Positions 1 through 64,000 of a stretch of 64,000 bases of DNA are shown here, piece by piece. Where the stretch lies: the NCBI GenBank assembly GCA_964398525.1, contig CAYNMS010000003.1:547-64546 (forward strand). The letters are read 5' to 3'. The stretch's first letter is position 1. Every line of letters starts with the position of its first letter. The position numbers were made by a program, and so were the translations under genes. Origin of the DNA: an uncultured Pseudomonadales bacterium (GTDB lineage Bacteria; Patescibacteriota; Microgenomatia; UBA1400; CAYNFZ01). The notes below the pieces were generated by a model that saw only the letters and a program-made list of their open reading frames with translations, did no database searches and was not told the origin of the DNA.

Positions 1-71
1 TTCAACTAATAATTTTTTATCATTCCCTTGCCTTCCTTCCTCCTTTATCATTCGCTATAATCGTTACCACT

Positions 72-1268
72 ATGAATCCTCAAGAACTTCTCACCCGCCG
101 AGTCGATAAAATTTTGCCTTCACCGGACGCCTTAAGATCGCTTCTAGAATCCGGCAAAAAGCTGCGCCTCTATCAAGGATTTGACCCCAGCAAACCGGAT
201 CTGCACATTGGCCACCTGGTCGGCCTGCTCCAACTGCGTGCTTTTCAGGACCTTGGTCACGAAGTCATCTTTTTAATTGGCGATTTTACTGGCCGTATCG
301 GTGATCCCACCGATAAATCAGCGACCAGACCTAAACTCACCAAAGAAGAGGTGAAACAGAATGCCCAAACCTACAAAGACCAAGCCGGCAAAATCCTCAG
401 ATTTGATGGAGAAAACGCCGCCCAAATGAAGTTTAATTCCCAATGGCTCGATCAACTTACCTTTGCCGATGTCATCGAGCTAGCTAGCCACTTTACCGTT
501 CAGCAAATGATCGAACGCGATATGTTCCAAGAGCGACTCAAAGCCAACACCCCTATCTTTCTTCATGAATTTCTCTATCCCTTAATGGTCACCTATGACG
601 CTCAAGTTATGGAAGTCGACCTGGAAGTTGGAGGTACTGATCAACTTTTCAACATGTCCGTTGGCCGCCATTACCTCAAAGATAAAGTTGGCAAGGATAA
701 ATTCGTCCTTACCACCAAGCTCCTTACCGACTCCCAAGGCAGAAAGATTGGCAAAACCACTGGCAACGCCATCAATCTCTTTGGCGACCCTCGAAATCTT
801 TACGGCCAAATCATGGCTCTCTCCGACGACGTCATTATTCCGGCTTTCACTCTGGCTACCACCCTCACCCTTGAGAAAATTACAAAAAAAGAAGCTCTGG
901 TTAAAACCAACCCTCTCCAGGCCAAAAAAGATTTGGCTTTCGCCGTTACCCAAATGTGCCATGGCGACACCGCCGCCCTCTCGGCCCAAACTCACTTCGA
1001 AGCCACCGTCCAGTCAGACGAGCTCCCACCGGATATCCCGTCAGTCCAAATTCATCCCCAAGAAGCCCTAAGTCTCCTGGAACTCTGTCGCCAAGCCGGA
1101 GTAGGGGAGAGTAGTGGTCAAATCAAGCGCACCATCATTCAGGGTGGTGTCGAACTGGACGGCACCAAAATCCTCGACCCCAACCAAGCCGTTTCCTTAA
1201 AGTCAGGCTCCGTTCTTAAGTTTGGCAAACGCGACTTTCGCCGTCTCCAGCTAAATCACCAGTCCTAA
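72..1268 (+). CDS. tyrS: tyrosyl-tRNA synthetase
   Basis: HIGH motif (PDLHIGHLVG), KMSKS-like KIGKTTG, C-terminal S4-like domain. Confidence 0.9.
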   Translation: MNPQELLTRRVDKILPSPDALRSLLESGKKLRLYQGFDPSKPDLHIGHLVGLLQLRAFQDLGHEVIFLIGDFTGRIGDPTDKSATRPKLTKEEVKQNAQTYKDQAGKILRFDGENAAQMKFNSQWLDQLTFADVIELASHFTVQQMIERDMFQERLKANTPIFLHEFLYPLMVTYDAQVMEVDLEVGGTDQLFNMSVGRHYLKDKVGKDKFVLTTKLLTDSQGRKIGKTTGNAINLFGDPRNLYGQIMALSDDVIIPAFTLATTLTLEKITKKEALVKTNPLQAKKDLAFAVTQMCHGDTAALSAQTHFEATVQSDELPPDIPSVQIHPQEALSLLELCRQAGVGESSGQIKRTIIQGGVELDGTKILDPNQAVSLKSGSVLKFGKRDFRRLQLNHQS

Positions 1269-1397
1269 ATCAATAATTAATTCATTCTTCTATGATGTTT
1301 TCCAAACGCCAAAAGAAAATCATGACCGTAGTTATCTTCTTGGCATCTTTGGCTATGCTTGTAAGCACCATTCTTCCGGCATTACTCTATATCTAAC

Positions 1398-3422
1398 ATG
1401 CCCCTTTCCCTAGAAAGTCCAATCTCCTCGCTCCCGCTTATTGGTCCCAAATACGCCTCCAAACTCCAAAAACTTGAGATTCACACTGTTGGGGATTTGC
1501 TTCATCACTACCCCGCCCGCTATCTCGACCGCTCCTCCGTTATCCCCATTGCTTCTCTAGATCAATTTCTCGACCAACCCGCTACCATTGTCGCCCAAAT
1601 TATTGACTTTAAAAACATTTTCACCAAAACCGGTAAAAATCTCCAAAAAGCCATTGTCGCCGACGATTCCGGTCAACTCGAAATCACCTGGTTTAACCAA
1701 AAGTTTCTAGCCCAATCTCTGGTTCCCGGTTTAACCTTCGCTTTTTCGGGCAAAGTCAAATTGTTCCGCTCTAATCTCTCTCTTCAAGCCCCGGAATTTG
1801 AACTCATCAAAACCAACTCCGACTCGGTCCATACCGGCCGGCTCGTACCGGTATATCCGGAAACTGCCGGCGTCTCCAGTAAATGGCTCCGCTCTCGCCT
1901 CAAACTTGCCCTTGAAAACATTATCATCAATGACTACCTTCCCCAAAACATCCGTGACTCTCACCAGCTTTTAGATTTACGCCCCGCCCTCGAGCAAATT
2001 CATTTTCCCGACTCGGTAGTCTCACTTGAAAAAGCCCAAAAGCGACTCGCCTTTGACGAACTTTTCCTCCTTCAACTAGAAGGTGCCATTAAAAGACAAT
2101 TCTGGCACACTCAGCACACCCAAAACCACCTTAACCTTACAAAAGACACTCAAGTCTTTATTAAATCTCTCCCTTTTCAACTCACCTCCGCCCAAATCAA
2201 ATCCTCAGATGAAATTCTCTCAGATCTCAAACTCAACCGGCCTATGAACCGGCTTCTAGAAGGCGACGTTGGCTCAGGCAAAACCGTAGTTGCCGCTATT
2301 GCCATGCATGCAGTTCATTACAATGGATTTCAATCAGTCCTCATGGCACCCACCGAAATTCTAGCAGGCCAACATTTTCAGGAACTCAGAAAGCTTCTCT
2401 CTCCTCACGGCATTTCCGTCGGGCTCTATACCGGTAGCACCAAAGCCAAAGCCCAACATGATGTTTTAGTCGGCACCCACGCCCTTTTATACAATCTCCA
2501 CACCAATAAAAATTTGGCATTAATTGTCATTGACGAACAACACCGCTTCGGTGTCCAACAACGGGCGACTTTAGAAAAGCTCGGCACCAACCCACATCGA
2601 CTTACCATGTCGGCCACCCCCATCCCCCGCACCGTTGCCCTAACCCTCTACGGTGATCTTGATGTCTCGATCATTGATCAAATGCCTTTAGCCAGATTAC
2701 CCGTCAAGACTTGGGTAATTCCTCATGCCAAACGTCAAAAAGCCTATGCTTGGATCGACCAACAAATTCAGGCTAACCATTCCCAAGCTTTTGTCGTCTG
2801 CCCTTTTGTCGACCCATCCGACGCCCCAGAGCTCACTCATGTTCGCTCCGCCACTCAGGAATTCTCCCACCTTTTGGACGTTTTTCCCCAATATAAGCTC
2901 GATATTCTCCACGGCCGGCTCTCATCCACCGACAAACAAGCCGCCCTTTCCAAATTCAAAGCCGGTCAAACCCACATTCTAGTCTCCACTCCGGTTATCG
3001 AGGTTGGTATCGATGTCCCCAATGCAACCATTATGCTTATCGAAGCCGCCGAACGCTTTGGTCTTGCCCAACTCCATCAGTTAAGAGGCCGAGTCGGCAG
3101 GGGAGACAAACAAAGCTATTGCCTCCTTTTTTCTTCCACCGACAACAAAACCGAAAATCGTCGCCTCCAAGCCCTTACTCGTTACAATTCCGGCTTTAAG
3201 CTGGCCGAAATCGACCTTAAACTCAGGGGTCCCGGTGAAGTCTTTGGTCTATCTCAACACGGTTTTAGTCAACTTAAACTGGCCAAACTTTCCGATAAAA
3301 CCCTTTTGGATCAAACCAGAGTAGCCGCCGCTGACTTAATCGCTACTGATCCAGGCCTCCGAGCCCATCCTCAACTCGCCGTTTTAGTTAATCAAGTCTC
3401 ACCGGAGGTTGCCGGCAATTAG
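1398..3422 (+). CDS. recG: ATP-dependent DNA helicase RecG
   Basis: Walker A DVGSGKT, DEQH box (IDEQHRFGV), helicase C motifs, 674 aa. Confidence 0.9.
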   Translation: MPLSLESPISSLPLIGPKYASKLQKLEIHTVGDLLHHYPARYLDRSSVIPIASLDQFLDQPATIVAQIIDFKNIFTKTGKNLQKAIVADDSGQLEITWFNQKFLAQSLVPGLTFAFSGKVKLFRSNLSLQAPEFELIKTNSDSVHTGRLVPVYPETAGVSSKWLRSRLKLALENIIINDYLPQNIRDSHQLLDLRPALEQIHFPDSVVSLEKAQKRLAFDELFLLQLEGAIKRQFWHTQHTQNHLNLTKDTQVFIKSLPFQLTSAQIKSSDEILSDLKLNRPMNRLLEGDVGSGKTVVAAIAMHAVHYNGFQSVLMAPTEILAGQHFQELRKLLSPHGISVGLYTGSTKAKAQHDVLVGTHALLYNLHTNKNLALIVIDEQHRFGVQQRATLEKLGTNPHRLTMSATPIPRTVALTLYGDLDVSIIDQMPLARLPVKTWVIPHAKRQKAYAWIDQQIQANHSQAFVVCPFVDPSDAPELTHVRSATQEFSHLLDVFPQYKLDILHGRLSSTDKQAALSKFKAGQTHILVSTPVIEVGIDVPNATIMLIEAAERFGLAQLHQLRGRVGRGDKQSYCLLFSSTDNKTENRRLQALTRYNSGFKLAEIDLKLRGPGEVFGLSQHGFSQLKLAKLSDKTLLDQTRVAAADLIATDPGLRAHPQLAVLVNQVSPEVAGN

Positions 3423-3523
3423 CTCACTTCAAGCAATAGTGGTAGAATATCCTACATATCTAAACGTTGCATTCTCTCTGGAGAGCCAGTAGAATACCCT
3501 TTGTTATTTTATTCTCAATCCTT

Positions 3524-3691
3524 ATGGGCGCATTACCTAAAAGAAGAATTTCCACTCATAGAAAAGGCAAACGTCGCTTAAACCACAAAGTCGACCTGGT
3601 TAATCTAACCGTTTGTAGTCAATGTGGCAGCAAACGCCGATCTCACCAAGTATGTCCTAAATGTGGGGCTTACCAATCCCAAACCTCCTAA
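3524..3691 (+). CDS. rpmF: 50S ribosomal protein L32
   Basis: MGALPKRRIS...CSQCGSKRRSHQVCPKCGAYQ zinc-ribbon L32 signature; start moved to internal ATG of the track ORF. Confidence 0.8.
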   Translation: MGALPKRRISTHRKGKRRLNHKVDLVNLTVCSQCGSKRRSHQVCPKCGAYQSQTS

Positions 3692-3700
3692 ACTTCCATC

Positions 3701-4069
3701 ATGAAAAAGGCCACTGACCCCCGCCACAAACACCGTCAACAAGTCGTCAAACAGCTTTTTTCCTTTAGCTTTAACAACCTCCCACAACCTGGGGATCAAA
3801 CCACCCAAATTGTCTCTAAAATCAATGACCTTGATGCCCACATCTCCCGTAATGCTCCCGAGTGGCCTATAGACCAAATCAACCGCATCGACTTGGCCAT
3901 TTTGCGTTTGGCAGTCTATGAACTCACCCACACCAACACCCCTCCCAAGGTTATTATCGACGAGGCTGTCGAACTAGGCAAAGAATATGGCAGTCAATCC
4001 TCAGCCAAATTTATCAATGGCGTTTTAGGTAACGTCCTCAAACAACTCCAAAATGACCCTTCCAATTAA
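3701..4069 (+). CDS. nusB: transcription antitermination factor NusB
   Basis: size, position between rpmF and rnc, NusB-like helical sequence (AR..A.Q.L pattern). Confidence 0.65.
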   Translation: MKKATDPRHKHRQQVVKQLFSFSFNNLPQPGDQTTQIVSKINDLDAHISRNAPEWPIDQINRIDLAILRLAVYELTHTNTPPKVIIDEAVELGKEYGSQSSAKFINGVLGNVLKQLQNDPSN

Positions 4070-4721
4070 AGACCAGAAACTTAAAACCCGCGCTTTCACT
4101 CACCGTTCTTATTTAAACGAATCTCCAGATGTAGATTCCTCCAACGAACGGCTTGAGTTTTTAGGCGATGCCGTATTAGAACTTATCGTCTCCAAGCACC
4201 TTTTTCACAAATTTCCTGACAAACCAGAAGGGGAACTTACTGCCCTCAGAGCCTCATTGGTCAAAACCACTACTCTAGCGCAAATTGCATCCAAGCTAGA
4301 TTTTGGTTCTCAACTTCTTATGAGCAAAGGCGAAGATGCCGGCGGGGGTCGTCAAAATCCTGGCCTTCTTGCCAACACTTTCGAGGCTGTCCTTGGGGCA
4401 ATTTACCTGGACTCAGATCTGGAAACGGCCACTGCATTTCTTCAAACTCATCTCTTTCCCCTCCTCGATACAATAATTAGAGACCAACTTTATCGAGACT
4501 TCAAAAGCCTTTTCCAAGAAACCGTCCAAGCTCAAGGCCATCCTACCCCCACCTATGAGGTTGTCGACCAATCAGGCCCGGATCACCAAAAAAGCTTTAC
4601 TGTCTCGGTTCTAGTCGCCGACAAGCCCATCGCCACCGGTTCAGGTATGAGCAAACAACAGGCACAACAGCAAGCTGCTCAAAACGCGCTCAAGAAACTT
4701 GAGGAAGGTAAACTCTTCTGA
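4053..4721 (+). CDS. rnc: ribonuclease III
   Basis: RNase III signature ERLEFLGDAVLE, C-terminal dsRBD. Confidence 0.9.
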   Translation: MTLPIKDQKLKTRAFTHRSYLNESPDVDSSNERLEFLGDAVLELIVSKHLFHKFPDKPEGELTALRASLVKTTTLAQIASKLDFGSQLLMSKGEDAGGGRQNPGLLANTFEAVLGAIYLDSDLETATAFLQTHLFPLLDTIIRDQLYRDFKSLFQETVQAQGHPTPTYEVVDQSGPDHQKSFTVSVLVADKPIATGSGMSKQQAQQQAAQNALKKLEEGKLF

Positions 4722-4749
4722 TAAAATTACCAATTCTGCAAAGGAATAT

Positions 4750-5046
4750 ATGCTAAAAATCAAACTTTCTCGCACCGGTCAAAAAAAACAGCCCCATTAT
4801 CGTATCATCGTGGCCTCGGATCGTTCCAAAAGGGACGGCAAATTTTTGGAAAATTTAGGCCACTACATCCCTTTCACTGATCCCGCCCAACTCCAGCTCA
4901 ATATTACCGCCTTCGATTCTTGGCTGGCCAAAGGTGCCCAACCCACTTCGGTTGTCAGAGCTCTTCGCTCCAAAACCGACTCCGACAAATTAGTCACCTT
5001 CAAAAAAACCCCAAAGACCAAGGCTAAAAAAGCCAAAGCCGCCTAG
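4750..5046 (+). CDS. rpsP: 30S ribosomal protein S16 with Lys-rich C-terminal tail
   Basis: MLKIKLSRTGQKKQPHYRIIVASDRSKRDGKFLENLGHYIP matches S16 N-terminus; start at internal ATG. Confidence 0.85.
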   Translation: MLKIKLSRTGQKKQPHYRIIVASDRSKRDGKFLENLGHYIPFTDPAQLQLNITAFDSWLAKGAQPTSVVRALRSKTDSDKLVTFKKTPKTKAKKAKAA

Positions 5047-5080
5047 TGTTTCATTAATCAACAATCACAACAAGGAAACC

Positions 5081-5509
5081 ATGAAACAGTTCCTCGAAAG
5101 TCTAGTCAAAAGTATCGTCGAAAACCCAGATGCTGTTAGTATCGCCGAATCTCAAGACGACCAAGACCGCCAACTTCTCACTATTACCGTCGATCCCCAA
5201 GATATGGGCCGTGTTATTGGTAAAAATGGAAAAGTTATTAATTCAATCCGCACTATCATGCGGGTGGTAGCCATTCGCCAAGGTGTCCGCATTAGAGTCG
5301 ACATTCACGAAGAAGGTTCAGACACCACCATGACTGATGACTCGCCCGACGTTGAAGAAGAAGCAGTAAAAGAGCCAGAAGTTGTCCCCACCATTGAACC
5401 AGAGCTTGAACCTGAAGCCCCGGTTGAGGTAGCTTCTCAAACTCTAGAATCAACCCAAACTCCTTCAGCCCAAGATCTTGTCCAACCCCCACAAGAAAAG
5501 ACTAAATAA
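5081..5509 (+). CDS. KH-domain RNA-binding protein (KhpA/YlqC-like) with acidic C-terminal extension
   Basis: GRVIGKNGKVINSIRTI KH motif; canonical position after rpsP. Confidence 0.7.
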   Translation: MKQFLESLVKSIVENPDAVSIAESQDDQDRQLLTITVDPQDMGRVIGKNGKVINSIRTIMRVVAIRQGVRIRVDIHEEGSDTTMTDDSPDVEEEAVKEPEVVPTIEPELEPEAPVEVASQTLESTQTPSAQDLVQPPQEKTK

Positions 5510-5512
5510 TTT

Positions 5513-5545
5513 TTAAGCCTCGTTTTATGCGGGGCTTTTTTTTGC
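5513..5545 (+). terminator. rho-independent terminator after the rpsP-KH operon (possibly bidirectional)
   Basis: GCCTCG-TTTTAT-GCGGGGC hairpin followed by TTTTTTTT. Confidence 0.55.
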
Positions 5546-5622
5546 TCAAAACTTCAATCAATAAAACCAATTTTCTAGCCTCGCTCAGTGGGATTCTCCT
5601 CCTAGCCTCGCCTAGCGAGATT

Positions 5623-6438
5623 TCACTCCACCACTTCGTCACCAACTTGCAATTGATTTTCTGGCAAATCCTGAGTTTCAAAAATTAGTAAGGGTAGGGG
5701 AGTAGGGGAGACAAAACCACTTTCACTCTTTTCATACTCTTGAAAAGACTTGAGTTTTTCCACCAATTCCTGATGATCATCTCGAGACAAGGTTTTTGCA
5801 TCAACTTTAGTCAGTTTGATTTCTGGCTCTTGCATCCAATAAGCCAGTAAGTCCATCTCTCCATTAAATTGAACCTGTTCAGCCGCTATTGCTTGACTAC
5901 TTATCCTCACTTCAGCCAAATCTACCAGCGGTACCATGCTACCCAAGCTAGATATAAATTGCTTCATCGCTTCAAATTCGCCTTTAACTTGCAAGGTTAT
6001 CGTCACCATTTCATATGGCAAACTTGTTGCTCGACTTGGTTTTGTCGATTCTCTCAGGCTGGCACTCGCCGTGGCCAAACTTCCAGGTGAAGACGATAAA
6101 TCAGTAATCGAAACTCCAGTTGTCGATGCCAACACGTTTAATGATTCAAGCATAGTAAATATTGGCTTTTCCCTGGGTATAGCCCTCTCCGCAATCTCTC
6201 TCTTATCCGACAATTCTCCCTCACCCAACTGTTCCAATAATGTCACGGCTTGTTCTACTTGTACCAATTCCTCCTTGGTTGTTTCGATCTCGCCTCTTAA
6301 TCTACCAATCGCCGACCAAGAATTTGCCGTCAAAAGTATCACTCCTGTAATCACCAGCACTCCTAATATTAAAAACAAATAATCTCGATACACTAACTGA
6401 ATTTTCCGTGTTACTGTCGAAACACTTTCATCAGCCAT
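5623..6438 (-). CDS. pilO: type IV pilus assembly protein PilO-like
   Basis: N-terminal TM, coiled coil, position after pilN. Confidence 0.55.
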   Translation of the reverse strand: MADESVSTVTRKIQLVYRDYLFLILGVLVITGVILLTANSWSAIGRLRGEIETTKEELVQVEQAVTLLEQLGEGELSDKREIAERAIPREKPIFTMLESLNVLASTTGVSITDLSSSPGSLATASASLRESTKPSRATSLPYEMVTITLQVKGEFEAMKQFISSLGSMVPLVDLAEVRISSQAIAAEQVQFNGEMDLLAYWMQEPEIKLTKVDAKTLSRDDHQELVEKLKSFQEYEKSESGFVSPTPLPLLIFETQDLPENQLQVGDEVVE

Positions 6439-7024
6439 CAGACCCTCCTGCCTCTTTCAACAAATCAATACTGTACCCAAACTGATAAGTTCCCTCCTCA
6501 GATCGAGTCAGACGTGTCAAATTTAATAATTCATGCTCTCCCTCTTGAGACATATCAATCATGCTTTGATTAAAATCTAAAAATTCGCCAATCGGCCGGA
6601 TTGATCCATCTATCTCCATCACATGGGCCTTGTCATCTCCGCCAAAAGAAACCCCACTTACCTCAGATCCGGATTTATACACTTTATCAAAAACATCGAT
6701 CTTCTCATCAAAAGTTTCTCTGCCTTTTAAAATCGTTTCAATCGCTGTCAATCTCTGATTCACTGCCACATTTTCCTCTGCCACTTGCTGCAAACTTTCC
6801 AGATATCCATTTCTTTCATCTAGTTCTTCTGTCAAAAGCCCCACTGATCTCACCAACCAAAATCTATACCCGACTATTACCAACGAAACCAGGCTAGCCA
6901 AACCTGCTACCATCAAAGTTTTTCTGGTATAAATTTTTGCCCGTTGTTTCCTTCTGGAAATTTCCTTCTGCTGTCTCTCCAACAGATTAATGTCCAATCG
7001 ATTGTTTGAACTTGTATCCATCAC
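6431..7024 (-). CDS. pilN: type IV pilus assembly protein PilN-like
   Basis: N-terminal INLLERQ motif, single TM, coiled coil, overlaps pilM stop. Confidence 0.6.
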   Translation of the reverse strand: MMDTSSNNRLDINLLERQQKEISRRKQRAKIYTRKTLMVAGLASLVSLVIVGYRFWLVRSVGLLTEELDERNGYLESLQQVAEENVAVNQRLTAIETILKGRETFDEKIDVFDKVYKSGSEVSGVSFGGDDKAHVMEIDGSIRPIGEFLDFNQSMIDMSQEGEHELLNLTRLTRSEEGTYQFGYSIDLLKEAGGSDG

Positions 7025-8052
7025 ATCTCCTTAATTGCCAAACCGCTAGCTACAGAAAACGATGCTCTCTCACTTGGCAATTGAATTTTTTCGTCTGCCC
7101 CCTTTTCCCTAAACGGATCTCCAATCACTACTTCTACGGTCAGGTTTTGCGCAATATGACTTGTGATTCCCGGCAAGTTTGCTCCTCCTCCGGCCAATAT
7201 CACTCTGGTTACCCGGTTAATTGCCGGATCTTTAGAAGTAAAAAATTGTGTCGTTCTTCTAATCTCAGAAATCAAACTTTCAAACACTGGTGCCAGTACG
7301 TTTCTCACTCTTCCCTCCAACTGTTGTGCGTCCAGGCCATATGTACGTTTGTACTCCTCAGCTTGAGAAGGGGCTAAATTCAAACCTCTCTCCAAAGCTC
7401 TAGTCAGCGCTAAACTGCCAATAGGCGCGCTGTGGGCTACCGACAACCTGCCCAACGTATCAACTATGGCAAAGCTCGTGGACAACGCCCCCAAGTTACA
7501 TATCAGCGTTCCGCCCGCTTCCCCCTTATAACCTTGCAAATATACTCTCACCAAACTCAAAACTTCCGGCTCCAACCCAACCGCTTCTATCCCTACCATC
7601 TCCAACAAATCCAAATATCTATTCACGGTCTTCTTAAGTGACCCCACCAACAATACTAACATGTCATCCCCGGTCGAACCTTTTTCTGGCCGCCAAATTA
7701 CATCATATTCAAAATTAACCTCACTCATACTCACCGGAATATGCTGATCTGCTTCCCACTTAATCGCACTAGCCAGTTCCGCGTCCGACAACACCGGCAT
7801 ATTAATAATACTTACATATGCTTGCGGTCCCGGCAGCGACAAGTGGCAGTTTTGACCGACCAACCCCTGCTCTTTAATTCCGTTTTTTATAGCGGCAGCC
7901 AATTGTTCAAACTGGCCTTTGTCCTCTGGCAAAATTTGTCCCACCGGATTATATACACTTCCCACTCTCCTTAGCTTGGCATGTTGCCCATGCCCTTCGG
8001 CAGCGACATACTTAATTGCATATGAACCAATATCTAAACCAAAAAAAGCCAT
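7021..8052 (-). CDS. pilM: type IV pilus assembly protein PilM (actin-like ATPase fold)
   Basis: MAFFGLDIGSYAIKYV N-terminus, 343 aa. Confidence 0.8.
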   Translation of the reverse strand: MAFFGLDIGSYAIKYVAAEGHGQHAKLRRVGSVYNPVGQILPEDKGQFEQLAAAIKNGIKEQGLVGQNCHLSLPGPQAYVSIINMPVLSDAELASAIKWEADQHIPVSMSEVNFEYDVIWRPEKGSTGDDMLVLLVGSLKKTVNRYLDLLEMVGIEAVGLEPEVLSLVRVYLQGYKGEAGGTLICNLGALSTSFAIVDTLGRLSVAHSAPIGSLALTRALERGLNLAPSQAEEYKRTYGLDAQQLEGRVRNVLAPVFESLISEIRRTTQFFTSKDPAINRVTRVILAGGGANLPGITSHIAQNLTVEVVIGDPFREKGADEKIQLPSERASFSVASGLAIKEM

Positions 8053-8067
8053 GGGCAGTTATTCAAC

Positions 8068-8808
8068 TTACTTCGTAATGGTAGTTCCGGAAAATAGGGC
8101 ATAATCCAAAATGCTAGGTGCCGCTGGTAGACTCTTTCTCACTTCCACGACTTTAGTTTCACCCGATTCTGTTCTAGATGCTGTTGAGGTAATTTTGAAA
8201 TATTGCTGAGGCAAACTCCATCCAGCCCCCGACACTTGAACTGTCACATCCCCACCAACAGCCCTAATTCTGACTAGATTATCTCCATTGGACAAAGGCA
8301 CGCTTACTCCTCCTGCTGAGCTAATGAAATTTTGTATCCCGCCACAACTGCTGTGAGTGTACCCAATCCGTCGCACGGTATTTGTGCTTTGGTTATAAAG
8401 CATCACCACTATGCCGCTACAACTTGTTTCCTCAGCCCAATTAATATTTATTGAATTAGTTCCTCCACCTGTTGTATCCAAGCTCACCGTCTCACCCTCT
8501 AATATTCTCATGTCAAAATTCGCCTCTGCCGAAATCACGTAGTTTACTTCTATTCCTTGATCAACAAATTCGCTACTCAAATCTCCGGTTGGACTAAAAC
8601 TTCCATCAGCCACGTCACTCAAAGCCATTTCAATGCCAGCCTCTGCCGCGTTAAACACAGCACTAGACTCTGCCTCTTGTCGTGTTATTCTCAAGTCGCT
8701 AGTCGAGCGATTCACCGCGCTCACACCCACTGTCAGTAAGCCCGACATAATCAGTAGTACTACCATTCCGATTTGACCCGTTTCTTTTCTCTGGTTCATC
8801 TGCCTCAT
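8068..8808 (-). CDS. putative pilus-associated protein (PilX-like N-terminal TM, beta-rich C-terminus)
   Basis: N-terminal hydrophobic helix without canonical G/FTLIE cleavage motif; embedded between pilins and pilM. Confidence 0.35.
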   Translation of the reverse strand: MRQMNQRKETGQIGMVVLLIMSGLLTVGVSAVNRSTSDLRITRQEAESSAVFNAAEAGIEMALSDVADGSFSPTGDLSSEFVDQGIEVNYVISAEANFDMRILEGETVSLDTTGGGTNSININWAEETSCSGIVVMLYNQSTNTVRRIGYTHSSCGGIQNFISSAGGVSVPLSNGDNLVRIRAVGGDVTVQVSGAGWSLPQQYFKITSTASRTESGETKVVEVRKSLPAAPSILDYALFSGTTITK

Positions 8809-8891
8809 ATGCTAATTTAGTCCATTCTATAGTAAACTTCCATTTCGCTTCAACTGGTATTAATCAAAAACCCTTTCTAACTCATAGTTGT

Positions 8892-9383
8892 TTACCTATT
8901 CCTCAAGGTTACGCTGGCCGTAAAATCTTGTCGCCATCGCTCCTCCGGCCTGTCATCACTGCCTCCCTTCGCTATTCCAAAGTTCACCGTCACAAAAGTC
9001 ACCCCAGTTGCCGGGTCTTGATAACAATCCACTACAAACTGATCCACGTTCACATCTTGGGCTGTCAAATATTCACCCGCGGCTCCAAACACAATTCTTT
9101 TGTTTGCATCTCCTTCAAGTCCCAAACTACCTGTATCCCCGTCTAGTGTTTCATAATCCAAAGTTTCCATTCCTGCTTGGCAAGTATTGACCACTTTCAC
9201 CCCTCTTAATGTATCCTCAATCTGGTTAGCCGCAAATTCACCGTTTTGTTTAATTTCTCTCAATACCGTTTCCTTTCCCGTTCCAATTAGACTTGAAAAA
9301 AACAAGTTCACACTCGTAACTGCCAGTATGGCAAACACACCCACCGCCATCATCAGCTCCACCATCGTGTAACCTCGTGTCAC
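8892..9383 (-). CDS. prepilin-type N-terminal cleavage/methylation domain protein (minor pilin)
   Basis: class III signal G|YTMVELMMAVGVFAILA. Confidence 0.7.
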   Translation of the reverse strand: MTRGYTMVELMMAVGVFAILAVTSVNLFFSSLIGTGKETVLREIKQNGEFAANQIEDTLRGVKVVNTCQAGMETLDYETLDGDTGSLGLEGDANKRIVFGAAGEYLTAQDVNVDQFVVDCYQDPATGVTFVTVNFGIAKGGSDDRPEERWRQDFTASVTLRNR

Positions 9384-9387
9384 TTTG

Positions 9388-9882
9388 CTACCTCCATTTT
9401 CTCAAACTCGTCTTAAGCCTTGTCTCGGTTTCATCCCCTTGGCCTGCATCCCACCTAACCACTGATTCCACTTGTATCTGGTCTCCTCCGCTAGGCGACA
9501 ATTCCAAATATCGCCTAAATTCACTGTTTTCTCCCAAGCCCAAACCACAGCCACCCCCGTCACCCACACTCGAAATTCCCTCAAACTCTTCCAGCTGGCT
9601 GGGCAGACTATTCACACAATAAACCGCTTTTCCCCCAGAGCTATCATTGTCAATCGCCCCATAAAAAGCGTTCCAGCCCAACAAGTCCCTTCGGCTCCTC
9701 AGCCATTCAATCGACTCTTGGGTGTATCTCACCGACAAGGCTTTTTCTTTGGAAAATCTCGTGTTTCTCACTGCTACAGCCACTCCAGCCACCACTGCTA
9801 CCAGTACCAACATTACCACACTGGTAGCCACCACCAGCTCAATCATTGTAAAACCTTTACTAGTCCTGGACGCCCAATGCAC
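9388..9882 (-). CDS. prepilin-type pilin/pseudopilin
   Basis: KG|FTMIELVVATSVVML. Confidence 0.7.
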   Translation of the reverse strand: MHWASRTSKGFTMIELVVATSVVMLVLVAVVAGVAVAVRNTRFSKEKALSVRYTQESIEWLRSRRDLLGWNAFYGAIDNDSSGGKAVYCVNSLPSQLEEFEGISSVGDGGGCGLGLGENSEFRRYLELSPSGGDQIQVESVVRWDAGQGDETETRLKTSLRKWR

Positions 9883-10381
9883 TGACCCCTCCTGCTGGAC
9901 TAACTATTATTTCGTAATTACTACTATCTTTCTCTATTGTAATCCTTTGCTCGGCTCCACTCATCCTGCCTGTCAACACTTCAAAAAACACATCAAACTC
10001 ATCATCAGTCTCAAAATTGGTGCCCTGGGGTAGGTTATGAGACTCTACATTATATTCACTCCCACCACACTCTCCTGACACCTGATAAGTCTTGTCACTA
10101 GTCGTTTTAATTCTCCAGCCATCCAGAGTCTCTCCCGCATCCACACATCCTTGTGGTTTTTCCCCACTTTGGGCACGCTTCTGCACTTCCCTCAGTTTCA
10201 CCACCACTCCTTGCCCAGCACTAACAATTACTTGTCTATCAGCAAAAATCCTGTATGCACTTACCCCTCCGCCTACCAGCACACTACTAATGGCCACAGT
10301 AATCATAATTTCCAACAAAGTGAATCCAGCCGTCTTAACCAATTTACCTCGGCTTTGGTGGGGCAGGGGAGTGAGGTTCAT
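9860..10381 (-). CDS. prepilin-type pilin/pseudopilin
   Basis: AG|FTLLEIMITVAISSVL. Confidence 0.7.
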   Translation of the reverse strand: MNLTPLPHQSRGKLVKTAGFTLLEIMITVAISSVLVGGGVSAYRIFADRQVIVSAGQGVVVKLREVQKRAQSGEKPQGCVDAGETLDGWRIKTTSDKTYQVSGECGGSEYNVESHNLPQGTNFETDDEFDVFFEVLTGRMSGAEQRITIEKDSSNYEIIVSPAGGVSALGVQD

Positions 10382-10383
10382 AT

Positions 10384-10809
10384 TTATGGGTTACACACGC
10401 AGTAATTAGGAAAATCCGGGTCTGAATCATTCTCTAATTGTGCACACAATGAATAACTCTTGCTAGCACCACCACAATCCGACGCGCTTGGGGAATCGTC
10501 ATAAGTATAGATATACGGTGAAACATTTCTAGGATCTTCTAAACTCGCGTTGGATAGATATCCATCCGAAACCAATCCGCCCACTACACCTTCAAATGTA
10601 GATCCCGAGGGATACACTCCATTGTCAATTCTCGCCAGTTCCATCGCCGCTCGTACCTGCTCCAAATCCGCTTTCCGTCTGGCATCCCGTGCGTTTCGAT
10701 TCGCTGTCCGATAAGAAACCAAACCAACGGCTGCCAAAAGTGCGGCAATGGTAGCCGCCACCAACATTTCTACCAGCGTAAACCCTTTTTTCTTTTTAGT
10801 CTGTCTCAT
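10384..10809 (-). CDS. type IV pilin with Cys-rich C-terminus
   Basis: KKG|FTLVEMLVAATIAAL; C-terminal CGGASKSYSLCAQLEN...YCVCNP. Confidence 0.75.
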   Translation of the reverse strand: MRQTKKKKGFTLVEMLVAATIAALLAAVGLVSYRTANRNARDARRKADLEQVRAAMELARIDNGVYPSGSTFEGVVGGLVSDGYLSNASLEDPRNVSPYIYTYDDSPSASDCGGASKSYSLCAQLENDSDPDFPNYCVCNP

Positions 10810-10834
10810 ATTTTATATCTCTTTTTTATATTCT

Positions 10835-11239
10835 TTATTGTTGGTTAACTACACAAAAATGATCCGTTCCACTGCCAAATGCACAATTTGCTCCTGAGTT
10901 ACCCGTTTCATTCTCCATTTCTGCGCAGGCACAATAAGTGTCCGTATCACTCGTACAAGTATAACTAAGAGTAGGTTTGGGGTCCGTAGGAATTCCACCT
11001 GGTAAAAATTCTGGGTCTTCCAAGCCTGCACAACTTGCCGGATATCCACCATTAGCCACATAATACTGCTCCATCGCGTTTTGTATCGACCTCATATCGC
11101 CTCTTCTGCTGGCATCCCTGGCTTTCTTTTGGGCTGTGGTATACGACACCGAACCCAAAGCCATAAGTATCGCGATTATCGACACCACTACCATTAGTTC
11201 CACCAAAGAAAACCCGCTTTTCCCTCTTCTCATTATCAC
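10835..11239 (-). CDS. type IV pilin paralog with Cys-rich C-terminus
   Basis: KSG|FSLVELMVVVSIIAIL; C-terminal YCACAEMENETG...CAFGSGTDHFC. Confidence 0.75.
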   Translation of the reverse strand: MIMRRGKSGFSLVELMVVVSIIAILMALGSVSYTTAQKKARDASRRGDMRSIQNAMEQYYVANGGYPASCAGLEDPEFLPGGIPTDPKPTLSYTCTSDTDTYCACAEMENETGNSGANCAFGSGTDHFCVVNQQ

Positions 11240-11351
11240 TCCCGAATTTTAGTAATTTAAATTAATCTTTCTAATTGCCTATACCATTTTTCACTCTTTT
11301 GCCTTCCCTGTCAATCGTTTAGACCAATTCAGCTTTTAAACCCAAATCAGC

Positions 11352-12158
11352 CTACAACAATTGGCCCACATACCATATCCACAAATTCTCTCCCCACAGC
11401 AAAGCCGCCACCAGTCCAATTATTAAAAAAGGTCCAAAGGGCACCTTTTGGCCAATTTTTCTTTTGCCACTCAAAATTAAGCTGCTGGCCACTACCCCGC
11501 CCACCACAAACGCCAAGAAAAACCCCACCAATCCTCTTGGGTAACCGAGTAAAAACCCCATGACTGGTGCAAACTTAACGTCCCCAAACCCCATGCCTTT
11601 TTCGCCCGTTACCTTGTACAAACCATAAAAAAACAAAAATGCCCCCAAGCCCACCACCAAAGATATCACCAAATCCATCGGCTTCATCGCCCCACTGGCT
11701 ACCAAAAACACCCGATAAACTATTGCCGCCACTGCTAATACCGCTACCGCCTCATCGGGAATGATCCCATAAAGTAGATCAGTAAAAAACACTAGTACCA
11801 ACACCAAACCAACCAGTAGCCAAAACAACGGTTGAATATAAGTCAAAGGCGCTTGAGTCAATCTAAAAAACGCCACCCCCAAACTAGCCCACCACACAAA
11901 CAAGAGTCCGGTTGTCAGTTCCACCAACGGGTAAGACGCATCAATTTTTTTCTTGCACGTTCTACACCGCCCCCTCAGTACCACATAAGAGAGTAGGGGA
12001 ATGTTCTCGTACCATGCCAGTTGCCGTTTGCATTTGTCACAAAAACTTCTGCCTTTATACGGGCTTATCCCATGCCATGTCCGGTAAATCAGCACATTGA
12101 CAAAGCTACCGACAGACAGCCCAAGCCAAAAAACCAGTAAAAGTAGCAACCAATTCAT
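11352..12158 (-). CDS. pilD: prepilin peptidase (A24 family)
   Basis: CDKCKRQL...CRTCKKKI zinc-binding tetracysteine motif, polytopic membrane protein. Confidence 0.85.
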   Translation of the reverse strand: MNWLLLLLVFWLGLSVGSFVNVLIYRTWHGISPYKGRSFCDKCKRQLAWYENIPLLSYVVLRGRCRTCKKKIDASYPLVELTTGLLFVWWASLGVAFFRLTQAPLTYIQPLFWLLVGLVLVLVFFTDLLYGIIPDEAVAVLAVAAIVYRVFLVASGAMKPMDLVISLVVGLGAFLFFYGLYKVTGEKGMGFGDVKFAPVMGFLLGYPRGLVGFFLAFVVGGVVASSLILSGKRKIGQKVPFGPFLIIGLVAALLWGENLWIWYVGQLL

Positions 12159-12223
12159 CTCTTAACCCTATCATAGTTCTAAGTCTTTTCTCAATAGATG
12201 AGCCTAATTTTTTCCTCATCTTT

Positions 12224-12252
12224 CAACAAAAAGCGGCCGCCCCATGGCAGCC
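12224..12252 (-). terminator. intrinsic terminator downstream of the first pilin gene
   Basis: on minus strand AGCGGC-TGCCATGGGGCG-GCCGCT followed by TTTTTGTTG. Confidence 0.45.
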
Positions 12253-12276
12253 GCTATACTTATATCTAATTTAACT

Positions 12277-12837
12277 TTACGGTAGACAAATTAACTCTGC
12301 ACCAGCTACACAGTTAACAGCCTGATTTGGTGTTTCACCGTCAGCACATTTTTTCTCTGCCTCCAGTGTAAATTGTTTAGACCTGGGCCTAAAACAGGCA
12401 TACACAGTGGCCGGTACTCCACCGACATCAGCGGCTTTGTCCATTGTGATCTCTAAATCTGTATGCAGCCGGTCTACGAACTGTTGTTTAACTTCAGCAG
12501 TGTCAGCCAGAAGTTGCAACCAGTCGCCTGGAGTGTCAATGTCCGCCGGGTCTGTAATGTTTACAGCGATCGTAGGCAAGGTTTCAGTGCCACCATTTAC
12601 AGAGGCCTCGTTCCAAGGATAAATCTCCTGAATCGCATAATATCTGTCAATGGCATTTAAAAGCTGAGCCGCATCGCTCCTGGTTCTAGTATCTCGGCCT
12701 TTATTTACCTGCTCGATCGGATTAATCGAACTAAGCACCGCCACGGCCAAAACGCCAATCACCGCAATCACCACGAGTAGCTCAATCATGGTAAAACCGG
12801 CTCTGCCGCGGCCCGTTAATAATTTGGGCAGTTTCAT
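12277..12837 (-). CDS. type IV pilin (candidate major pilin)
   Basis: RAG|FTMIELLVVIAVIGVLAV; first gene after pilC and followed by terminator. Confidence 0.75.
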   Translation of the reverse strand: MKLPKLLTGRGRAGFTMIELLVVIAVIGVLAVAVLSSINPIEQVNKGRDTRTRSDAAQLLNAIDRYYAIQEIYPWNEASVNGGTETLPTIAVNITDPADIDTPGDWLQLLADTAEVKQQFVDRLHTDLEITMDKAADVGGVPATVYACFRPRSKQFTLEAEKKCADGETPNQAVNCVAGAELICLP

Positions 12838-12870
12838 ATCAACTCCTACATTTTTAATAAGTTTTTAATG

Positions 12871-14079
12871 TTAAAACTGACTGGTTAATTGGTAGATCGG
12901 CATGATGATGGAAATTACTAAAAAGCCGACTCCCAGGCCAAGTACAATCATTATGATTGGCTCCAGAGCGGTTGTCAAGTTCTTGACTGTATGCTCACTT
13001 TCTACTTCAAAATAGTTAGCCACTTTCATCAACACTTCGTCCATTTTCCCTGTTTCCTCCCCGACCGCCACCATATTTGGTAGTAGTGGTGGAAACACGT
13101 TGGCTCGCGCCAGTGTTACCGACAAAGGCATACCTTTTTTCACTTGTCTCATGCTCTCATCAATCGCCTCTTCATAGACCTTATTGCCCAATACACCTCC
13201 TACTATCTCCAACGCATCCAGTAGTGAGATTCCCGCCCCTACCAGCAAACTCAAGGTTCTAGCCATCTCGGCTAAAACTATTTCACTCTGAAGTTTTCCA
13301 AACACCGGCAATTTAAGTACAAAAGTATCAAAATGTTTTCGCCCTACCGGTGTACTTTTCCAGTAGAAAAATCCTGCTCCCGCCAAAACGCTTCCCAATA
13401 ACATTACCGGCCACAGTGTTTGAAACATGTTGCTCACTGCAATCAACAATTGAGTCATCCACGGCAAGTCAGCATCAAAGTCCTGGTACATATCCGACAG
13501 TTTTGGTATTACAAACACCATCATCACAATTGTCACTGCAATCATGCCAATTACCACAATCACTGGATATATTAATGCTCCCTTCACTTTTCCTTTAAAT
13601 TCCTTTTGTTTTTCCAAATTATCTGCCAATCGTTTCAGCACCTCATCCAAAGCTCCAGAAGCCTCTCCTGCCCGAATCAAACTCACATACACTCCACTAA
13701 ACACTTGAGACTGCTTATCCATTGCATCCGCCAACGTGTTCCCGCCTTGCACTTCTCTTAAAATCTCACTAATCACTCTCGACATGGCTGGTCGGCTTTG
13801 CATTTCCAAAACGCTCAATGCCTCCGTCAACGCCAGCCCCGAGGCCACCATTGTCGAAAATTGTCGGGTAAACGCGACAATATCATCTCCACTAACCTTC
13901 TGCATCATGGTCGAGGTTTTCCCTATCACTCCACTCACCTCATTCACTGGTTTAATCTCCACCACTACCATCCCTTTTTCTCTAAGTACTCCCAGTGCGC
14001 TGGCTAAATCTCTCGCTTCAACCTTACCTTTGGCGTCTTTACCATCTTTAGTTTTTGCCTTGTATTCAAATCGCTCCAC
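12871..14079 (-). CDS. pilC: type IV pilus platform protein PilC (GspF family)
   Basis: 402 aa, duplicated GspF-like domains, 3 TM. Confidence 0.9.
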   Translation of the reverse strand: MERFEYKAKTKDGKDAKGKVEARDLASALGVLREKGMVVVEIKPVNEVSGVIGKTSTMMQKVSGDDIVAFTRQFSTMVASGLALTEALSVLEMQSRPAMSRVISEILREVQGGNTLADAMDKQSQVFSGVYVSLIRAGEASGALDEVLKRLADNLEKQKEFKGKVKGALIYPVIVVIGMIAVTIVMMVFVIPKLSDMYQDFDADLPWMTQLLIAVSNMFQTLWPVMLLGSVLAGAGFFYWKSTPVGRKHFDTFVLKLPVFGKLQSEIVLAEMARTLSLLVGAGISLLDALEIVGGVLGNKVYEEAIDESMRQVKKGMPLSVTLARANVFPPLLPNMVAVGEETGKMDEVLMKVANYFEVESEHTVKNLTTALEPIIMIVLGLGVGFLVISIIMPIYQLTSQF

Positions 14080-14081
14080 GC

Positions 14082-15143
14082 CTAGCCCTCCTTTTTAAGT
14101 AGCCGCATCAGTTCTTCAGGTCTTATCGCAAATTCTCGCGCCTTCTCCATACTTACTACACCCGACTTCACCCAATATGCCAGTGAGGTTTCCATAGTCA
14201 TCATCCCCAAAGCTGCCGAGGTTTGAATAATGTTATCAATCTGATAACTCTTCCCGTCTCTGATACTGCTTCTTACCGCACTACTGGCCAACATGATTTC
14301 AATCGCGGGCACCCGGCCCCCATTTATCGCCGGCACCAATCTTTGGGCAAACACAGCCTCCAATGACATAGCCAGTTGGTTTCTCACTTGTGCCTGCTGT
14401 TCCTCTGGAAACACATCAATAATTCTGTCGACAGTTTGGGCGGCACTGTTGGTGTGAAGGGTGGCAAACACCAAATGTCCCGTTTCCGCTGTGGTCAAAG
14501 CCGCCGCTATTGTTTCAAAGTCCCGCATTTCTCCCACTAGCACTACATTCGGGTCCTCTCTTAAAACCGACTTCAAGGCAAAATTCCACCCCAGAGTATC
14601 ATCACCCAGTTCCCTCTGAGAAATAATGCTTTTCTTGGGTTCATACACGTATTCGATCGGGTCTTCTATGGTAATAATGTGTTCCGAGCGTGATTGGTTT
14701 ATCTCCTCAATCATAGCCGCCAGTGAAGTCGATTTTCCCGAACCCGTCGGTCCAGTCACCAACACAAACCCTTGTTTAAGTTGAGTTATCTGATGACACA
14801 CCGCCGGTAACTTCAGCTCATCCATAGTCGAAATTTTGCTGTTAAGCATTCTCATTGCCGTAGCCACACCACCCTGCTGCTGATAAACATTTATCCTAAA
14901 CCTAACTTTGCCTTCATATGCATATGAAAAATCTAACTCTTTTTTCTCTTCAAACTTAGTTTTTTGCTCTGGTGTCAGAATTGAATAAATTAATTCCTTA
15001 GCTAAATCATCGCTCATCGGACCATCGGTTATGGCCATCAACTCACCGTGTACTCTTATCATTGCTTTATTTCCCGGCACCAAATGCAAGTCACTTGATT
15101 CCTGCTCAATCATCAACTCAATCATTTCTTTCAACTGCATCAT
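14082..15143 (-). CDS. pilT: twitching motility/retraction ATPase PilT
   Basis: 353 aa, Walker A GPTGSGKST, PilT-like N-terminus SDLHLVPG. Confidence 0.9.
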   Translation of the reverse strand: MMQLKEMIELMIEQESSDLHLVPGNKAMIRVHGELMAITDGPMSDDLAKELIYSILTPEQKTKFEEKKELDFSYAYEGKVRFRINVYQQQGGVATAMRMLNSKISTMDELKLPAVCHQITQLKQGFVLVTGPTGSGKSTSLAAMIEEINQSRSEHIITIEDPIEYVYEPKKSIISQRELGDDTLGWNFALKSVLREDPNVVLVGEMRDFETIAAALTTAETGHLVFATLHTNSAAQTVDRIIDVFPEEQQAQVRNQLAMSLEAVFAQRLVPAINGGRVPAIEIMLASSAVRSSIRDGKSYQIDNIIQTSAALGMMTMETSLAYWVKSGVVSMEKAREFAIRPEELMRLLKKEG

Positions 15144-15186
15144 TTCTCCTTTATTTCATTTAAGCTTACTTTTACTTTTTTAGCTA

Positions 15187-17040
15187 CTAAATCTCCGCAA
15201 CTCTCAAAATCTCCTCTAGCGTAGTAATTCCTTCCAACGCCTTTAAATATCCGTCTTGCTTCATCAAAATCATCCCTTCACTAATGGCAATTTTTTCAAT
15301 CTCGGCTGCCGGCGCATTCTCTACAATCAATCTGGCTATTTTTTCTCCAACAGGTAAGACTTCAAAAATTCCAACCCTTCCCAAATATCCCGTATCACCA
15401 CAAGCCGAACACCCTTTTCCTTTATAAAACCTCAGGTCTTGCAAAGTTTTATTCTGACTTTTAAGCAAACCTTCCAGTATCGGACCTAAAACTTTTTGAA
15501 TATCTGACAACACTTCCGGCTCAAGCACCACCTCTTCCCGGCAATGGCTACAAATTTTCCTGGCCACACGCTGAGCAACCACACATGTCATTGAAGAAGC
15601 CAACAAAAACGGTTCCGCATCCATATCGACTAGTCTAGGCAGAGCTCCAGCCGCATTGTTGGTGTGCAGTGTCGAGAACACCAAGTGACCAGTCAGCGAA
15701 GCCTGTACCGCCAACTCTGCCGTTTCTTTATCCCGCACTTCTCCCACCATGATAATATTCGGATCTTGCCTTAAAAAGCTTCGCATACCCGAGGCAAATG
15801 TCAATCCGGCTTGTGGGTTTATCTGGACTTGGTTTACCCCAGGCATCTCATACTCCACTGGATCTTCCAAAGTCATGATATTAACCCTGGGAGTGTTGAT
15901 CTTATTTAAAATCGAATACAATGTTGTCGTTTTTCCCGAACCGGTTGGCCCAGTAATCAAAATAATCCCGTGAGGTACTTCAACAGACCGTTCCAAGTTT
16001 TGCAAAGCTCTTCCTCTCAAACCCAATTCCGGTAATGTCGGAACCTTCCCAGATTTTTTTAGCAACCTCATCACCACTTTTTCACCGTGAACAGTCGGCA
16101 AGGTAGAAATACGCAAATCCACCTCTTCTCCTGATACTTTAAACGAAAACCTGCCATCCTGAGGTGTTCTTTTTTCATCAATCTTCATTTGAGCCAATAT
16201 CTTTATCCGGCTCACCACACTCCCGTGTACTTCTCTAGGTAACACAAGTTTTTCATGCAAAATACCATCAATTCTGTATCTTACTCTGGTTCTGGTTTCT
16301 TGTGGTTCTATGTGAATATCGCTGGCTCTTGCCTTCATAGCAAAAGTTAAAATCGTCTCCACAATTTTAGCTACAGGTGCTTCTCTGATTACCTGCCCCA
16401 GCTCCGTCACATCCACCACGCGCTTTTCCGGCGCACTCACATCTTTAAGGGCTTCAACCACCTCACTCGACAAACTTTGAGCGTATTTCTCCCTAATTGC
16501 CAAGGTTAGTTCACTCCCGCTTGCCAAATAGGGGATTATCCTCATTCCACTTTTCTTCTCGACAAATTCTATCGCCGTCAAATCCAGTGGATTCGCCATC
16601 GCAACCGACAGCGAATTATTAGTTTTATCTATAGCAAAAGGAAAAATTTGGTACCTCTTGGCCACACTCTCATGAAGGAGAGACAATGCCTCGGGAGAAG
16701 CACCCACTTCAGAAGGCTTAATATAGGGAACATTTAAAAGTTCAGCCTTAGCCTTGGCCAAAGTCTCTTCATCAACAAATTTCTTTTCCGCTAAAATTTG
16801 CTCCGTTACTTTTCCCGTAGACACTGCCTCAAGCTTCACTTCATCATATCGGACCTGATCTATTTGACCCCAGGCAAGCAAGACGTCCAATACACTCCTG
16901 TGACCATCATTATAATTACCAGACATGTTAGGATTCACCGGACTCGTACCTTGAGGAGGATTTGTTGTAGGGGCTTGGGCAGTTTGATCCATAATTTCGA
17001 AAAAACGTTTAAGGTCGCCACCTAAATCCAAGTTTACCAA
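15187..17040 (-). CDS. pilB: type IV pilus assembly ATPase PilB (GspE family)
   Basis: 617 aa, GspII_E N-domain, Walker A GPTGSGKTT, tetracysteine CSHC...CSAC. Confidence 0.9.
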   Translation of the reverse strand: MVNLDLGGDLKRFFEIMDQTAQAPTTNPPQGTSPVNPNMSGNYNDGHRSVLDVLLAWGQIDQVRYDEVKLEAVSTGKVTEQILAEKKFVDEETLAKAKAELLNVPYIKPSEVGASPEALSLLHESVAKRYQIFPFAIDKTNNSLSVAMANPLDLTAIEFVEKKSGMRIIPYLASGSELTLAIREKYAQSLSSEVVEALKDVSAPEKRVVDVTELGQVIREAPVAKIVETILTFAMKARASDIHIEPQETRTRVRYRIDGILHEKLVLPREVHGSVVSRIKILAQMKIDEKRTPQDGRFSFKVSGEEVDLRISTLPTVHGEKVVMRLLKKSGKVPTLPELGLRGRALQNLERSVEVPHGIILITGPTGSGKTTTLYSILNKINTPRVNIMTLEDPVEYEMPGVNQVQINPQAGLTFASGMRSFLRQDPNIIMVGEVRDKETAELAVQASLTGHLVFSTLHTNNAAGALPRLVDMDAEPFLLASSMTCVVAQRVARKICSHCREEVVLEPEVLSDIQKVLGPILEGLLKSQNKTLQDLRFYKGKGCSACGDTGYLGRVGIFEVLPVGEKIARLIVENAPAAEIEKIAISEGMILMKQDGYLKALEGITTLEEILRVAEI

Positions 17041-17116
17041 TCTTAGTTATTTATGTTACCAATACTCCACCAATAACCAAGTTAAGCTTTTTGGCTTTAA
17101 TGCTAATATACCTATC

Positions 17117-17782
17117 ATGGACTCAAAACACCAGACTGATTCTCCTGCAATCATCCTGTCAGTTTCATCCCACTCTGCCAATGATCGTCTCAATCAAGTT
17201 GAAACTCTCTCCGCGCTCTCCCTCAAAAAACCCTCAACTGATGTTTTAATCATAGGCGATTTAGATTCCAGTCTTGGCATCGAGGAGACCAGGAGTCTCA
17301 AGCAATTTTTCACCACCACCCCCGCATCAGACTATAAAGTCGCCGTCCTGCTGTTTGCCGAGAATCTCACTCTACCGGCCCAAAACAGCCTGCTCAGGCT
17401 TCTTGAAGAGCCGCCTTCATTTGCCCAAATTTTTCTTGTCACCGCCAACCCATATTCCCTCCTACCCACTATCCGCTCCCGTTGTCAGCATCACTTCGCC
17501 CCGAATACTCAATCCAGTCCCTCTACCCTCCCAAATTTTAACGACCTTTCCTCTGCCGGCTCTCGCTTATTCGCCAGTGATCAATGTTCTTCTCGTCAAA
17601 CAGGCCTTGATTTAGTTGTCTCCTGTATCAACCATTTTCGCGCTCAACTCAAAAATAATCCCAACCCCTCCGCCCTTTACAATCTCACTTTAAGCCTCTT
17701 TACCCGCAATCTTCTCTTAAAAAACATCAACCCAAAATTGGCTCTCGATTATTTCTTCCTTCACTTAAAACCCCTTAAATAG
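17117..17782 (+). CDS. holB: DNA polymerase III delta-prime-like clamp-loader subunit (short, no P-loop)
   Basis: LLRLLEEPP and TIRSRCQ (SRC) motifs; no Walker A. Confidence 0.55.
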   Translation: MDSKHQTDSPAIILSVSSHSANDRLNQVETLSALSLKKPSTDVLIIGDLDSSLGIEETRSLKQFFTTTPASDYKVAVLLFAENLTLPAQNSLLRLLEEPPSFAQIFLVTANPYSLLPTIRSRCQHHFAPNTQSSPSTLPNFNDLSSAGSRLFASDQCSSRQTGLDLVVSCINHFRAQLKNNPNPSALYNLTLSLFTRNLLLKNINPKLALDYFFLHLKPLK

Positions 17783-17900
17783 TTCCAGGGGTAGAACGCA
17801 CCAAAACCCGACGAAACTTATTTTTGGATACCACTTTGGGTTGGCGGCTGTTTTTTCATTTGTCAACTATGGACTCATTCTAACGCCTCTGTTACAATGA

Positions 17901-19871
<1,971 letters not shown>

Positions 19872-19890
19872 TTTTAATTAAAGGAGACCC

Positions 19891-20373
19891 ATGTCCTTCA
19901 AAGTTCTCATCGAAATCCCCGAAAGTTCAGCTATTAAATATGAGCTCGATGAAGACACTGGCGAAATGACTGTCGATCGAGTCATGCCCACCGCCATGCG
20001 CTTTCCCTTTTCATACGGGTTAATTCAAGGCACTCATGGCCTCGATGGAGACGCCCTGGATGCAATCGTCTTCTTATCCCAATCAGTCGTTCCTGGTGTT
20101 GTTGTTAAGTGTCACCCCATCGGCATGCTCGAGATGAAAGACGAGGGCGGCATTGATCACAAAATCGTCATGGTCCCCGATGCCAAAATCGATCACGTCT
20201 GTGGTGTTTGGCAGTCACTCGACGATGTTCCTCAAGCCAGAAAAGATCAAATCCGTCACTTCTTCGAACACTACAAAGACCTCGAACCGGGCAAGTGGGT
20301 CAAACTCAAAGATTGGCAGCCTGTTGAGGCCGCTCAAAAAGTCATCGAGGCTGCTCAAAACAGAAAAAAATAG
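19891..20373 (+). CDS. ppa: inorganic pyrophosphatase (family I)
   Basis: 160 aa, IEIPESSAIKYELDEDTGEMTVDRV...FPFSYGLI. Confidence 0.9.
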   Translation: MSFKVLIEIPESSAIKYELDEDTGEMTVDRVMPTAMRFPFSYGLIQGTHGLDGDALDAIVFLSQSVVPGVVVKCHPIGMLEMKDEGGIDHKIVMVPDAKIDHVCGVWQSLDDVPQARKDQIRHFFEHYKDLEPGKWVKLKDWQPVEAAQKVIEAAQNRKK

Positions 20374-20418
20374 TTTTCTACCCAATTTATCTGCCTAGTC
20401 ATTTAGTTATTTGTCATT

Positions 20419-23115
20419 ATGGACAACAAAGATAAGCCCCAAGACATTCCTGAAGAACTGGAACTTTCCCCGGAAAGCGAAGTCGAGGAATTGCCCGAAA
20501 TCTATCAAAACCGTTTCGGTACTATCATTCCCACCTCCATGGTTGAAGAACTGGAGAAATCCTACCTCGACTATGCCATGAGCGTGATTGTTTCCCGTGC
20601 GCTTCCTGATGTGCGTGACGGACTTAAACCTGTTCACCGACGCATTCTCTTTGCCATGAAAGATATGGGCATTACCCACAACGCCTCTTACAAAAAATCA
20701 GCACGTATAGTCGGAGAGGTTTTGGGTAAATATCACCCTCATGGTGACACGGCTGTCTACGATGCCCTCGTGCGATTAGCTCAAGATTTCTCCATGCGCT
20801 ACCCTTTAATCGACGGCCAAGGTAACTTTGGCTCCGTCGACGGCGATTCGGCAGCTGCCATGCGCTACACCGAAGCTCGCTTGGCTGCGATAACCGAGGA
20901 ACTCCTGGTAGATCTGGACAAAAAGACTGTTGATTTTATCGAAAACTTCGATGGTTCTCAGGAAGAGCCAACCGTTCTTCCAGCCAAACTTCCCAATCTG
21001 CTTCTCATGGGTGGAGACGGTATTGCCGTGGGTATGGCTACCAAAATTCCACCTCACAATCTGGGTGAAATCGTCGATGCCGTCAATGTCATGATCTCTC
21101 AAGGCTCCTCTCCCGCAAGTTCTCTAGCTCAAGCTGAACCCAAAATCCTCAATAAAGACGAAGCCTTTTTGGAATCCTGTGACCCCGCACTCCTGGTTGG
21201 TGAGTTTTCCTCTACCGCCACAACTGACGATCTATTGGAACACATTCAAGGCCCAGATTTCCCCACCGGCGGCATAATTTACGACTGGACTGCCATCAAA
21301 GATGTCTATGCCACCGGCAAGGGTAGGGTAGTGACTCGGGCTAAAGCCGAAATTACCGAAAACAAATCCGGTCGTTTCCAAATCATCGTTACCGAATTAC
21401 CTTACCAAGTCAACAAAGCCAAACTCATCACCAAAATCGCCGATTTAGTCAAAAACAAAAAGATAACCGGCATCAGCAATTTGCGTGACGAGTCTGACCG
21501 ACAAGGCCTAAGGGTCGTGGTTGACCTCAAAAAAGATTCTCGGCCTAAATCTGTCTTAAACAACCTTTACAAATACACTCAACTTCAAGACACTTTTTCG
21601 GCCAATATTGTCGCTCTCAACCCCGAAGGTGCCCCTCAAGTAATGAACCTCAAGACCATCTTAGGTCACTACATTGTTCACCGCCAATTCGTCGTCACCA
21701 GACGAGCCCAAAACGAACTGCGCGTCAATCGTGCTCGAGCCCACATTTTAGAAGGTCTACTTATTGCTCTCGACCACCTAGATGAAGTTATTAACACCAT
21801 TAGAAATTCTCCAGATGTTGACACTGCCCGCGCTCGTTTAATGGAAAAGTTCGAACTCTCTGAAATCCAGGCCACCGCTATTTTAGACATGCAACTAAGA
21901 CGTCTTGCCGCTCTGGAACGTAAAAAGATCGAAGAAGAATACGCTCAAATTCAGGCTATGATCAAAGACTTAGTTGGCCTTTTAACCGACACCACCAAAA
22001 TTCTTGCCCTTATTCAAACCGAACTCAACTCTCTTAAAGAAAAGTATGCTGATCCCCGTCGCACCCGGCTGGTTAAAAGTAAAATTGGCGACTTTAGTGA
22101 AGAAGATCTAATTGCTCCAGAGGACAACATCATTGCCGTAACTAAAACCGGCTATATCAAACGCATGCCCTTATCTACTTATCGATCCCAACGCCGTGGC
22201 GGCCAAGGCGTCACCGGCATGGCCACCAAAGAAGAAGATAGTCTAAGTTATCTTTTAACCGCCAACACTCACGACAATATGCTGATTTTCACCAGCGCGG
22301 GTAAAGTCTTTAAACTCAAAGTCTATGAAGTTCCCGAAGGCTCGCGCCAATCCAAAGGTCAAGCTATCATCAACCTCATTAATATCGACCAAAACGAGCA
22401 AGTCAGAGCCATTGTCACCACCTCAGACAAACTGGAAGAAAATCCCGACAAATTTATCACTCTTGCCACCAAATTTGGTCAAGTCAAACGCACATCACTC
22501 CAAGAATATCAAAACATTAGAAGTAGCGGCATTATTTCCATCACCTTAAAAGGGGATGACGAACTTGTATGGGGTGATCTCACCAATGGCGACGATCACT
22601 TGATTATGATTTCCTATCACGGCAAGTCAATTCGCTTCAAAGAATCCGATGTTCGCCCAACTGCCCGAGACACTCAAGGTGTGAGAGGCATCTCTCTTCA
22701 AAAAGGTGATTATCTTATCGCCGCCGAAGCCATGCGCCCCACGCTTCCAGAACCGGAAGATAGACGTCGCAAATACTTCAGAGATCTCCTCCTCATCACC
22801 GAAAAAGGCATCGGCAAACGCACCCCCACCGATCAGTATCCCCTCCAAAATCGCGGTGGCCAAGGTGTCAAAGTCGCCACTCTGTCGAGTAAAACCGGCA
22901 ATGTTGCCACTGCCAAAATCGTTAATCAAGAAGACGAACAAGTCGTCATCACCACCACCAAAGCCCAAGTCATCAAACTACCTCTAAAAAACATTCCTCA
23001 GCTGAAAAGACCAACTCAGGGAGTGATCCTTATGCGCCTAGGCAAAAATAACGACCAGGTTTCCGCTGCCGCCACCATTCAAACCCAAGACGAAGAAACA
23101 GATCTTGCCGTCTAA
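20419..23115 (+). CDS. gyrA: DNA gyrase subunit A
   Basis: [25 protein letters not shown] (catalytic Tyr), GyrA beta-pinwheel C-terminus. Confidence 0.9.
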
Positions 23116-23139
23116 ACACATACAGTAGATAATCAACTT

Positions 23140-24189
23140 ATGACTGATCGCCCCTTTGATGTTCTCTCTATCGGTACCGTTTACTTAGACATCAACTCGC
23201 CCAACTTTCCTTTCGAAACTGCTCTCGCCTCCGAAACCGAAACTGTCGGTGGCAGCTACATCCTCACTCCCGGCGGCTCTGCCATGAATCTTGCTCGAGT
23301 TGCCGCCTTCCTCGATCTCAAACCTATTTTTGTCGGTAAAATCGGCAACGATGTCTTAGGCAGCGTTCTTGAGGATTACATCAGAAAAAGTGGTATTACC
23401 CCGTCAATGATCAAATCCGGAGCCGTTCAAACCAATCTTGGTCTAAATTTCATCAACACCACCGGCAAAACAGTAATGGCTAGTGTGGGCACCGCCAATC
23501 AAGACCTTTCCGTTCAAGAAGTTATTGCTCAGTTAAATACCAACCTGCCTCAATCCAAATTTCTCTACCTTGGCGGCTACTTCAAACTCAAAAACCTTAC
23601 CAATCACTTCACCGAGATTGTCGCCCTAGCCAAACAACACGGCACCAAGATAATTCTCGATCACGGCCGTACCGGCAACATTGCCACCGGCGATGAACGA
23701 AACCAACTCATTACTCTTATTAGAGACGTAGATATATATTTGCCCTCCCTCGATGAACTTCTCGATGTCTGGCAAGCTCAAGATTTAAACTACGCTCTAG
23801 GTAAAGTTAGAAGCGTTACCAACGCTATTACCGTGGTCAAACAAGCCGAAAGAGGAGCCACTGGCTTAGTAGAACACCAATCGGTTTACATGCCGGCTTA
23901 TCCAGTTGCTACCATCAGCACCGTTGGGGCAGGGGACAGCTTTAACGCGGGCTTTATTAAAGCTCACCTTTCTGGCAAATCTTTAGAAGATTCTCTGCGT
24001 TTTGCCAATGCCACTGCCGCTTTGGCCATTTCCCAAAAAACTCTGCCTACTACCGAATTAGTCGAGACCTTTTTAAGATCTCAATCAAGCTCGGCTACAT
24101 CCACTCAATCGCCGCCTCAATCACCACCACCAGAATCTCAGCCCCCTCAAGACTCCCCACAACCAACTTTACCTGATAATTCCGCCTAA
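23140..24189 (+). CDS. PfkB-family carbohydrate/nucleoside kinase with PQ-rich C-terminal tail
   Basis: GAGDSFNAGFI motif; tail SPPQSPPPESQPPQDSPQP. Confidence 0.75.
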   Translation: MTDRPFDVLSIGTVYLDINSPNFPFETALASETETVGGSYILTPGGSAMNLARVAAFLDLKPIFVGKIGNDVLGSVLEDYIRKSGITPSMIKSGAVQTNLGLNFINTTGKTVMASVGTANQDLSVQEVIAQLNTNLPQSKFLYLGGYFKLKNLTNHFTEIVALAKQHGTKIILDHGRTGNIATGDERNQLITLIRDVDIYLPSLDELLDVWQAQDLNYALGKVRSVTNAITVVKQAERGATGLVEHQSVYMPAYPVATISTVGAGDSFNAGFIKAHLSGKSLEDSLRFANATAALAISQKTLPTTELVETFLRSQSSSATSTQSPPQSPPPESQPPQDSPQPTLPDNSA

Positions 24190-24206
24190 TTGTAATTTAC
24201 TCGCGC

Positions 24207-25301
24207 TTGAAAATGCTCCAAATCGATTTTTTTGGCTGGCTTCCCTCGGCCTTACAACCCTTTCTAATGCTCAGTTTCCTCGGCAATAATTTCCGGTCCT
24301 ATCTCTCAGCTTTAGCCATTTTTCTTTTAGCCACTGTTGCCATCAAGCTGCTCCAAAACCTTATCTTAGTTAAACTCCAATCATTGGCCAAAAAATCAAG
24401 TAACCAGTTTGACGACGCTGCCTTAACCATTATTCGCTCCTTTCACCCGCTTGTTTTTCATCTAATCGCTTTTTTCATCGCTTCACAATTTCTTCAGCTC
24501 CACCCATATGTTGACAACTTTTTGACAGGCCTTCTAATCATCGCTTTAGTCATCCAAGCCATCACTGCCGGCCAAATTGCCGTCGATCTGCTAATTGGCA
24601 ATTATCTCCTTTCTCATAAACCCCAAGACGACACCAAGTCTGCAATCTCAGCAATTAAAATCATTATAAAAATTATTCTCTGGACTTTTGGTTTTCTTCT
24701 CATTCTCTCCAATCTCGGCTTCGAAATCACCTCCTTACTGGCCGGCTTGGGAGTTGGAGGTATCGCCGTCGCCCTGGCTCTTCAAAACATTCTTTCTGAT
24801 CTTCTTAGTTCTTTTTCAATCTATTTCGACAAACCTTTTCAAGTAGGGGATTTCATTATCACCGGCAACCAAATGGGTGTTGTTGAAAAAATTGGAATCA
24901 AGACTACTCGCATTCGTGCTCTGCAAGGAGAGGAAGTTGTCATGCCCAATCAGCAGCTAACCAATACAACTATTCAAAACTTCAAAAAAATGCAAGAAAG
25001 ACGGATTGTTTTCTCATTTAGAGTAACTTATGAAACCAACCACTCTAAACTCAAGCAAATTCCTCAACTCATCAAAGACATCTTTAAATCTATGGATAAA
25101 GCCAGACTTGATCGGGTCCATTTCGCCTCTTTTGCAGATTCAGCTCTCATCTATGAAGTCGTCTATTATGTCGCAACTGGTGATTACAACACCTACATGG
25201 ACATCCAACAATCCATCAACCTCAACACCGTTGCCGTTTTTAATAAGCACGATATTCAATTTGCCTACCCGACCCAAACCCTCTATCTTCATCAAAATTA
25301 A
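24207..25301 (+). CDS. mechanosensitive ion channel (MscS family)
   Basis: TM helices then VGDFIITGNQMGVVEKIGIKTTRIRALQGEEVVMPNQQL beta-domain. Confidence 0.8.
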   Translation: MKMLQIDFFGWLPSALQPFLMLSFLGNNFRSYLSALAIFLLATVAIKLLQNLILVKLQSLAKKSSNQFDDAALTIIRSFHPLVFHLIAFFIASQFLQLHPYVDNFLTGLLIIALVIQAITAGQIAVDLLIGNYLLSHKPQDDTKSAISAIKIIIKIILWTFGFLLILSNLGFEITSLLAGLGVGGIAVALALQNILSDLLSSFSIYFDKPFQVGDFIITGNQMGVVEKIGIKTTRIRALQGEEVVMPNQQLTNTTIQNFKKMQERRIVFSFRVTYETNHSKLKQIPQLIKDIFKSMDKARLDRVHFASFADSALIYEVVYYVATGDYNTYMDIQQSINLNTVAVFNKHDIQFAYPTQTLYLHQN

Positions 25302-25486
25302 CTTCGTCTCTCATCTAGCCAATAGAGCCCGACTGCAAGCACCATCATTGTCGCTGCCCAACGAACTGGATGGGGATTAACCAACGGATTCACCATAAGA
25401 ATCCCCACAGCAGCTCCAGTTAATACTAGCGACCAGCACCAGAGGCAGCTAAAGCTTTTCTGGCTCGTGGTTTTTTTCTTTGCCAT
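25298..25486 (-). CDS. hypothetical small membrane protein
   Basis: 62 aa ORF with hydrophobic core immediately downstream of recombinase gene; weak. Confidence 0.2.
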   Translation of the reverse strand: MAKKKTTSQKSFSCLWCWSLVLTGAAVGILMVNPLVNPHPVRWAATMMVLAVGLYWLDERRS

Positions 25487-25536
25487 TTTGGCCTCCTTTC
25501 AAATTCAGTCTATCCCAAATTCTCACCTTTTGGCTA

Positions 25537-26481
25537 CTAGCTATTCTTATTTCCCGAATGAAATCTGTCATGAACTTTTTTCAGTTGAGGATTGGTCACA
25601 TGAGTGTACACTTGGGTTGTGGCTACATTTTTGTGCCCCAGCATCTCCTGAACTTCTCTCAAACCAGCCCCTTGCTGCAAAAGATCAGTGGCAAACGAGT
25701 GTCTCAGCCCATGAGGGGTTATCTCTACTGGCAGTTTAGCCAGTCGCCGATACTTTTTCACAATCCGCTGCACACTTCTGGCCGTCAGTCTCATATCCTC
25801 ACCCTTAGGCAGCCTAGGAGTCTTGTTTTTGGCATAACGAATAAATGCTGGCTGCCAATCATCCTCTCTTTCCTGAAAATAGCGTCGGAGCCATCCTGCC
25901 GCACGATCTGACAAAAAAACCACTCTGGCTCTGCCTCCCTTGCCAATAATTCCAAACTCTCTTGTCTCAAAATTTATTTTGTCACGATTCAGTTTAACCA
26001 ACTCCGACACTCTCAGTCCCGTTGAAAACAACACCTCTAAGATTGTCCTGTCCCTCAAGCCCGCTTCCTCATCAACATTGGGGGAATTAAGCAATGATTC
26101 CACTTGTTTACGGTTCAAAAACGACAATGACCGGCTCTCAGTTTTTGGCAAATCAATTTTCTCAGGTGCCAACACCTCCACATCATTTTTAGTTAACCAT
26201 TTTAAAAAAGATCTGATTGCGATCACATGATAGCTTTGAGTCACTTTGGCTAAATTTCCATTATATTCATCCTTATATCTGGACAGGTACAGTCTATACC
26301 CTCTGAGAGTATTCAAATCCAACTCTTCAATTTTTTTGTCAGAATCTTCTTTGTGAAACCACTCAGCAAATCTTTTCAAATAATGATGATAATTTCTAAT
26401 CGTTAGCCTACTGGCACTTTTCTCCACCTCCATATAATCCAAAAAATCTAAAATTAACTGATCTAACGATTTATTGTTCAT
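25537..26481 (-). CDS. tyrosine site-specific recombinase (XerC/XerD family)
   Basis: HGLRHSFATDLLQQGAGLREVQEMLGHKNVATTQVYTHV catalytic C-terminus; N-terminal SAM-like domain. Confidence 0.8.
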   Translation of the reverse strand: MNNKSLDQLILDFLDYMEVEKSASRLTIRNYHHYLKRFAEWFHKEDSDKKIEELDLNTLRGYRLYLSRYKDEYNGNLAKVTQSYHVIAIRSFLKWLTKNDVEVLAPEKIDLPKTESRSLSFLNRKQVESLLNSPNVDEEAGLRDRTILEVLFSTGLRVSELVKLNRDKINFETREFGIIGKGGRARVVFLSDRAAGWLRRYFQEREDDWQPAFIRYAKNKTPRLPKGEDMRLTARSVQRIVKKYRRLAKLPVEITPHGLRHSFATDLLQQGAGLREVQEMLGHKNVATTQVYTHVTNPQLKKVHDRFHSGNKNS

Positions 26482-26675
26482 TATTTCCTATCATTCCTTT
26501 CCAAATTATAGGTTGTTGGCACTTAATAAACCAAACTGATAACCAAGTGTACCTCTGGTCCTACCCGATATATCAATCAAATTAATTGCTAAATTATGAG
26601 TAATTTTGATACATTATGCTGTATTAGATATGTAGTAATTTAATCCGTGTCCCATAACTGAAGCTGACAATCGGG

Positions 26676-26712
26676 TAGGGGAGTGTAAAAAATATTTTAC
26701 TCTGTTAATCGA
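26676..26712 (+). repeat. degenerate direct repeat unit, TAGGGGAGT family, copy 1
   Basis: TAGGGGAGTGTAAAAAATATTTTACTCTGTTAATC. Confidence 0.5.
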
Positions 26713-26761
26713 TTGGTCTTTCAACTTTTCTAGCATAAACTTATTGGGTTACACAATCAAG

Positions 26762-26776
26762 ATTGTGCGACATAAG
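26762..26776 (+). repeat. 15-bp motif ATTGTGCGACATAAG (left copy of inverted pair)
   Basis: perfect reverse complement found at 28217-28231; near-copy at 27654-27668. Confidence 0.6.
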
Positions 26777-26897
26777 ATAAATAATTAAAAAAAGACCCTA
26801 AAAACAGATCAAAAAACTTTGCTTAATATCGATAGCAATTTAATCACCCTTACATTAACTACTTTCCTTTATCACAAAAAAACTTAAAAACTTAGAG

Positions 26898-26951
26898 TGG
26901 GGGAGTCAAACTAATTTTTTAACCCTGTCAGCCATCTAATTGAAATTAACC
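26898..26951 (+). repeat. degenerate direct repeat unit copy 2 (ends TTGAAATTAACC)
   Basis: TGGGGGAGTCAAACTAATTTTTTAACCCTGTCAGCCATCTAATTGAAATTAACC. Confidence 0.5.
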
Positions 26952-27000
26952 TTCACAATTATAAATTGAATTCAGATCAATACTTCATAAATCTTACCAA

Positions 27001-27040
27001 TAGGGGAGTAGAATTAATTATTTTACCCTTATCAATCCCC
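27001..27040 (+). repeat. degenerate direct repeat unit copy 3
   Basis: TAGGGGAGTAGAATTAATTATTTTACCCTTATCAATCC. Confidence 0.5.
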
Positions 27041-27491
27041 CGCCCAAGGAAACAATCGGGGGAGCGGTTCAGGTAATTTATGTCACTTACCATCCTCGCT
27101 CTGGCATCTCTACAACTTAACCGAAATCAACCCAAATATAAATATCTTCCTTGTTTAAATATCGTCAGAAATAAAAATTAATCATTATAAAAATAATATT
27201 TTAATCGTTAGAGATGAATAAAATTATTCTTATCACCAACTTGCCAGCTCAGTCGTCGTCTTTTGGTAGTTAATCATATTCCTGACTCAATTGGACGTCA
27301 AAATAGATATTCGCCCCTCTTCCAGGCTAAACAATTAGATACTACCAGATGTGACGCTTTCTAATGCCCCTAAAACGGTTTTTTTGGTCTCTCCCTATAC
27401 AGTTGGTCCACCAAATTAGCCTTTCATATCCGCTAAAACACTTTATAAATCTTTTTTTATTTAAATTTAAATAGTATCTTCGGGTTTATAT

Positions 27492-27510
27492 ACAAATTCA
27501 TAAAATTCAA
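27492..27510 (+). repeat. 19-bp direct repeat ACAAATTCATAAAATTCAA (second copy at 27721-27739)
   Basis: two identical copies 229 bp apart bracketing the third ATTGTGCG(T)CATAA site. Confidence 0.55.
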
Positions 27511-27525
27511 TTTCTTGCTTGTCGG

Positions 27526-27572
27526 TGGGGAAGTAAAAAAAATAAAATTAGGTTTAATTATTGAAATTAACC
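27526..27572 (+). repeat. degenerate direct repeat unit copy 4 (ends TTGAAATTAACC)
   Basis: TGGGGAAGTAAAAAAAATAAAATTAGGTTTAATTATTGAAATTAACC. Confidence 0.4.
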
Positions 27573-28216
27573 ATTTAAATATTTTGTGAAATTTTAAAAA
27601 ACGAAATAAATAGCACTTCTCCATAAACCTTGATTATGTGTCGCAAAAGATACATTGTGCGTCATAAACAATATACCTCTTTTCTACCCTACGATGGTTA
27701 ATTGGGGACAAATACTAGCAACAAATTCATAAAATTCAAAATTGATTGAATCTCTTTACTTTTCAAGATTTGTGCTTCAGCAAATTCACCACTTCTCCGG
27801 GACCAATAACTAAAATCATTTAAGCTCCATCCTCTCATCGATTGTTTCGGGTTTCTTACTTTCACAACCTTTCCCATACACATTTATGTAAGTTTTCCAC
27901 ACCATCACCCTCTCAAACTATATCATTTACTCAATAAATCTCACGTTGCCAATAAACAAATAACTATATCATTATGTATCACTAGACCTAGTTTTGGCAC
28001 CCCTACTCCCCTTTTGCCAGTAGCTTGTGAAAATTATTATAGGATTGTGTGAAAACTAATTGTTATAGGCTGTTTTCTTTTCCACTCCTCTACTTTCCCT
28101 TACCTCCCATTTTTTTCCTAAACTCCCCTGTCTTTATATTTCAACAAACTAAACCATCTATGAAAAATTCTTTTCTTTTAATACTCATTGTTCCTTCCAC
28201 CCCTTTACTCTTTTAC

Positions 28217-28231
28217 CTTATGTCGCACAAT
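28217..28231 (-). repeat. inverted copy CTTATGTCGCACAAT
   Basis: exact reverse complement of 26762-26776; flanks extend to about 18/19 matches. Confidence 0.6.
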
Positions 28232-28297
28232 ATCCATACTGCTCTACTCCAAGAATGACTAGTTAAAGGCCAGTTTTGCCTAATGAAATTCTAGGAT

Positions 28298-29071
28298 TTA
28301 CTTCCACTCAGTCAGTATCATCATCACCAAAAGTACAAACACCCCTACCCCCGCGTATTCCTTTAGCGTATTTTTAAACAATCTCTCTTGTAAATGATGT
28401 TGAAGTATCCCCAGTAGAACATACATGCCTGTCACCAAAAAGATGGAAGCTATCCATACTGTCACTGGCCAAAATGAAATTGCCAAAGCCATTTCGCTCA
28501 ACACAAAGGCCACCACTGCCGAATACATAATTACTTGCTTTGACAAAAATGGCTCCAGCTTGACCGACCACAAACCATTCAAGACCACTAAAAACGATAC
28601 TCCAAACACCATCACAGCGTTATAAAAAAACGGTAGTTTAAACGAATATATCGTGTTGTAAAAAAACAAACTTGTGACCAATGCCATCATAAAGCCTACC
28701 GCATGAGCCGCCCTCAAGAGTTGGATCGTGCGAATTGCCGCCACTGAATATATGTTGCCTGTCAAATACAATGCATACATCCCCAACCCAAATAAAAACA
28801 AAATTACTACCCGTGACAACCAAGCCTCCGGTAATAGAAAATAAAAAAGCGCCACACTTACAGCATAAAGACCAGGAAAAGGTACGATTACCAGCCATTC
28901 AATACCTTTCAAGTCTTCAAACAACGCCCAGGCTGACACAAAAAAAGAAGCTACAAACAATCCAATAATTGCCAAATATCTCCAGGGAAATTCTACCGTT
29001 ACCAGCTGAGTTGACAATAACCCTAATGATAAAAGTAGCGATGCCAAGACAAACTTTTGGCGTTTACTCAT
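28298..29071 (-). CDS. polytopic integral membrane protein, unknown function
   Basis: 257 aa, about 7 hydrophobic helices. Confidence 0.55.
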   Translation of the reverse strand: MSKRQKFVLASLLLSLGLLSTQLVTVEFPWRYLAIIGLFVASFFVSAWALFEDLKGIEWLVIVPFPGLYAVSVALFYFLLPEAWLSRVVILFLFGLGMYALYLTGNIYSVAAIRTIQLLRAAHAVGFMMALVTSLFFYNTIYSFKLPFFYNAVMVFGVSFLVVLNGLWSVKLEPFLSKQVIMYSAVVAFVLSEMALAISFWPVTVWIASIFLVTGMYVLLGILQHHLQERLFKNTLKEYAGVGVFVLLVMMILTEWK

Positions 29072-29077
29072 TTGCCA

Positions 29078-29620
29078 TTAACGAGGTAAATTAGTAAACA
29101 CTGCTTCAACATCTTCGTGGTCATCCAGTTTTTCGATCAACTTTTCCACTTGTCCCTTTGTTGAATCATCAACCGGAACCTCTATTTTTACATCGTAACC
29201 TTCTCCGTTCCTCTCAAACATAAACGCTACCGATCCCGGACCACCCAAAGATCCTCCAGACTTTTCAAATAAACCTTTAATTTCAGCCGCTGAGCGGTTG
29301 CGGTTATCAGTCAGAACCTTCACCATCATTCCTACTCCACCTGGTCCATAGCCTTCATATAAAATTTCTTCAACTTGTCCCCCACCCCCCTTGCCCAAAC
29401 CTTTATCAATCGCCTTTTGCACGTTTGCCTTTGGCATGTTTACTTCTCTGGCTTTTTCCAACACCATTCTCAGTCTCGGATTTTGATTTACGTCTCCACT
29501 CCCACCTTCCTTCACTGCCACTGATATCATTTTACTGATAAGTGAAAAGGCTTTACCTCTTTTGGCATCTTCTGCTGCTTTTTTGTGTTTAATCGTTGCC
29601 CATTTACTGTGACCGCTCAT
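29078..29620 (-). CDS. YebC/PmpR-family DNA-binding regulator (compact, 180 aa)
   Basis: MSGHSKWATIKHKKAAEDAKRGKAF N-terminus, YEGYGPGG. Confidence 0.85.
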   Translation of the reverse strand: MSGHSKWATIKHKKAAEDAKRGKAFSLISKMISVAVKEGGSGDVNQNPRLRMVLEKAREVNMPKANVQKAIDKGLGKGGGGQVEEILYEGYGPGGVGMMVKVLTDNRNRSAAEIKGLFEKSGGSLGGPGSVAFMFERNGEGYDVKIEVPVDDSTKGQVEKLIEKLDDHEDVEAVFTNLPR

Positions 29621-29752
29621 AATTACCTCATTTTTACTTGTCTATTTCACTCCCCATTTCTCGAGGATAACTCTGACACATTATAAACCTCTTGACACTA
29701 CCGATCAATCTCGTGTAAGTTCATCAAAAGCTATTACTAAATAAAATTCACC

Positions 29753-30454
29753 ATGGATCCACTTAAAGATCAAGCCATCAAAGCAGCCCTAAATCAAGAT
29801 TGGCCTCTTGCCATCGAAATCAATCATCAAATTCTTGCCAGTCAATCAGATATCCCTACTCTGAATCGATTAGGCTTTGCCTATATGCAGCTGGGCGATA
29901 CTCAAAAAGCCAAAGATGCATACAATCAAGTTTTAGAAATTGATAAATACAATCCCATTGCCACCAAAAGCCTGGAAAAGCTCAAACAATTCAAAGCCGA
30001 ACACGTCAACGGCCACACCAAACCTCAAAAATTTATTACGACCTTCATCGAAGAACCCGGCAAAACCAAGACCATTACTCTCGTACGTCCCGCCAATCAC
30101 GACATTCTCCTCACTCTAAACCCCGGCTTTCCGGTTACCCTCACCGGTAAAAAACACCGCGTGGTTGTAGAAACCGACACTGGCAAATATATCGGCTGTC
30201 TCCCCGATGACATCGGCCACAAACTTGGCCGGCTCATTGGCTTGGGTTATAGTTATCAGGCAATAATCAAATCCGCCAATCACAAATCAGTCAGTGTCTT
30301 CATCAAAGAAATTTCCCGTTCCAAAAAAGGCCGCAACCTACCTTCTTTTGGCGCTTCTTCTGCATCAATTTCTTCCCTACCTCAAACCGAACCACTAGAT
30401 GAAATTCCCATCGATTTTACCCCCACTGGCGAAGAAGACTCCGAAGATTCTTAA
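29753..30454 (+). CDS. TPR-repeat protein, unknown function
   Basis: LNRLGFAYMQLGDTQKAKDAYNQVLEIDKYNPIA TPR-like N-terminus. Confidence 0.5.
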   Translation: MDPLKDQAIKAALNQDWPLAIEINHQILASQSDIPTLNRLGFAYMQLGDTQKAKDAYNQVLEIDKYNPIATKSLEKLKQFKAEHVNGHTKPQKFITTFIEEPGKTKTITLVRPANHDILLTLNPGFPVTLTGKKHRVVVETDTGKYIGCLPDDIGHKLGRLIGLGYSYQAIIKSANHKSVSVFIKEISRSKKGRNLPSFGASSASISSLPQTEPLDEIPIDFTPTGEEDSEDS

Positions 30455-30456
30455 TC

Positions 30457-31440
30457 TTAAATCGTTTCCCCTGCATATCTCCACCAATCTTCACCCAAAA
30501 ATATCACCACGTCCCCCCTGTAGCGGTCTGTCGTCTTCTCATCAACCCCAATCTCCATTTGCATTAATTTATTTATCGGTGACAAATACTCTGTTTGCTC
30601 TGTCAAATCAGCCTTAACCACAATTTTGCTCTGCTCTAATTTTTCAGTTGTCTCGTCCGCACTAACCACATCATATCCTATTACCGCCAACCACTCTCCC
30701 GTTCTTCTTGCCAAACCTCGGTGAGATGTCGCATTCACTACAGCCACGCGTAGATTGGTTTTCTCCATCACGAAGGCATCTTGAATTATTTGAGACGACC
30801 ACATCCTAAGTTTTTCTTTATCGACCACTTTTTCCACCACCCCATCCCCCGCCAACCTCTCAATTACCATCCCTTCTTCTTCCAAAGCTACCATTTTGGG
30901 TGGTGCCAATTGCCCAGTAAGTACACGCCACAACCGCCACCTATCCCACCAATGCAACTCTCCCCTACCCCACAATATTTGGTTCTTTAAATATCCCGCC
31001 TCAGTCATTTTTTCCGGTCTTGCTTCATGAATCACTCCCACCATTGCTACACTCAACACCTGTTCCAAACTTCTCTCCACCAGTGAGGAATCCCCTTTTT
31101 GCTGCTGGGACAATTTTTCCACTGTCTTTGTAGGCATGTATCCAAACCCTTCTACTAAAGGTAACATCACTTCTGGTCCAATTTGGACTACCCCTACTTG
31201 CCCCCCTTCTTGAATCATTACCACTCCAATTCCTCCGTCTGTAGCCTGAACCAAAACCCCCGCCCGATTTTTTCCATTCCAGCTGTGCCCTCGCCAACTC
31301 CACCCCAGACTTGCCATCAACCCTAACACCAATACCAACACCAGCCAACCAATCCTTCTTGATCGATTCGATGTTCTAATCTTATCTCTAGCAAGCTTCC
31401 TTCTTTTTCTGGGCATTAATTCATTTTTACCTGAGACCAC
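30457..31440 (-). CDS. membrane-anchored LytR_C-domain protein
   Basis: N-terminal TM; C-terminal VAVVNATSHRGLARRTGEWLAVIGYDV resembles LytR C-terminal domain; Trp-rich middle. Confidence 0.45.
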   Translation of the reverse strand: MVSGKNELMPRKRRKLARDKIRTSNRSRRIGWLVLVLVLGLMASLGWSWRGHSWNGKNRAGVLVQATDGGIGVVMIQEGGQVGVVQIGPEVMLPLVEGFGYMPTKTVEKLSQQQKGDSSLVERSLEQVLSVAMVGVIHEARPEKMTEAGYLKNQILWGRGELHWWDRWRLWRVLTGQLAPPKMVALEEEGMVIERLAGDGVVEKVVDKEKLRMWSSQIIQDAFVMEKTNLRVAVVNATSHRGLARRTGEWLAVIGYDVVSADETTEKLEQSKIVVKADLTEQTEYLSPINKLMQMEIGVDEKTTDRYRGDVVIFLGEDWWRYAGETI

Positions 31441-31489
31441 CCGGGTTGCAAGTCTGGTTTCAATTTAATCCCTAGGTTATAATTTCCCT

Positions 31490-33536
<2,047 letters not shown>

Positions 33537-33559
<23 letters not shown>

Positions 33560-33977
33560 TCATTCCTCCTCTTTCTTTTGCAGTTATCAGTAGGATGGCA
33601 CCCGCTAGTAGCCACACATCCGCTACATTCCCCACCACATCAACATAAGGATAATAAATAAAATCCCATACCCCGCCCCAAACCAACCTATCAATTAAAT
33701 TTGATATTCCAGCTCCCAACACCAATCCCCACCCCCAAGCTTTTTTATCACTGGCTTTACTCTTGCTCATATAAAACCATAACCAAATTAAAGTCATAAT
33801 CATCAAACCTTCCCACCACCATGTCTCACCCGTCCCCAACACTCCCCCCTTATTCCACTGCCCCCAACCTTTCGACATAGTAAAGGCTTTTGTCAATCTG
33901 TCCGTTAACAGACTCAAGCTTAAGCCCAATCCCGCCGGATCAAGGGTCTTTAATGTCTTCGCTTTGAATTTGACCAT
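33537..33977 (-). CDS. lspA: lipoprotein signal peptidase II
   Basis: LVLGAGISNLIDRLVWGGVWDFIYY motif. Confidence 0.7.
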
Positions 33978-34804
33978 TGATCTCCTTTAATCCGTTGCCT
34001 AATACTCATTCCAAATTCTTCAAGTTCTTGACTAAATGACAATCCGCTCCTTAGATACAAACCCAGAGTTCCACCCACAATCAATCCAATTCTCTCCAAT
34101 AAATCCACGGGCACGCCTCCCACTCTTACACTGCTCTCCGAAACTATTTCCAGAATCAGTCCAATTACCCCCAAAGCAATTACATAAACGAAAGTTAAAA
34201 ACCCCTCTCTGGCGTCACCTTTTGAGCGCTGATACCAAATAAACTTTCTGTACCTACCTTCCAACCACCACAGCAAAAAAAACATATTCATCCACAACAT
34301 AAATCCATAAACTCCCACCGGATGGCGTTGCTCAAACACTCCGGGAAACCTGACACCCCAAGGCAATTGTGTCGCCGTCCCTACGTTTGAACCACTTAAA
34401 AACAACCCCAGGTGAAGCAGACTGTGTGCCAAAGCCAGTCCAATCATCATCAAATCCAAAACTTTAAACAAATTCCATTTCTTTTGCCTAACAAATTTTA
34501 TTACGGCCACCAATCCCCCCAGCATCAATCCTTCCCAAACCAAGCCTGGCTTTTGCCAAAACGCCAACCACTCCAACACATTCAAACCAAAATCACCAAA
34601 ATTTACCAAAACATACATAAGTCTGGCTACCAACAAAGCCCAAAAAACTCCAGTAAACACCAAGTCAATTGCTTCACCCTCGTCAAAATACTCCTCTCTG
34701 GCTCGCTTCCAAAAAACAAAAGTTGCCAACACAAACGCCAGCACCATCAATACTCCAAAACTATGAATTGAAACTGGTCCGATTCTCAGTACAAGTGGCA
34801 ACAT
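33950..34804 (-). CDS. lgt: prolipoprotein diacylglyceryl transferase
   Basis: polytopic membrane protein, Lgt-like N-terminus, operon with lspA. Confidence 0.7.
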   Translation of the reverse strand: MLPLVLRIGPVSIHSFGVLMVLAFVLATFVFWKRAREEYFDEGEAIDLVFTGVFWALLVARLMYVLVNFGDFGLNVLEWLAFWQKPGLVWEGLMLGGLVAVIKFVRQKKWNLFKVLDLMMIGLALAHSLLHLGLFLSGSNVGTATQLPWGVRFPGVFEQRHPVGVYGFMLWMNMFFLLWWLEGRYRKFIWYQRSKGDAREGFLTFVYVIALGVIGLILEIVSESSVRVGGVPVDLLERIGLIVGGTLGLYLRSGLSFSQELEEFGMSIRQRIKGDQWSNSKRRH

Positions 34805-34893
34805 AGCCTTAGATTTTACCTGTTAACTCTTCTAAACACCATTACCTTAACCGCTCTTGATAATCATTTTTATTTTAATTGTCTCCTTAAAGG

Positions 34894-34922
34894 TTGTTCC
34901 CCCACCTATTCTTTACTATAAT
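34894..34922 (+). promoter_or_regulatory. sigma70-like promoter TTGTTC-17-TATAAT
   Basis: TTGTTC at 34894, TATAAT at 34917, 45 nt before ATG at 34967. Confidence 0.35.
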
Positions 34923-34966
34923 CAATCCTTGCCTCCATTAACCTCAAATACACCTTACTATAACTT

Positions 34967-35419
34967 ATGTTATCCCTCGCCCATTCGGCTACCGGCGCCT
35001 TTATCGCTACCGCCGTTCCCAACCCTCTCATTTCCACACCCTTGATTTTGGCCTCCCATTATCTAGAGGATTACATTCTTCACTGGGATGTCGGCACTGG
35101 CCTGAGTGCAGGCACTAGAACCAGGTCAGACGCGATCAAATACGAATTCATCGACCTTCTAATAACCATTATTTTTGTTTATCTTATTTTTCAATTAGAT
35201 TCGTCTACTTTAAACCTCCACGCTTGGTATGGTGCATTTGTGGCCTTGGTACCTGATTTTCTCGAGGCGCCCCGCAACTTTCTCGGCAAAGAACCGGCAT
35301 GGCTCAAACCCTTAAACCGCTTTCACAACCGCTTCCACCACTCAACTCCCAACATCCTCTTGGGGCTCACTCCCCAAATCTTGCTTTTAATTGCTATTGT
35401 CGCCCTATCCAAGTTTTAG
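34967..35419 (+). CDS. hypothetical (membrane?) protein
   Basis: 150 aa ORF with promoter upstream; no recognisable motifs. Confidence 0.4.
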   Translation: MLSLAHSATGAFIATAVPNPLISTPLILASHYLEDYILHWDVGTGLSAGTRTRSDAIKYEFIDLLITIIFVYLIFQLDSSTLNLHAWYGAFVALVPDFLEAPRNFLGKEPAWLKPLNRFHNRFHHSTPNILLGLTPQILLLIAIVALSKF

Positions 35420-35976
35420 CCCACTCGCTCAACGTATTCGCCGGTGCGCGTATCCACCCGAACCATATCTCCCTGATTGACAAACAAAGGTACTTTTACT
35501 CTAAAACCATTTTTAAGCGTGGCTTCCTTGTAAACATTACTGGCGCTATCTCCCTTTTCTCCTGGAGCTGCCTCTGCTACTTCAAATTCCATCTTAGAGG
35601 GTAAATCCACATCCAAGACTTTCTCTTCCCACATTCTCAAAGCCACTTCTTCTCCTTCTTTTAAATACCTGCCACTCTCTCCAATCACCCTATCAGCCAC
35701 TTCCAGTTGTTCAAAACTGACCGGATCCATAAACACCCACGAATCCCCGTCTTTATACAAGTACTGAAAGTTCTTCTTGTTAACATCAATCTCTTCTACT
35801 TTTTCACCCGACTTGTAAGTTTTACTCAATAGCCTTCCATCGCTTAAATTTCTCACCTTAACTTTAATCGTTCCCCCTCCCCTGGATAAATGGGTGTGTT
35901 TATATTCCACTACTTTAAAAGGTAGATTGCCTTCCTCAAAACAGGTGCCGGCTCGAAGCTTAGTTACTGAAATCAT
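35416..35976 (-). CDS. efp: elongation factor P
   Basis: 186 aa, KOW-like N-domain; loop HLSRGGGT at the modified position. Confidence 0.9.
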   Translation of the reverse strand: MISVTKLRAGTCFEEGNLPFKVVEYKHTHLSRGGGTIKVKVRNLSDGRLLSKTYKSGEKVEEIDVNKKNFQYLYKDGDSWVFMDPVSFEQLEVADRVIGESGRYLKEGEEVALRMWEEKVLDVDLPSKMEFEVAEAAPGEKGDSASNVYKEATLKNGFRVKVPLFVNQGDMVRVDTRTGEYVERVG

Positions 35977-36019
35977 GCTGGCTATTCTATCAGTCGCTCG
36001 TGTTAAAATACAACCCGGT

Positions 36020-36105
36020 GCCGCGGTGGCGGAACAGGCAGACGCGTAGGTCTCAAAAACCTATGGAGCTAACACTCCATGTGAGTTCGATTCTCACCCG
36101 CGGCA
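36020..36105 (+). tRNA. tRNA-Leu (anticodon CAA), type II with long variable arm, no encoded CCA
   Basis: acceptor GCCGCGG/CCGCGGC, T-arm GTGAG-TTCGATT-CTCAC, anticodon stem TAGGT/ACCTA, loop CTCAAAA, variable arm GGAG-CTAACA-CTCC. Confidence 0.85.
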
Positions 36106-36171
36106 CAGCAATGTCTTGGCTTTTTCTTTCTCGCTCTTTACCCCTCAATCTAGTTCTGCCATACTTTCCCT

Positions 36172-36414
36172 ATGGATCAACTCTCTGCCACAGTTGTCAA
36201 TCTTGTTTCCGTCGACTCAATCTGGTCAATCGCCATCCGTGGTCTCATTTGGCTTTTGTTTGTCACCATTTTTGCCATCGGTGTAGCCAAGGGAAAATCA
36301 CAGTCTCGCATCAAAGCCGAAGCTGGCTTTTTTCTTTTGTTTATAATTTTAACCGCCATCACTATCTATCTTGCTTTTGGAATTGTTCCCACTCTCACCA
36401 CTCTGCCTGACTAA
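36172..36414 (+). CDS. hypothetical small membrane protein (80 aa)
   Basis: two hydrophobic helices; convergent with dnaB. Confidence 0.35.
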   Translation: MDQLSATVVNLVSVDSIWSIAIRGLIWLLFVTIFAIGVAKGKSQSRIKAEAGFFLLFIILTAITIYLAFGIVPTLTTLPD

Positions 36415-37724
36415 CTTTCGGTCCGCGTTTCCATTGAATAAAACCTTATTCTGTTGCCTCTGAATCTTAGACTGATGGTTCTTATCGGTCCATTTCTATG
36501 TTTGGCTACCACCAGTTTCATATTTTCCAAGTCTTCACTGTCCTCACGATACAAAAACATCACCACATCTGCGTCTTGCTCAATCGCCCCTGATTCTCTC
36601 AAATCTGCCAACTGAGGCTGACTACTTCCTCTATGCTCCACTGCTCGATTCAATTGTGATAGTACCAAAATCGGTATCTTTAATTCCCTGGCTAGATTTT
36701 TCAACCCCTGAGAAATCTCTGCTACTTCCTGGACTCGATTGTCCATGTGCCTTGAAGGTTGCACCAGAGTCAAATAATCTACCACAATCAATTTCAAACC
36801 ATGCTCACTCATGAGTCTCCTGGCTTTTGTCCTCATCTCCATTAAGCTTGCCCCTGGAGTGTCATCAATATAAATCGGGCAATCCGCTAATATTCCCATC
36901 GCATCCGAAAGTTTGGCATATTCTTCCTCCCCGAGTCTTCCGGTCTTCAACTTCCAGGCATCGATGTCCGCTTGTGCTACCAGCAACCGGTCAATCAATT
37001 CTTCTTTGCTCATTTCCAGGCTAAAAAATCCTACCGGCTGATTCAGCCTAACGGCCACATGTTGAGCAATGTTTAGAGAAAAAGCCGTCTTTCCCATTCC
37101 CGGCCTAGCCGCCAATATTATCATGTTTGATGGCTGCATTCCGCTTAATGTGTTATCCAAATCCACGAAACCGGTCGCCACTCCTCTCATACCACCGGCG
37201 GTTTTATGGAGTTCATCTAATCTTTCAAAACTGTCTGCTAATGCGTCTTTAATTGGTACAAACGATTGCTTTAAATGTGTCTGTGACAAATTAAATATCC
37301 TGTGCTCTGCGTTATCCAAAACATCTTCGACACCTTTCCCTTCATCAAACGCCAACTCATTAATCTGTGAGGACAAACTCACCAGTTCTCGTTTTGTATA
37401 GCTATCCCGAATTATCTTGGCATAATGTTTTACATGCGCACTCGTGGGCACCTTTTCTGTCAAACTCGAAAGATATGCCGACCCACCTATCGCTTTTAGT
37501 CTTTTGGCTCTTTTTAATTTTTCCGACAACGTCAGTAAATCAATCGGTTCTCGGTCTTCATACAATTCCAACATTGCCCTAAAAATATCCCCATGACTTT
37601 CTTTATAAAAATTCTCAGGCTTTAACATATCTGCCACTGCTGTGACTGCCTCGCGATCCATCAACAAAGCACCCAACACACTTTCTTCAGCTTCGATATT
37701 GTGCGGCGGAATTTTAGGACTCAT
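36411..37724 (-). CDS. dnaB: replicative DNA helicase DnaB
   Basis: IPPHNIEAEESVLGALL N-terminus, Walker A GMGKTAFSLNIA, 437 aa. Confidence 0.9.
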   Translation of the reverse strand: MSPKIPPHNIEAEESVLGALLMDREAVTAVADMLKPENFYKESHGDIFRAMLELYEDREPIDLLTLSEKLKRAKRLKAIGGSAYLSSLTEKVPTSAHVKHYAKIIRDSYTKRELVSLSSQINELAFDEGKGVEDVLDNAEHRIFNLSQTHLKQSFVPIKDALADSFERLDELHKTAGGMRGVATGFVDLDNTLSGMQPSNMIILAARPGMGKTAFSLNIAQHVAVRLNQPVGFFSLEMSKEELIDRLLVAQADIDAWKLKTGRLGEEEYAKLSDAMGILADCPIYIDDTPGASLMEMRTKARRLMSEHGLKLIVVDYLTLVQPSRHMDNRVQEVAEISQGLKNLARELKIPILVLSQLNRAVEHRGSSQPQLADLRESGAIEQDADVVMFLYREDSEDLENMKLVVAKHRNGPIRTISLRFRGNRIRFYSMETRTES

Positions 37725-37728
37725 ATTT

Positions 37729-38388
37729 TTACGAGGTCGTCAAAACCACTACCTCCATCTCTTCCGGTAAACTGGTTTTGTTGACACTTAGCTTGTCACT
37801 TCTTTGTGCTTCCTTGCCCAGTTCGGCCAGGAATTCTTCAACGCTCGACAGCTGGCCAAACCTTTCTTGGTCGTGTTTCTCACTTTTGTAATGCATCGGC
37901 ACCACAATCGACGGCTCAATTGCAGAAATAATTTCTACTGCTTCTTTAGGATTTATTGTGAATATTCCCCCAACCGGACACAACAACACATCCACTCCGT
38001 TTAAATCACTTACCGCGCTCTCAGAAAGTTTATGCCCCAAATCTCCCAGGTGAACAACGCTCACACCATCTATCAAAATTGAATAGACCACATTCTCACC
38101 CCTCTCCTCCCCCTTCTTATCGTCATGATATGTCTTAACGCCAAACACACTCACTCCTAACACCTCATATTCACCTGGCGTATCTATCACGAAAGGGTTC
38201 GTTCTCCTGGCAGTTCCCGTTATTCCCTTCCAGTTATTATGATCAAAATGGTCATGCGACACCGTGACTACATCCGCACTCAATCTGGGTAAACTAAATC
38301 CCACTTCTTTTTCAAATGGATCGGTAATCACACTTGAATTTTTGCCTTTCAGCTTAAAACACGAGTGGCCTAAATAAGATATGTCCAT
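37729..38388 (-). CDS. MBL-fold metal-dependent hydrolase
   Basis: VSHDHFDHNNW (HxHxDH) motif. Confidence 0.75.
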   Translation of the reverse strand: MDISYLGHSCFKLKGKNSSVITDPFEKEVGFSLPRLSADVVTVSHDHFDHNNWKGITGTARRTNPFVIDTPGEYEVLGVSVFGVKTYHDDKKGEERGENVVYSILIDGVSVVHLGDLGHKLSESAVSDLNGVDVLLCPVGGIFTINPKEAVEIISAIEPSIVVPMHYKSEKHDQERFGQLSSVEEFLAELGKEAQRSDKLSVNKTSLPEEMEVVVLTTS

Positions 38389-38558
38389 GAAAGCCTCTAC
38401 TAATTACTTCTCATTATTCCCGCTTCAATTGGGTCCCCATTGTATCTCATTTTATCTTGACAATCTAGCCAATAGCTTGCTAAACTGCATCGAAACATAG
38501 GGGAAAGTCCACTTTATTTTTTTCCATTATACCTACTCTGCTCGTCTAGATCCCAAAC

Positions 38559-39023
38559 ATGAAAAAGGAAGTCGTTTTTGCCATACTCATCGGTTTTGGT
38601 ATTGGTCTATTGATTACCTTCGGCATCTACCAAGCCCAACAGGCATACCAAGTCAATAACTCTAATCCGCCCCAAAACCCAGACCAAACTCTAGAACAAG
38701 CTCCGCTTTCTGCCTCAAATCTAGAATTGGAATTAACCTCACCCACCAAAGATAGCGTCCTTGAATCAGCCAGTATCGAACTGGTTGGCAACACGGCTCC
38801 ATTTGCCTATGTTACTGCCGTTTCCACTTCAGATGAAAGTTTTACTCAAGCCGATTCCAATGGTCAATTTTTACTTCCTTTCACTCTAGACCAGGGCGCC
38901 AATCTTATCACTCTCACTTCAGTTTCTTCAGGCGAAACCACTTCACTCGATCGCCTTCTGGTCTTTTCACCCCCCACTCCCCAAGCCACCCCTTCAGCAA
39001 ATAATCAAACCACCGATGACTAA
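38559..39023 (+). CDS. secreted/membrane-anchored hypothetical protein
   Basis: N-terminal TM, Thr/Ser-rich. Confidence 0.45.
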   Translation: MKKEVVFAILIGFGIGLLITFGIYQAQQAYQVNNSNPPQNPDQTLEQAPLSASNLELELTSPTKDSVLESASIELVGNTAPFAYVTAVSTSDESFTQADSNGQFLLPFTLDQGANLITLTSVSSGETTSLDRLLVFSPPTPQATPSANNQTTDD

Positions 39024-39711
39024 TTTTCGCCCTATCATTTTAACCATATTTCTCATCACCCAAGCTTTCCTTGTGCCCTTTGTATTTGCCCAGGATTCAG
39101 CCACCCCCTCTTCAACCCTTGACCAAACCATTAAAGAAAACCTCAAGCAGCGTATCCAACGTGCCATCGCTGGCCAAAACCAAGCTGACCAAAGTGCCTG
39201 GGTTGGCACTATTCAAACCCTCACTTCAGACCTTCTCACAATTACCTCAAGTGACATGCCTCATCTTGTCTCAGTCGATGACACCACCATCTTTCTCCGT
39301 GACACCACCAACATTGACCTGCAAGAATTGGCAATTGGTACCGCTGTCATTGCCATTGGCACCATCGACGACAAAGACATTCTCACTGCCACAAAAATCA
39401 TCGATATTCGTCAGTTGCCTCAAAAAAGCAGCAAACAAACCCTTACTGGCTTCATCAGTGAAATTAACCCCCGAGCCACTGCCCTGACCTTAACCTCCGA
39501 GATCGGTGAAACCTTCGACTTAACTCTTCCCTCAACAGCCAGCATCTCAGCCAACTTCCCCCCTCAACCTCTTCCGGCCCGTGATTTAAACCTAGACGAT
39601 CAAGTTTTGCTCATTTATTCCCAAAGCGACTCTGCCACCCCTGATCTTGAAATCGAACTCATTCACCGTATCAGTGCCTCCGTTGCCTCACCTTCAGCTA
39701 ATGTCCGCTAG
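39016..39711 (+). CDS. secreted hypothetical protein
   Basis: signal peptide ILTIFLITQAFLVPFVFAQ, Thr-rich. Confidence 0.45.
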   Translation: MTNFRPIILTIFLITQAFLVPFVFAQDSATPSSTLDQTIKENLKQRIQRAIAGQNQADQSAWVGTIQTLTSDLLTITSSDMPHLVSVDDTTIFLRDTTNIDLQELAIGTAVIAIGTIDDKDILTATKIIDIRQLPQKSSKQTLTGFISEINPRATALTLTSEIGETFDLTLPSTASISANFPPQPLPARDLNLDDQVLLIYSQSDSATPDLEIELIHRISASVASPSANVR

Positions 39712-40711
39712 CCGTCTCAAACAGCTCAAATCCTTTTTCTCTCCCTCACTTGATGCCTTTTTTCTAAACGACCCCTCTCAAATTCGCTATTACACTTCCC
39801 TCCCCTTTACTCCGATTGCTGGTGACACCTATCTTTTGGTTACCCCTAAAACTTCTCTTCTCTTCCACTCCCCTCTCCTCAATCTTACTCCCCCTTCCCA
39901 CGTTAAGTTAGTCACTCTAACTCTGATAAATATCAAAAAGAACTTGAGTCGGTATTCAAACCTGGGAGTCCACTCCTCCCTACCTTACCACCTATCCAAA
40001 CAACTCCCCTCAACTCTTACCCTAGCCGACAAAATCCTTTCCAAGCCCTTAGTTACAAAATCTTCCCAAGAAATCAAATCCATCCGTCACGCCTGTAAGA
40101 TAACTAAATCTGCCATTTACTGGGCCAAAGAACAACTCATTCACCGGCCAACTGAGGCTGATTTAGCTCAAGCCCTTAAGACAAAACTTTTCTCCCTCGG
40201 CGCCCAAGCATTAGCCTTTGAACCAATTGTGGCTTTTGGCTCTCACACTGCCTCTGCCCACCACCTTTCTTCCGACCGCAAATACCACCCCCACGATCTC
40301 GTTCTGATTGACGCTGGCGCCCAAGTCAATGGCTTTTGTGCCGACATGACCCGCACATTTCTACCCACCTCCCCTACCCCCCATCAACTTCGCCTGTCAC
40401 AAGCCGTAATGTCAGCTTATCAAGCCGCCAGTAAACTTTTGTCCGGCGCCACTGATTTCAGTCAAATCGATTTTAAAGTTAGAAACAGTTTTAAAAAATC
40501 CGGCTTGTCCAAATATTTCATTCACACCAGCGGCCATGGGCTCGGTTTATCTATTCACGAACCTCCTAGCCTATATCACCAAAACCCTTTTCCCATAACT
40601 ACCAACATTGTCTTTACTCTTGAACCAGGTTTATACTATCGCCAAGCCGGCTTTCGTCACGAAGACACCTGGCTAACTACAACCGATAAACCTCAAAACC
40701 TGACTGCATGA
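39701..40711 (+). CDS. M24-family metallopeptidase (Xaa-Pro aminopeptidase-like)
   Basis: HGLGLSIHEPPSLY, pita-bread fold motifs; start moved to ATG at 39701. Confidence 0.8.
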   Translation: MSASRLKQLKSFFSPSLDAFFLNDPSQIRYYTSLPFTPIAGDTYLLVTPKTSLLFHSPLLNLTPPSHVKLVTLTLINIKKNLSRYSNLGVHSSLPYHLSKQLPSTLTLADKILSKPLVTKSSQEIKSIRHACKITKSAIYWAKEQLIHRPTEADLAQALKTKLFSLGAQALAFEPIVAFGSHTASAHHLSSDRKYHPHDLVLIDAGAQVNGFCADMTRTFLPTSPTPHQLRLSQAVMSAYQAASKLLSGATDFSQIDFKVRNSFKKSGLSKYFIHTSGHGLGLSIHEPPSLYHQNPFPITTNIVFTLEPGLYYRQAGFRHEDTWLTTTDKPQNLTA

Positions 40712-41217
40712 CACCAACCCTCCTAGAGCCACACCAACACCAACAACTCAGAAACCTCAGACTCTTAAGTCTGAAATTAGACCCAGACGCTTTCTTATCC
40801 ACTTACGAGTATGAATCCCAGTACCCCGAGCACTATTTTCGTCAAAAAATTTACCAAAGCCTTCAAGCCCCATGCTATGGCTTCTATGGAATTTTTCAGC
40901 CAGACTTAATTGCCACCGCCCAACTTTCTCCCATGTATCTTCAAAAACAAAAGCACTTAGCCAAGATTTACGAACTCTATGTTCATCCCGACTTTCGCCA
41001 TCAGGGACTCGCAAAAAAACTCCTCAACTATCTAATCAAAAAAGCCAGACTCGATCCTCAACTTGAGGCAATCCACCTAAGTGTTGTTTCTACCAACAAA
41101 CCTGCTATTTCCCTTTACACCTCTCTTGGTTTTCAACATCTAGTTACCCTACCCGATGTAATCAAACAAGCAAATAATCAATATGTGGGTAAGGCATATT
41201 ACTATTTACCTCTTTAA
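40708..41217 (+). CDS. GNAT-family N-acetyltransferase
   Basis: VHPDFRHQGLAKKLLNY acetyl-CoA binding motif. Confidence 0.8.
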   Translation: MTPTLLEPHQHQQLRNLRLLSLKLDPDAFLSTYEYESQYPEHYFRQKIYQSLQAPCYGFYGIFQPDLIATAQLSPMYLQKQKHLAKIYELYVHPDFRHQGLAKKLLNYLIKKARLDPQLEAIHLSVVSTNKPAISLYTSLGFQHLVTLPDVIKQANNQYVGKAYYYLPL

Positions 41218-41270
41218 GTCAATGATTATTATCAATTTTATTTTAAGCGATTATGCTAACATAGTTAACT

Positions 41271-41567
41271 ATGCAAAAATTTCCTGACAAAAAAGACCAA
41301 CAACTAATTAAGGCCTTTTCTCTGCTTAAAAACGAGAAAGAAATTCAAAGTTTTCTTCGCGACCTTTTCACTCTCGCCGAACTCAAAGAAGCCTCCAATC
41401 GGTTTCATATCGCCACTCTGCTCTGGCAAGGCGGTATGTCTTACATAGAAATTGCCAAGGAATGCGGTACCTCAACCACCACCGTCACTCGCGTCAACGA
41501 ATGGCTATTCAAACGTGGCGGTAACGGCTATCTTAATGTTCTCAAACGCCTCTATCCCCAAAGCTAA
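41271..41567 (+). CDS. TrpR-like protein, YerC/YecD family
   Basis: 98 aa, IEIAKECGTSTTTVTRVNEW HTH. Confidence 0.55.
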   Translation: MQKFPDKKDQQLIKAFSLLKNEKEIQSFLRDLFTLAELKEASNRFHIATLLWQGGMSYIEIAKECGTSTTTVTRVNEWLFKRGGNGYLNVLKRLYPQS

Positions 41568-41586
41568 ATCAAACTAATCCTAAGCA

Positions 41587-41614
41587 TTGACACGCTGTTA
41601 TTTACTGCTATAAT
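41587..41614 (+). promoter_or_regulatory. near-consensus sigma70 promoter TTGACA-16-TATAAT
   Basis: TTGACA 41587-41592, TATAAT 41609-41614. Confidence 0.5.
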
Positions 41615-41639
41615 CATGCCATCTTACTAACACACTAAA

Positions 41640-41702
41640 ATGTATTTAACCAACATTATTCAGTCAAATCTTCATCACCACCTCCAATCTCGGAGGTTGT
41701 AA
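41640..41702 (+). CDS. candidate leader peptide MYLTNIIQSNLHHHLQSRRL
   Basis: 20-codon ORF with three consecutive His codons (CAT CAC CAC, 41673-41681) overlapping hairpin segment 1. Confidence 0.35.
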   Translation: MYLTNIIQSNLHHHLQSRRL

Positions 41703-41736
41703 TTTTAGCGATTTTTTATTTTTGTTTTGACTTACC

Positions 41737-41768
41737 AACCTCCGACACCTCGGAGGTTTTTTGTGTTT
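41737..41768 (+). terminator. intrinsic terminator / attenuator hairpin
   Basis: AACCTCCGA-CACC-TCGGAGGTT then TTTTGTGTTT; 24 nt before the operon start codon. Confidence 0.6.
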
Positions 41769-41791
41769 ATTTAACAATCACCATACTTAAT

Positions 41792-42556
41792 ATGACTTAT
41801 TCAATTTCTATATTGCGACCAGCTGGAAACGATACTGCTTTAGTTCAAACCAAGCCGGCCAATAAACAATTCAAATCACGTCTAAATCGTTCAATCATGA
41901 GTTTATTTCCTCAGGTTGAACAGGTTGGTTTTTATTACCAAGCTCAAGATAAATACTATTTGGAAATGGCTGGTGATGAATTTTGTGGAAACGCTGCACG
42001 AAGTGCCACTTTTCTTTTTCTCAAAGGAAACCCTGGTTCACTTACTCTCACTTTTCCCAATCTAAATCTCACCCTCAAAACAGGTATTAAAAAACTCAAC
42101 ACCGCTTGGACACAAATACCATTTGACACCTCCCAAGCAATTTATAACCAAAAAGAATATCAAGTTGCCAATATTTATGGTATTAAACAAGTTCTAGTAC
42201 CTCTGACATCACCCAAGCAGGATTTCAAAACCAAAGCCAAAACTATTTTATCCCAACTAAATTTTCTTCAAACACTTCCCGCCTCTGGTGTGATTTTTTA
42301 TCGACTCTCAGTTCAAGCAGCAGAAATAGTTCCCGTCATCTGGGTGCGCGACATTCAAACCTTCTTTGTTGAGACAGCTTGCGCTTCAGGTTCAGCGGCT
42401 TTAGGTCTTATGTTGTCCAATCAAACTCCTACAATTTTTTCCTTTCCAGTAAAACAACCTAGTCAACAGTACCTTTACGTCTCCTGCAAAACCCAAAAGT
42501 CACTTAGTATTGATGGTCCAATCCAATTTATTACTTCTCAATCTTTAACTTTCTAA
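41792..42556 (+). CDS. DapF-fold (diaminopimelate epimerase-like) PLP-independent epimerase/racemase
   Basis: PAGNDTALV (cf. GLGNDF), EFCGNAARS (cf. CGNGARC), ETACASGSAAL (cf. ACGSGACA); both catalytic Cys positions conserved. Confidence 0.55.
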   Translation: MTYSISILRPAGNDTALVQTKPANKQFKSRLNRSIMSLFPQVEQVGFYYQAQDKYYLEMAGDEFCGNAARSATFLFLKGNPGSLTLTFPNLNLTLKTGIKKLNTAWTQIPFDTSQAIYNQKEYQVANIYGIKQVLVPLTSPKQDFKTKAKTILSQLNFLQTLPASGVIFYRLSVQAAEIVPVIWVRDIQTFFVETACASGSAALGLMLSNQTPTIFSFPVKQPSQQYLYVSCKTQKSLSIDGPIQFITSQSLTF

Positions 42557-42558
42557 CT

Positions 42559-44025
42559 ATGTCAGAACGACCTCTTTTTTCCAATACATTTTCCAAATTA
42601 ATGACTGAAAGGGATGTCAATCAGAAACGCCTAGAGGACATTTTTTCTCTGAAACCACCTCAAAGATCATCGTTCAGAGAAATCCGTGAGTTGCTTCCAG
42701 AATTAAGCAACAACCAACTATATAGTTGTTTTTATTCAACTGAAGAGCCAGATAGCCAGAAACTCGCTCAGATCATCAAATCAGAATTACTACCCTGGCT
42801 CCAAACCAATGCTCCTCTTCCAGTCCTTACCCTAAAACAGCTTAGTCGTTTATCCCAATTTTCTCCAGAGTCATTAAAACGACAAATTAGCCAAAATCAA
42901 GTTACTATCGAATTAGAGTCAGAAACCTATCTAGTTGGACTTTCTCAAACTGCTCCAAACACAAATCCTAAGCAGGCAATTAAAAAGGGTCGTTACTTTT
43001 CCCGACCACCAGGCGGAGGACCGGCACAAAAAATCCGGAACTCTTCGCGTCGAATTAAAAATGCCATCAAGAAAATAGCTTTAAACAATACTCCAATCAC
43101 CCTTACACCCCTATCTAGTTTAGATCTTGACAGTAAAATTGCCGATTCAATTGATCCTAATCCTCTCGACTACCTAAGCCGTCAATTGATTGAATCGCTT
43201 AAGATACGTGCAGGAAAAAAATGGCTTTATGATCAAAATTCCTTACCTAACTTCAAGGCAGATTTAGCTGCACTTAGGCGAGATGAACCGGTTGATTTTG
43301 TCCTCTGGAATTGTCTTGAGTTTTCTTGGATAAACAACGGTTACAATCAATACCCCAGTTGTGAGGTTAACTCCGATCTCTCCACAGCAATTTCAGTCTA
43401 TTTTCAACCTCAAATTACTCAATTTGCGCAAAACCTATTAACACTTGGACCGGCTCGGTTCACCATACTTACTCCCAGTAGTGAAGTAACTGATCCCAAA
43501 ATCTGGTCCTACACTCAATCCCTCTCAGACCGACTTAAACTATTATCTAATACCACCAAACAGCTTCAACTTGCTTATAGCTCCATACCCTCATTTCAAG
43601 TTCAAACCTGGAGTCAGTTTCTTGCTAGTCAAGGAGAGTTCACCAATCCGATTGATTTTACTGATTTTGCCCAAACACTCATCACTCAAAGTCCCCAACT
43701 AGAAACACTGAGGCAACAAGCCATCAAAAGTGACCAACAATACTTGAATCAATTCGGTATCAACCTCAAACCTGAAGTACTTCGTCAATCTGCAATTCGT
43801 TATTTCGCGATGTACTACGCAGAAGGTTTAGCTTTTGCCCAGCTCAGAAGACAAGGAAAAAGAATTGTTCTCATTAATTTGGAAGAATATCGAGTACCTC
43901 AACTTACAAATCTTGGCTCGGCTGCCACCCTTCCCATTATTACTCCGGTTAGCTCCGAGGAAATTAATAATTATTATCAGTGGAAAAAACAATATATTCG
44001 TCAAACTAAATACACAAAGGAATAA
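42559..44025 (+). CDS. hypothetical protein, 488 aa, no recognisable motifs
   Basis: tightly coupled: 3-nt gap upstream, TAATG overlap downstream. Confidence 0.5.
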   Translation: MSERPLFSNTFSKLMTERDVNQKRLEDIFSLKPPQRSSFREIRELLPELSNNQLYSCFYSTEEPDSQKLAQIIKSELLPWLQTNAPLPVLTLKQLSRLSQFSPESLKRQISQNQVTIELESETYLVGLSQTAPNTNPKQAIKKGRYFSRPPGGGPAQKIRNSSRRIKNAIKKIALNNTPITLTPLSSLDLDSKIADSIDPNPLDYLSRQLIESLKIRAGKKWLYDQNSLPNFKADLAALRRDEPVDFVLWNCLEFSWINNGYNQYPSCEVNSDLSTAISVYFQPQITQFAQNLLTLGPARFTILTPSSEVTDPKIWSYTQSLSDRLKLLSNTTKQLQLAYSSIPSFQVQTWSQFLASQGEFTNPIDFTDFAQTLITQSPQLETLRQQAIKSDQQYLNQFGINLKPEVLRQSAIRYFAMYYAEGLAFAQLRRQGKRIVLINLEEYRVPQLTNLGSAATLPIITPVSSEEINNYYQWKKQYIRQTKYTKE

Positions 44026-45146
44026 TGCAGAACCTAGATCTGGCTCAAAAACTAATTAGCATTCCCTCCTATGTTGGTCCAAAAACCAACGAATCCATTC
44101 TTGGGGAGTTCATCCTAAACTACATTCGCAAATACACCTCGCTAACCATCATCAAACAACAACCTCTTCCAGGATCAAGCCGCTTCAATTTGATTGTTTC
44201 TGATGGATATCCTCCAAATTTAATTTTTATCAGTCACATGGATACCGTATATCCATCCGGTAACACCCAGTCAATGTTAACCCCCAGGATCAGTCAAGAC
44301 CAACTTCTAGGTCTTGGTGCAGCTGATATGAAAGGGGGTATGGCATCACTCCTTACTGCAGTCAGTAATTTCAACAAAACCCAAGGCCTCACCTTGATTT
44401 TCGACTGTGACGAAGAATCCTATTTTAAGGGGATCAAACAAATTCTCAAATCCTATTGTTTCCAACCTCAATTAGTTGTTTGTCCAGAACCCACCGACGG
44501 TAAAATAATTAATGGCTGCCGTGGTGTTATCGAAATTGAGTTTACTCTTAAAGGCAAGACTGCTCACGCCAGCATGCCTGAAAAAGGCGTCAACTCTATC
44601 ATTCAAAGTGTCCGGCTAGTCAATCGACTCACTCAATTTTTTTCTCAATCCCCTGCATCCGATCTTGGTCAAACGTCAGTCAACCTCGCCTACTTAAACG
44701 GAGGTCTCGTTGTCAATTCTCAGATAATAAATCAACCTAATTGTGTCCCCAATCAGGCCTATTTTACTCTTGACATTCGCCCAGCCAATCCAAAAATCAA
44801 TGCTAATCTTGTGATCGATCAGGCAATTAATCTTGCAAAACCTTTTCAACTTACTGTCTCAAAAGCTCAAATCAAACTCGACTACCCCTCCTACTTTACC
44901 CCTAAATCACAACTGCAAACTCTCGAAACCGTTCAACAACAAGTGCTTGGCAAAGTAAGTTATCAAAAACTTGATCAAGCTGGTTTTTTTGAATCAGCTA
45001 TAGTCAGTCGAAGTTGGAATTGTCCAGCTGTCAATTTTGGTCCTACCGGAACTTTTCATAATCCTAACGAGTATGTCTCTCTTGCTAGCCTCAACCAATG
45101 CCAACAAGTCTATCAACAACTAATTCAAGCCTACTGCACCCCATAA
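44025..45146 (+). CDS. M20-family metallopeptidase/deacylase (ArgE/DapE/PepD-like)
   Basis: ISHMDTVYPSG and LGAADMKGGMASLL motifs. Confidence 0.75.
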   Translation: MQNLDLAQKLISIPSYVGPKTNESILGEFILNYIRKYTSLTIIKQQPLPGSSRFNLIVSDGYPPNLIFISHMDTVYPSGNTQSMLTPRISQDQLLGLGAADMKGGMASLLTAVSNFNKTQGLTLIFDCDEESYFKGIKQILKSYCFQPQLVVCPEPTDGKIINGCRGVIEIEFTLKGKTAHASMPEKGVNSIIQSVRLVNRLTQFFSQSPASDLGQTSVNLAYLNGGLVVNSQIINQPNCVPNQAYFTLDIRPANPKINANLVIDQAINLAKPFQLTVSKAQIKLDYPSYFTPKSQLQTLETVQQQVLGKVSYQKLDQAGFFESAIVSRSWNCPAVNFGPTGTFHNPNEYVSLASLNQCQQVYQQLIQAYCTP

Positions 45147-45200
45147 TGGAGTGTATAGAGATAAAAGAACTAATATCTAACCAATTTTGGAGATGCTAAA

Positions 45201-46454
45201 ATGACACTTATGAATAATAACACCCCCCAAACCCTCAAAGGCTTTCGTGATTTTCTCCCTACCGAAAAAAGAAAACGGGACTTCCTTGCCTCCAAATTAA
45301 CTCAAGTTTTTGCCCTCTACGGCTTCGAACCATTAGAGACACCCACGCTCGAATATGCTTCCCTCCTCTTAGGTAAATACGGCGATGAAGCCGACAAGCT
45401 AGTCTATACATTCACTGATAGAGGAGGGCGTGAAATAGGTTTACGATACGATCAAACCGTACCTACTGCTCGGGTTTTAGCTCAGTATCAGCATCAACTT
45501 CCCAAATATTTTCGCCGCTACCAAATTCAAAACACCTTTAGATCAGAAAAGCCACAGGCCGGTCGTTACCGGGAATTCACTCAATGCGATTTAGACATCT
45601 TTGGCAGCTCGGATCCACTTGCTGACGCCGAGATCTTAGCCGCTGTCTACGCTTCATACAAATCAATCGGCTTTGATCAAATCATTATCAAAATCAACGA
45701 TCGCCAAATTCTTTTTGATGCTCTCTCCCCTTTTTCATCTGCATCTATTTCAGTTTTCTCTCTTATTCAAACTGTAGACAAACTCGACAAGCTTTCCCTC
45801 GAGTCAGTCCAGGCAGAGCTCATTTCCAAGGGTCTTACTTCAGAACAAGCTTCTCAGGCTCTTGATCTCATTACTTCTACCCCAAAACCCAAATCTCTCC
45901 AAGCCATAACCAACAACGCGGTCAGTCTGGGTGTTCCCGACACTTCCCTTCAATTCTCCCCTACTCTCGCTAGAGGCCTTGATTATTACACCGGCTTAAT
46001 CATCGAAGTCCAAATCCCTCAGTTTACTTCCGGCTCAGTTGGTGGAGGAGGCCGATACGATAAACTCATCGAGGATCTCTCTGGAGTCTCCCTTCCCGCT
46101 GTTGGTTTTGCCTTTGGCTTTGATCGAACTCTTGAGGCAGCAGATACTCTCGGACTTATTCCTTCTGCCACCAATACCACTCAAGTCTTAGTCTCAATTT
46201 TTAGTGACCAAACCCTCAGCCAATCCCTCGATATTGCCACCTCGCTTCGTCAAGCTGGCATCTCCACCGAAGTCTACCCTGCTCTCGACAAATTAAGTAA
46301 GCAAGTTAAGCTTGCTAACCAAAAATCTATTCCCTGGGTAGTCATCATTGGTGACACCGAACAAGCCTCAAACCAAATTACCCTCAAAAACATGAACAGT
46401 GGCGACCAGCAAACTCTTTCACTAGACCAAGCCATCCAACTTATTCAGTCTTAA
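45201..46454 (+). CDS. hisS: histidyl-tRNA synthetase
   Basis: GFRDFLP, RRYQIQNTFRSEKPQAGRYREFTQCDLDIFG, GGGRYD motifs. Confidence 0.9.
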   Translation: MTLMNNNTPQTLKGFRDFLPTEKRKRDFLASKLTQVFALYGFEPLETPTLEYASLLLGKYGDEADKLVYTFTDRGGREIGLRYDQTVPTARVLAQYQHQLPKYFRRYQIQNTFRSEKPQAGRYREFTQCDLDIFGSSDPLADAEILAAVYASYKSIGFDQIIIKINDRQILFDALSPFSSASISVFSLIQTVDKLDKLSLESVQAELISKGLTSEQASQALDLITSTPKPKSLQAITNNAVSLGVPDTSLQFSPTLARGLDYYTGLIIEVQIPQFTSGSVGGGGRYDKLIEDLSGVSLPAVGFAFGFDRTLEAADTLGLIPSATNTTQVLVSIFSDQTLSQSLDIATSLRQAGISTEVYPALDKLSKQVKLANQKSIPWVVIIGDTEQASNQITLKNMNSGDQQTLSLDQAIQLIQS

Positions 46455-46500
46455 TTTGGCACCTCTACCAATTTTCACTCTTAACCATTATCCTATTTAA

Positions 46501-47442
46501 GTGAAACCCTCCCGCTCCCTTGCTTATCTGGCTCTTATTCTCAACGCTGCCATTTGGGGTGCCGCTCTACCGATTGTAAAACCCGCACTCGAGTATGTTA
46601 CTCCTTATCAGTATCTTTTCTATCGCTACCTTATCGGCACGATTTTTATCTTTCCCCTTTTTATCTATCTAATCAAACGCCACCCTCTCAAACCTCGTCA
46701 ACTGCTGATTATTATCGCTTTAGAATCCCTCGTCATGGTCATTGGCCATTCTCTACTTTACCTGGGGCTGGATCTAACCACCTCTCTTGAAGCCTCCATT
46801 ATTGGTATTACTTCCCCTGTTTTTATCACTCTAGGTGGATTATTTTTTCTCAAAGAAAAAGAAGAGCGACATGAAGCTGTCGGACTTTTCATCGCTTTAG
46901 CCGGCACTTTAATTGTCACTCTCGAACCGTATTTAAGTTCAAACCGGCTCTCACTAGGTGGCACTCAAGGCAATCTTTTGGTGCTGTCGTATGTCCTTAT
47001 CTGGACCTTTTACAACCTTGTGGCCAAACGCATTTATCCCAAAATCAACAAGCTCCTTATTACTTCTATTGGCCTTTTCTCGTCAACCCTCGCTTTGGGC
47101 TTTTTGGTGTTATTAGACCAACCCTTAAGTCCACTTGCCGCCCTTAATTTTCACACCAACCTTCTTTTCCAACCATCCGTCCTTTTTGCTTCCCTTTACA
47201 TGGGGACCCTCGGCACCATTGCTGCGGTTTCCCTTTATATCTACGGTCTAAGCCACATCGAAGCCTCCGAAGCTTCTCTTTTTTCGTATCTTCAACCCCT
47301 TGTAGCCATACCTTTAGCCGTCGTTTGGCTTTCAGAACCATTTTCTCTACTCTCCTCTGCTGGCTTAATTTTTATAGCTTTTGGCGTCATTATCGCCCAA
47401 ATTCGTACATCTACCCGCAAAAAGAGCCATCGTAAGTACTAA
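46501..47442 (+). CDS. DMT-superfamily (EamA) transporter
   Basis: 10 TM helices, GTG start. Confidence 0.7.
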   Translation: MKPSRSLAYLALILNAAIWGAALPIVKPALEYVTPYQYLFYRYLIGTIFIFPLFIYLIKRHPLKPRQLLIIIALESLVMVIGHSLLYLGLDLTTSLEASIIGITSPVFITLGGLFFLKEKEERHEAVGLFIALAGTLIVTLEPYLSSNRLSLGGTQGNLLVLSYVLIWTFYNLVAKRIYPKINKLLITSIGLFSSTLALGFLVLLDQPLSPLAALNFHTNLLFQPSVLFASLYMGTLGTIAAVSLYIYGLSHIEASEASLFSYLQPLVAIPLAVVWLSEPFSLLSSAGLIFIAFGVIIAQIRTSTRKKSHRKY

Positions 47443-47475
47443 AACTTGCTTCTATCAGCTAGAATATCTATATTC

Positions 47476-48117
47476 ATGCACATTCACCATAAACTTGAGA
47501 AACTTTTCTCCAAATACACTCCCATTAATTGTAAAAAAAACGAAGCCCTTATTGCCGGCAACAACCCCACCGGTGTCTTTTATCTATCTCAAGGATACAT
47601 TCGCCAGTGCTCGGTTTCCCCCTCCGGAGCTGAAACTCTTCTAAATCTCTACAAACCAGGGACCTTTTTCCCCATGACCTGGGCCATTGCCGATATCCCC
47701 AACACCGATTTTTTTGAAACTTTAACTCCCATCAAAGCCTGGAGGGCTCCCAAACATGCTGTTGTAGATTTTCTCAGACAAGAACCAGAGGTGCTTTTTG
47801 ATCTTACCCGTCGTCTATTAATCGGTCTGGACGCCACTCTAGATCGGCTTGAAAGTTTTTACCTTCACGAAGCTGACAAAAAAACTCTTTTGGCCTTGGT
47901 GATTTTGGCAAAGCGATTTTCCAGTAATATTGATTCCAATTCGCCGATTATTGATCTTCCTATCAAACAGGAAGCTCTGGCAACTCTCGCCGGCACCACC
48001 AAAGAAACTTTTAGCCGAGAAATGAGCAAACTTAAAAAAGAAGAACTTATTTCTTACAACCGCGGTCAGATCATCATCCACGATTTTGCCCAACTAAAAA
48101 AAAGACTTTACACTTGA
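47476..48117 (+). CDS. Crp/Fnr-family transcriptional regulator
   Basis: cNMP-binding-like domain then HTH LATLAGTTKETFSREMSKLKKEELI. Confidence 0.7.
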   Translation: MHIHHKLEKLFSKYTPINCKKNEALIAGNNPTGVFYLSQGYIRQCSVSPSGAETLLNLYKPGTFFPMTWAIADIPNTDFFETLTPIKAWRAPKHAVVDFLRQEPEVLFDLTRRLLIGLDATLDRLESFYLHEADKKTLLALVILAKRFSSNIDSNSPIIDLPIKQEALATLAGTTKETFSREMSKLKKEELISYNRGQIIIHDFAQLKKRLYT

Positions 48118-48172
48118 CCTTCCCAAAACCCACTCTTCCTGATAAAATTACCCTTCATTAGAAAGGTTTATT

Positions 48173-48496
48173 ATGAAAAACAATACTCATCCAACTTATT
48201 ACCCCGATGCCCAGGTTGTCTGTTCTTGTGGCCATAAATTTACCACTGGCTCAACCATCAAAGACATCCACGTCGACATTTGCTCGAATTGTCACCCCTT
48301 CTTCACTGGAGAAATGAAATTTGTTGATACTCAAGGCCGAGTTGAGCGTTTTGAATCCATGCGCCAAAAAGCTCAATCTCTCCAACAAACTCGAGGAAAA
48401 AAGAAAAAGAACCAAGCTGTCTCAGATGATTCTGATTCTCCCAAAACCCTCAAGGAAATGCTCGAAGACGTCAAATCCAAAAGCGCCACCCAATAA
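48173..48496 (+). CDS. rpmE: 50S ribosomal protein L31 with Lys/acidic C-terminal extension
   Basis: [18 protein letters not shown]...[10 protein letters not shown]. Confidence 0.85.
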
Positions 48497-48555
48497 CTTT
48501 GCCTGTCACCTTTCGCTTACCTCCTGTGCTCAAACGCATATGTTAAGCTAATTCC

Positions 48556-49461
48556 ATGAACCAAACTGTCATAGATCAACTCCAAGGTCAGTTAAATACT
48601 CTTGAAGCTAAGCTTCAGGAATCTCAAGCCCTCCTCACCGATCCCGAACTTGGTCCCCTTGCCCAAGCAGAAATCGAGAACCTCAAATTACAACAATCTG
48701 CCCTCCAAGAGTCACTCCAATCCCTCCAAAACTCCTCAACCTCATCTCCCACACCAACCTCCTCTTTTAAACACATCACCCTCGAAATCCGGCCTGGAGC
48801 TGGCGGTGAGGAAGCAAAAATTTGGGTAGACGACCTGATTCGTATGTATTCACGTTATCTCGAAACTCACCCTTTCAAATTCGAACAGCTTGATGTCTCG
48901 GTTCTTAAAATTCGCGGCGAAAATGCTTTTCAAACTTTTAAGTACGAATCCGGTGTTCACCGGGTCCAAAGAGTTCCCGCCACCGAATCTCAGGGTAGAA
49001 TTCACACCTCAACTGCCTCAGTTGCCGTGCTGCCCATCATCCCCCAAAACCAACTTGCTATTCGCGATGAAGATCTCGATTGGCAATTTTTCCGCTCCGG
49101 TGGTCATGGTGGCCAAAATGTCAACAAAGTCAGCACTGCGGTTCGCCTCACCCATACCCCCACTGGGACAGTTGTAACCTGCTCGTCGGAACGAAGCCAG
49201 TCTCAAAACCGTGAAATTGCCTTAGACATGCTTCGGTCTCAAATCTGGGAACAACAAGAAGAAGAACGGCTCGGAAGCCTTGAAGAAAAGCGTCGCGCAG
49301 CCATAGGCCGAGCTATGAGAGCTGAAAAAATTCGCACTTATAATTTTCCTCAAAACCGTCTAACCGACCATCGCCTCAACCAATCATGGCACAATCTGGA
49401 AAACATACTTGATGGTAATTTAGATGATGTCCTCGAGGCCCTCCAAACCCTGTCAGAGTAA
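48556..49461 (+). CDS. prfA: peptide chain release factor 1 (compact)
   Basis: GGQ motif SGGHGGQNVNKV, PAT tripeptide in VPATESQGRIHTS. Confidence 0.8.
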   Translation: MNQTVIDQLQGQLNTLEAKLQESQALLTDPELGPLAQAEIENLKLQQSALQESLQSLQNSSTSSPTPTSSFKHITLEIRPGAGGEEAKIWVDDLIRMYSRYLETHPFKFEQLDVSVLKIRGENAFQTFKYESGVHRVQRVPATESQGRIHTSTASVAVLPIIPQNQLAIRDEDLDWQFFRSGGHGGQNVNKVSTAVRLTHTPTGTVVTCSSERSQSQNREIALDMLRSQIWEQQEEERLGSLEEKRRAAIGRAMRAEKIRTYNFPQNRLTDHRLNQSWHNLENILDGNLDDVLEALQTLSE

Positions 49462-49462
49462 C

Positions 49463-50620
49463 CTATTCGTCCTCTAGAGTACTCGACAAACTTACCTCCA
49501 CTTGCCTGGTCTCTCCATCACGCCACAGTTCCAAAGCTACCCTTTCACCAGATCTTTTTTTCCCAATTATCTCAGCCAAAGTGTTCTCTTCGTCCAAATT
49601 TTCCCCATCAATTTTGGTAATTATATCCCCTTGCTCTATTCCGGCCGTTTCCGCTGCTGATCCTGGTATCACTTCCCGTACATATGCCCCCGCTGGAACT
49701 TCGTTCATCAACGCCACATCACGGCTAATCAGCTGATAACTCACTCCCAAAAAGGCCCTATCAAATCTGCCAGTTTCCTCAAAATTAGTCAGCGATTCTT
49801 TTAATATATTTATTGGTATAGCAAACCCAATGTTTTCTGCCCCCGCACTCACTGCCGTATTAATGCCTATCACTTGACCAGCACTGTTAAGCAAAGGTCC
49901 ACCTGAGTTGCCCGGATTTATAGCCGCATCTGTTTGAATTACATTGTCTAGTTCTTCAATAAAACCTCCAAATTGTGAACCTGCTTGAATCCCCCGACCT
50001 AAACCGGAAATCACCCCCGTCGTAACTGTGTGTCTAAACTCACCCAAGGCAGTTCCAATCGCAATTACAAACTGCCCGACCTTCAGATTTTCTGAATCCC
50101 CCAATTCGATCGAGGGTAAATTATTATTCTCTACTTGAAGTATGGCTAGATCATTGGCCGGATCACGATAAATCTGCTCCACCCTGTGTTCATTACCGTC
50201 CCGGTCAATAATCGTATACTCTGCACCAGCCTCCCCCACTACATGCTTATTAGTAACCACCAAGCCGTCACCCACCACAAAACCAGATCCTATATCTTGC
50301 TCTATAGTTTCAGTCCTCCCTTCCCCTCTACCAAAAAAACCAAACGGATTCGCAAACGGATCGATAATTTGTCTCTCTTGCGTAATCGAGACCGTTACCA
50401 CACTTGGTGCCACTCTCTCCGCTACATCTACCACTACCGATTCTTCTCTTAAAATTCTCTGAGTTATCCCTCCATTGCTTTCTATACCCTGACGGGGAAA
50501 CAAATTTTCCAAAGGCTCAAAAATAAACAACCTATCAGCCACAGCCCCAGTCAAAGCCGCAATAACCAGCAATACAAAAAATGTCAGTCCCAAAGTCAAA
50601 CTTGTAACAGCTCGTTTCAT
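49463..50620 (-). CDS. HtrA/DegP-family serine protease with PDZ domain
   Basis: GNSGGPLLN catalytic Ser motif. Confidence 0.85.
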   Translation of the reverse strand: MKRAVTSLTLGLTFFVLLVIAALTGAVADRLFIFEPLENLFPRQGIESNGGITQRILREESVVVDVAERVAPSVVTVSITQERQIIDPFANPFGFFGRGEGRTETIEQDIGSGFVVGDGLVVTNKHVVGEAGAEYTIIDRDGNEHRVEQIYRDPANDLAILQVENNNLPSIELGDSENLKVGQFVIAIGTALGEFRHTVTTGVISGLGRGIQAGSQFGGFIEELDNVIQTDAAINPGNSGGPLLNSAGQVIGINTAVSAGAENIGFAIPINILKESLTNFEETGRFDRAFLGVSYQLISRDVALMNEVPAGAYVREVIPGSAAETAGIEQGDIITKIDGENLDEENTLAEIIGKKRSGERVALELWRDGETRQVEVSLSSTLEDE

Positions 50621-50661
50621 TAAGTCCGCATTTTAAATATTGCTTGTCAAAACTTCAACCT

Positions 50662-51915
50662 CTACAACGCCTCCATCGCTCTCACCACTACTGGGTCCGG
50701 TGCGTCAGCCTCCAAAGTACCTGAAATACTTGCTTCAATGTCCGGTTCTAGTCCATCCTCATGAATCCAATCTCCCTTAGGCAGCAACCATCGTGCTGTA
50801 GTGATGTGAATACCTGTTCCGTTTCTCAATTCCTCAGCATTCTGTACTGTTCCTTTTCCAAAACTTCTCTCTCCTACTAATGTTGCTCCCAATCTGTCTC
50901 GTAGTGCCCCCGCCACAATCTCACTCGCCGATGCGCTTCCTCGGTTTATTAATACCACTACCGGTACATCGTTTAATCGGCCTTGTCGATTAACACTGTA
51001 TGTTTCAGTCATGTACTTACCCTGCTGTTTAACCACTACCCCCGAATCAATAAATTCACTGGCTATAAATATCGCCCCGTTTAGGTAACCACCAGGATTA
51101 TTCCTCATATCCAATAGCACTCCCGCCAAATTATCTTTTCGTGCCACAATATCACTTACCGCCTCGTTCCATTCTTCCTCAGTTCTGCCTCCAAAACGTG
51201 ACAAAGTCAGATGTGCCACCTCTTCGCCTTGATTGTTAGTTACATATTCAAGCTCGACCGATGGAATCACAATTGTTTCGCGAGCCAGTTCCACATCAAA
51301 AGGTTGGCCACCGTTATTTTCTCTAAACATAGTCAGAAGCACCTTGTTTCCATGATCCCCTCTAATTATCGACACCGCCTCTGGCAGGCTCATTCCAGTT
51401 GTATCTGTGTCAATGCCCTTATTCTTATCCACTATTCGCAAAATATAGTCTCCCGCTTGTATCCCCGCCGCCTCTGCCGGCATTCCCTTTAAAGGTGCCA
51501 CCACCGCCAATTGATTCTTTCTATACCCTAGTTGAATCCCTACCCCTTCAAAAGATCCAGATAAGTCTTCATTCGATCTCTGTTGTTCCTCAGGTGGCAA
51601 AAACACTGTATACGGGTCCCCCACCGCCGACACCATGCCCTCAATTGCCCCATAAACCATCATTTCACTATCCAATTTTTCGCTATCCAAATAATCTTTT
51701 TCTAATTTACGCCAAACATCCCAGAACAGAGAAAAATCAATTTCACTGTATTCCTGAGGTACTTCTGTGTTTACCACAATTTTAGGAGTCTTGGTTTCAC
51801 TCTCCAAGCTCAATTCACCTTTACCAAACCAATAACCCACTCCCAAACCTGTCGCCACCAAGCTACCGGCCAGAAAAAAATTTCTCAAATGTCTTAGTTT
51901 TAGGCGAAAACGCAT
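50662..51915 (-). CDS. C-terminal processing peptidase (S41)
   Basis: GSASASEIVAGALRD, PDZ. Confidence 0.85.
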   Translation of the reverse strand: MRFRLKLRHLRNFFLAGSLVATGLGVGYWFGKGELSLESETKTPKIVVNTEVPQEYSEIDFSLFWDVWRKLEKDYLDSEKLDSEMMVYGAIEGMVSAVGDPYTVFLPPEEQQRSNEDLSGSFEGVGIQLGYRKNQLAVVAPLKGMPAEAAGIQAGDYILRIVDKNKGIDTDTTGMSLPEAVSIIRGDHGNKVLLTMFRENNGGQPFDVELARETIVIPSVELEYVTNNQGEEVAHLTLSRFGGRTEEEWNEAVSDIVARKDNLAGVLLDMRNNPGGYLNGAIFIASEFIDSGVVVKQQGKYMTETYSVNRQGRLNDVPVVVLINRGSASASEIVAGALRDRLGATLVGERSFGKGTVQNAEELRNGTGIHITTARWLLPKGDWIHEDGLEPDIEASISGTLEADAPDPVVVRAMEAL

Positions 51916-51961
51916 GCCCTATACTATACCCGAACTAAATTACAATTTCATCCAAGTATTT

Positions 51962-52201
51962 TTAGCCCAAGACCGCAATAAATGGCAATCTGGCCAGATG
52001 ACGAGCTCTTTTAACCGCTATCGCCAGTCTCCTTTGGTGCTTCTGACAAAGTCCCGTGCGAGCTCTACCTAAAAGCTTGCCTCTCTCAGTTACAAAATTA
52101 GACAAAACCTCATGTTCCTTATAACTAGGAGTGCTGTTTCTCTCACAAAAACTGCACTTAGCATTACTGGCTCTAAAAATTCTTTTTCTTTGTTTTATCA
52201 T
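51962..52201 (-). CDS. rpsR: 30S ribosomal protein S18
   Basis: S18 signature, 79 aa. Confidence 0.9.
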   Translation of the reverse strand: MIKQRKRIFRASNAKCSFCERNSTPSYKEHEVLSNFVTERGKLLGRARTGLCQKHQRRLAIAVKRARHLARLPFIAVLG

Positions 52202-52210
52202 TTTTTCTCC

Positions 52211-52714
52211 TTAAAAAGGTATATCATCAACGTCTACTTTGTCATCCTCTGCTTCAGCCGCTTTAGTAGCCGCTTTTTCTGTCTCAGGCTCAGGCTCTGC
52301 TTGCTCATCCTCATAAACTTCCTGCTCTGCCGGCGCGCTGTAGTTATCCTGAGGTGCATACCCACCCGCTGACTTGGGTGCTCCCAATGCAATCATATCT
52401 TCAATAACAATTTCAGTTACTTGTCTTTCCTGACCATCCTGACCTGACCATCGTCTGGTTTGAAGTCTGCCTTCGACATAAACTTTTCGACCTTTAAACA
52501 AAAGCTGGGAACAAATTTCTGCTAGTTTAGACCAGGCTACAACTCGATGAAATTCTGTCTCTTCTTGGGTTTCTCCCCCATCTGAGGGTGTCCACGATCG
52601 ATTAGTAGCAATCCCAAAGGTACACACCGCCGTTCCACTGGGTGTATATCTCAACTCAGGGTCCCTAGTTAAATTTCCCAAAATCATTACTTTATTAAGT
52701 GATCTAACAGACAT
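52211..52714 (-). CDS. ssb: single-stranded DNA-binding protein
   Basis: OB-fold N-terminus VMILGNLTRDPELRYTPSG, acidic tail DDIPF. Confidence 0.9.
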   Translation of the reverse strand: MSVRSLNKVMILGNLTRDPELRYTPSGTAVCTFGIATNRSWTPSDGGETQEETEFHRVVAWSKLAEICSQLLFKGRKVYVEGRLQTRRWSGQDGQERQVTEIVIEDMIALGAPKSAGGYAPQDNYSAPAEQEVYEDEQAEPEPETEKAATKAAEAEDDKVDVDDIPF

Positions 52715-52761
52715 GTTTTCCTCCTTTGCCTCGGTTGCGAGTTCTTACCGTGGGCAGTGTC

Positions 52762-53049
52762 TTATTCTTCTCTGATTAATAATTGTCTTAAGATGCCTTT
52801 TTGCAATCTCAGTTCAGTTTCAAATTCCATCACTTTTTCTGCTGGCAAAACCAACTTCCAAAATAAATAAATTCCCTCACCATACTTTGCAATCGAATAG
52901 GCTAATTTTTGCTTGCCTTCCTCTTCCATTTCCACCACTTTACCCTTGTATTTTTTCACCAAATTCTCCACACTGGCAATCGCGCTCGACAACCCTTTTT
53001 CTTTCAATACCGGCGCAAATATCACCGTCAACTCGTAATTTCTCTTCAT
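52762..53049 (-). CDS. rpsF: 30S ribosomal protein S6
   Basis: MKRNYELTVIFAP; start moved to internal ATG. Confidence 0.8.
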   Translation of the reverse strand: MKRNYELTVIFAPVLKEKGLSSAIASVENLVKKYKGKVVEMEEEGKQKLAYSIAKYGEGIYLFWKLVLPAEKVMEFETELRLQKGILRQLLIREE

Positions 53050-53179
53050 GGTAGTTTTAGGTTTGGGTCTGAGTTCGTCTTCTGACAAACCCACCTTTAC
53101 CTACCTTACTAATTTTATTAACCCGTGTATGTTACCACAATCCCTTACTCTTCACAATCTGGGCTACCTCAAGTTAAAT

Positions 53180-54274
53180 CTAGCTACCAATCTTAAATTC
53201 CACCACATCTCCTTCTTTCATTTCATACTCTCTCCCTTCCAATCTCAATTTGCCGTTCTCTCGAGCTGCCTTCATTCCTCCCAATTCAACAAAGTCCTCA
53301 AAATCTATCACTTCCGCCTTTATGAATTTCCTTTCAAAATCTGTGTGAATCACTCCTGCTGCCTGAGGCGCCCTAGTTCCCTTCTCTATGGTCCACGCTT
53401 TCACTTCCTTTTCCCCAGCCGTCAAAAAGCTAATTAGTCCCAATCTCTCATAAGCAACCTTAATTAGCCGTTCCAACCCGCTTTCTTTAACTCCCAATTC
53501 ATCCAAATAGGCTCTAGCATCCGCCTCATCCAAAACTGCCAACTCACTCTCAACCCTGGCGCTAATTACCACCACATCCAAAGCCTCCAACCCCAACTTA
53601 CCTGCCGCTCCAATTCTTACCGACTCTGCCTCCACCAACCTCTCCTCCCCTACATTTACCACAACAATTTGCTTTTTGGCCGTCAACAAAAACCACTCCC
53701 TTATCTCTTCCAATTCATCTTCTCGCAGTATTTCCCTCACTCTCTTGCCTTCATTAAAACCCAATCTCAATTTATCTACTAAGCTCATTTGCGCGATAGC
53801 TTCTTTGCTTCTTTCCTTCTTAAGCCTTAATGTCACATTCTCCAAAGTTTCCAAGTCTTTTAAGATCAACTCGTTAATCACTGTTTGGTAATCCTCTTCC
53901 AAATTAGTTCCCGTTCGCACCACCTCCCCATCCTCAAAGTCCCTCACCACATGAGCCATTACATCCACTTCTCTCACGTGCGAGAGAAACTTATTTCCCA
54001 ATCCCTCTCCCTTATGCGCTCCAGCCACCAGTCCGGCAATGTCCACAAACTCTACCGTTGCCGGCACCAATGGCGGCTTCACTCCTTCCGTTTCTTCTAT
54101 TACCTCTGCCAATTTTGCCAGCCTCTCATCCGGCACGGGCACCACTCCTACATTTGGCTCAATCGTGGCAAACGGATAATTTGCCGCCAACGCTTGCTGC
54201 CGCTTTAAAAGCGCATTAAACAAGGTGCTTTTACCCACATTGGCTAACCCCACAATTCCAATCTGTAAACTCAT
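53180..54274 (-). CDS. ychF: ribosome-binding ATPase YchF
   Basis: GIVGLANVGKSTLFNAL G1 motif, C-terminal TGS domain; start probably at internal Met. Confidence 0.85.
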   Translation of the reverse strand: MSLQIGIVGLANVGKSTLFNALLKRQQALAANYPFATIEPNVGVVPVPDERLAKLAEVIEETEGVKPPLVPATVEFVDIAGLVAGAHKGEGLGNKFLSHVREVDVMAHVVRDFEDGEVVRTGTNLEEDYQTVINELILKDLETLENVTLRLKKERSKEAIAQMSLVDKLRLGFNEGKRVREILREDELEEIREWFLLTAKKQIVVVNVGEERLVEAESVRIGAAGKLGLEALDVVVISARVESELAVLDEADARAYLDELGVKESGLERLIKVAYERLGLISFLTAGEKEVKAWTIEKGTRAPQAAGVIHTDFERKFIKAEVIDFEDFVELGGMKAARENGKLRLEGREYEMKEGDVVEFKIGS

Positions 54275-54299
54275 ATCCCCGTATGATAACAAATCAAAC

Positions 54300-55541
54300 C
54301 TATCCAAACATTAACCATTCAGGTTTAAAAATCAGTAACACACCAATTATCACCATCAAAGTCCCTCCAATTAGGTGAGAAATCCGACCATACTTAGTGC
54401 TAATACCCGTCATTTCCACTGTAATCATAGCCGTAAAAAATACAATTAAGTCATCCAATAAGAAAATCAATATATAAAGTAACATGTACATGTAATATTC
54501 CCATGTTGACAAATCACTCAAAGCCAACACTTGAGTGAAAACAACTGGAAGTCCGGCTGAACAAATTAACTCCACCAAATTAACTGCAAATGCTAAAAGC
54601 ACAATTCCCCCCAACGCAATCACAAACCTTCGCTCGTGGGTAATCTCCTTTAGCTTTTCAAAGACCACCCGTCTTTTTTCCTCGCCTGTAACCTTACACC
54701 CACTATCCTTGTTGGTAAAAAATTCATTTAAATTGTAAGCTCCCCCACCAAGAGCGATAAGACCAATTAATATTCTCACCCAAACAATTACCCCAATAAA
54801 TAGAATTAGATTTAACCACGCAGCCATAAACAAAAAGTAAACAAAAGCCGAAGCTACAATAAATGCCGTCCCCAAAATCCAACGCCTTCTTTTATCCTTC
54901 ATTCCCAAAAGAAGGCTAATTAAAAACAAAAGGGTCCACATTGCGCAAGGATTAAACCCATCCAAACCACCCAGAACAATTGTAAACACGGGTAACGATA
55001 AATTTTTTGTCTGAATTTCCCCAAAAATGGGAATTTCTAATTTATCAGGTATTGACTCGTTTTTACTGGTTTCAAGTGTCTCAGTCGAATCAATTTGCTT
55101 ATCTTGATTATCCGAACCCGTTTGTTTTGAATCCAATGCCAGCCCTATCACTTCAGCCACACTATCTGTACACACATTTTCACTGCAGAATTTAACCCTC
55201 TCCTCTATCTGTGACCCAGTCAAAGATCTATTAAATCCCGTATAAGCCTTATCACCAATTACCGTAAACGGCACACCTGAAACATCCGCTCTTAACCTGT
55301 TCCCTACCTCAATTAAATACTTTCTGTTTCGACTATTGCTCCACACCTCAAACTCATAAACTTCAGCCTGTGGGTATTTAACTTTGATATTATCCAAAAA
55401 TGGTTTTTCGGTTGCACAATGAGGACAGCCTTCTCCCCAAAAGAAATATATATTCACGGAATTGTTTTGTGCGTAAGCAAACGAAGCACTTGTTCCCAAA
55501 ATCCCTAAAACCAGTAAAAGTTTAGCCAATTGTTTCAACAT
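54300..55541 (-). CDS. DsbD-like fusion: secreted thioredoxin domain (CPHC) + CcdA transmembrane domain
   Basis: signal peptide, WGEGCPHCATEKPF, CcdA-like DGFNPCAMW. Confidence 0.7.
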   Translation of the reverse strand: MLKQLAKLLLVLGILGTSASFAYAQNNSVNIYFFWGEGCPHCATEKPFLDNIKVKYPQAEVYEFEVWSNSRNRKYLIEVGNRLRADVSGVPFTVIGDKAYTGFNRSLTGSQIEERVKFCSENVCTDSVAEVIGLALDSKQTGSDNQDKQIDSTETLETSKNESIPDKLEIPIFGEIQTKNLSLPVFTIVLGGLDGFNPCAMWTLLFLISLLLGMKDKRRRWILGTAFIVASAFVYFLFMAAWLNLILFIGVIVWVRILIGLIALGGGAYNLNEFFTNKDSGCKVTGEEKRRVVFEKLKEITHERRFVIALGGIVLLAFAVNLVELICSAGLPVVFTQVLALSDLSTWEYYMYMLLYILIFLLDDLIVFFTAMITVEMTGISTKYGRISHLIGGTLMVIIGVLLIFKPEWLMFG

Positions 55542-55542
55542 T

Positions 55543-55812
55543 TTATTTATCTTTATATTTTAAAATTACTTCAATCAGTTCCTTCCTTGATACTTCGCCC
55601 TGTAGCCTTAAAAATTCTTCACCTTCTTTGTCTATAAACACAAATGTAGGTAGGTTTTGATCAATCATATATTTATCAACCATTTCTTTGTCTTTGTCAT
55701 AATCATACATTTCAGTTTTAAGCCAAGGATGTTCTTTTTCAATTTGGCCCCATCGAGGCTTCATTACCAAACACCCAGAGCACCAAACTGCGCCAAATTT
55801 TATGACTTTCAT
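55543..55812 (-). CDS. thioredoxin-family protein (WCSGC)
   Basis: FGAVWCSGCLVMKP. Confidence 0.7.
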   Translation of the reverse strand: MKVIKFGAVWCSGCLVMKPRWGQIEKEHPWLKTEMYDYDKDKEMVDKYMIDQNLPTFVFIDKEGEEFLRLQGEVSRKELIEVILKYKDK

Positions 55813-55826
55813 CCCAACACCTCCAT

Positions 55827-56807
55827 TTAATAAATCAAGTTAAATATGTATCCCAAAAGCATTATTCCCACAAAAGTGATACCAAAAAACAGTGCTAATA
55901 ACGGCCAGTGCATCACTTTTTTAAGTATCATAGCTTGAGGAACAGAAATCGTTACAATAGCCGTCATAAAAGCCAGAGCCGTGCCCATTGGCACACCTTT
56001 ACCAACCAATGCCTCCATCACTGGAATCACACTAACTGAATTAGCATACAAAGGCGACCCGAGCCCTGTTGCCAAGGGTACACTCCACCACGATCTATCG
56101 GACAAATATCTTTCTACCAATCCAGCCGGGACAAAACCGTGAATCAAAGCCCCTATTCCTACTCCCAATAGTACAAAAGGAAAAACCTCTTTGGTAATTA
56201 ACCATGCGTCTTTCCAAAAATACTTTATTAATTCTCTAAATGGCAGGCTTGCTCCTCCGTTCTCCTTTTCAACTTCTCGTCTGGACTTAAACTTCAGAAG
56301 TTCGGACTTTACATCTTCCTCCACGCCAAGTCTTTGAACCAACAAGCCTCCTAAAATTGCAACCCCAATACCTATCAAGTTATACAAAACCATTACTCTC
56401 ATCCCAAACATCGCCGGAAATAAATATAACGACGATTCATTCACCAAAGGCGAACTAATCAAGAACGCAAAAGTTACTCCAAGTGGAATTCCCGCTCCCA
56501 AAAAACCAATAAATAACGGGATTGAAGAACATGAACAAAACGGAGTTATCACTCCTAGAGCCGCAGCAAATAGATAGTCCAATCCAAACCATCTCCGTTT
56601 AGTCAGCACTTCCCGTACTTTTTCCATTGGAAAATAGTACCGGGTTATTGCCATCAAATAATTTATTATTATCAGGAGGATGCCTATCTTTATGGTGTCA
56701 TAAATAAAAAAGTTTATAGCACTCCCCAGATAGGATTCATTCCCAAGTCCCAACCATCCAAAAGTGACAGTGTCAGCAACGACCTCAACTGGTCTGAATA
56801 CGTCCAT
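55827..56807 (-). CDS. DUF318 / ArsP-like permease
   Basis: VITPFCSCSSIPLF signature. Confidence 0.7.
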   Translation of the reverse strand: MDVFRPVEVVADTVTFGWLGLGNESYLGSAINFFIYDTIKIGILLIIINYLMAITRYYFPMEKVREVLTKRRWFGLDYLFAAALGVITPFCSCSSIPLFIGFLGAGIPLGVTFAFLISSPLVNESSLYLFPAMFGMRVMVLYNLIGIGVAILGGLLVQRLGVEEDVKSELLKFKSRREVEKENGGASLPFRELIKYFWKDAWLITKEVFPFVLLGVGIGALIHGFVPAGLVERYLSDRSWWSVPLATGLGSPLYANSVSVIPVMEALVGKGVPMGTALAFMTAIVTISVPQAMILKKVMHWPLLALFFGITFVGIMLLGYIFNLIY

Positions 56808-56808
56808 A

Positions 56809-57051
56809 TTAGTTCTTAGCTGCCTTTAATAGGCTTTTAACTTTTCCTATATCTGGTACAAATCCTGTCATTACCGGTTTTCCATCAATTGCCAATACCG
56901 GACTGCTCATTACTCCCATTTCAATAATTTTTGAAACATCAGTTATGTACTCAACCTCTTCTCCCAAATTAAGTTCATTCACAGCTTTCTGTGTCAATTC
57001 ATAAATTTTTTTGCAGGTAGGACAACCAGATCCTAATACTTGGATTTTCAT
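56809..57051 (-). CDS. thioredoxin-fold redox-active disulfide protein 2-like
   Basis: MKIQVLGSGCPTCKK, 80 aa; start overlaps arsR stop (ATGA). Confidence 0.7.
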   Translation of the reverse strand: MKIQVLGSGCPTCKKIYELTQKAVNELNLGEEVEYITDVSKIIEMGVMSSPVLAIDGKPVMTGFVPDIGKVKSLLKAAKN

Positions 57052-57382
57052 ATTTGTGTTTCTTTACCCGGAAGTTTAAACAATAAATTTGTAATGAATT
57101 CCCCTTCACTTGTTAGTGAGTAATACACTCTTAAGCCTCTTTTTTCATCCGTGACAACTCCGGCATTCTTAAGATCTTTAAGGTGGTGCGAAATAAGGCT
57201 TTGTGACATTTCCACATGCTCTCTCATCTCATGTACACAATGCTCCCCTTTTCTTTTCTAAGTATGCACAAAAGTTTTAGTCGACTTTCTTCGGCAACTA
57301 TTTTTAATAAACTTGCCAAACTCACCACCTGACTAGCTTCTGCGCTAGACGAATTACAACAACTATATGAACCCATATTCAT
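57048..57382 (-). pseudogene. ArsR/SmtB-family regulator interrupted by a 1-nt frameshift in a C4 run
   Basis: N-frame ...LKIVAEESRLKLLCILRKEK, then -1 shift at 57245-57248, continuing GEHCVHEMREHVEMSQSLISHHLKDLKNAGVV...RVYYSLT. Confidence 0.55.
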
Positions 57383-57474
57383 ATATTAAGTGAACCCGTC
57401 TTACTTTACAAGTCAGAAAAACCCATTAGTAAAGTCTAGGCAACCCACTCTTTCCCATTTATCTCGTCCACCAA

Positions 57475-58578
57475 TTAACCATTGAATTCCTCTAGCCTCT
57501 CCAGCGCCTGAATCATATTCTTTCTTCCAAACCCCACTCTAAAGTTATTTCCCTCATATCCATATTCAGTCGCAGGTAGCAACATCACACCTTTAGATTC
57601 AACCAGATCTAAACAAAAATCTTCTACCTTTATATCTTCATGTAGTTTTACAAAGCCTATTGTCCCAGCCTTTGGTTTCACCCAAGAAAACTTTTGTGAT
57701 TTTGATAAAAAATCGTCCAAAATTTGTAGATTCTCACTAATAAAATTTAAATTTCTCTCTACAATTTTTTCCTTACTCCTCAAAGCCATCAAAGCCAAAA
57801 CTTCACTTGGTGCACTACTGCATATTGTCGTGTAATCCTTAAACTCCATCATCTTCTTAAAAAGTGCTTTATCTCGAGTAACTATCCAACCAATTCTCAA
57901 ACCAGCCAAAGCAAAAGTTTTTGACATTCCAAATAAAGACACTGCCCTTTCATATGTATCACTTGCAGAAATTAATCGATCTTTGGGTTGATACTCCAGG
58001 AATCGGTACATCTCGTCAGAAAACACATAAATATCTTTGCTTTTTGCCAATTCAATTATCTGTTCCAACTCTTCATGTGCCAACATAGCCCCGGTGGGGT
58101 TGTGAGGAAAATTAATAACCAACAACTTAGTGTTGGCTTTAATCAGATCCTTTAGTTTTTCTATATCAAATTTCCACCCCTTTTCTTCCTCAGGAATCCA
58201 CCTAGCCACTTCACACCCGATCGATTCGGCCAATTGATACAAAGATTGATAACCTGGATAAGTCACAATCACATGATCTCCTTTCTCCAGAATTGTGTTC
58301 ATCGCAATAAAAATTCCTTCTTCAGGCACCACCACCAACACCTCATCCGCAGCAATTTGACTATATAGTTTTGTCACCTCTTCTCTTAGTTTTGGAAGAC
58401 CTTGAGACTCTGTGTAACCAAGCCACAATTCATCCCACGAACCTCTTGTTTCATCATCAGCCAGATCAAGCAATTCTTTTAGCGTCAAGGGTTCACAATC
58501 CGACGCACTCAATAAATAAGGTGCTTTAAACTCATATTTGGCGAAATATCTCTCTAGCCGAAATGGCTTAATCTTCAT
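57475..58578 (-). CDS. class I/II PLP-dependent aminotransferase
   Basis: SKTFALAGLRIGW (PLP-Lys). Confidence 0.8.
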   Translation of the reverse strand: MKIKPFRLERYFAKYEFKAPYLLSASDCEPLTLKELLDLADDETRGSWDELWLGYTESQGLPKLREEVTKLYSQIAADEVLVVVPEEGIFIAMNTILEKGDHVIVTYPGYQSLYQLAESIGCEVARWIPEEEKGWKFDIEKLKDLIKANTKLLVINFPHNPTGAMLAHEELEQIIELAKSKDIYVFSDEMYRFLEYQPKDRLISASDTYERAVSLFGMSKTFALAGLRIGWIVTRDKALFKKMMEFKDYTTICSSAPSEVLALMALRSKEKIVERNLNFISENLQILDDFLSKSQKFSWVKPKAGTIGFVKLHEDIKVEDFCLDLVESKGVMLLPATEYGYEGNNFRVGFGRKNMIQALERLEEFNG

Positions 58579-58596
58579 TCTGTTTCTCCTAAAAAA

Positions 58597-59346
58597 TTAC
58601 CATTTCTGTACCACAGTTAAGTCCTTCATATACTTAACTTGTGGATGAAGTCTCGCAAATTCAAAAATTTGTTTATTCCTCAAATCAGCTTCAGTTACAA
58701 TTACTTGAAAATCGTCAATTTTTCTAACCGGATAACCCAAAGCCTCAGGCAATTCCTCCACTATTTGATAAACCTCGCTAAAACCATCTTTCTTGTTCTC
58801 TTCGACTTCTTCTTCAATAAAACTCAAGGGCAAGTAGTGCTCCGGAAAAACAATATTGGCAGAACAGTATTTAAGCGCATTCTCATTATGAACATTCAAG
58901 TCAGCTATTTCCCTCCCCTCTATCATCGGCCGCATCAAGGCAATATTAGTTGTCGCTAATATTTTTCTTTCTTCTTCACTCATGTTCTTCTCAATAAACT
59001 CATCCTCCACCGGTCCCATATCTGCAAAGTTTGTCACCGAAAACTTCCCCCACCTTACGTTAAAAACCACTGTTGGCGTCCCCCTATCTTCTTTTGCCTC
59101 AATGCCTGTTATTAATATTTCTCCGTTTTCATATTTTCCTGGATAAGAGTAAATCCACGCCCCCGGTGAGGCCCCTACATGTCCATGATCGTGCCAACTG
59201 CTGCTGCTTAACAAAATATCCGCTTCAATCAAACCAATGTCTACCATACAAAACAAATCATATGGATCAAACAACACTCTTCTCCCTTCCCTTTCAAGTA
59301 AAAAACAACACCTACCGTACCATTTTATTGTCAAACTTTCACTCAT
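58597..59346 (-). CDS. hypothetical protein with degenerate MBL-like motif
   Basis: WYGRCCFLLEREGRRVLFDP and SSWHDHGH. Confidence 0.4.
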   Translation of the reverse strand: MSESLTIKWYGRCCFLLEREGRRVLFDPYDLFCMVDIGLIEADILLSSSSWHDHGHVGASPGAWIYSYPGKYENGEILITGIEAKEDRGTPTVVFNVRWGKFSVTNFADMGPVEDEFIEKNMSEEERKILATTNIALMRPMIEGREIADLNVHNENALKYCSANIVFPEHYLPLSFIEEEVEENKKDGFSEVYQIVEELPEALGYPVRKIDDFQVIVTEADLRNKQIFEFARLHPQVKYMKDLTVVQKW

Positions 59347-59455
59347 TCGTTAATTCTACCCGTTTCTACATTTACCCGCTACCAAAGTCATACATACATT
59401 TACCAATTCAAGACTTTAAGTGCCCTTACTTTTAAAAAACATATAATCAAATCAC

Positions 59456-60136
59456 CTAAACCCACTCTCCTGATATGATCGAATCCAGGGGGTGGCGTTT
59501 AGCACTCACTTCCAGCCTAGAAAACAAATCAGCACTAGAAATCGTCTCATTGTCCTTATTCGCCTTTATCCCCAACCGTCCCACATCTGCCCCCACACCC
59601 ACCAACAACACTTCAGTTCCTCGCCTGTTTAGGTGCTCCGGTTCCGCTTTGGAAAAATTTGAGAAAGGTGTCTCAGCCGACTTTGGCGCCACCTCGGCCA
59701 AACGGCTCAAAAAAATATAGTTACCCTCTTTTTCAATATTAAAGGCCCGTTGCACCTTTCCCAACTGTTCCGGCAACTCCAAAGCATACATCAAGTGCAT
59801 GTGGTCTCTGTGCTCTACCATTGCGTAGATCCCTTCTCCTGCAGGCCTCGACATTCCTTTCCTACGTACCTGATTCCTCAAGGTTTTAAATCCTCTTCCG
59901 CCCACGATCTGGACAAAGCCCCAAGCGTTCCCTGTTTCACCGTCAATTCTGGGCAGTTTTTTGACTCCCATCACGATATATCTAGGTAAATTGTCACTCT
60001 CCGGATCCATGACTAAGAAAAAACGCGCTACATCATCTAACCCTTTGGTTGCTTCAACTTTCCGTCTGGGTTTATAAAAAAAGTAAATATCCCCCTGTTC
60101 TACTATCGAAACATCAATCTCCCATTTCTTTTTCAT
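59456..60136 (-). CDS. hypothetical protein (226 aa)
   Basis: long ORF, no recognisable motifs. Confidence 0.45.
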   Translation of the reverse strand: MKKKWEIDVSIVEQGDIYFFYKPRRKVEATKGLDDVARFFLVMDPESDNLPRYIVMGVKKLPRIDGETGNAWGFVQIVGGRGFKTLRNQVRRKGMSRPAGEGIYAMVEHRDHMHLMYALELPEQLGKVQRAFNIEKEGNYIFLSRLAEVAPKSAETPFSNFSKAEPEHLNRRGTEVLLVGVGADVGRLGIKANKDNETISSADLFSRLEVSAKRHPLDSIISGEWV

Positions 60137-60202
60137 GACACGTATTCCACCACACCAGCATCACAATCCCATAAGAATCTGGTAAGGACCAGGCAAACCC
60201 TT

Positions 60203-60754
60203 TTACACTCCAGGCATCACAAATCCTTTCACAGTTTGTCTAGAGAAGGCCGAAAAATTATATGGCACCTCGAAATCGACTGACAAGACTAAGGTTTGTT
60301 CTGGAGAAATTGTGAATTCTTGCAAAACACTTAAAAGATCACCTTCGTTTGTACTTGGCAGTTCTATGCCAACGCCCCGAATAGTTTCGTCACTGTGATG
60401 ACTTAAAAATACTCTAGTACCCTTTTTTCTAATACTCCAATAAATATAAAGGCTGTTTCCATCTTCAACCTCTGATTCAAACACAATCAACCCCTCATAG
60501 TCAGGGTTATCACCAATTTCTCTCCTGTGGCTCAAATTCCAGGCCCTTGTGTTTTCAGCATCTTCATAAACCAAAAATAACCAATCAGTTATTTGATACA
60601 AACCCAATCTCTCAAGGCGCAAATCCATTCCAGGTCTGTCTCCCACTCCCCTGTCATATACCTCCTGAGCACAGTCAATAACTTGGATTATCCTCCTAGG
60701 ATCAGTTATTCGAAGTGCCTCCCATTCACCACCCCTTATTATTCTTTCGCTCAC
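60203..60754 (-). CDS. hypothetical protein (183 aa)
   Basis: long ORF, no recognisable motifs. Confidence 0.45.
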   Translation of the reverse strand: MSERIIRGGEWEALRITDPRRIIQVIDCAQEVYDRGVGDRPGMDLRLERLGLYQITDWLFLVYEDAENTRAWNLSHRREIGDNPDYEGLIVFESEVEDGNSLYIYWSIRKKGTRVFLSHHSDETIRGVGIELPSTNEGDLLSVLQEFTISPEQTLVLSVDFEVPYNFSAFSRQTVKGFVMPGV

Positions 60755-60944
60755 TATCCCTCAAAAATTAATTATATATTGATACTTCACCTATTTTACA
60801 CTTTACGCTTTAAAGGCTATTCAAGTGTCACTTTTCAAATTTTACAAATAATTTTCTAAGCCTCTCTTAACTTTTAACAATTCAATTTTTACTCTTCTGT
60901 CCTCTCCTCTTGCCCCCAGTCTTGCCTACTGCCATAATCGCCCC

Positions 60945-62678
60945 ATGCATCGCTCCTCCATTTCTCCCCGTCTTTTCCCCCTAATTTTAGTCTTACTTAC
61001 TTTTTTAGTCTTCTTTCCCACTCTCACCAACGACTTTCTCCTCCTTGATGATTACGATCAAATCCTTCTTCACCCCAATGTCACATCCCCCTCTGGTATC
61101 TTCAAACACTTCTCATCAAGCACTTACTTTGATTCCCAAACTGGCACCAATTATGGTCTTTTCTATCGGCCCCTTATGCTTGGTCTTTATACATTCATTT
61201 ATTCTCTATTTGGCCCCGATCCACTCTTCTTCCACTTAATCCAACTAATATTGCACTTGGGTGTCGGCCTATGTTTCTATTCACTCTTAAGTCGCCACCT
61301 CCCTCGTTCCACTTCCTTTATTGCCGCTCTTTTCTTCCTCATTCATCCCCTAAATTCCGAAACCGTTCTACACCTAGCCAACTACCAAGACAATCTGTTT
61401 GTTCTTTTTGGCCTTTTCTCTCTCCTTTTGCTTACTTCAAAGCTTTTCCACCTTTCCCATCGGCACCTCTTCACCCCCCTCCTAAGCTTGCTGTTATTTT
61501 TAAGCCTACTTTCCAAGGAAACAGGGATACTTTTTGTCATTGCTATCCCCATTTATGCCCACCTTCTCGCCTCTTTCCGCTTCAAATCTGCCGTATTTTC
61601 CTCTTTAATTGCTGCTACTACTTACTTATTCCTTCGTCTTGGTATTGCTCATATCAGTTTTGGTTTCACCTCCATCGCCCCTATTTCTGAGGCTGCTTTT
61701 CTAAATCGCCTTTTCCACGCTCCCCTAATTGCCAGCCACTATCTAACCCACTTTTTTCTACCTCACCAACTCTCAATTGCCCAGTTCTGGTTTTATTCAC
61801 CGCTACCCCTACCTAATTTAATTTTTTCTTTACTTTTTCTGGCTCTCTTTATCAGCTTTTGTGTCCTTCTTCTCCTCCGACTTCGCCTTACAAGTAGTTT
61901 CAAACCTGCCTTATTTTTTCTACTTCTTTTCTTTTTTGCCACATTAGTTCACCTGCACCTTTTCTTGCCGTTGGAGCAAACTTTAGCCGAGCGCTGGTTC
62001 TATCTTTCTTCATTAAGTCTAATTGCCTTTTTAGCTTTTTGTTCTATCCATGTATCACTGCCTCGCTTGCCCTCAGCGCTTTTACTCATTGGCATTTTGA
62101 TTTTGTTTTCTGTTAAAACCCACACTCGCGCTTACGACTGGCGAAACACTCAAACTCTCATTTCAGCCGATCTACCCAAACAGTCCTTTCCCCATAATTT
62201 TTATCTCAACAACCTTCAAGCCACCCTCTATATTCACCAAGCCGACTACGAGTCAGCTTTGCCTTTTGCTTCTCTCTCAGTCAAAGCCCGTCCCTTAGTT
62301 GCCAACCTCAACAATCTTGGTCTGATTTACGCACATTTAGGTTATTCCGATTTATCCGTAAAATACTTTTCCAAGGCTCTAACTCTTTCTCCCACTCATT
62401 CAACTTTTCAAAATTTCGCTCAATCACAGTATTACTTATTTCAAGATTTTCAAAAGGCAGAACCAATCGCCCAACAAGGCTTATCGCTTTATCCTCAATC
62501 CGTTCCTCTCTGGCTTATTTTATCGCAAACTCAATTTCAACGAGGTGCCTCAGAAGCTGCCCGACTTTCAGCTCAAAAAGCCCACACTCTGCGCCCTGAT
62601 CCCACCACCTATTATGTCTTAGAATCTATCAACAACAACCTCCAACCCGATCCGAACCAATTCATCTCCTTCGAATAA
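60945..62678 (+). CDS. polytopic membrane protein with C-terminal TPR repeats (TMTC/DUF1736-like, possible GT-C glycosyltransferase)
   Basis: N-terminal NDFLLLDD motif, more than 10 TM helices, TPR-like C-terminus. Confidence 0.55.
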   Translation: MHRSSISPRLFPLILVLLTFLVFFPTLTNDFLLLDDYDQILLHPNVTSPSGIFKHFSSSTYFDSQTGTNYGLFYRPLMLGLYTFIYSLFGPDPLFFHLIQLILHLGVGLCFYSLLSRHLPRSTSFIAALFFLIHPLNSETVLHLANYQDNLFVLFGLFSLLLLTSKLFHLSHRHLFTPLLSLLLFLSLLSKETGILFVIAIPIYAHLLASFRFKSAVFSSLIAATTYLFLRLGIAHISFGFTSIAPISEAAFLNRLFHAPLIASHYLTHFFLPHQLSIAQFWFYSPLPLPNLIFSLLFLALFISFCVLLLLRLRLTSSFKPALFFLLLFFFATLVHLHLFLPLEQTLAERWFYLSSLSLIAFLAFCSIHVSLPRLPSALLLIGILILFSVKTHTRAYDWRNTQTLISADLPKQSFPHNFYLNNLQATLYIHQADYESALPFASLSVKARPLVANLNNLGLIYAHLGYSDLSVKYFSKALTLSPTHSTFQNFAQSQYYLFQDFQKAEPIAQQGLSLYPQSVPLWLILSQTQFQRGASEAARLSAQKAHTLRPDPTTYYVLESINNNLQPDPNQFISFE

Positions 62679-62682
62679 TTAT

Positions 62683-63096
62683 TTATCTGCGAATCTCAAT
62701 TGTTTCACCTGGGTTAAGTTCAGAATCAGCTGTCGCCACAATTCTCCCATCAGCATCCTCATAAATTTGATAACCGCTATCCTCCTGGCTTCCAGAACTC
62801 GGGTCAATCGGCATCTCCGGCAGATAAGTAGGCACCAAATCATCCGCTAAATTCAAAAAACTTGTCCCCAAAGTCTGTGTCGAAGTTGTTATTCCATCTG
62901 GAATATCTCCATTATTTTCCGCCGCGTACTGATAAATGGCGTTAGTCAAAGAATAAAGCCCACTTCTTCTCTGTACATCTCTTGCCGAAGCAAACTGCCT
63001 AGAAGGATTAACAGCTACCAACACCACTGCAGCCAGTATTCCAATCACTCCAATCACTACCAACAATTCAAGCAAAGTAAAACCATTATTTTTCAT
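62683..63096 (-). CDS. type IV pilin (distal copy)
   Basis: NG|FTLLELLVVIGVIGILAAVV. Confidence 0.75.
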   Translation of the reverse strand: MKNNGFTLLELLVVIGVIGILAAVVLVAVNPSRQFASARDVQRRSGLYSLTNAIYQYAAENNGDIPDGITTSTQTLGTSFLNLADDLVPTYLPEMPIDPSSGSQEDSGYQIYEDADGRIVATADSELNPGETIEIRR

Positions 63097-63357
63097 AGTC
63101 TCTCCTTTGCCACCACTTTAACACAAACCTCGCCGTCCTCGCCAGATTCTCAGACACCAAGAATCGTGATTTTCCCCCTACTCTTTTTCGTCCAACTTCC
63201 TATCTTCTCGTTTGCTTGCCCGACCCCCTTTCTTCCACTCATGGGGTCGAAAATCCCACCACTCCGGATCTTGCCAAGAATTCATTTCATCCTGGTAATC
63301 CCGCCAACCGCGTCTTCTATTTGCCACAAACCTTCACCCCCTTTATAAACTATATTG

Positions 63358-63525
63358 CTACTTTGAAGGCTTGTTCGAGGTTTCCTCCAGTTCCTCAATA
63401 TTAATTTCTTGAACAATATCCGAGTCTTCATCGGTCCCAAGTATCGAATTGCTTGCTCTTCCGCCTTTCTTTCCTACTTCCTCATCTTCTTCCCTCAGGA
63501 ACTTATTCATGTCCACGTGTGTCAT
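63358..63525 (-). CDS. small acidic protein B (tandem paralog-like)
   Basis: AAAGGGGGTGAGAGAAAAATG RBS nearly identical to neighbour; MTHVDMNKFLREEDEEV... Confidence 0.35.
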   Translation of the reverse strand: MTHVDMNKFLREEDEEVGKKGGRASNSILGTDEDSDIVQEINIEELEETSNKPSK

Positions 63526-63555
63526 TTTTCTCTCACCCCCTTTCAAATATTTTAT

Positions 63556-63738
63556 TTAAATAAGCTCAATCTCTTCTTCGTTCTCCTGGTCCAATTCCCA
63601 ATCCAATAAAGGATCAGAACTAGACACCCCTCCCTTTTGGTTAAAATCTGGATCATTGGCCAAATCCCTCACGAAATCATCATGAGCTTCTTTAAGCTCC
63701 TCTGACCAATCGAAAGTATTTCTGTGTTTGGGTTTCAT
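63556..63738 (-). CDS. small acidic protein A
   Basis: AAAGGAGGTGAGAAAAATG RBS; MKPKHRNTFDWSEELKEAHDDF... Confidence 0.4.
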   Translation of the reverse strand: MKPKHRNTFDWSEELKEAHDDFVRDLANDPDFNQKGGVSSSDPLLDWELDQENEEEIELI

Positions 63739-64000
63739 TTTTCTCACCTCCTTTTATTGTTATTTCCTTCACTTTAGCCACAGCTGGTAAGTTGTTTGTC
63801 GCCAAAGTGTAACAGACAGGTAAGAAATCCCTCACACTCCATTTCTGCCTCTTCAGTCCAACAAAATAATCACACCCAAAATCTTTTTGCTTGACTCTCT
63901 TTTCCCCTTCGATAAACTTGCACCTCGTTTGGCCAACCCCAAACTTAATTACCAAATAGTGATAGCCGATGCCCTTCGGCTCCTACTATGAATCAAGATT

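Follow-up and report, generated by a model that had tools for sequence, protein, structure and literature searches.

A conserved non-coding region next to a xer gene is the probable dif region of the Patescibacteria chromosome

The two arms of the dif site of E. coli read GGTGCGCATAA and TTATGTTAAAT, and as a usual rule dif is found at the switch of the GC skew. Patescibacteria, also known as the Candidate Phyla Radiation, form a very large and almost uncultured branch of the bacteria with tiny genomes. Known Xer systems differ in how site and recombinase are arranged, and in those that rely on a single recombinase dif lies near the xer gene (PMC5357621). The polarity of KOPS words is reported to invert precisely at dif (PMC2958812). 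In archaea, short polar words peak at dif, the site is not always located 180 degrees from oriC, and conserved sequences flanking it have been proposed as binding sites for a partner protein (PMC2958812).

Here, we analysed a stretch of 64,000 nucleotides of Patescibacteria DNA (the window), in which an AT-rich, ORF-free island at 26482-28297 (no strand assigned) separates a xer gene from a gene encoding a DUF5656 membrane protein (28298-29071, minus strand). An earlier note on this DNA had described the island as devoid of credible ORFs, AT-rich and adjoining a recombinase gene, and our data agree with all of this. The island holds no ORF of at least 70 aa; its longest ones encode 61 aa (27698-27883, minus strand) and 69 aa (28049-28258, plus strand), and the longest stop-free stretch measures 80 codons. 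Its GC content is 0.326 compared to 0.445 in the flanks (i.e., 33% against 44-45%). The runner-up gaps between window ORFs of at least 100 aa span 668 bp (56807-57475) and 575 bp (41217-41792), so that the island is ~2.7 times larger than the next largest gap. Searches of the island for tRNA and tmRNA genes found none, and tandem repeats within it amounted to nothing meaningful. The recombinase gene (25537-26481, minus strand) begins at the left edge of the island and encodes a tyrosine recombinase of the Xer family with a length of 314 aa. The catalytic R, K, HxxR, H and Y are intact and align with those of XerD, and the protein comprises the Pfam Phage_integrase domain and a SAM-like N-terminal domain. 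Its best family matches are XerD, XerC and XerA, with scores below the cut-offs of the respective family models (XerA_Arch, 218.1 bits, cut-off 220; XerD, 247 bits, cut-off 330; XerC, 246 bits, cut-off 335). The NCBIfam model of XerS yielded 124.7 bits (cut-off 267), and among PDB structures the match to XerH had an E-value of 4e-13 compared to 1e-38 for XerD.

We then compared the locus with 80 loci from different Patescibacteria species, which were retrieved via the Xer protein. In 67 of these 80 loci we found the arrangement of the window again, with YebC followed by DUF5656, then by a gap of 1.2 kb or more that is poor in ORFs and finally by xer. The Xer proteins of the compared loci are only 59-66% identical to that of the window. 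Thus, a comparison with relatives, as the earlier note had advised, reveals the island as the window copy of a conserved non-coding region and not as ordinary spacer. As the same gene order and gap are found in 67 of the 80 loci, we also do not regard the island as decayed or foreign DNA. Of the neighbouring genes, the DUF5656 gene shows the tightest linkage to the conserved region. A literature search for a Patescibacteria dif site, polar words or DUF5656 returned nothing. Closed or near-closed Patescibacteria genomes with the locus are CP011212.1 (at ~740 of 853 kb), JACKFW010000001.1 (~930 of 1082 kb) and BOKR01000001.1 (~150 of 1174 kb), and the strain of the window is present in metagenome read sets such as SRR34646253-269 and SRR10580904-906. 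Towards the left, sibling contigs all end ~600 nt beyond the start of the window.

The gaps share a 28-bp dif-like core with the consensus ATGTCGCACAA-TAATAC-TTTTRCGACAT, in which inverted 11-bp arms surround a 6-bp spacer. An nhmmer profile found exactly one full 11-6-11 site in 66 of the 67 gaps, while neither the 64-kb window nor the flanks of the loci (±10 kb) contained a second full site. The sequence of the core shows hardly any change within the phylum. Of the 11 positions in an arm, ten keep the palindrome in 32-66 of the 66 sites (eight of these in at least 57), and the spacer reads TAATAC, TATAAC or TATTAC in 59 of 66. Throughout the 66 loci, the core is positioned upstream of xer at a distance of 502-6568 nt (median 1080). 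The only full profile match of the window is found at 27638-27665 on the minus strand and reads ATGACGCACAA-TGTATC-TTTTGCGACAC, departing from the consensus at ATGACGCA...GCGACAC. A dif-type site requires inverted arms of ~11 bp around a centre of 6-8 bp, and such an arrangement is present in the 66 loci as well as in the window. A search of 20 loci for a large palindrome centred on the core yielded only scattered short inverted repeats, and the only sign of mirror-image base composition around it was a T-rich stretch of 200 nt after the site. Our search for parS returned only TTTTCACG-like half motifs and no full site. Scanning metagenomes for the core gave five matches, none of them with xer or DUF5656, and the usual loci were not among the returns; of the three matches with ORFs listed, two lie inside ORFs and probably reflect chance.

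The earlier note had also reported a perfect inverted pair of 15-mers with a third near-copy in between, and both parts of this observation are correct. The 15-mer ATTGTGCGACATAAG occurs exactly at 26762-26776 (plus strand) and 28217-28231 (minus strand), ~1.44 kb apart, and with two mismatches at 27654-27668 (plus strand), a position that coincides with the dif-like core. All other matches in the window carry three mismatches, with 1.6 matches of up to three mismatches expected by chance. The perfect 15-mers are extra copies of one core arm. The first of them, read as a left-arm copy on the minus strand (CTTATGTCGCACAAT), has the orientation of the core left arm and is a candidate Xer operator; the start codon of xer follows 286 nt downstream of it. 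The second, read on the plus strand, is inverted and lies near the stop codon of the DUF5656 gene; the closest relative (L019) also carries one. Extra left-arm copies between core and xer are present in 44 of the 67 loci. Twenty of the extra arm copies are placed 16-18 nt past a -35 hexamer that matches TTGACA at five or six of six positions, and most of these promoter-spaced copies lie near the xer start codon, even where other genes part the core from xer. In ~20 other species, a predicted TTGACA-N16-18 promoter just upstream of xer has its -10 box overlapped by arm copies, and autoregulation of xer is therefore implied. In the window itself, no good -35 hexamer precedes the arm copy that lies upstream of xer. 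We could further reproduce the exact 19-bp direct repeat of the earlier note (ACAAATTCATAAAATTCAA; 27492-27510 and 27721-27739, plus strand), which brackets the core and is absent from the closest relative.

A family of degenerate 40-55 bp repeats had likewise been proposed for the island. Its head of 7-8 nt proved significant, while the long repeat is weak (three copies with 74% identity over 23 nt). The sequence ATTGAAATTAACC occurs exactly twice in these repeats, and five of the 12 matches to RGGGGAGT in the whole 64 kb fall within the 1.8-kb island. The polar word RGGGGAG, of which the head T(A/G)GGGGAGT represents a copy, occurs 30 times in the window and is directed at the core in every case. 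All nine copies at or below 27064 are located on the plus strand, and all 21 at or above 28006 on the minus strand. Within the island, four words on the plus strand (26677, 26899, 27002 and 27058, extending to 27064; the first three are heads of the repeats) point at the core from one side and two on the minus strand (28006 and 28123, extending to 28129) from the opposite side. When the gaps were excluded, 245 of 256 copies in the flanks of 63 other loci also pointed at the site, with plus to minus strand counts of 112:1 in the left and 10:133 in the right flank, although the 63 loci are not fully independent observations because they have their gene order in common. The polarity holds within genes of either strand (four strata), and the pattern is visible individually in two loci (L042 and L050). 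Moreover, AGGGGAG was the top word in an unbiased scan of 7-mers, and neither GGAGT nor GAGAAGGG showed a clean inversion as polar words. The inversion of RGGGGAG at the core is a KOPS-type signature of dif. The word is not a leading-strand word on both arms, as on the xer side it sits on the C-rich strand. Within the 64-kb window, no ftsK gene was identified.

Besides the core, ~1 kb around it holds further conserved boxes, i.e., TGATATAGTTTGATA, one DnaA box, TTTTCACR, AAAACCCGAAT and a block termed C. Block A, which was too short for an nhmmer seed, was located by pattern search and is present in two copies, (A)ATGATATAGTT(TGATA), at 27914-27927 and 27960-27973 on the minus strand, the first of which resembles an extended -10 box (TGnTATAGT). 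Of the 67 gaps, 59 contain the motif TGATATAGT, which is placed at about -430 relative to the core. A single DnaA-box-like nonamer is located at 27893-27901 (TGTGGAAAA on the minus strand, equivalent to TTTTCCACA), and a search for TGTGGAWAA retrieved 59 boxes in 64 loci on the same strand and at the same relative position, where ~1 would be expected. Paired CCTATAA(T)...TTTTCAC boxes at 28028-28073 (minus strand) are kept in the closest relative and in other clades. The window also has a partial copy of the conserved block C, AAAAGCCGWTTTTGRG...TAGCCTGGTAGA, at 27344-27387 on the minus strand. Of the 31 loci with block C, 29 have it at a distance of 180-420 nt beyond the core, and the block is found in either orientation. 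We take the flanking boxes to be putative protein-binding accessory or regulatory DNA and not RNA. Conserved non-coding boxes over ~1 kb are unexpected in genomes this compact.

A Xer/dif-type locus was among the identities that the earlier note had considered. This reading gains from our observations that the 15-bp motif is the arm of a phylum-wide 11-6-11 site, that an intact gene of the Xer family adjoins the site and that a polar G-rich word inverts exactly there. The island is thus likely to be the dif region of the Patescibacteria chromosome, at which Xer would resolve joined sister chromosomes. Xer would bind both core arms, and since these hardly differ from each other it would probably do so as a homomer. 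It would recombine sister copies of the core so that chromosome dimers are resolved. A translocase of the FtsK type may read the RGGGGAG words and would be guided by them to the core, since their density is highest within the island and all of them are directed inward. The extra single-arm copies might serve as Xer operators.

The earlier note had suggested the GC skew as a means to see whether an origin or a terminus falls here, and the skew places neither at this position. It ranges from -0.09 to -0.54 throughout the window and does not change its sign at the site. When balanced for gene strand, the skew amounts to +0.34 versus +0.28 in the window (averaged from per-strand means) and to +0.09 versus +0.05 in the other loci, and its sign is kept across the site in 84% of 57 scorable loci. 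As the skew keeps its sign, the rule that places dif at the skew switch does not hold for this site. It is conceivable, if rather doubtful, that the focus of polar words and Xer site is uncoupled from the skew-defined terminus in Patescibacteria. Dimer resolution and arm polarity would then be centred on a ~1-kb hub between the DUF5656 gene and xer that contains a single DnaA box and several further boxes besides the dif core. Such an uncoupling, if true, would mean that replication is highly asymmetric or unusual in some other way, that it does not set the skew, or that FtsK-guided resolution takes place away from where the forks meet. If real, the mismatch between polar words and skew would bear on the coupling of chromosome segregation to the termination of replication.

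The presence of a DnaA box also raises the question whether the region is an origin of replication or controls replication in another DnaA-dependent way, with the boxes acting as the iterons that the earlier note had suggested. The region is non-coding, AT-rich and conserved, the canonical box TGTGGAWAA keeps its position and strand (59 in 64 loci), the TGATATAGTTTGATA and TTTTCACR boxes are repeated, and dnaB, gyrB, gyrA and holB lie within 10 kb. However, each locus has only a single DnaA box, the skew keeps its sign, and the polar words converge on the site instead of diverging as they do from an origin; a Pfam scan of the 30 larger ORFs of the window revealed neither dnaA nor dnaN. We therefore consider an origin improbable. 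Hardly any more convincing is a large or composite non-coding RNA whose transcription would start at block A, with its likeness to an extended -10 box, and run through the palindrome, also akin to a proposal of the earlier note. It would account for ordered conserved blocks over ~800 nt, for the fit of TGATATAGT to an extended -10 box and for an ORF-free region in compact genomes. Yet Rfam searches at the gathering threshold (window and eight related loci) and at E-values up to 10 (island) returned only tRNAs and noise, with no Rfam family in the island. RNAalifold predicted zero consensus pairs for 28 copies of block C, and the window sequence folds no better than its shuffles (z = +0.94, +0.85 and -0.87). 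The island has no terminator and none is conserved downstream of the core, and an RNA does not fit with block C being found in either orientation. Likewise, the two variable positions of the palindrome mismatch on opposite strands: among 66 sites, position 2 is pairable in 62 as top-strand RNA and in 42 as bottom-strand RNA, and position 7 in 33 and 65, respectively. We judge such a large RNA to be quite unlikely, while these results leave room for a small local RNA in the region.

Recombination is not part of a further explanation, by which the palindrome and the arm copies would be transcriptional operators only, bound by Xer or another dimeric regulator. Predicted xer promoters are indeed overlapped by arm copies, and we found no recombination products among 18 near-identical contigs. 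This explanation leaves aside that the spacing is exactly 11-6-11 with a conserved spacer (59 of 66), that each locus has one full site distant from the promoter, that the polar word inverts at this full site and not at the promoter, and that the catalytic residues of Xer are intact; it has little probability in our view. The perfect inverted pair 1.44 kb apart beside a tyrosine recombinase gene might also mark an invertible or excisable segment acting as a phase-variation switch, and one sibling-strain contig (L009) does end at the edge of the core. Against this, the 15-mers are single arms and not full cores, every spanning contig from other samples is colinear with the window, and in most species the extra arms occur in direct orientation only (32 on the plus versus two on the minus strand), which renders a switch extremely unlikely. 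Equally far-fetched is the remnant of a decayed mobile element or its att site, which the earlier note had put forward. Such a remnant would be AT-rich, ORF-free and repeat-bearing with an integrase-family gene adjoining, just as observed, but distant species retain both the region and the order of its genes (67 of 80 loci), no pseudogene signal was seen, and a search for phages that exploit Xer gave no match to the site pattern in 2.9 million viral contigs.

As the probable dif region, the locus offers a candidate dif consensus for Patescibacteria and RGGGGAG as a candidate KOPS-type word. It also represents a recognisable marker of the junction between chromosome arms, which could be used to check or orient assemblies of Patescibacteria genomes.

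Among the known systems, the plasmid sites cer and psi resemble the locus in having accessory DNA, non-coding and a few hundred bp long, beside a Xer core (PMC5357621), whereas the Patescibacteria locus is chromosomal and has conserved boxes on both sides of the core. This likeness is only an analogy for a possible role of the conserved flanks. With archaeal XerA/dif it shares the 11-6-11 core and, in some lineages, a module of xerA and dif, as well as short polar words centred on the site and conserved sequences beside it (PMC2958812). It differs from it in its bacterial host, in the sequence of the site and in a G-rich KOPS-type heptamer in place of a tetramer. The linkage of dif to xer and the near-symmetric arms are reminiscent of XerS/difSL and XerH/difH (PMC5357621). 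In contrast to these modules, the Patescibacteria site is embedded in ~1 kb of conserved non-coding DNA and separated from xer by 0.5-6.6 kb, the spacer measures 6 instead of 11 bp, and the window recombinase is shorter (314 versus ~355 aa) and is set apart from XerS and XerH by its scores. The arms of the Patescibacteria site are unrelated in sequence to those of E. coli dif, and, unlike in the XerCD system, the site is linked to the xer gene, is not located at the skew switch and has two nearly identical arms, which suggests a single recombinase. In common with E. coli XerCD/dif, it has a 28-bp core of the 11-6-11 type and a Xer-family recombinase with the full catalytic set. As in the FtsK-KOPS system of E. 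coli, the site marks the exact point at which a G-rich polar word switches its orientation, and GGGNAGGG itself shows polarity in our data.

The island at 26482-28297 is flanked by the gene of a tyrosine recombinase (xer, 25537-26481, minus strand) and that of a DUF5656 membrane protein (28298-29071, minus strand), beyond which lies a truncated yebC gene (29078-29620, minus strand). Our checks of ORFs, GC content, gap sizes and repeats confirmed what the earlier note had observed here. No ORF is longer than 69 aa and no stop-free stretch longer than 80 codons, the GC content is 0.326 as compared to 0.445 in the flanks, and the runner-up gaps of the window, counted between ORFs of 100 aa or more, measure 668 and 575 bp. 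The 15-mer ATTGTGCGACATAAG occurs exactly at 26762-26776 (plus) and 28217-28231 (minus), a third near-copy at 27654-27668 carries two mismatches, and the 19-bp direct repeat is exact. The proposed family of T(A/G)GGGGAGT repeats is weak as units of 40-55 bp (74% identity over 23 nt), but its heads are strongly enriched, with 5 of the 12 RGGGGAGT matches of the 64-kb window falling within the 1.8-kb island. Two more AT-rich stretches of ~0.6 kb between ORFs of at least 100 aa are found at 41217-41792 and 56807-57475 (GC 0.36-0.38). The YebC/TACO1 homologue has only 180 aa, matching positions 1-140 of profiles with 238-245 positions; it seems to be without the C-terminal portion, and matches of the relatives cover similar ranges.

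Comparison with relatives showed that the island is conserved rather than decayed. The same gene order, i.e. TPR (minus strand), YebC, DUF5656, an ORF-poor gap and Xer, is present in 67 of 80 species-representative loci (Xer 59-66% identical), and most of those outside the 67 are without upstream sequence. The gap measures at least 1205 bp throughout, and its GC content is below that of the flanks in most loci. Judging from the flanking proteins and the 80 related loci, the host belongs to the Patescibacteria (Candidate Phyla Radiation), near Levybacteria and Microgenomates. Three of the related records, L042 (CP011212.1), L040 and L081, are titled 'candidate division TM6', 'Bathyarchaeia archaeon' and 'Limnocylindrales', yet contain a typical Patescibacteria locus; wrong binning or labelling is probable.

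BLAST of the island against these loci revealed one short conserved stretch, from which iterated nhmmer recovered a full site once in each of 66 of the 67 gaps. Its consensus, TTATGTCGCACAA-TAATAC-TTTT(A/G)CGACATAA, consists of a 6-bp spacer flanked by two inverted 11-bp arms. Across the 66 sites, ten positions of the 11-bp arm show palindromic symmetry, each in 32-66 sites and eight of them in at least 57, and the spacer reads TAATAC, TATAAC or TATTAC in 59. Profile searches found no full or half site beyond the gaps in the ±10 kb flanks, one marginal match excepted, and no further site elsewhere in the 64-kb window. The core of the window lies at 27638-27665, where the minus strand reads ATGACGCACAA-TGTATC-TTTTGCGACAC, and the third near-copy of the 15-mer belongs to it; each perfect 15-mer repeats just the left arm, in direct orientation in one case and inverted in the other. 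The distance from the DUF5656 stop codon to the core start has a median of 706 nt. Longer gaps hold additional genes, either at least 230 nt past the core towards xer or in the stretch from the DUF5656 gene to the core, and thus a constant non-coding unit of ~0.9-1 kb remains.

Further boxes are conserved around the core. Its DUF5656 side contains block A (TGATATAGTTTGATA), with TGATATAGT in 59 of 67 gaps and often in two copies, one DnaA box (TGTGGAWAA) on a fixed strand (59 boxes in 64 loci against ~1 expected), one to three TTTTCACR boxes (88 found against ~4 expected), CCTATAAT / TTATAGGAC and AAAACCCGAAT. The xer side contains CCCTACTATAGG and, in 31 loci, the 67-nt block C. Most of these boxes have recognisable copies in the window. 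That these boxes are highly identical, include palindromes such as TTGATATATCAA and occur in either orientation suggests that they may be protein-binding DNA. Block C (AAAAGCCGWTTTTGRG...) is reversed with respect to the other 25 loci in six (L042, L045, L061, L064, L085 and L071), ~260-360 nt past the core and with the TTGATATATCAA palindrome just outside in five of them, which is a small evolutionary inversion within the non-coding region.

Additional left-arm copies, nearly all in the same orientation, lie between core and xer in 44 of 67 loci. Twenty of these copies end in a hexamer (CAYAAT, TACAAT or CAAAAT) that lies 16-18 nt downstream of a TTGACA-like hexamer (match at 5 or 6 of 6 positions), and most of the 20 are close to the xer start codon. 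Such near-xer copies also occur in loci with several genes between core and xer (L092, L096, L072, L030 and L026). We infer that the arm copy may act as an operator at the xer promoter, overlapping its -10 box, i.e. in autoregulation. The arm copy of the window is situated 286 nt upstream of xer, without a good -35 hexamer. Its recombinase has the complete set of XerD catalytic residues and resembles XerD, XerC and archaeal XerA to about the same degree; its scores are under the cut-offs for XerC and XerD and 2 bits short of that for XerA. Chain 14 of PDB entry 9i5v (401 aa), labelled 'Ribosome-associated translation inhibitor RaiA', matches Xer over its full length (E = 8e-27); the chain looks mislabelled unless it is a fusion.

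Other samples contain near-identical strains that share the 1816-bp gap (99.8-100% identity, colinear with the window). They differ from the window by 0.55-2.2 positions per kb within the island versus 0.13-0.64 outside, and none of these differences falls within the core site, arm copies or block A. Position 27840 is a private variant of the window, differing in all four sibling contigs compared (L001, L002, L003 and L011), and L001 also deviates at 26755-26756, right beside the arm copy. Every contig of the sibling samples that includes the first gene of the window, tyrS (L104-L109), stops within ~540-700 nt upstream of it, the D-Tyr-tRNA deacylase gene lying in between, ~600 nt left of window position 1; this common end suggests a repeat or variable junction just outside the window.

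As the repeat head pointed to it, we tested the word RGGGGAG for polarity. In the window, the nine copies up to 27064 are all on the plus strand and the 21 from 28006 onwards all on the minus strand, so that the switch brackets the core; the nine xer-side copies lie on the C-rich strand, i.e. counter to the compositional bias. Inside the island, 6/6 copies point inward, and GGGNAGGG is likewise polar in the window (18 of 19 copies point at the core). Across 63 other loci, the flanks without the gaps give plus:minus counts of 112:1 on the left (89:1 in genes on the plus strand, 12:0 on the minus strand) and 10:133 on the right (3:28 and 4:87), and the polarity is also visible in single loci. 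An unbiased scan of all 7-mers ranked AGGGGAG first of the site-pointing words in all four strata, followed by TAGGGGA, GGGGAGA and GGGGAGT. The strand polarity of RGGGGAG and GGGNAGGG is almost perfect across tens of kb (window 1-64000; flanks of the related loci L019-L098). Thus, the repeat heads are local copies of a chromosome-wide word. A precise inversion of polar G-rich octamers at dif is the hallmark by which FtsK-orienting sequences are known (PMC2958812).

The GC skew behaves differently. It is negative from end to end of the window (-0.09 to -0.54), without the sign change at the island by which an origin or terminus was to be recognised. It is unusually strong and uniform, mostly ~-0.3 irrespective of gene strand, and strong skew is common to the closest relatives L020, L022, L025 and L030 (0.2-0.38). 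In locus orientation, genes on the plus and minus strands of the window have values of +0.37 and +0.31 on the DUF5656 side and +0.30 and +0.26 on the xer side; the other loci have +0.125 and +0.057, and +0.088 and +0.007, respectively. The skew therefore falls by ~0.04-0.06 across the site without inverting, and the strand-balanced value on the xer side is still positive in 84% of 57 scorable other loci. Genes converge on the locus (left 83% on plus, right 67% on minus), which is weak evidence because gene order is shared among loci. The inversion of the polar word conflicts with the unchanged skew. On the metagenome contig L099 (BNJV01000132.1), a 2-kb gap by ftsW and murG that is ORF-free and very AT-rich holds a near-consensus core site at 9252-9278, with no xer, DUF5656 or RGGGGAG words within 14.8 kb. 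Local skew there turns from plus to minus at the site, a single short and noisy example.

Among the identities proposed earlier, a Xer/dif-type locus explains the island best, with a conserved 11-6-11 core near xer and a polar word inverting at this core. A replication origin would account for a DnaA box, but there is only one, the skew keeps its sign, and the polar words are convergent, not divergent. The reading as a mobile element or att site is contradicted by the conservation and gene order, and the site was not found in viral contigs. As for a structured non-coding RNA, we obtained no Rfam match, block C showed no consensus base pairs, and folds of the window's own sequence had no excess energy. 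The core palindrome could be read as an RNA hairpin; however, its two variable positions mismatch on opposite strands, which a protein site fits better. An inversion switch might be seen in the inverted 15-mers, but these represent one arm each, and every contig that spans the region runs colinear with the window.

Taken together, the island is best explained, from sequence comparison, as the putative dif region of the Patescibacteria chromosome, in which a Xer core site would be joined by operators made of a single arm, polar words that point inward and conserved accessory DNA. Our literature search found no paper describing such a region in Patescibacteria. We propose that the region acts in the manner of XerCD/dif with KOPS and of the single-recombinase xer-dif modules (PMC5357621). 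It differs from both in its arm sequence and near-symmetric arms, in a recombinase that falls between XerC/D and XerA, in its large conserved non-coding setting and in its position away from any GC-skew switch.

Follow-up and report, generated by a model that had tools for sequence, protein, structure and literature searches.

A candidate histidine leader-peptide attenuator of classical type ahead of a CntK-like racemase gene and hisS in a Patescibacteria genome

Is a short leader with three histidine codons, lying ahead of a gene cluster that runs up to hisS in a Patescibacteria genome, a transcription attenuator, and would it sense charged tRNA-His through a translating ribosome? A sequence-only reading of this DNA had proposed the 1:2 / 2:3 / 3:4 layout of a histidine attenuator. 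We analysed the locus in its window (the whole stretch of 64,000 nucleotides) and at homologous loci, and found that folding energies, constrained folds and the homologous loci support this layout. The elements concerned are as follows.

41271-41567, + strand: TrpR-family regulator gene (YerC/YecD type, HisR-like), directly 5' of the leader promoter
41587-41614, + strand: sigma-70-type promoter, TTGACA (41587-41592), 16-nt spacer, TATAAT (41609-41614)
41640-41702, + strand: putative leader ORF, MYLTNIIQSNLHHHLQSRRL, ATG at 41640, TAA at 41700-41702, 20 codons plus stop
41680-41685, + strand: segment 1 (ACCTCC), overlapping the last His codon and pairing with 41692-41697
41689-41699, + strand: segment 2 (CTCGGAGGTTG), partner of segment 1 or segment 3, abutting the leader stop
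41736-41745, + strand: segment 3 (CAACCTCCGA), forming the terminator's 5' arm or the antiterminator's 3' arm
41750-41768, + strand: segment 4 (TCGGAGGTT, 41750-41758) plus the U-tract TTTTGTGTTT, an intrinsic terminator together with segment 3

The promoter noticed earlier is indeed present, with a 12/12 consensus score and an extended -10 element (TGcTATAAT, TG at 41606-41607). It was the single site with this score within 39000-48500, while the promoter scan overall returned 17 promoter-like sites versus 15 expected. From its position, transcription would start at about 41621. The promoter is kept in L081 (a 97% relative), and other CPR loci also carry TTGACA promoters 5' of their leaders. 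Since the gap between the U-tract and the ATG of the first gene is only 33 nt, a second promoter has no space there; on consensus matches only, there is thus a promoter 5' of the leader and none between the terminator and the first gene.

The 20-codon ORF is also where it had been placed, and its tandem histidine codons, CAT CAC CAC (41673-41681), run into segment 1, so that a short ORF with consecutive codons of the regulating amino acid can be read from the letters. A longer leader ORF is ruled out by an in-frame TAA at 41628-41630, and the predicted 5' untranslated region is only about 19 nt. No Shine-Dalgarno sequence was found before the leader ORF. This absence had been listed as a limit, which is correct as an observation but loses its weight as an objection, because an SD-like motif precedes just 26 of the 63 genes of the window and the CntK-like gene has none either. 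That the His codons number only three counts against an attenuator, as had been pointed out, but published predicted attenuators have three to five of them (PMC9413887), so three falls inside the range.

The alternative pairings arise from a direct repeat, CTCGGAGGTT, at 41689-41698 and again at 41749-41758, which makes segments 2 and 4 identical, as described before. Segment 3 can pair with either copy. Its pairing with segment 2 (TCGGAGGTTG, 41690-41699, with 41736-41745) comprises 10 perfect base pairs rather than the nine given earlier, whereas the nine given for the terminator hold: 41737-41745 pairs with 41750-41758 in 9 perfect base pairs (5 G-C) around a 4-nt loop, CACC, followed by the U-tract. 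Segment 1 offers a third option, a 6-bp helix with GGAGGT at 41692-41697, and this 1:2 hairpin also scored as terminator-like in the terminator scan. The leader stop codon lies just past segment 2, directly after position 41699. Terminator 3:4, a mutually exclusive antiterminator 2:3 and an alternative partner for segment 2 are therefore all in place.

The leader folds with a minimum free energy (MFE) of -33.8 kcal/mol, compared to -18.8 +/- 3.0 kcal/mol for shuffled sequences (z = -5.0; 0 of 200 shuffles as good). The 2:3 duplex reaches -17.6 kcal/mol (-14.4 as a bare helix) against a shuffle mean of -4.6, and none of 300 shuffles equals it; 1:2 and 3:4 together amount to -23.2 kcal/mol, with -9.5 and -13.7 from the respective hairpins. 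We then constrained the folds with a modelled ribosome of 30-nt footprint (-15/+14 nt). When the ribosome was placed on the first or second His codon, the MFE structure was an extended 2:3 helix and the terminator was absent, including in the full transcript. When it stood at the stop codon, or when no ribosome was loaded, the terminator formed. On the third His codon, with the assumed +14 nt, segment 2 was partly masked and the terminator returned. In these folds, a stall on His1 or His2 thus frees segment 2, which is masked once the ribosome stands at the stop codon. The switch was reproduced in 0 of 40 shuffles of the middle region. The fold comparison of 2:3 and 3:4 that the sequence-only reading had suggested accordingly yields structures that exclude each other, and the ribosome geometry is as an attenuator requires.

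In the upstream regions of related genes, the histidine run recurs and the pairing logic is kept, while the stems differ. ATG-initiated ORFs of 6-40 aa containing HHH, within 500 nt 5' of the homologous gene, were found at 15 of 80 loci, compared to 2 in the reverse complement and 0.15 expected from shuffles, an enrichment of about 100-fold; no other amino acid was enriched in the same upstream ORFs of the 80 loci. The choice between CAT and CAC differs between loci while the amino acid is constant. Terminators follow the His leaders of L002, L003, L008, L009, L013, L018, L020, L022, L026, L028 and L030 and, judged by eye, of L035 and L087. The stem sequences are unrelated across loci (CCUCCGA, CCAGCC, CCCCGC, UCUCGCU, CCGCCAA), and in each leader the terminator's 5' arm has a pairing partner that coincides with or adjoins the leader stop. 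The 2:3 duplexes are significant in 10 CPR loci: 0-2 of 300 shuffles paired as well as the real sequence in eight of them, and 11-12 of 300 in the other two. The MFE switch works in the window and in L002, L018, L020, L022, L026 and L028. For L003, L008, L009 and L030, the terminator persists in the MFE structure in every ribosome state, so any switching at these four loci would need a kinetic basis. L081, the sole close relative, has a leader 96% identical to that of the window, too similar to give covariation. At some related loci, a tRNA-His gene sits directly behind the attenuator, and at others, the repressor gene carries the His run as an in-frame C-terminal extension (six loci, five distinct). 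Five sister CPR loci (L001, L007, L017, L019, L086) have, in the same position, a T-box-like leader that bears the T-box motif AGGGUGGNACCGCG and shows CAC in its putative specifier loop; these appear to be a different sensor for the same signal.

On this evidence, the window leader is quite probably a classical ribosome-mediated attenuator that senses charged tRNA-His. A real switch might instead be set without a translating ribosome, by an RNA-binding protein, by uncharged tRNA-His on CAU-CAC-CAC or by the TrpR-family protein, the ORF being incidental. The missing Shine-Dalgarno sequence, the tRNA-binding T-box-like element in the same place in sister loci and the TrpR-family gene that is always close by would fit such a switch, which we nevertheless consider unlikely. 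Diverged loci always keep their His codons in frame with an ATG, with a stop within the next 1-14 codons. Wherever the 2:3 duplex is significant, as it is in ten loci, segment 2 contains or adjoins this stop (in L008, the distance is 21 nt). The synonymous CAT/CAC variation indicates selection on codon meaning, and in the six loci (five distinct) where the His run extends a real protein gene, it must be translated. Moreover, the window has neither the T-box motif, by regular-expression search, nor an Rfam family match, and TrpR-family proteins bind DNA (PMC9413887).

A different role for the regulator gene would be DNA-level repression at the leader promoter as the main control, with the leader minor or vestigial. 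The gene adjoining the leader is of the YerC/HisR type (Pfam Trp_repressor, E = 5.5e-19; NCBIfam YerC/YecD TIGR02531, 56.8 bits versus a cutoff of 42.2), and in many CPR loci, a YerC-type gene adjoins the CntK-like gene. YerC of B. subtilis is HisR, which represses his genes in Firmicutes (PMC9413887). Other CPR loci also have a palindrome, approximately TATTAAC-N2-GTTAATA, 3' of the -10 box and 5' of the leader ATG. The leader promoter region of the window (41580-41640), however, lacks this palindrome, with a best PWM score of 6.5 versus 20-26 for the model sites, and the published Firmicutes and Proteobacteria HisR motifs, read by eye only, were not seen there. A weak candidate operator, CTAACATAGTTAAC, lies at 41256-41269, 5' of the regulator gene itself. 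As the attenuator elements are intact and kept in L081, we think it very improbable that repression is the main control. Repression and attenuation can coexist, as they do in the E. coli trp operon.

It is hardly credible that there is no regulation here. On that reading, the hairpins would do no more than terminate, separating the TrpR-like gene from the operon downstream, and the promoter match and short ORF would be due to chance. AT-rich DNA does contain many sequences resembling promoters and terminators, as the overall promoter count and the score of hairpin 1:2 illustrate. However, the extended -10 promoter lies 5' of the terminator and not 3' of it, the first gene begins so close behind the U-tract that it is expressible by read-through only, the exact 10-nt repeat behind the alternative pairing outperforms all 300 shuffles, and HHH ORFs are strongly enriched in homologous upstream regions.

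Read as an attenuator, the leader resembles several known systems. Like the his operon leader hisL of E. coli and Salmonella (RF00514), it has a short ORF with consecutive His codons, alternative hairpins 1:2 / 2:3 / 3:4 and an intrinsic terminator before the first structural gene, and it is proposed to sense charged tRNA-His via the position of the ribosome. It differs in that hisL has seven consecutive His codons instead of three, controls histidine biosynthesis genes rather than preceding a racemase-like gene and hisS, and occurs in hosts of another phylum. The Rfam His_leader model had no match at the gathering score, and none at E <= 10 in 41500-41900. T-box leaders (RF00230) with a His specifier share the regulatory logic and the regulated gene hisS, but sense by tRNA binding, whereas the proposed sensor of the window is the ribosome; no T-box was matched by Rfam in the window. 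In E. coli, pheM-pheST is an aminoacyl-tRNA synthetase operon controlled by leader-peptide attenuation via cognate codons; it differs from the window in its Phe codons, its organism group and the lack of amino-acid-metabolising genes in the operon.

Comparable, too, are the predicted His leader attenuators of Firmicutes, namely in the B. cereus group, Peptostreptococcaceae and Erysipelotrichales (PMC9413887), and the predicted His leader peptides before hisZ and hisS-paralogue genes in bacilli (PMC2965389). As in the window, three to five His codons lie in a short ORF directly before the hairpins, one case precedes a hisS-family gene, and the attenuators are comparative predictions only. They mostly precede his biosynthesis operons, without a CntK-like racemase, tRNA-His or a CPR genome. 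In some lineages they stand in for control by a T-box or HisR, and they occur in genomes without HisR, whereas the window has a HisR-like gene beside its leader. HisR (YerC) regulons share with the window a TrpR-family YerC-type gene near histidine-related genes (PMC9413887), but represent DNA-level control, unlike an attenuator; candidate palindromic operators occur in related CPR loci, and none was found at the window's leader promoter. Since His leaders before hisS-family genes have been predicted in bacilli (PMC2965389), what is new is the lineage and the operon, not the kind of attenuator.

The genes behind the leader are the following.

41792-42556, + strand: gene 1, CntK/HisR-family (DapF-fold) putative histidine racemase
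42559-44025, + strand: gene 2, uncharacterised 488-aa protein, starting 2 nt past the gene 1 stop
44025-45146, + strand: gene 3, M20 metallohydrolase of the ArgE/DapE type, with a 1-nt overlap with the gene 2 stop
45201-46454, + strand: hisS, histidyl-tRNA synthetase (Pfam tRNA-synt_His and HGTP_anticodon), 54 nt after gene 3
46501-47442, + strand: EamA-family transporter gene (Pfam EamA), 46 nt past hisS

The product of gene 1 had been labelled DapF-like, which is right for the fold; the family is probably that of CntK/HisR histidine racemases. Its precomputed Pfam record is PF26317 (CntK_N). Its best PDB sequence matches are chains named diaminopimelate epimerase (6l4l/6jis, E about 1e-10), followed by histidine racemase (9cr6/9cr1, E = 3.8e-9, covering residues 8-249), and NCBIfam gives it 69 bits for CntK and 61 bits for Fusobacterium HisR, where the equivalog cutoffs are much higher, at 300 and 400. 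C65 and C197 are two cysteines invariant in the alignment. We therefore call the protein a putative relative of CntK/HisR-type histidine racemases, which ties the operon to histidine more firmly. The reverse applies to the argument that M20 peptidases include Xaa-His dipeptidases: gene 3 has the M20 and M20_dimer domains of Pfam, but its best NCBIfam match, below the cutoff, is the DapE-ArgE subfamily, and an ArgE/DapE-type protein weakens the dipeptidase link. The close packing of three genes, with hisS following after 54 nt, was confirmed, and the scans found neither a terminator-like nor a promoter-like site in that spacer. We infer that hisS belongs to the transcription unit of the CntK-like, 488-aa and M20 genes, and that the EamA gene probably does too; hisS may possibly have an internal promoter of its own. 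The order CntK-like ... hisS ... EamA is kept across CPR loci, with EamA after hisS in L001, L002, L003, L007, L013, L019, L024, L028, L040, L042, L044, L053 and L086.

Together, these features suggest how the leader may work. Transcription would start near 41621 at the consensus promoter, and a ribosome would translate the 20-codon leader, coupled to the polymerase; we know of no studies of such coupling in Patescibacteria. When His-tRNA(His) is scarce, the ribosome would stall while its A site holds His codon 1 or 2, covering segment 1 and leaving segment 2 free to form the 10-bp antiterminator with segment 3. The terminator would then be blocked, and the polymerase would read through into the genes for the CntK-like racemase, the 488-aa protein, the M20 deacylase and hisS, and probably also into the EamA gene. 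Plentiful His-tRNA(His) would let the ribosome reach the stop codon and mask segment 2; with no ribosome loaded, 1:2 would form instead. In both cases, 3:4 with its U-tract would end the transcript at about 145 nt.

The genes concerned are linked to histidine through hisS, the putative CntK/HisR-family racemase, the tRNA-His of relatives and the adjacent HisR-like repressor. On the sequence evidence, we regard the predicted attenuator as real, of the His leader-peptide type and classical in mechanism, in a Patescibacteria lineage without an earlier description of one. For the organism, this would mean that the operon is induced under histidine starvation.

The leader upstream of the CntK-like ("DapF-like") gene was read directly from the sequence, and every feature claimed for it in the sequence-only reading was found in place. 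Segments 1-4 are the pairing arms of the leader RNA, with 1:2 as the early hairpin, 2:3 as the antiterminator and 3:4 as the terminator.

41587-41592 and 41609-41614: promoter, TTGACA, 16-nt spacer and TATAAT, with TG at 41606-41607
41640 (ATG) to 41700-41702 (TAA): leader ORF MYLTNIIQSNLHHHLQSRRL
41673-41681: His codons CAT CAC CAC (His1, His2 and His3)
41680-85 with 41692-97: inverted repeat 1:2 (repeat finder)
41690-99 with 41736-45: inverted repeat 2:3, 10 perfect bp (repeat finder)
41737-45 with 41750-58: inverted repeat 3:4, 9 perfect bp (repeat finder)
41689-98 and 41749-58: segments 2 and 4, exact 10-nt duplication CTCGGAGGTT (repeat finder)

The 12/12 promoter match is unique to the leader site within 39000-48500, and a longer leader ORF is excluded by an in-frame TAA at 41628-41630. 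Segment 3 had been described as pairing perfectly over 9 bp with either segment 2 or segment 4; this length is correct for 3:4, whereas 2:3 extends to 10 bp. The identity of segments 2 and 4 was confirmed. In the 3:4 hairpin the loop is 4 nt long, and TTTTGTGTTT comes after the stem. As claimed, the leader stop codon lies just past segment 2 and abuts it in sequence, so that a terminating ribosome would mask segment 2. This geometry is the textbook attenuator arrangement, and a scan of the whole window revealed no other codon-run leader ORF in a comparable intergenic setting.

The MFE of the leader was -33.8 kcal/mol, compared to -18.8 +/- 3.0 kcal/mol for shuffles (z = -5.0). The combination of 1:2 plus 3:4 reached -23.2 kcal/mol, and the values for 2:3, 3:4 and 1:2 alone were -14.4, -13.7 and -9.5 kcal/mol, respectively. 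When a ribosome, modelled as a footprint of -15 to +14 nt relative to the first A-site base, was placed on His1 or His2, the full-transcript MFE structure contained an extended 2:3 helix and no terminator. When it was placed on His3 or on the stop codon, or was omitted, the constrained folds formed the terminator; given the assumed footprint, antitermination is lost with a stall on the third His codon. The switch was reproduced in none of 40 shuffles of the stretch between the His run and segment 3, and the 2:3 duplex with its flanks (-17.6 kcal/mol) was better than 300/300 shuffles. The 2:3 and 3:4 energies and the ribosome-constrained folds thus bear out the mutually exclusive structures that had been proposed.

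The absence of a ribosome-binding site before the leader ORF, raised earlier as an objection, is real but carries little weight, since an SD-like motif precedes only 26 of the 63 long ORFs in the window. Several ATGs of the window lie 5-12 nt past a TATAAT-like box (e.g., the genes at 72, 17117, 34967, and 60945), which together with the scarcity of SD-like motifs suggests that leaderless or SD-independent initiation is frequent in this genome. Leader ATGs of other CPR (candidate phyla radiation) loci likewise stand 6-10 nt beyond the -10 box. Three His codons, regarded as few, are at the lower end of the range but still within the 3-5 of published predicted His attenuators (PMC9413887). An Asn codon is very often found immediately 5ʹ of the His run in CPR leaders among the homologous loci of other genomes, designated L001-L087 (L002, L003, L008, L009, L016, L018, L022, L071, and L084), in the forms QNHHH, TNHH, VNHH, NNHHHH, SNHHH, LNHHH, and MNHHH; the window counterpart is SN-L-HHH at 41667-41681.

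The comparison set consisted of 80 of at least 558 loci encoding a relative of the first gene, and many CPR loci share the order TrpR-like, CntK-like, (488-aa family), ..., hisS, EamA. Many upstream regions carry short ATG ORFs with His runs, for example, MTFRFTQNHHHEPA (L002), MLINIALYQNNHHHHAISEVI (L009), MLNIVCNSNHHHTN (L018), MSSLSLHHHHNDRE (L026), MDFKLYNFITDILHHHPLVAG (L030), MRISQSNTINIHHHPPSAG (L087), and MNLKIFLNQLHHHRRSL (uncultured Clostridia). The His run recurs in relatives: HHH ORFs were present in 15/80 upstream regions in the sense direction and in 2/80 in the reverse complement, whereas shuffles gave 0.15 per 80. Histidine was the only amino acid enriched in the short ORFs of the 80 upstream regions. 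Terminators stand between the leaders and the next gene, and a segment in or near the leader stop codon pairs with the 5ʹ arm of the terminator across loci; the stem sequences are unrelated from locus to locus. Equal or better pairing occurred in 0-2 of 300 shuffles for the window, L003, L008, L009, L018, L020, L022, and L030, and in 11-12 of 300 for L002 and L026. The MFE switch was reproduced in the window, L002, L018, L020, L022, L026, and L028. The MFE-only test failed for L003, L008, L009, L030, and the long Clostridia leaders; 2:3 was still favoured by the duplex test in the first four, and the window of that test was too short for the Clostridia architecture. Structure kept despite sequence replacement and synonymous CAT/CAC variation are jointly expected of a translated sensor under selection at the RNA level. 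The nearest relative, L081 (97% protein identity and 96% leader identity), is uninformative on covariation because its changes are confined to loops and spacers.

Supported by the switch folds and by recurrence in homologous loci, the leader is, with high probability, a functional ribosome-mediated His attenuator, as predicted. Its mechanism would be the same as that of the enterobacterial his leader. Rfam scans of the window (gathering and E-value) returned only tRNA-Leu and chance-level OmrA-B (24 bits) and Phe_leader (17 bits), and the leader is not a member of RF00514. Among known systems, the closest are the His attenuators predicted in some Firmicutes (PMC9413887, PMC2965389); the E. coli pheM-pheST leader is a further precedent in its logic. 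Our literature search found no paper joining Patescibacteria with attenuation and a leader peptide, or T-box with the Candidate Phyla Radiation.

According to Pfam and NCBIfam, the gene order is M24 peptidase, GNAT acetyltransferase, TrpR-family regulator, leader, "DapF-like" gene, 488-aa protein, M20 hydrolase, hisS, EamA transporter, and Crp-family regulator.

41271-41567: TrpR-family regulator, above the YerC/YecD cutoff
41792-42556: "DapF-like"/CntK-like gene, PF26317 CntK_N
42559-44025: gene of the 488-aa protein, without family
44025-45146: M20 hydrolase, ArgE/DapE type (Pfam and NCBIfam)
45201: start of hisS, 54 nt past the M20 gene

The spacing up to hisS agrees with the earlier description, and the 54-nt spacer contains neither a terminator-like nor a promoter-like site; hisS may nevertheless be served by an internal promoter of its own. 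The "DapF-like" gene was reassigned to the CntK/HisR family as a putative histidine racemase. The best PDB sequence matches of the CntK-like protein, 6l4l and 6jis, are deposited as diaminopimelate epimerase (E about 1e-10); these chains are possibly CntK. The next match is a histidine racemase (9cr6/9cr1, E = 3.8e-9, residues 8-249); C65 and C197 are invariant across the CntK-like alignment. Experimental characterisation within the family covers CntK and Fusobacterium HisR, both histidine racemases (PMC11602996). A metagenome scan with the single CntK-like protein as query found no relatives. For the 488-aa protein, whose family is small (67 representatives), AF2 gives a confident model (pLDDT 89.7). 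Its only match in a word-indexed homologue search was itself, and nothing was retrieved from PDB by sequence or from Pfam. Proteins of the locus have homologues, at 32-58% identity, in MAGs named Roizman-, Woese-, Gottesman-, Levy-, and Shapirobacteria or "Patescibacteria group", which assigns the window to a CPR bacterium of Microgenomates-like type. The Logan runs SRR34646254, SRR34646272, and SRR14117730 contain the same proteins. Salvage under His limitation is a plausible, putative physiology for the operon.

Where the window has its leader ORF, other loci carry a T-box-like leader.

L001 5619-5819: T-box-like leader
L007 5639-5829: T-box-like leader
L017 about 4760-5040: T-box-like leader
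L019 about 5670-5950: T-box-like leader
L086 about 3720-4000: T-box-like leader

These leaders contain AGGAUGGGACCGCGGGA and a terminator. Their first stem is very short (CUGGA-GUCACGA-UCCAG), and its 7-nt loop GUCACGA holds the His codon CAC. The Rfam T-box scores of 35.9 and 30.7 bits (E = 1.5e-6 and 2.9e-5) did not reach the gathering score of 93. Naville and Gautheret (PMC2965389) noted in bacilli that T-boxes and His leader peptides replace each other before hisS-family genes, and the same exchange here argues that the sensed signal is tRNA-His charging. The first gene past the terminator is tRNA-His (GTG) in L026 (5733-5944) and L035 (5910-5728, minus strand) behind leaders, and in L001 (5619-5935) and L007 (5639-5957) behind T-box-like elements. 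In these four loci it starts 0-13 nt beyond the U-tract, where a promoter of its own would not fit, and it is therefore apparently expressed by read-through only. tRNA-His also lies past the leader, more loosely, in L018, L020, L022, and L053; in L018 and L020, the intervening TGATATAAT between terminator and tRNA-His makes an own promoter possible.

In a third arrangement, the His run is an in-frame C-terminal extension of the TrpR-like (HisR-like) gene.

L084 143-500 (and L085): fused His run
L071 about 5517-5900: fused His run
L005 2660-3077: fused His run
L006 about 5790-5870: fused His run
L015 5426-5830: fused His run

Examples of these C termini, each followed by a stop, are ...GRLNHHHLAKAG, ...KRLKDMNHHHSPLVAE, ...NGYNLIIGRLNHHHLAKAG, and ...KINSLHHHRR. 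In L005, L015, L071, and L084, the fused ORF leads straight into terminator-type hairpins, behind which the CntK-like gene lies. At the fused loci, the regulator ORF in its full length seems to act as leader peptide as well. To our knowledge, neither an attenuator before a tRNA gene nor a fused leader has been described.

YerC is the histidine repressor HisR in B. subtilis (PMC9413887). Several CPR loci have a palindrome of about TATTAAC-N2-GTTAATA in the interval from the -10 box to the leader ATG (L003 about 5880-5896; L042 about 5715-5770, two copies; L044 about 5725-5745; also L016, L008, and L087), where it is a candidate operator for the TrpR-like protein encoded next to it. In the window, matches to the CPR palindrome TATTAACNNGTTAATA were at chance level with none near the leader, a PWM from six CPR sites reached a maximum of 6.5 at the leader promoter, and the published Firmicutes HisR motif was not evident by eye at the leader. 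In the window, a weak palindrome, CTAACATAGTTAAC, lies ahead of the TrpR-like gene (41256-41269), and TTACTAACAC, which precedes the leader ATG (41624-41641), resembles a half-site. A direct repeat, TTTTA(A)GCGATT, with copies at 41240-41252, ahead of the TrpR-like gene, and at 41703-41713, within the loop that separates segment 2 from segment 3, was dropped as an operator candidate because its second copy is altered in L081; it is probably due to chance.

Uncultured Clostridia have conserved His leader ORFs ahead of hisS, hisZ-like, or CntK-like genes, of the form M..KIFLNQLHHHRRSL in L032, L033, L047, L050, and L076 and M..NINKVHHHF in L052, L055, L061, and L072, with further His leaders in L056, L065, and L077. 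A long terminator follows in L047, L050, L056, L076, and L077, and none was detected in the remaining loci of this list. The Clostridia tail ...NQLHHHRRSL is similar to ...SNLHHHLQSRRL of the window. A tRNA-Leu(CAA) gene precedes the CntK-like gene by about 4-6 kb in the window (36020-36106) and likewise, on either strand, in L001, L003, L018, L020, L026, L028, L042, L044, and L053, a placement that amounts to long-range synteny between deeply diverged genomes. In L084 (1322-3839) and L087 (3000-7976), genes of the CntK-like and ~500-aa families are followed by beta-lactamase-family (PF00144) and M15 peptidase genes, and L087 has a D-Tyr-tRNA deacylase upstream; these neighbours fit a D-amino-acid/peptide theme consistent with a racemase-based pathway. 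Together with tRNA-His behind an attenuator, the fused His runs and the 488-aa family, the D-amino-acid neighbours are leads only.

We tentatively consider a conserved Patescibacteria 'His-tRNA charging' regulon, with three interchangeable sensors at one position and tRNA-His as the first gene in several loci, a possibility of somewhat less than even weight. The sensors may be a His leader peptide standing alone (window), a His run that extends a HisR-like repressor in frame at its C terminus, and a minimal T-box whose 7-nt loop contains CAC. Members may include tRNA-His, HisRS, a CntK-type histidine racemase, an EamA transporter, D-amino-acid-type peptidases, and an uncharacterised enzyme with a class-I-aaRS/cyclodipeptide-synthase-like fold; the pathway may be D-His or His-peptide salvage, or one using His-tRNA as substrate.

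With the predicted attenuator, classical leader-peptide attenuation reaches into the candidate phyla radiation. This would imply that, in these uncultivated bacteria with reduced genomes, the coupling of transcription to translation is tight enough to let a ribosome steer RNA polymerase. The attenuator also provides independent genomic evidence that ties the widespread CntK-like "DapF" family and its neighbours (488-aa protein, peptidases) to histidine/tRNA-His physiology, a concrete annotation lead for genes currently without function. The related loci would represent a natural experiment, in which three sensors of one signal replace each other before one operon.
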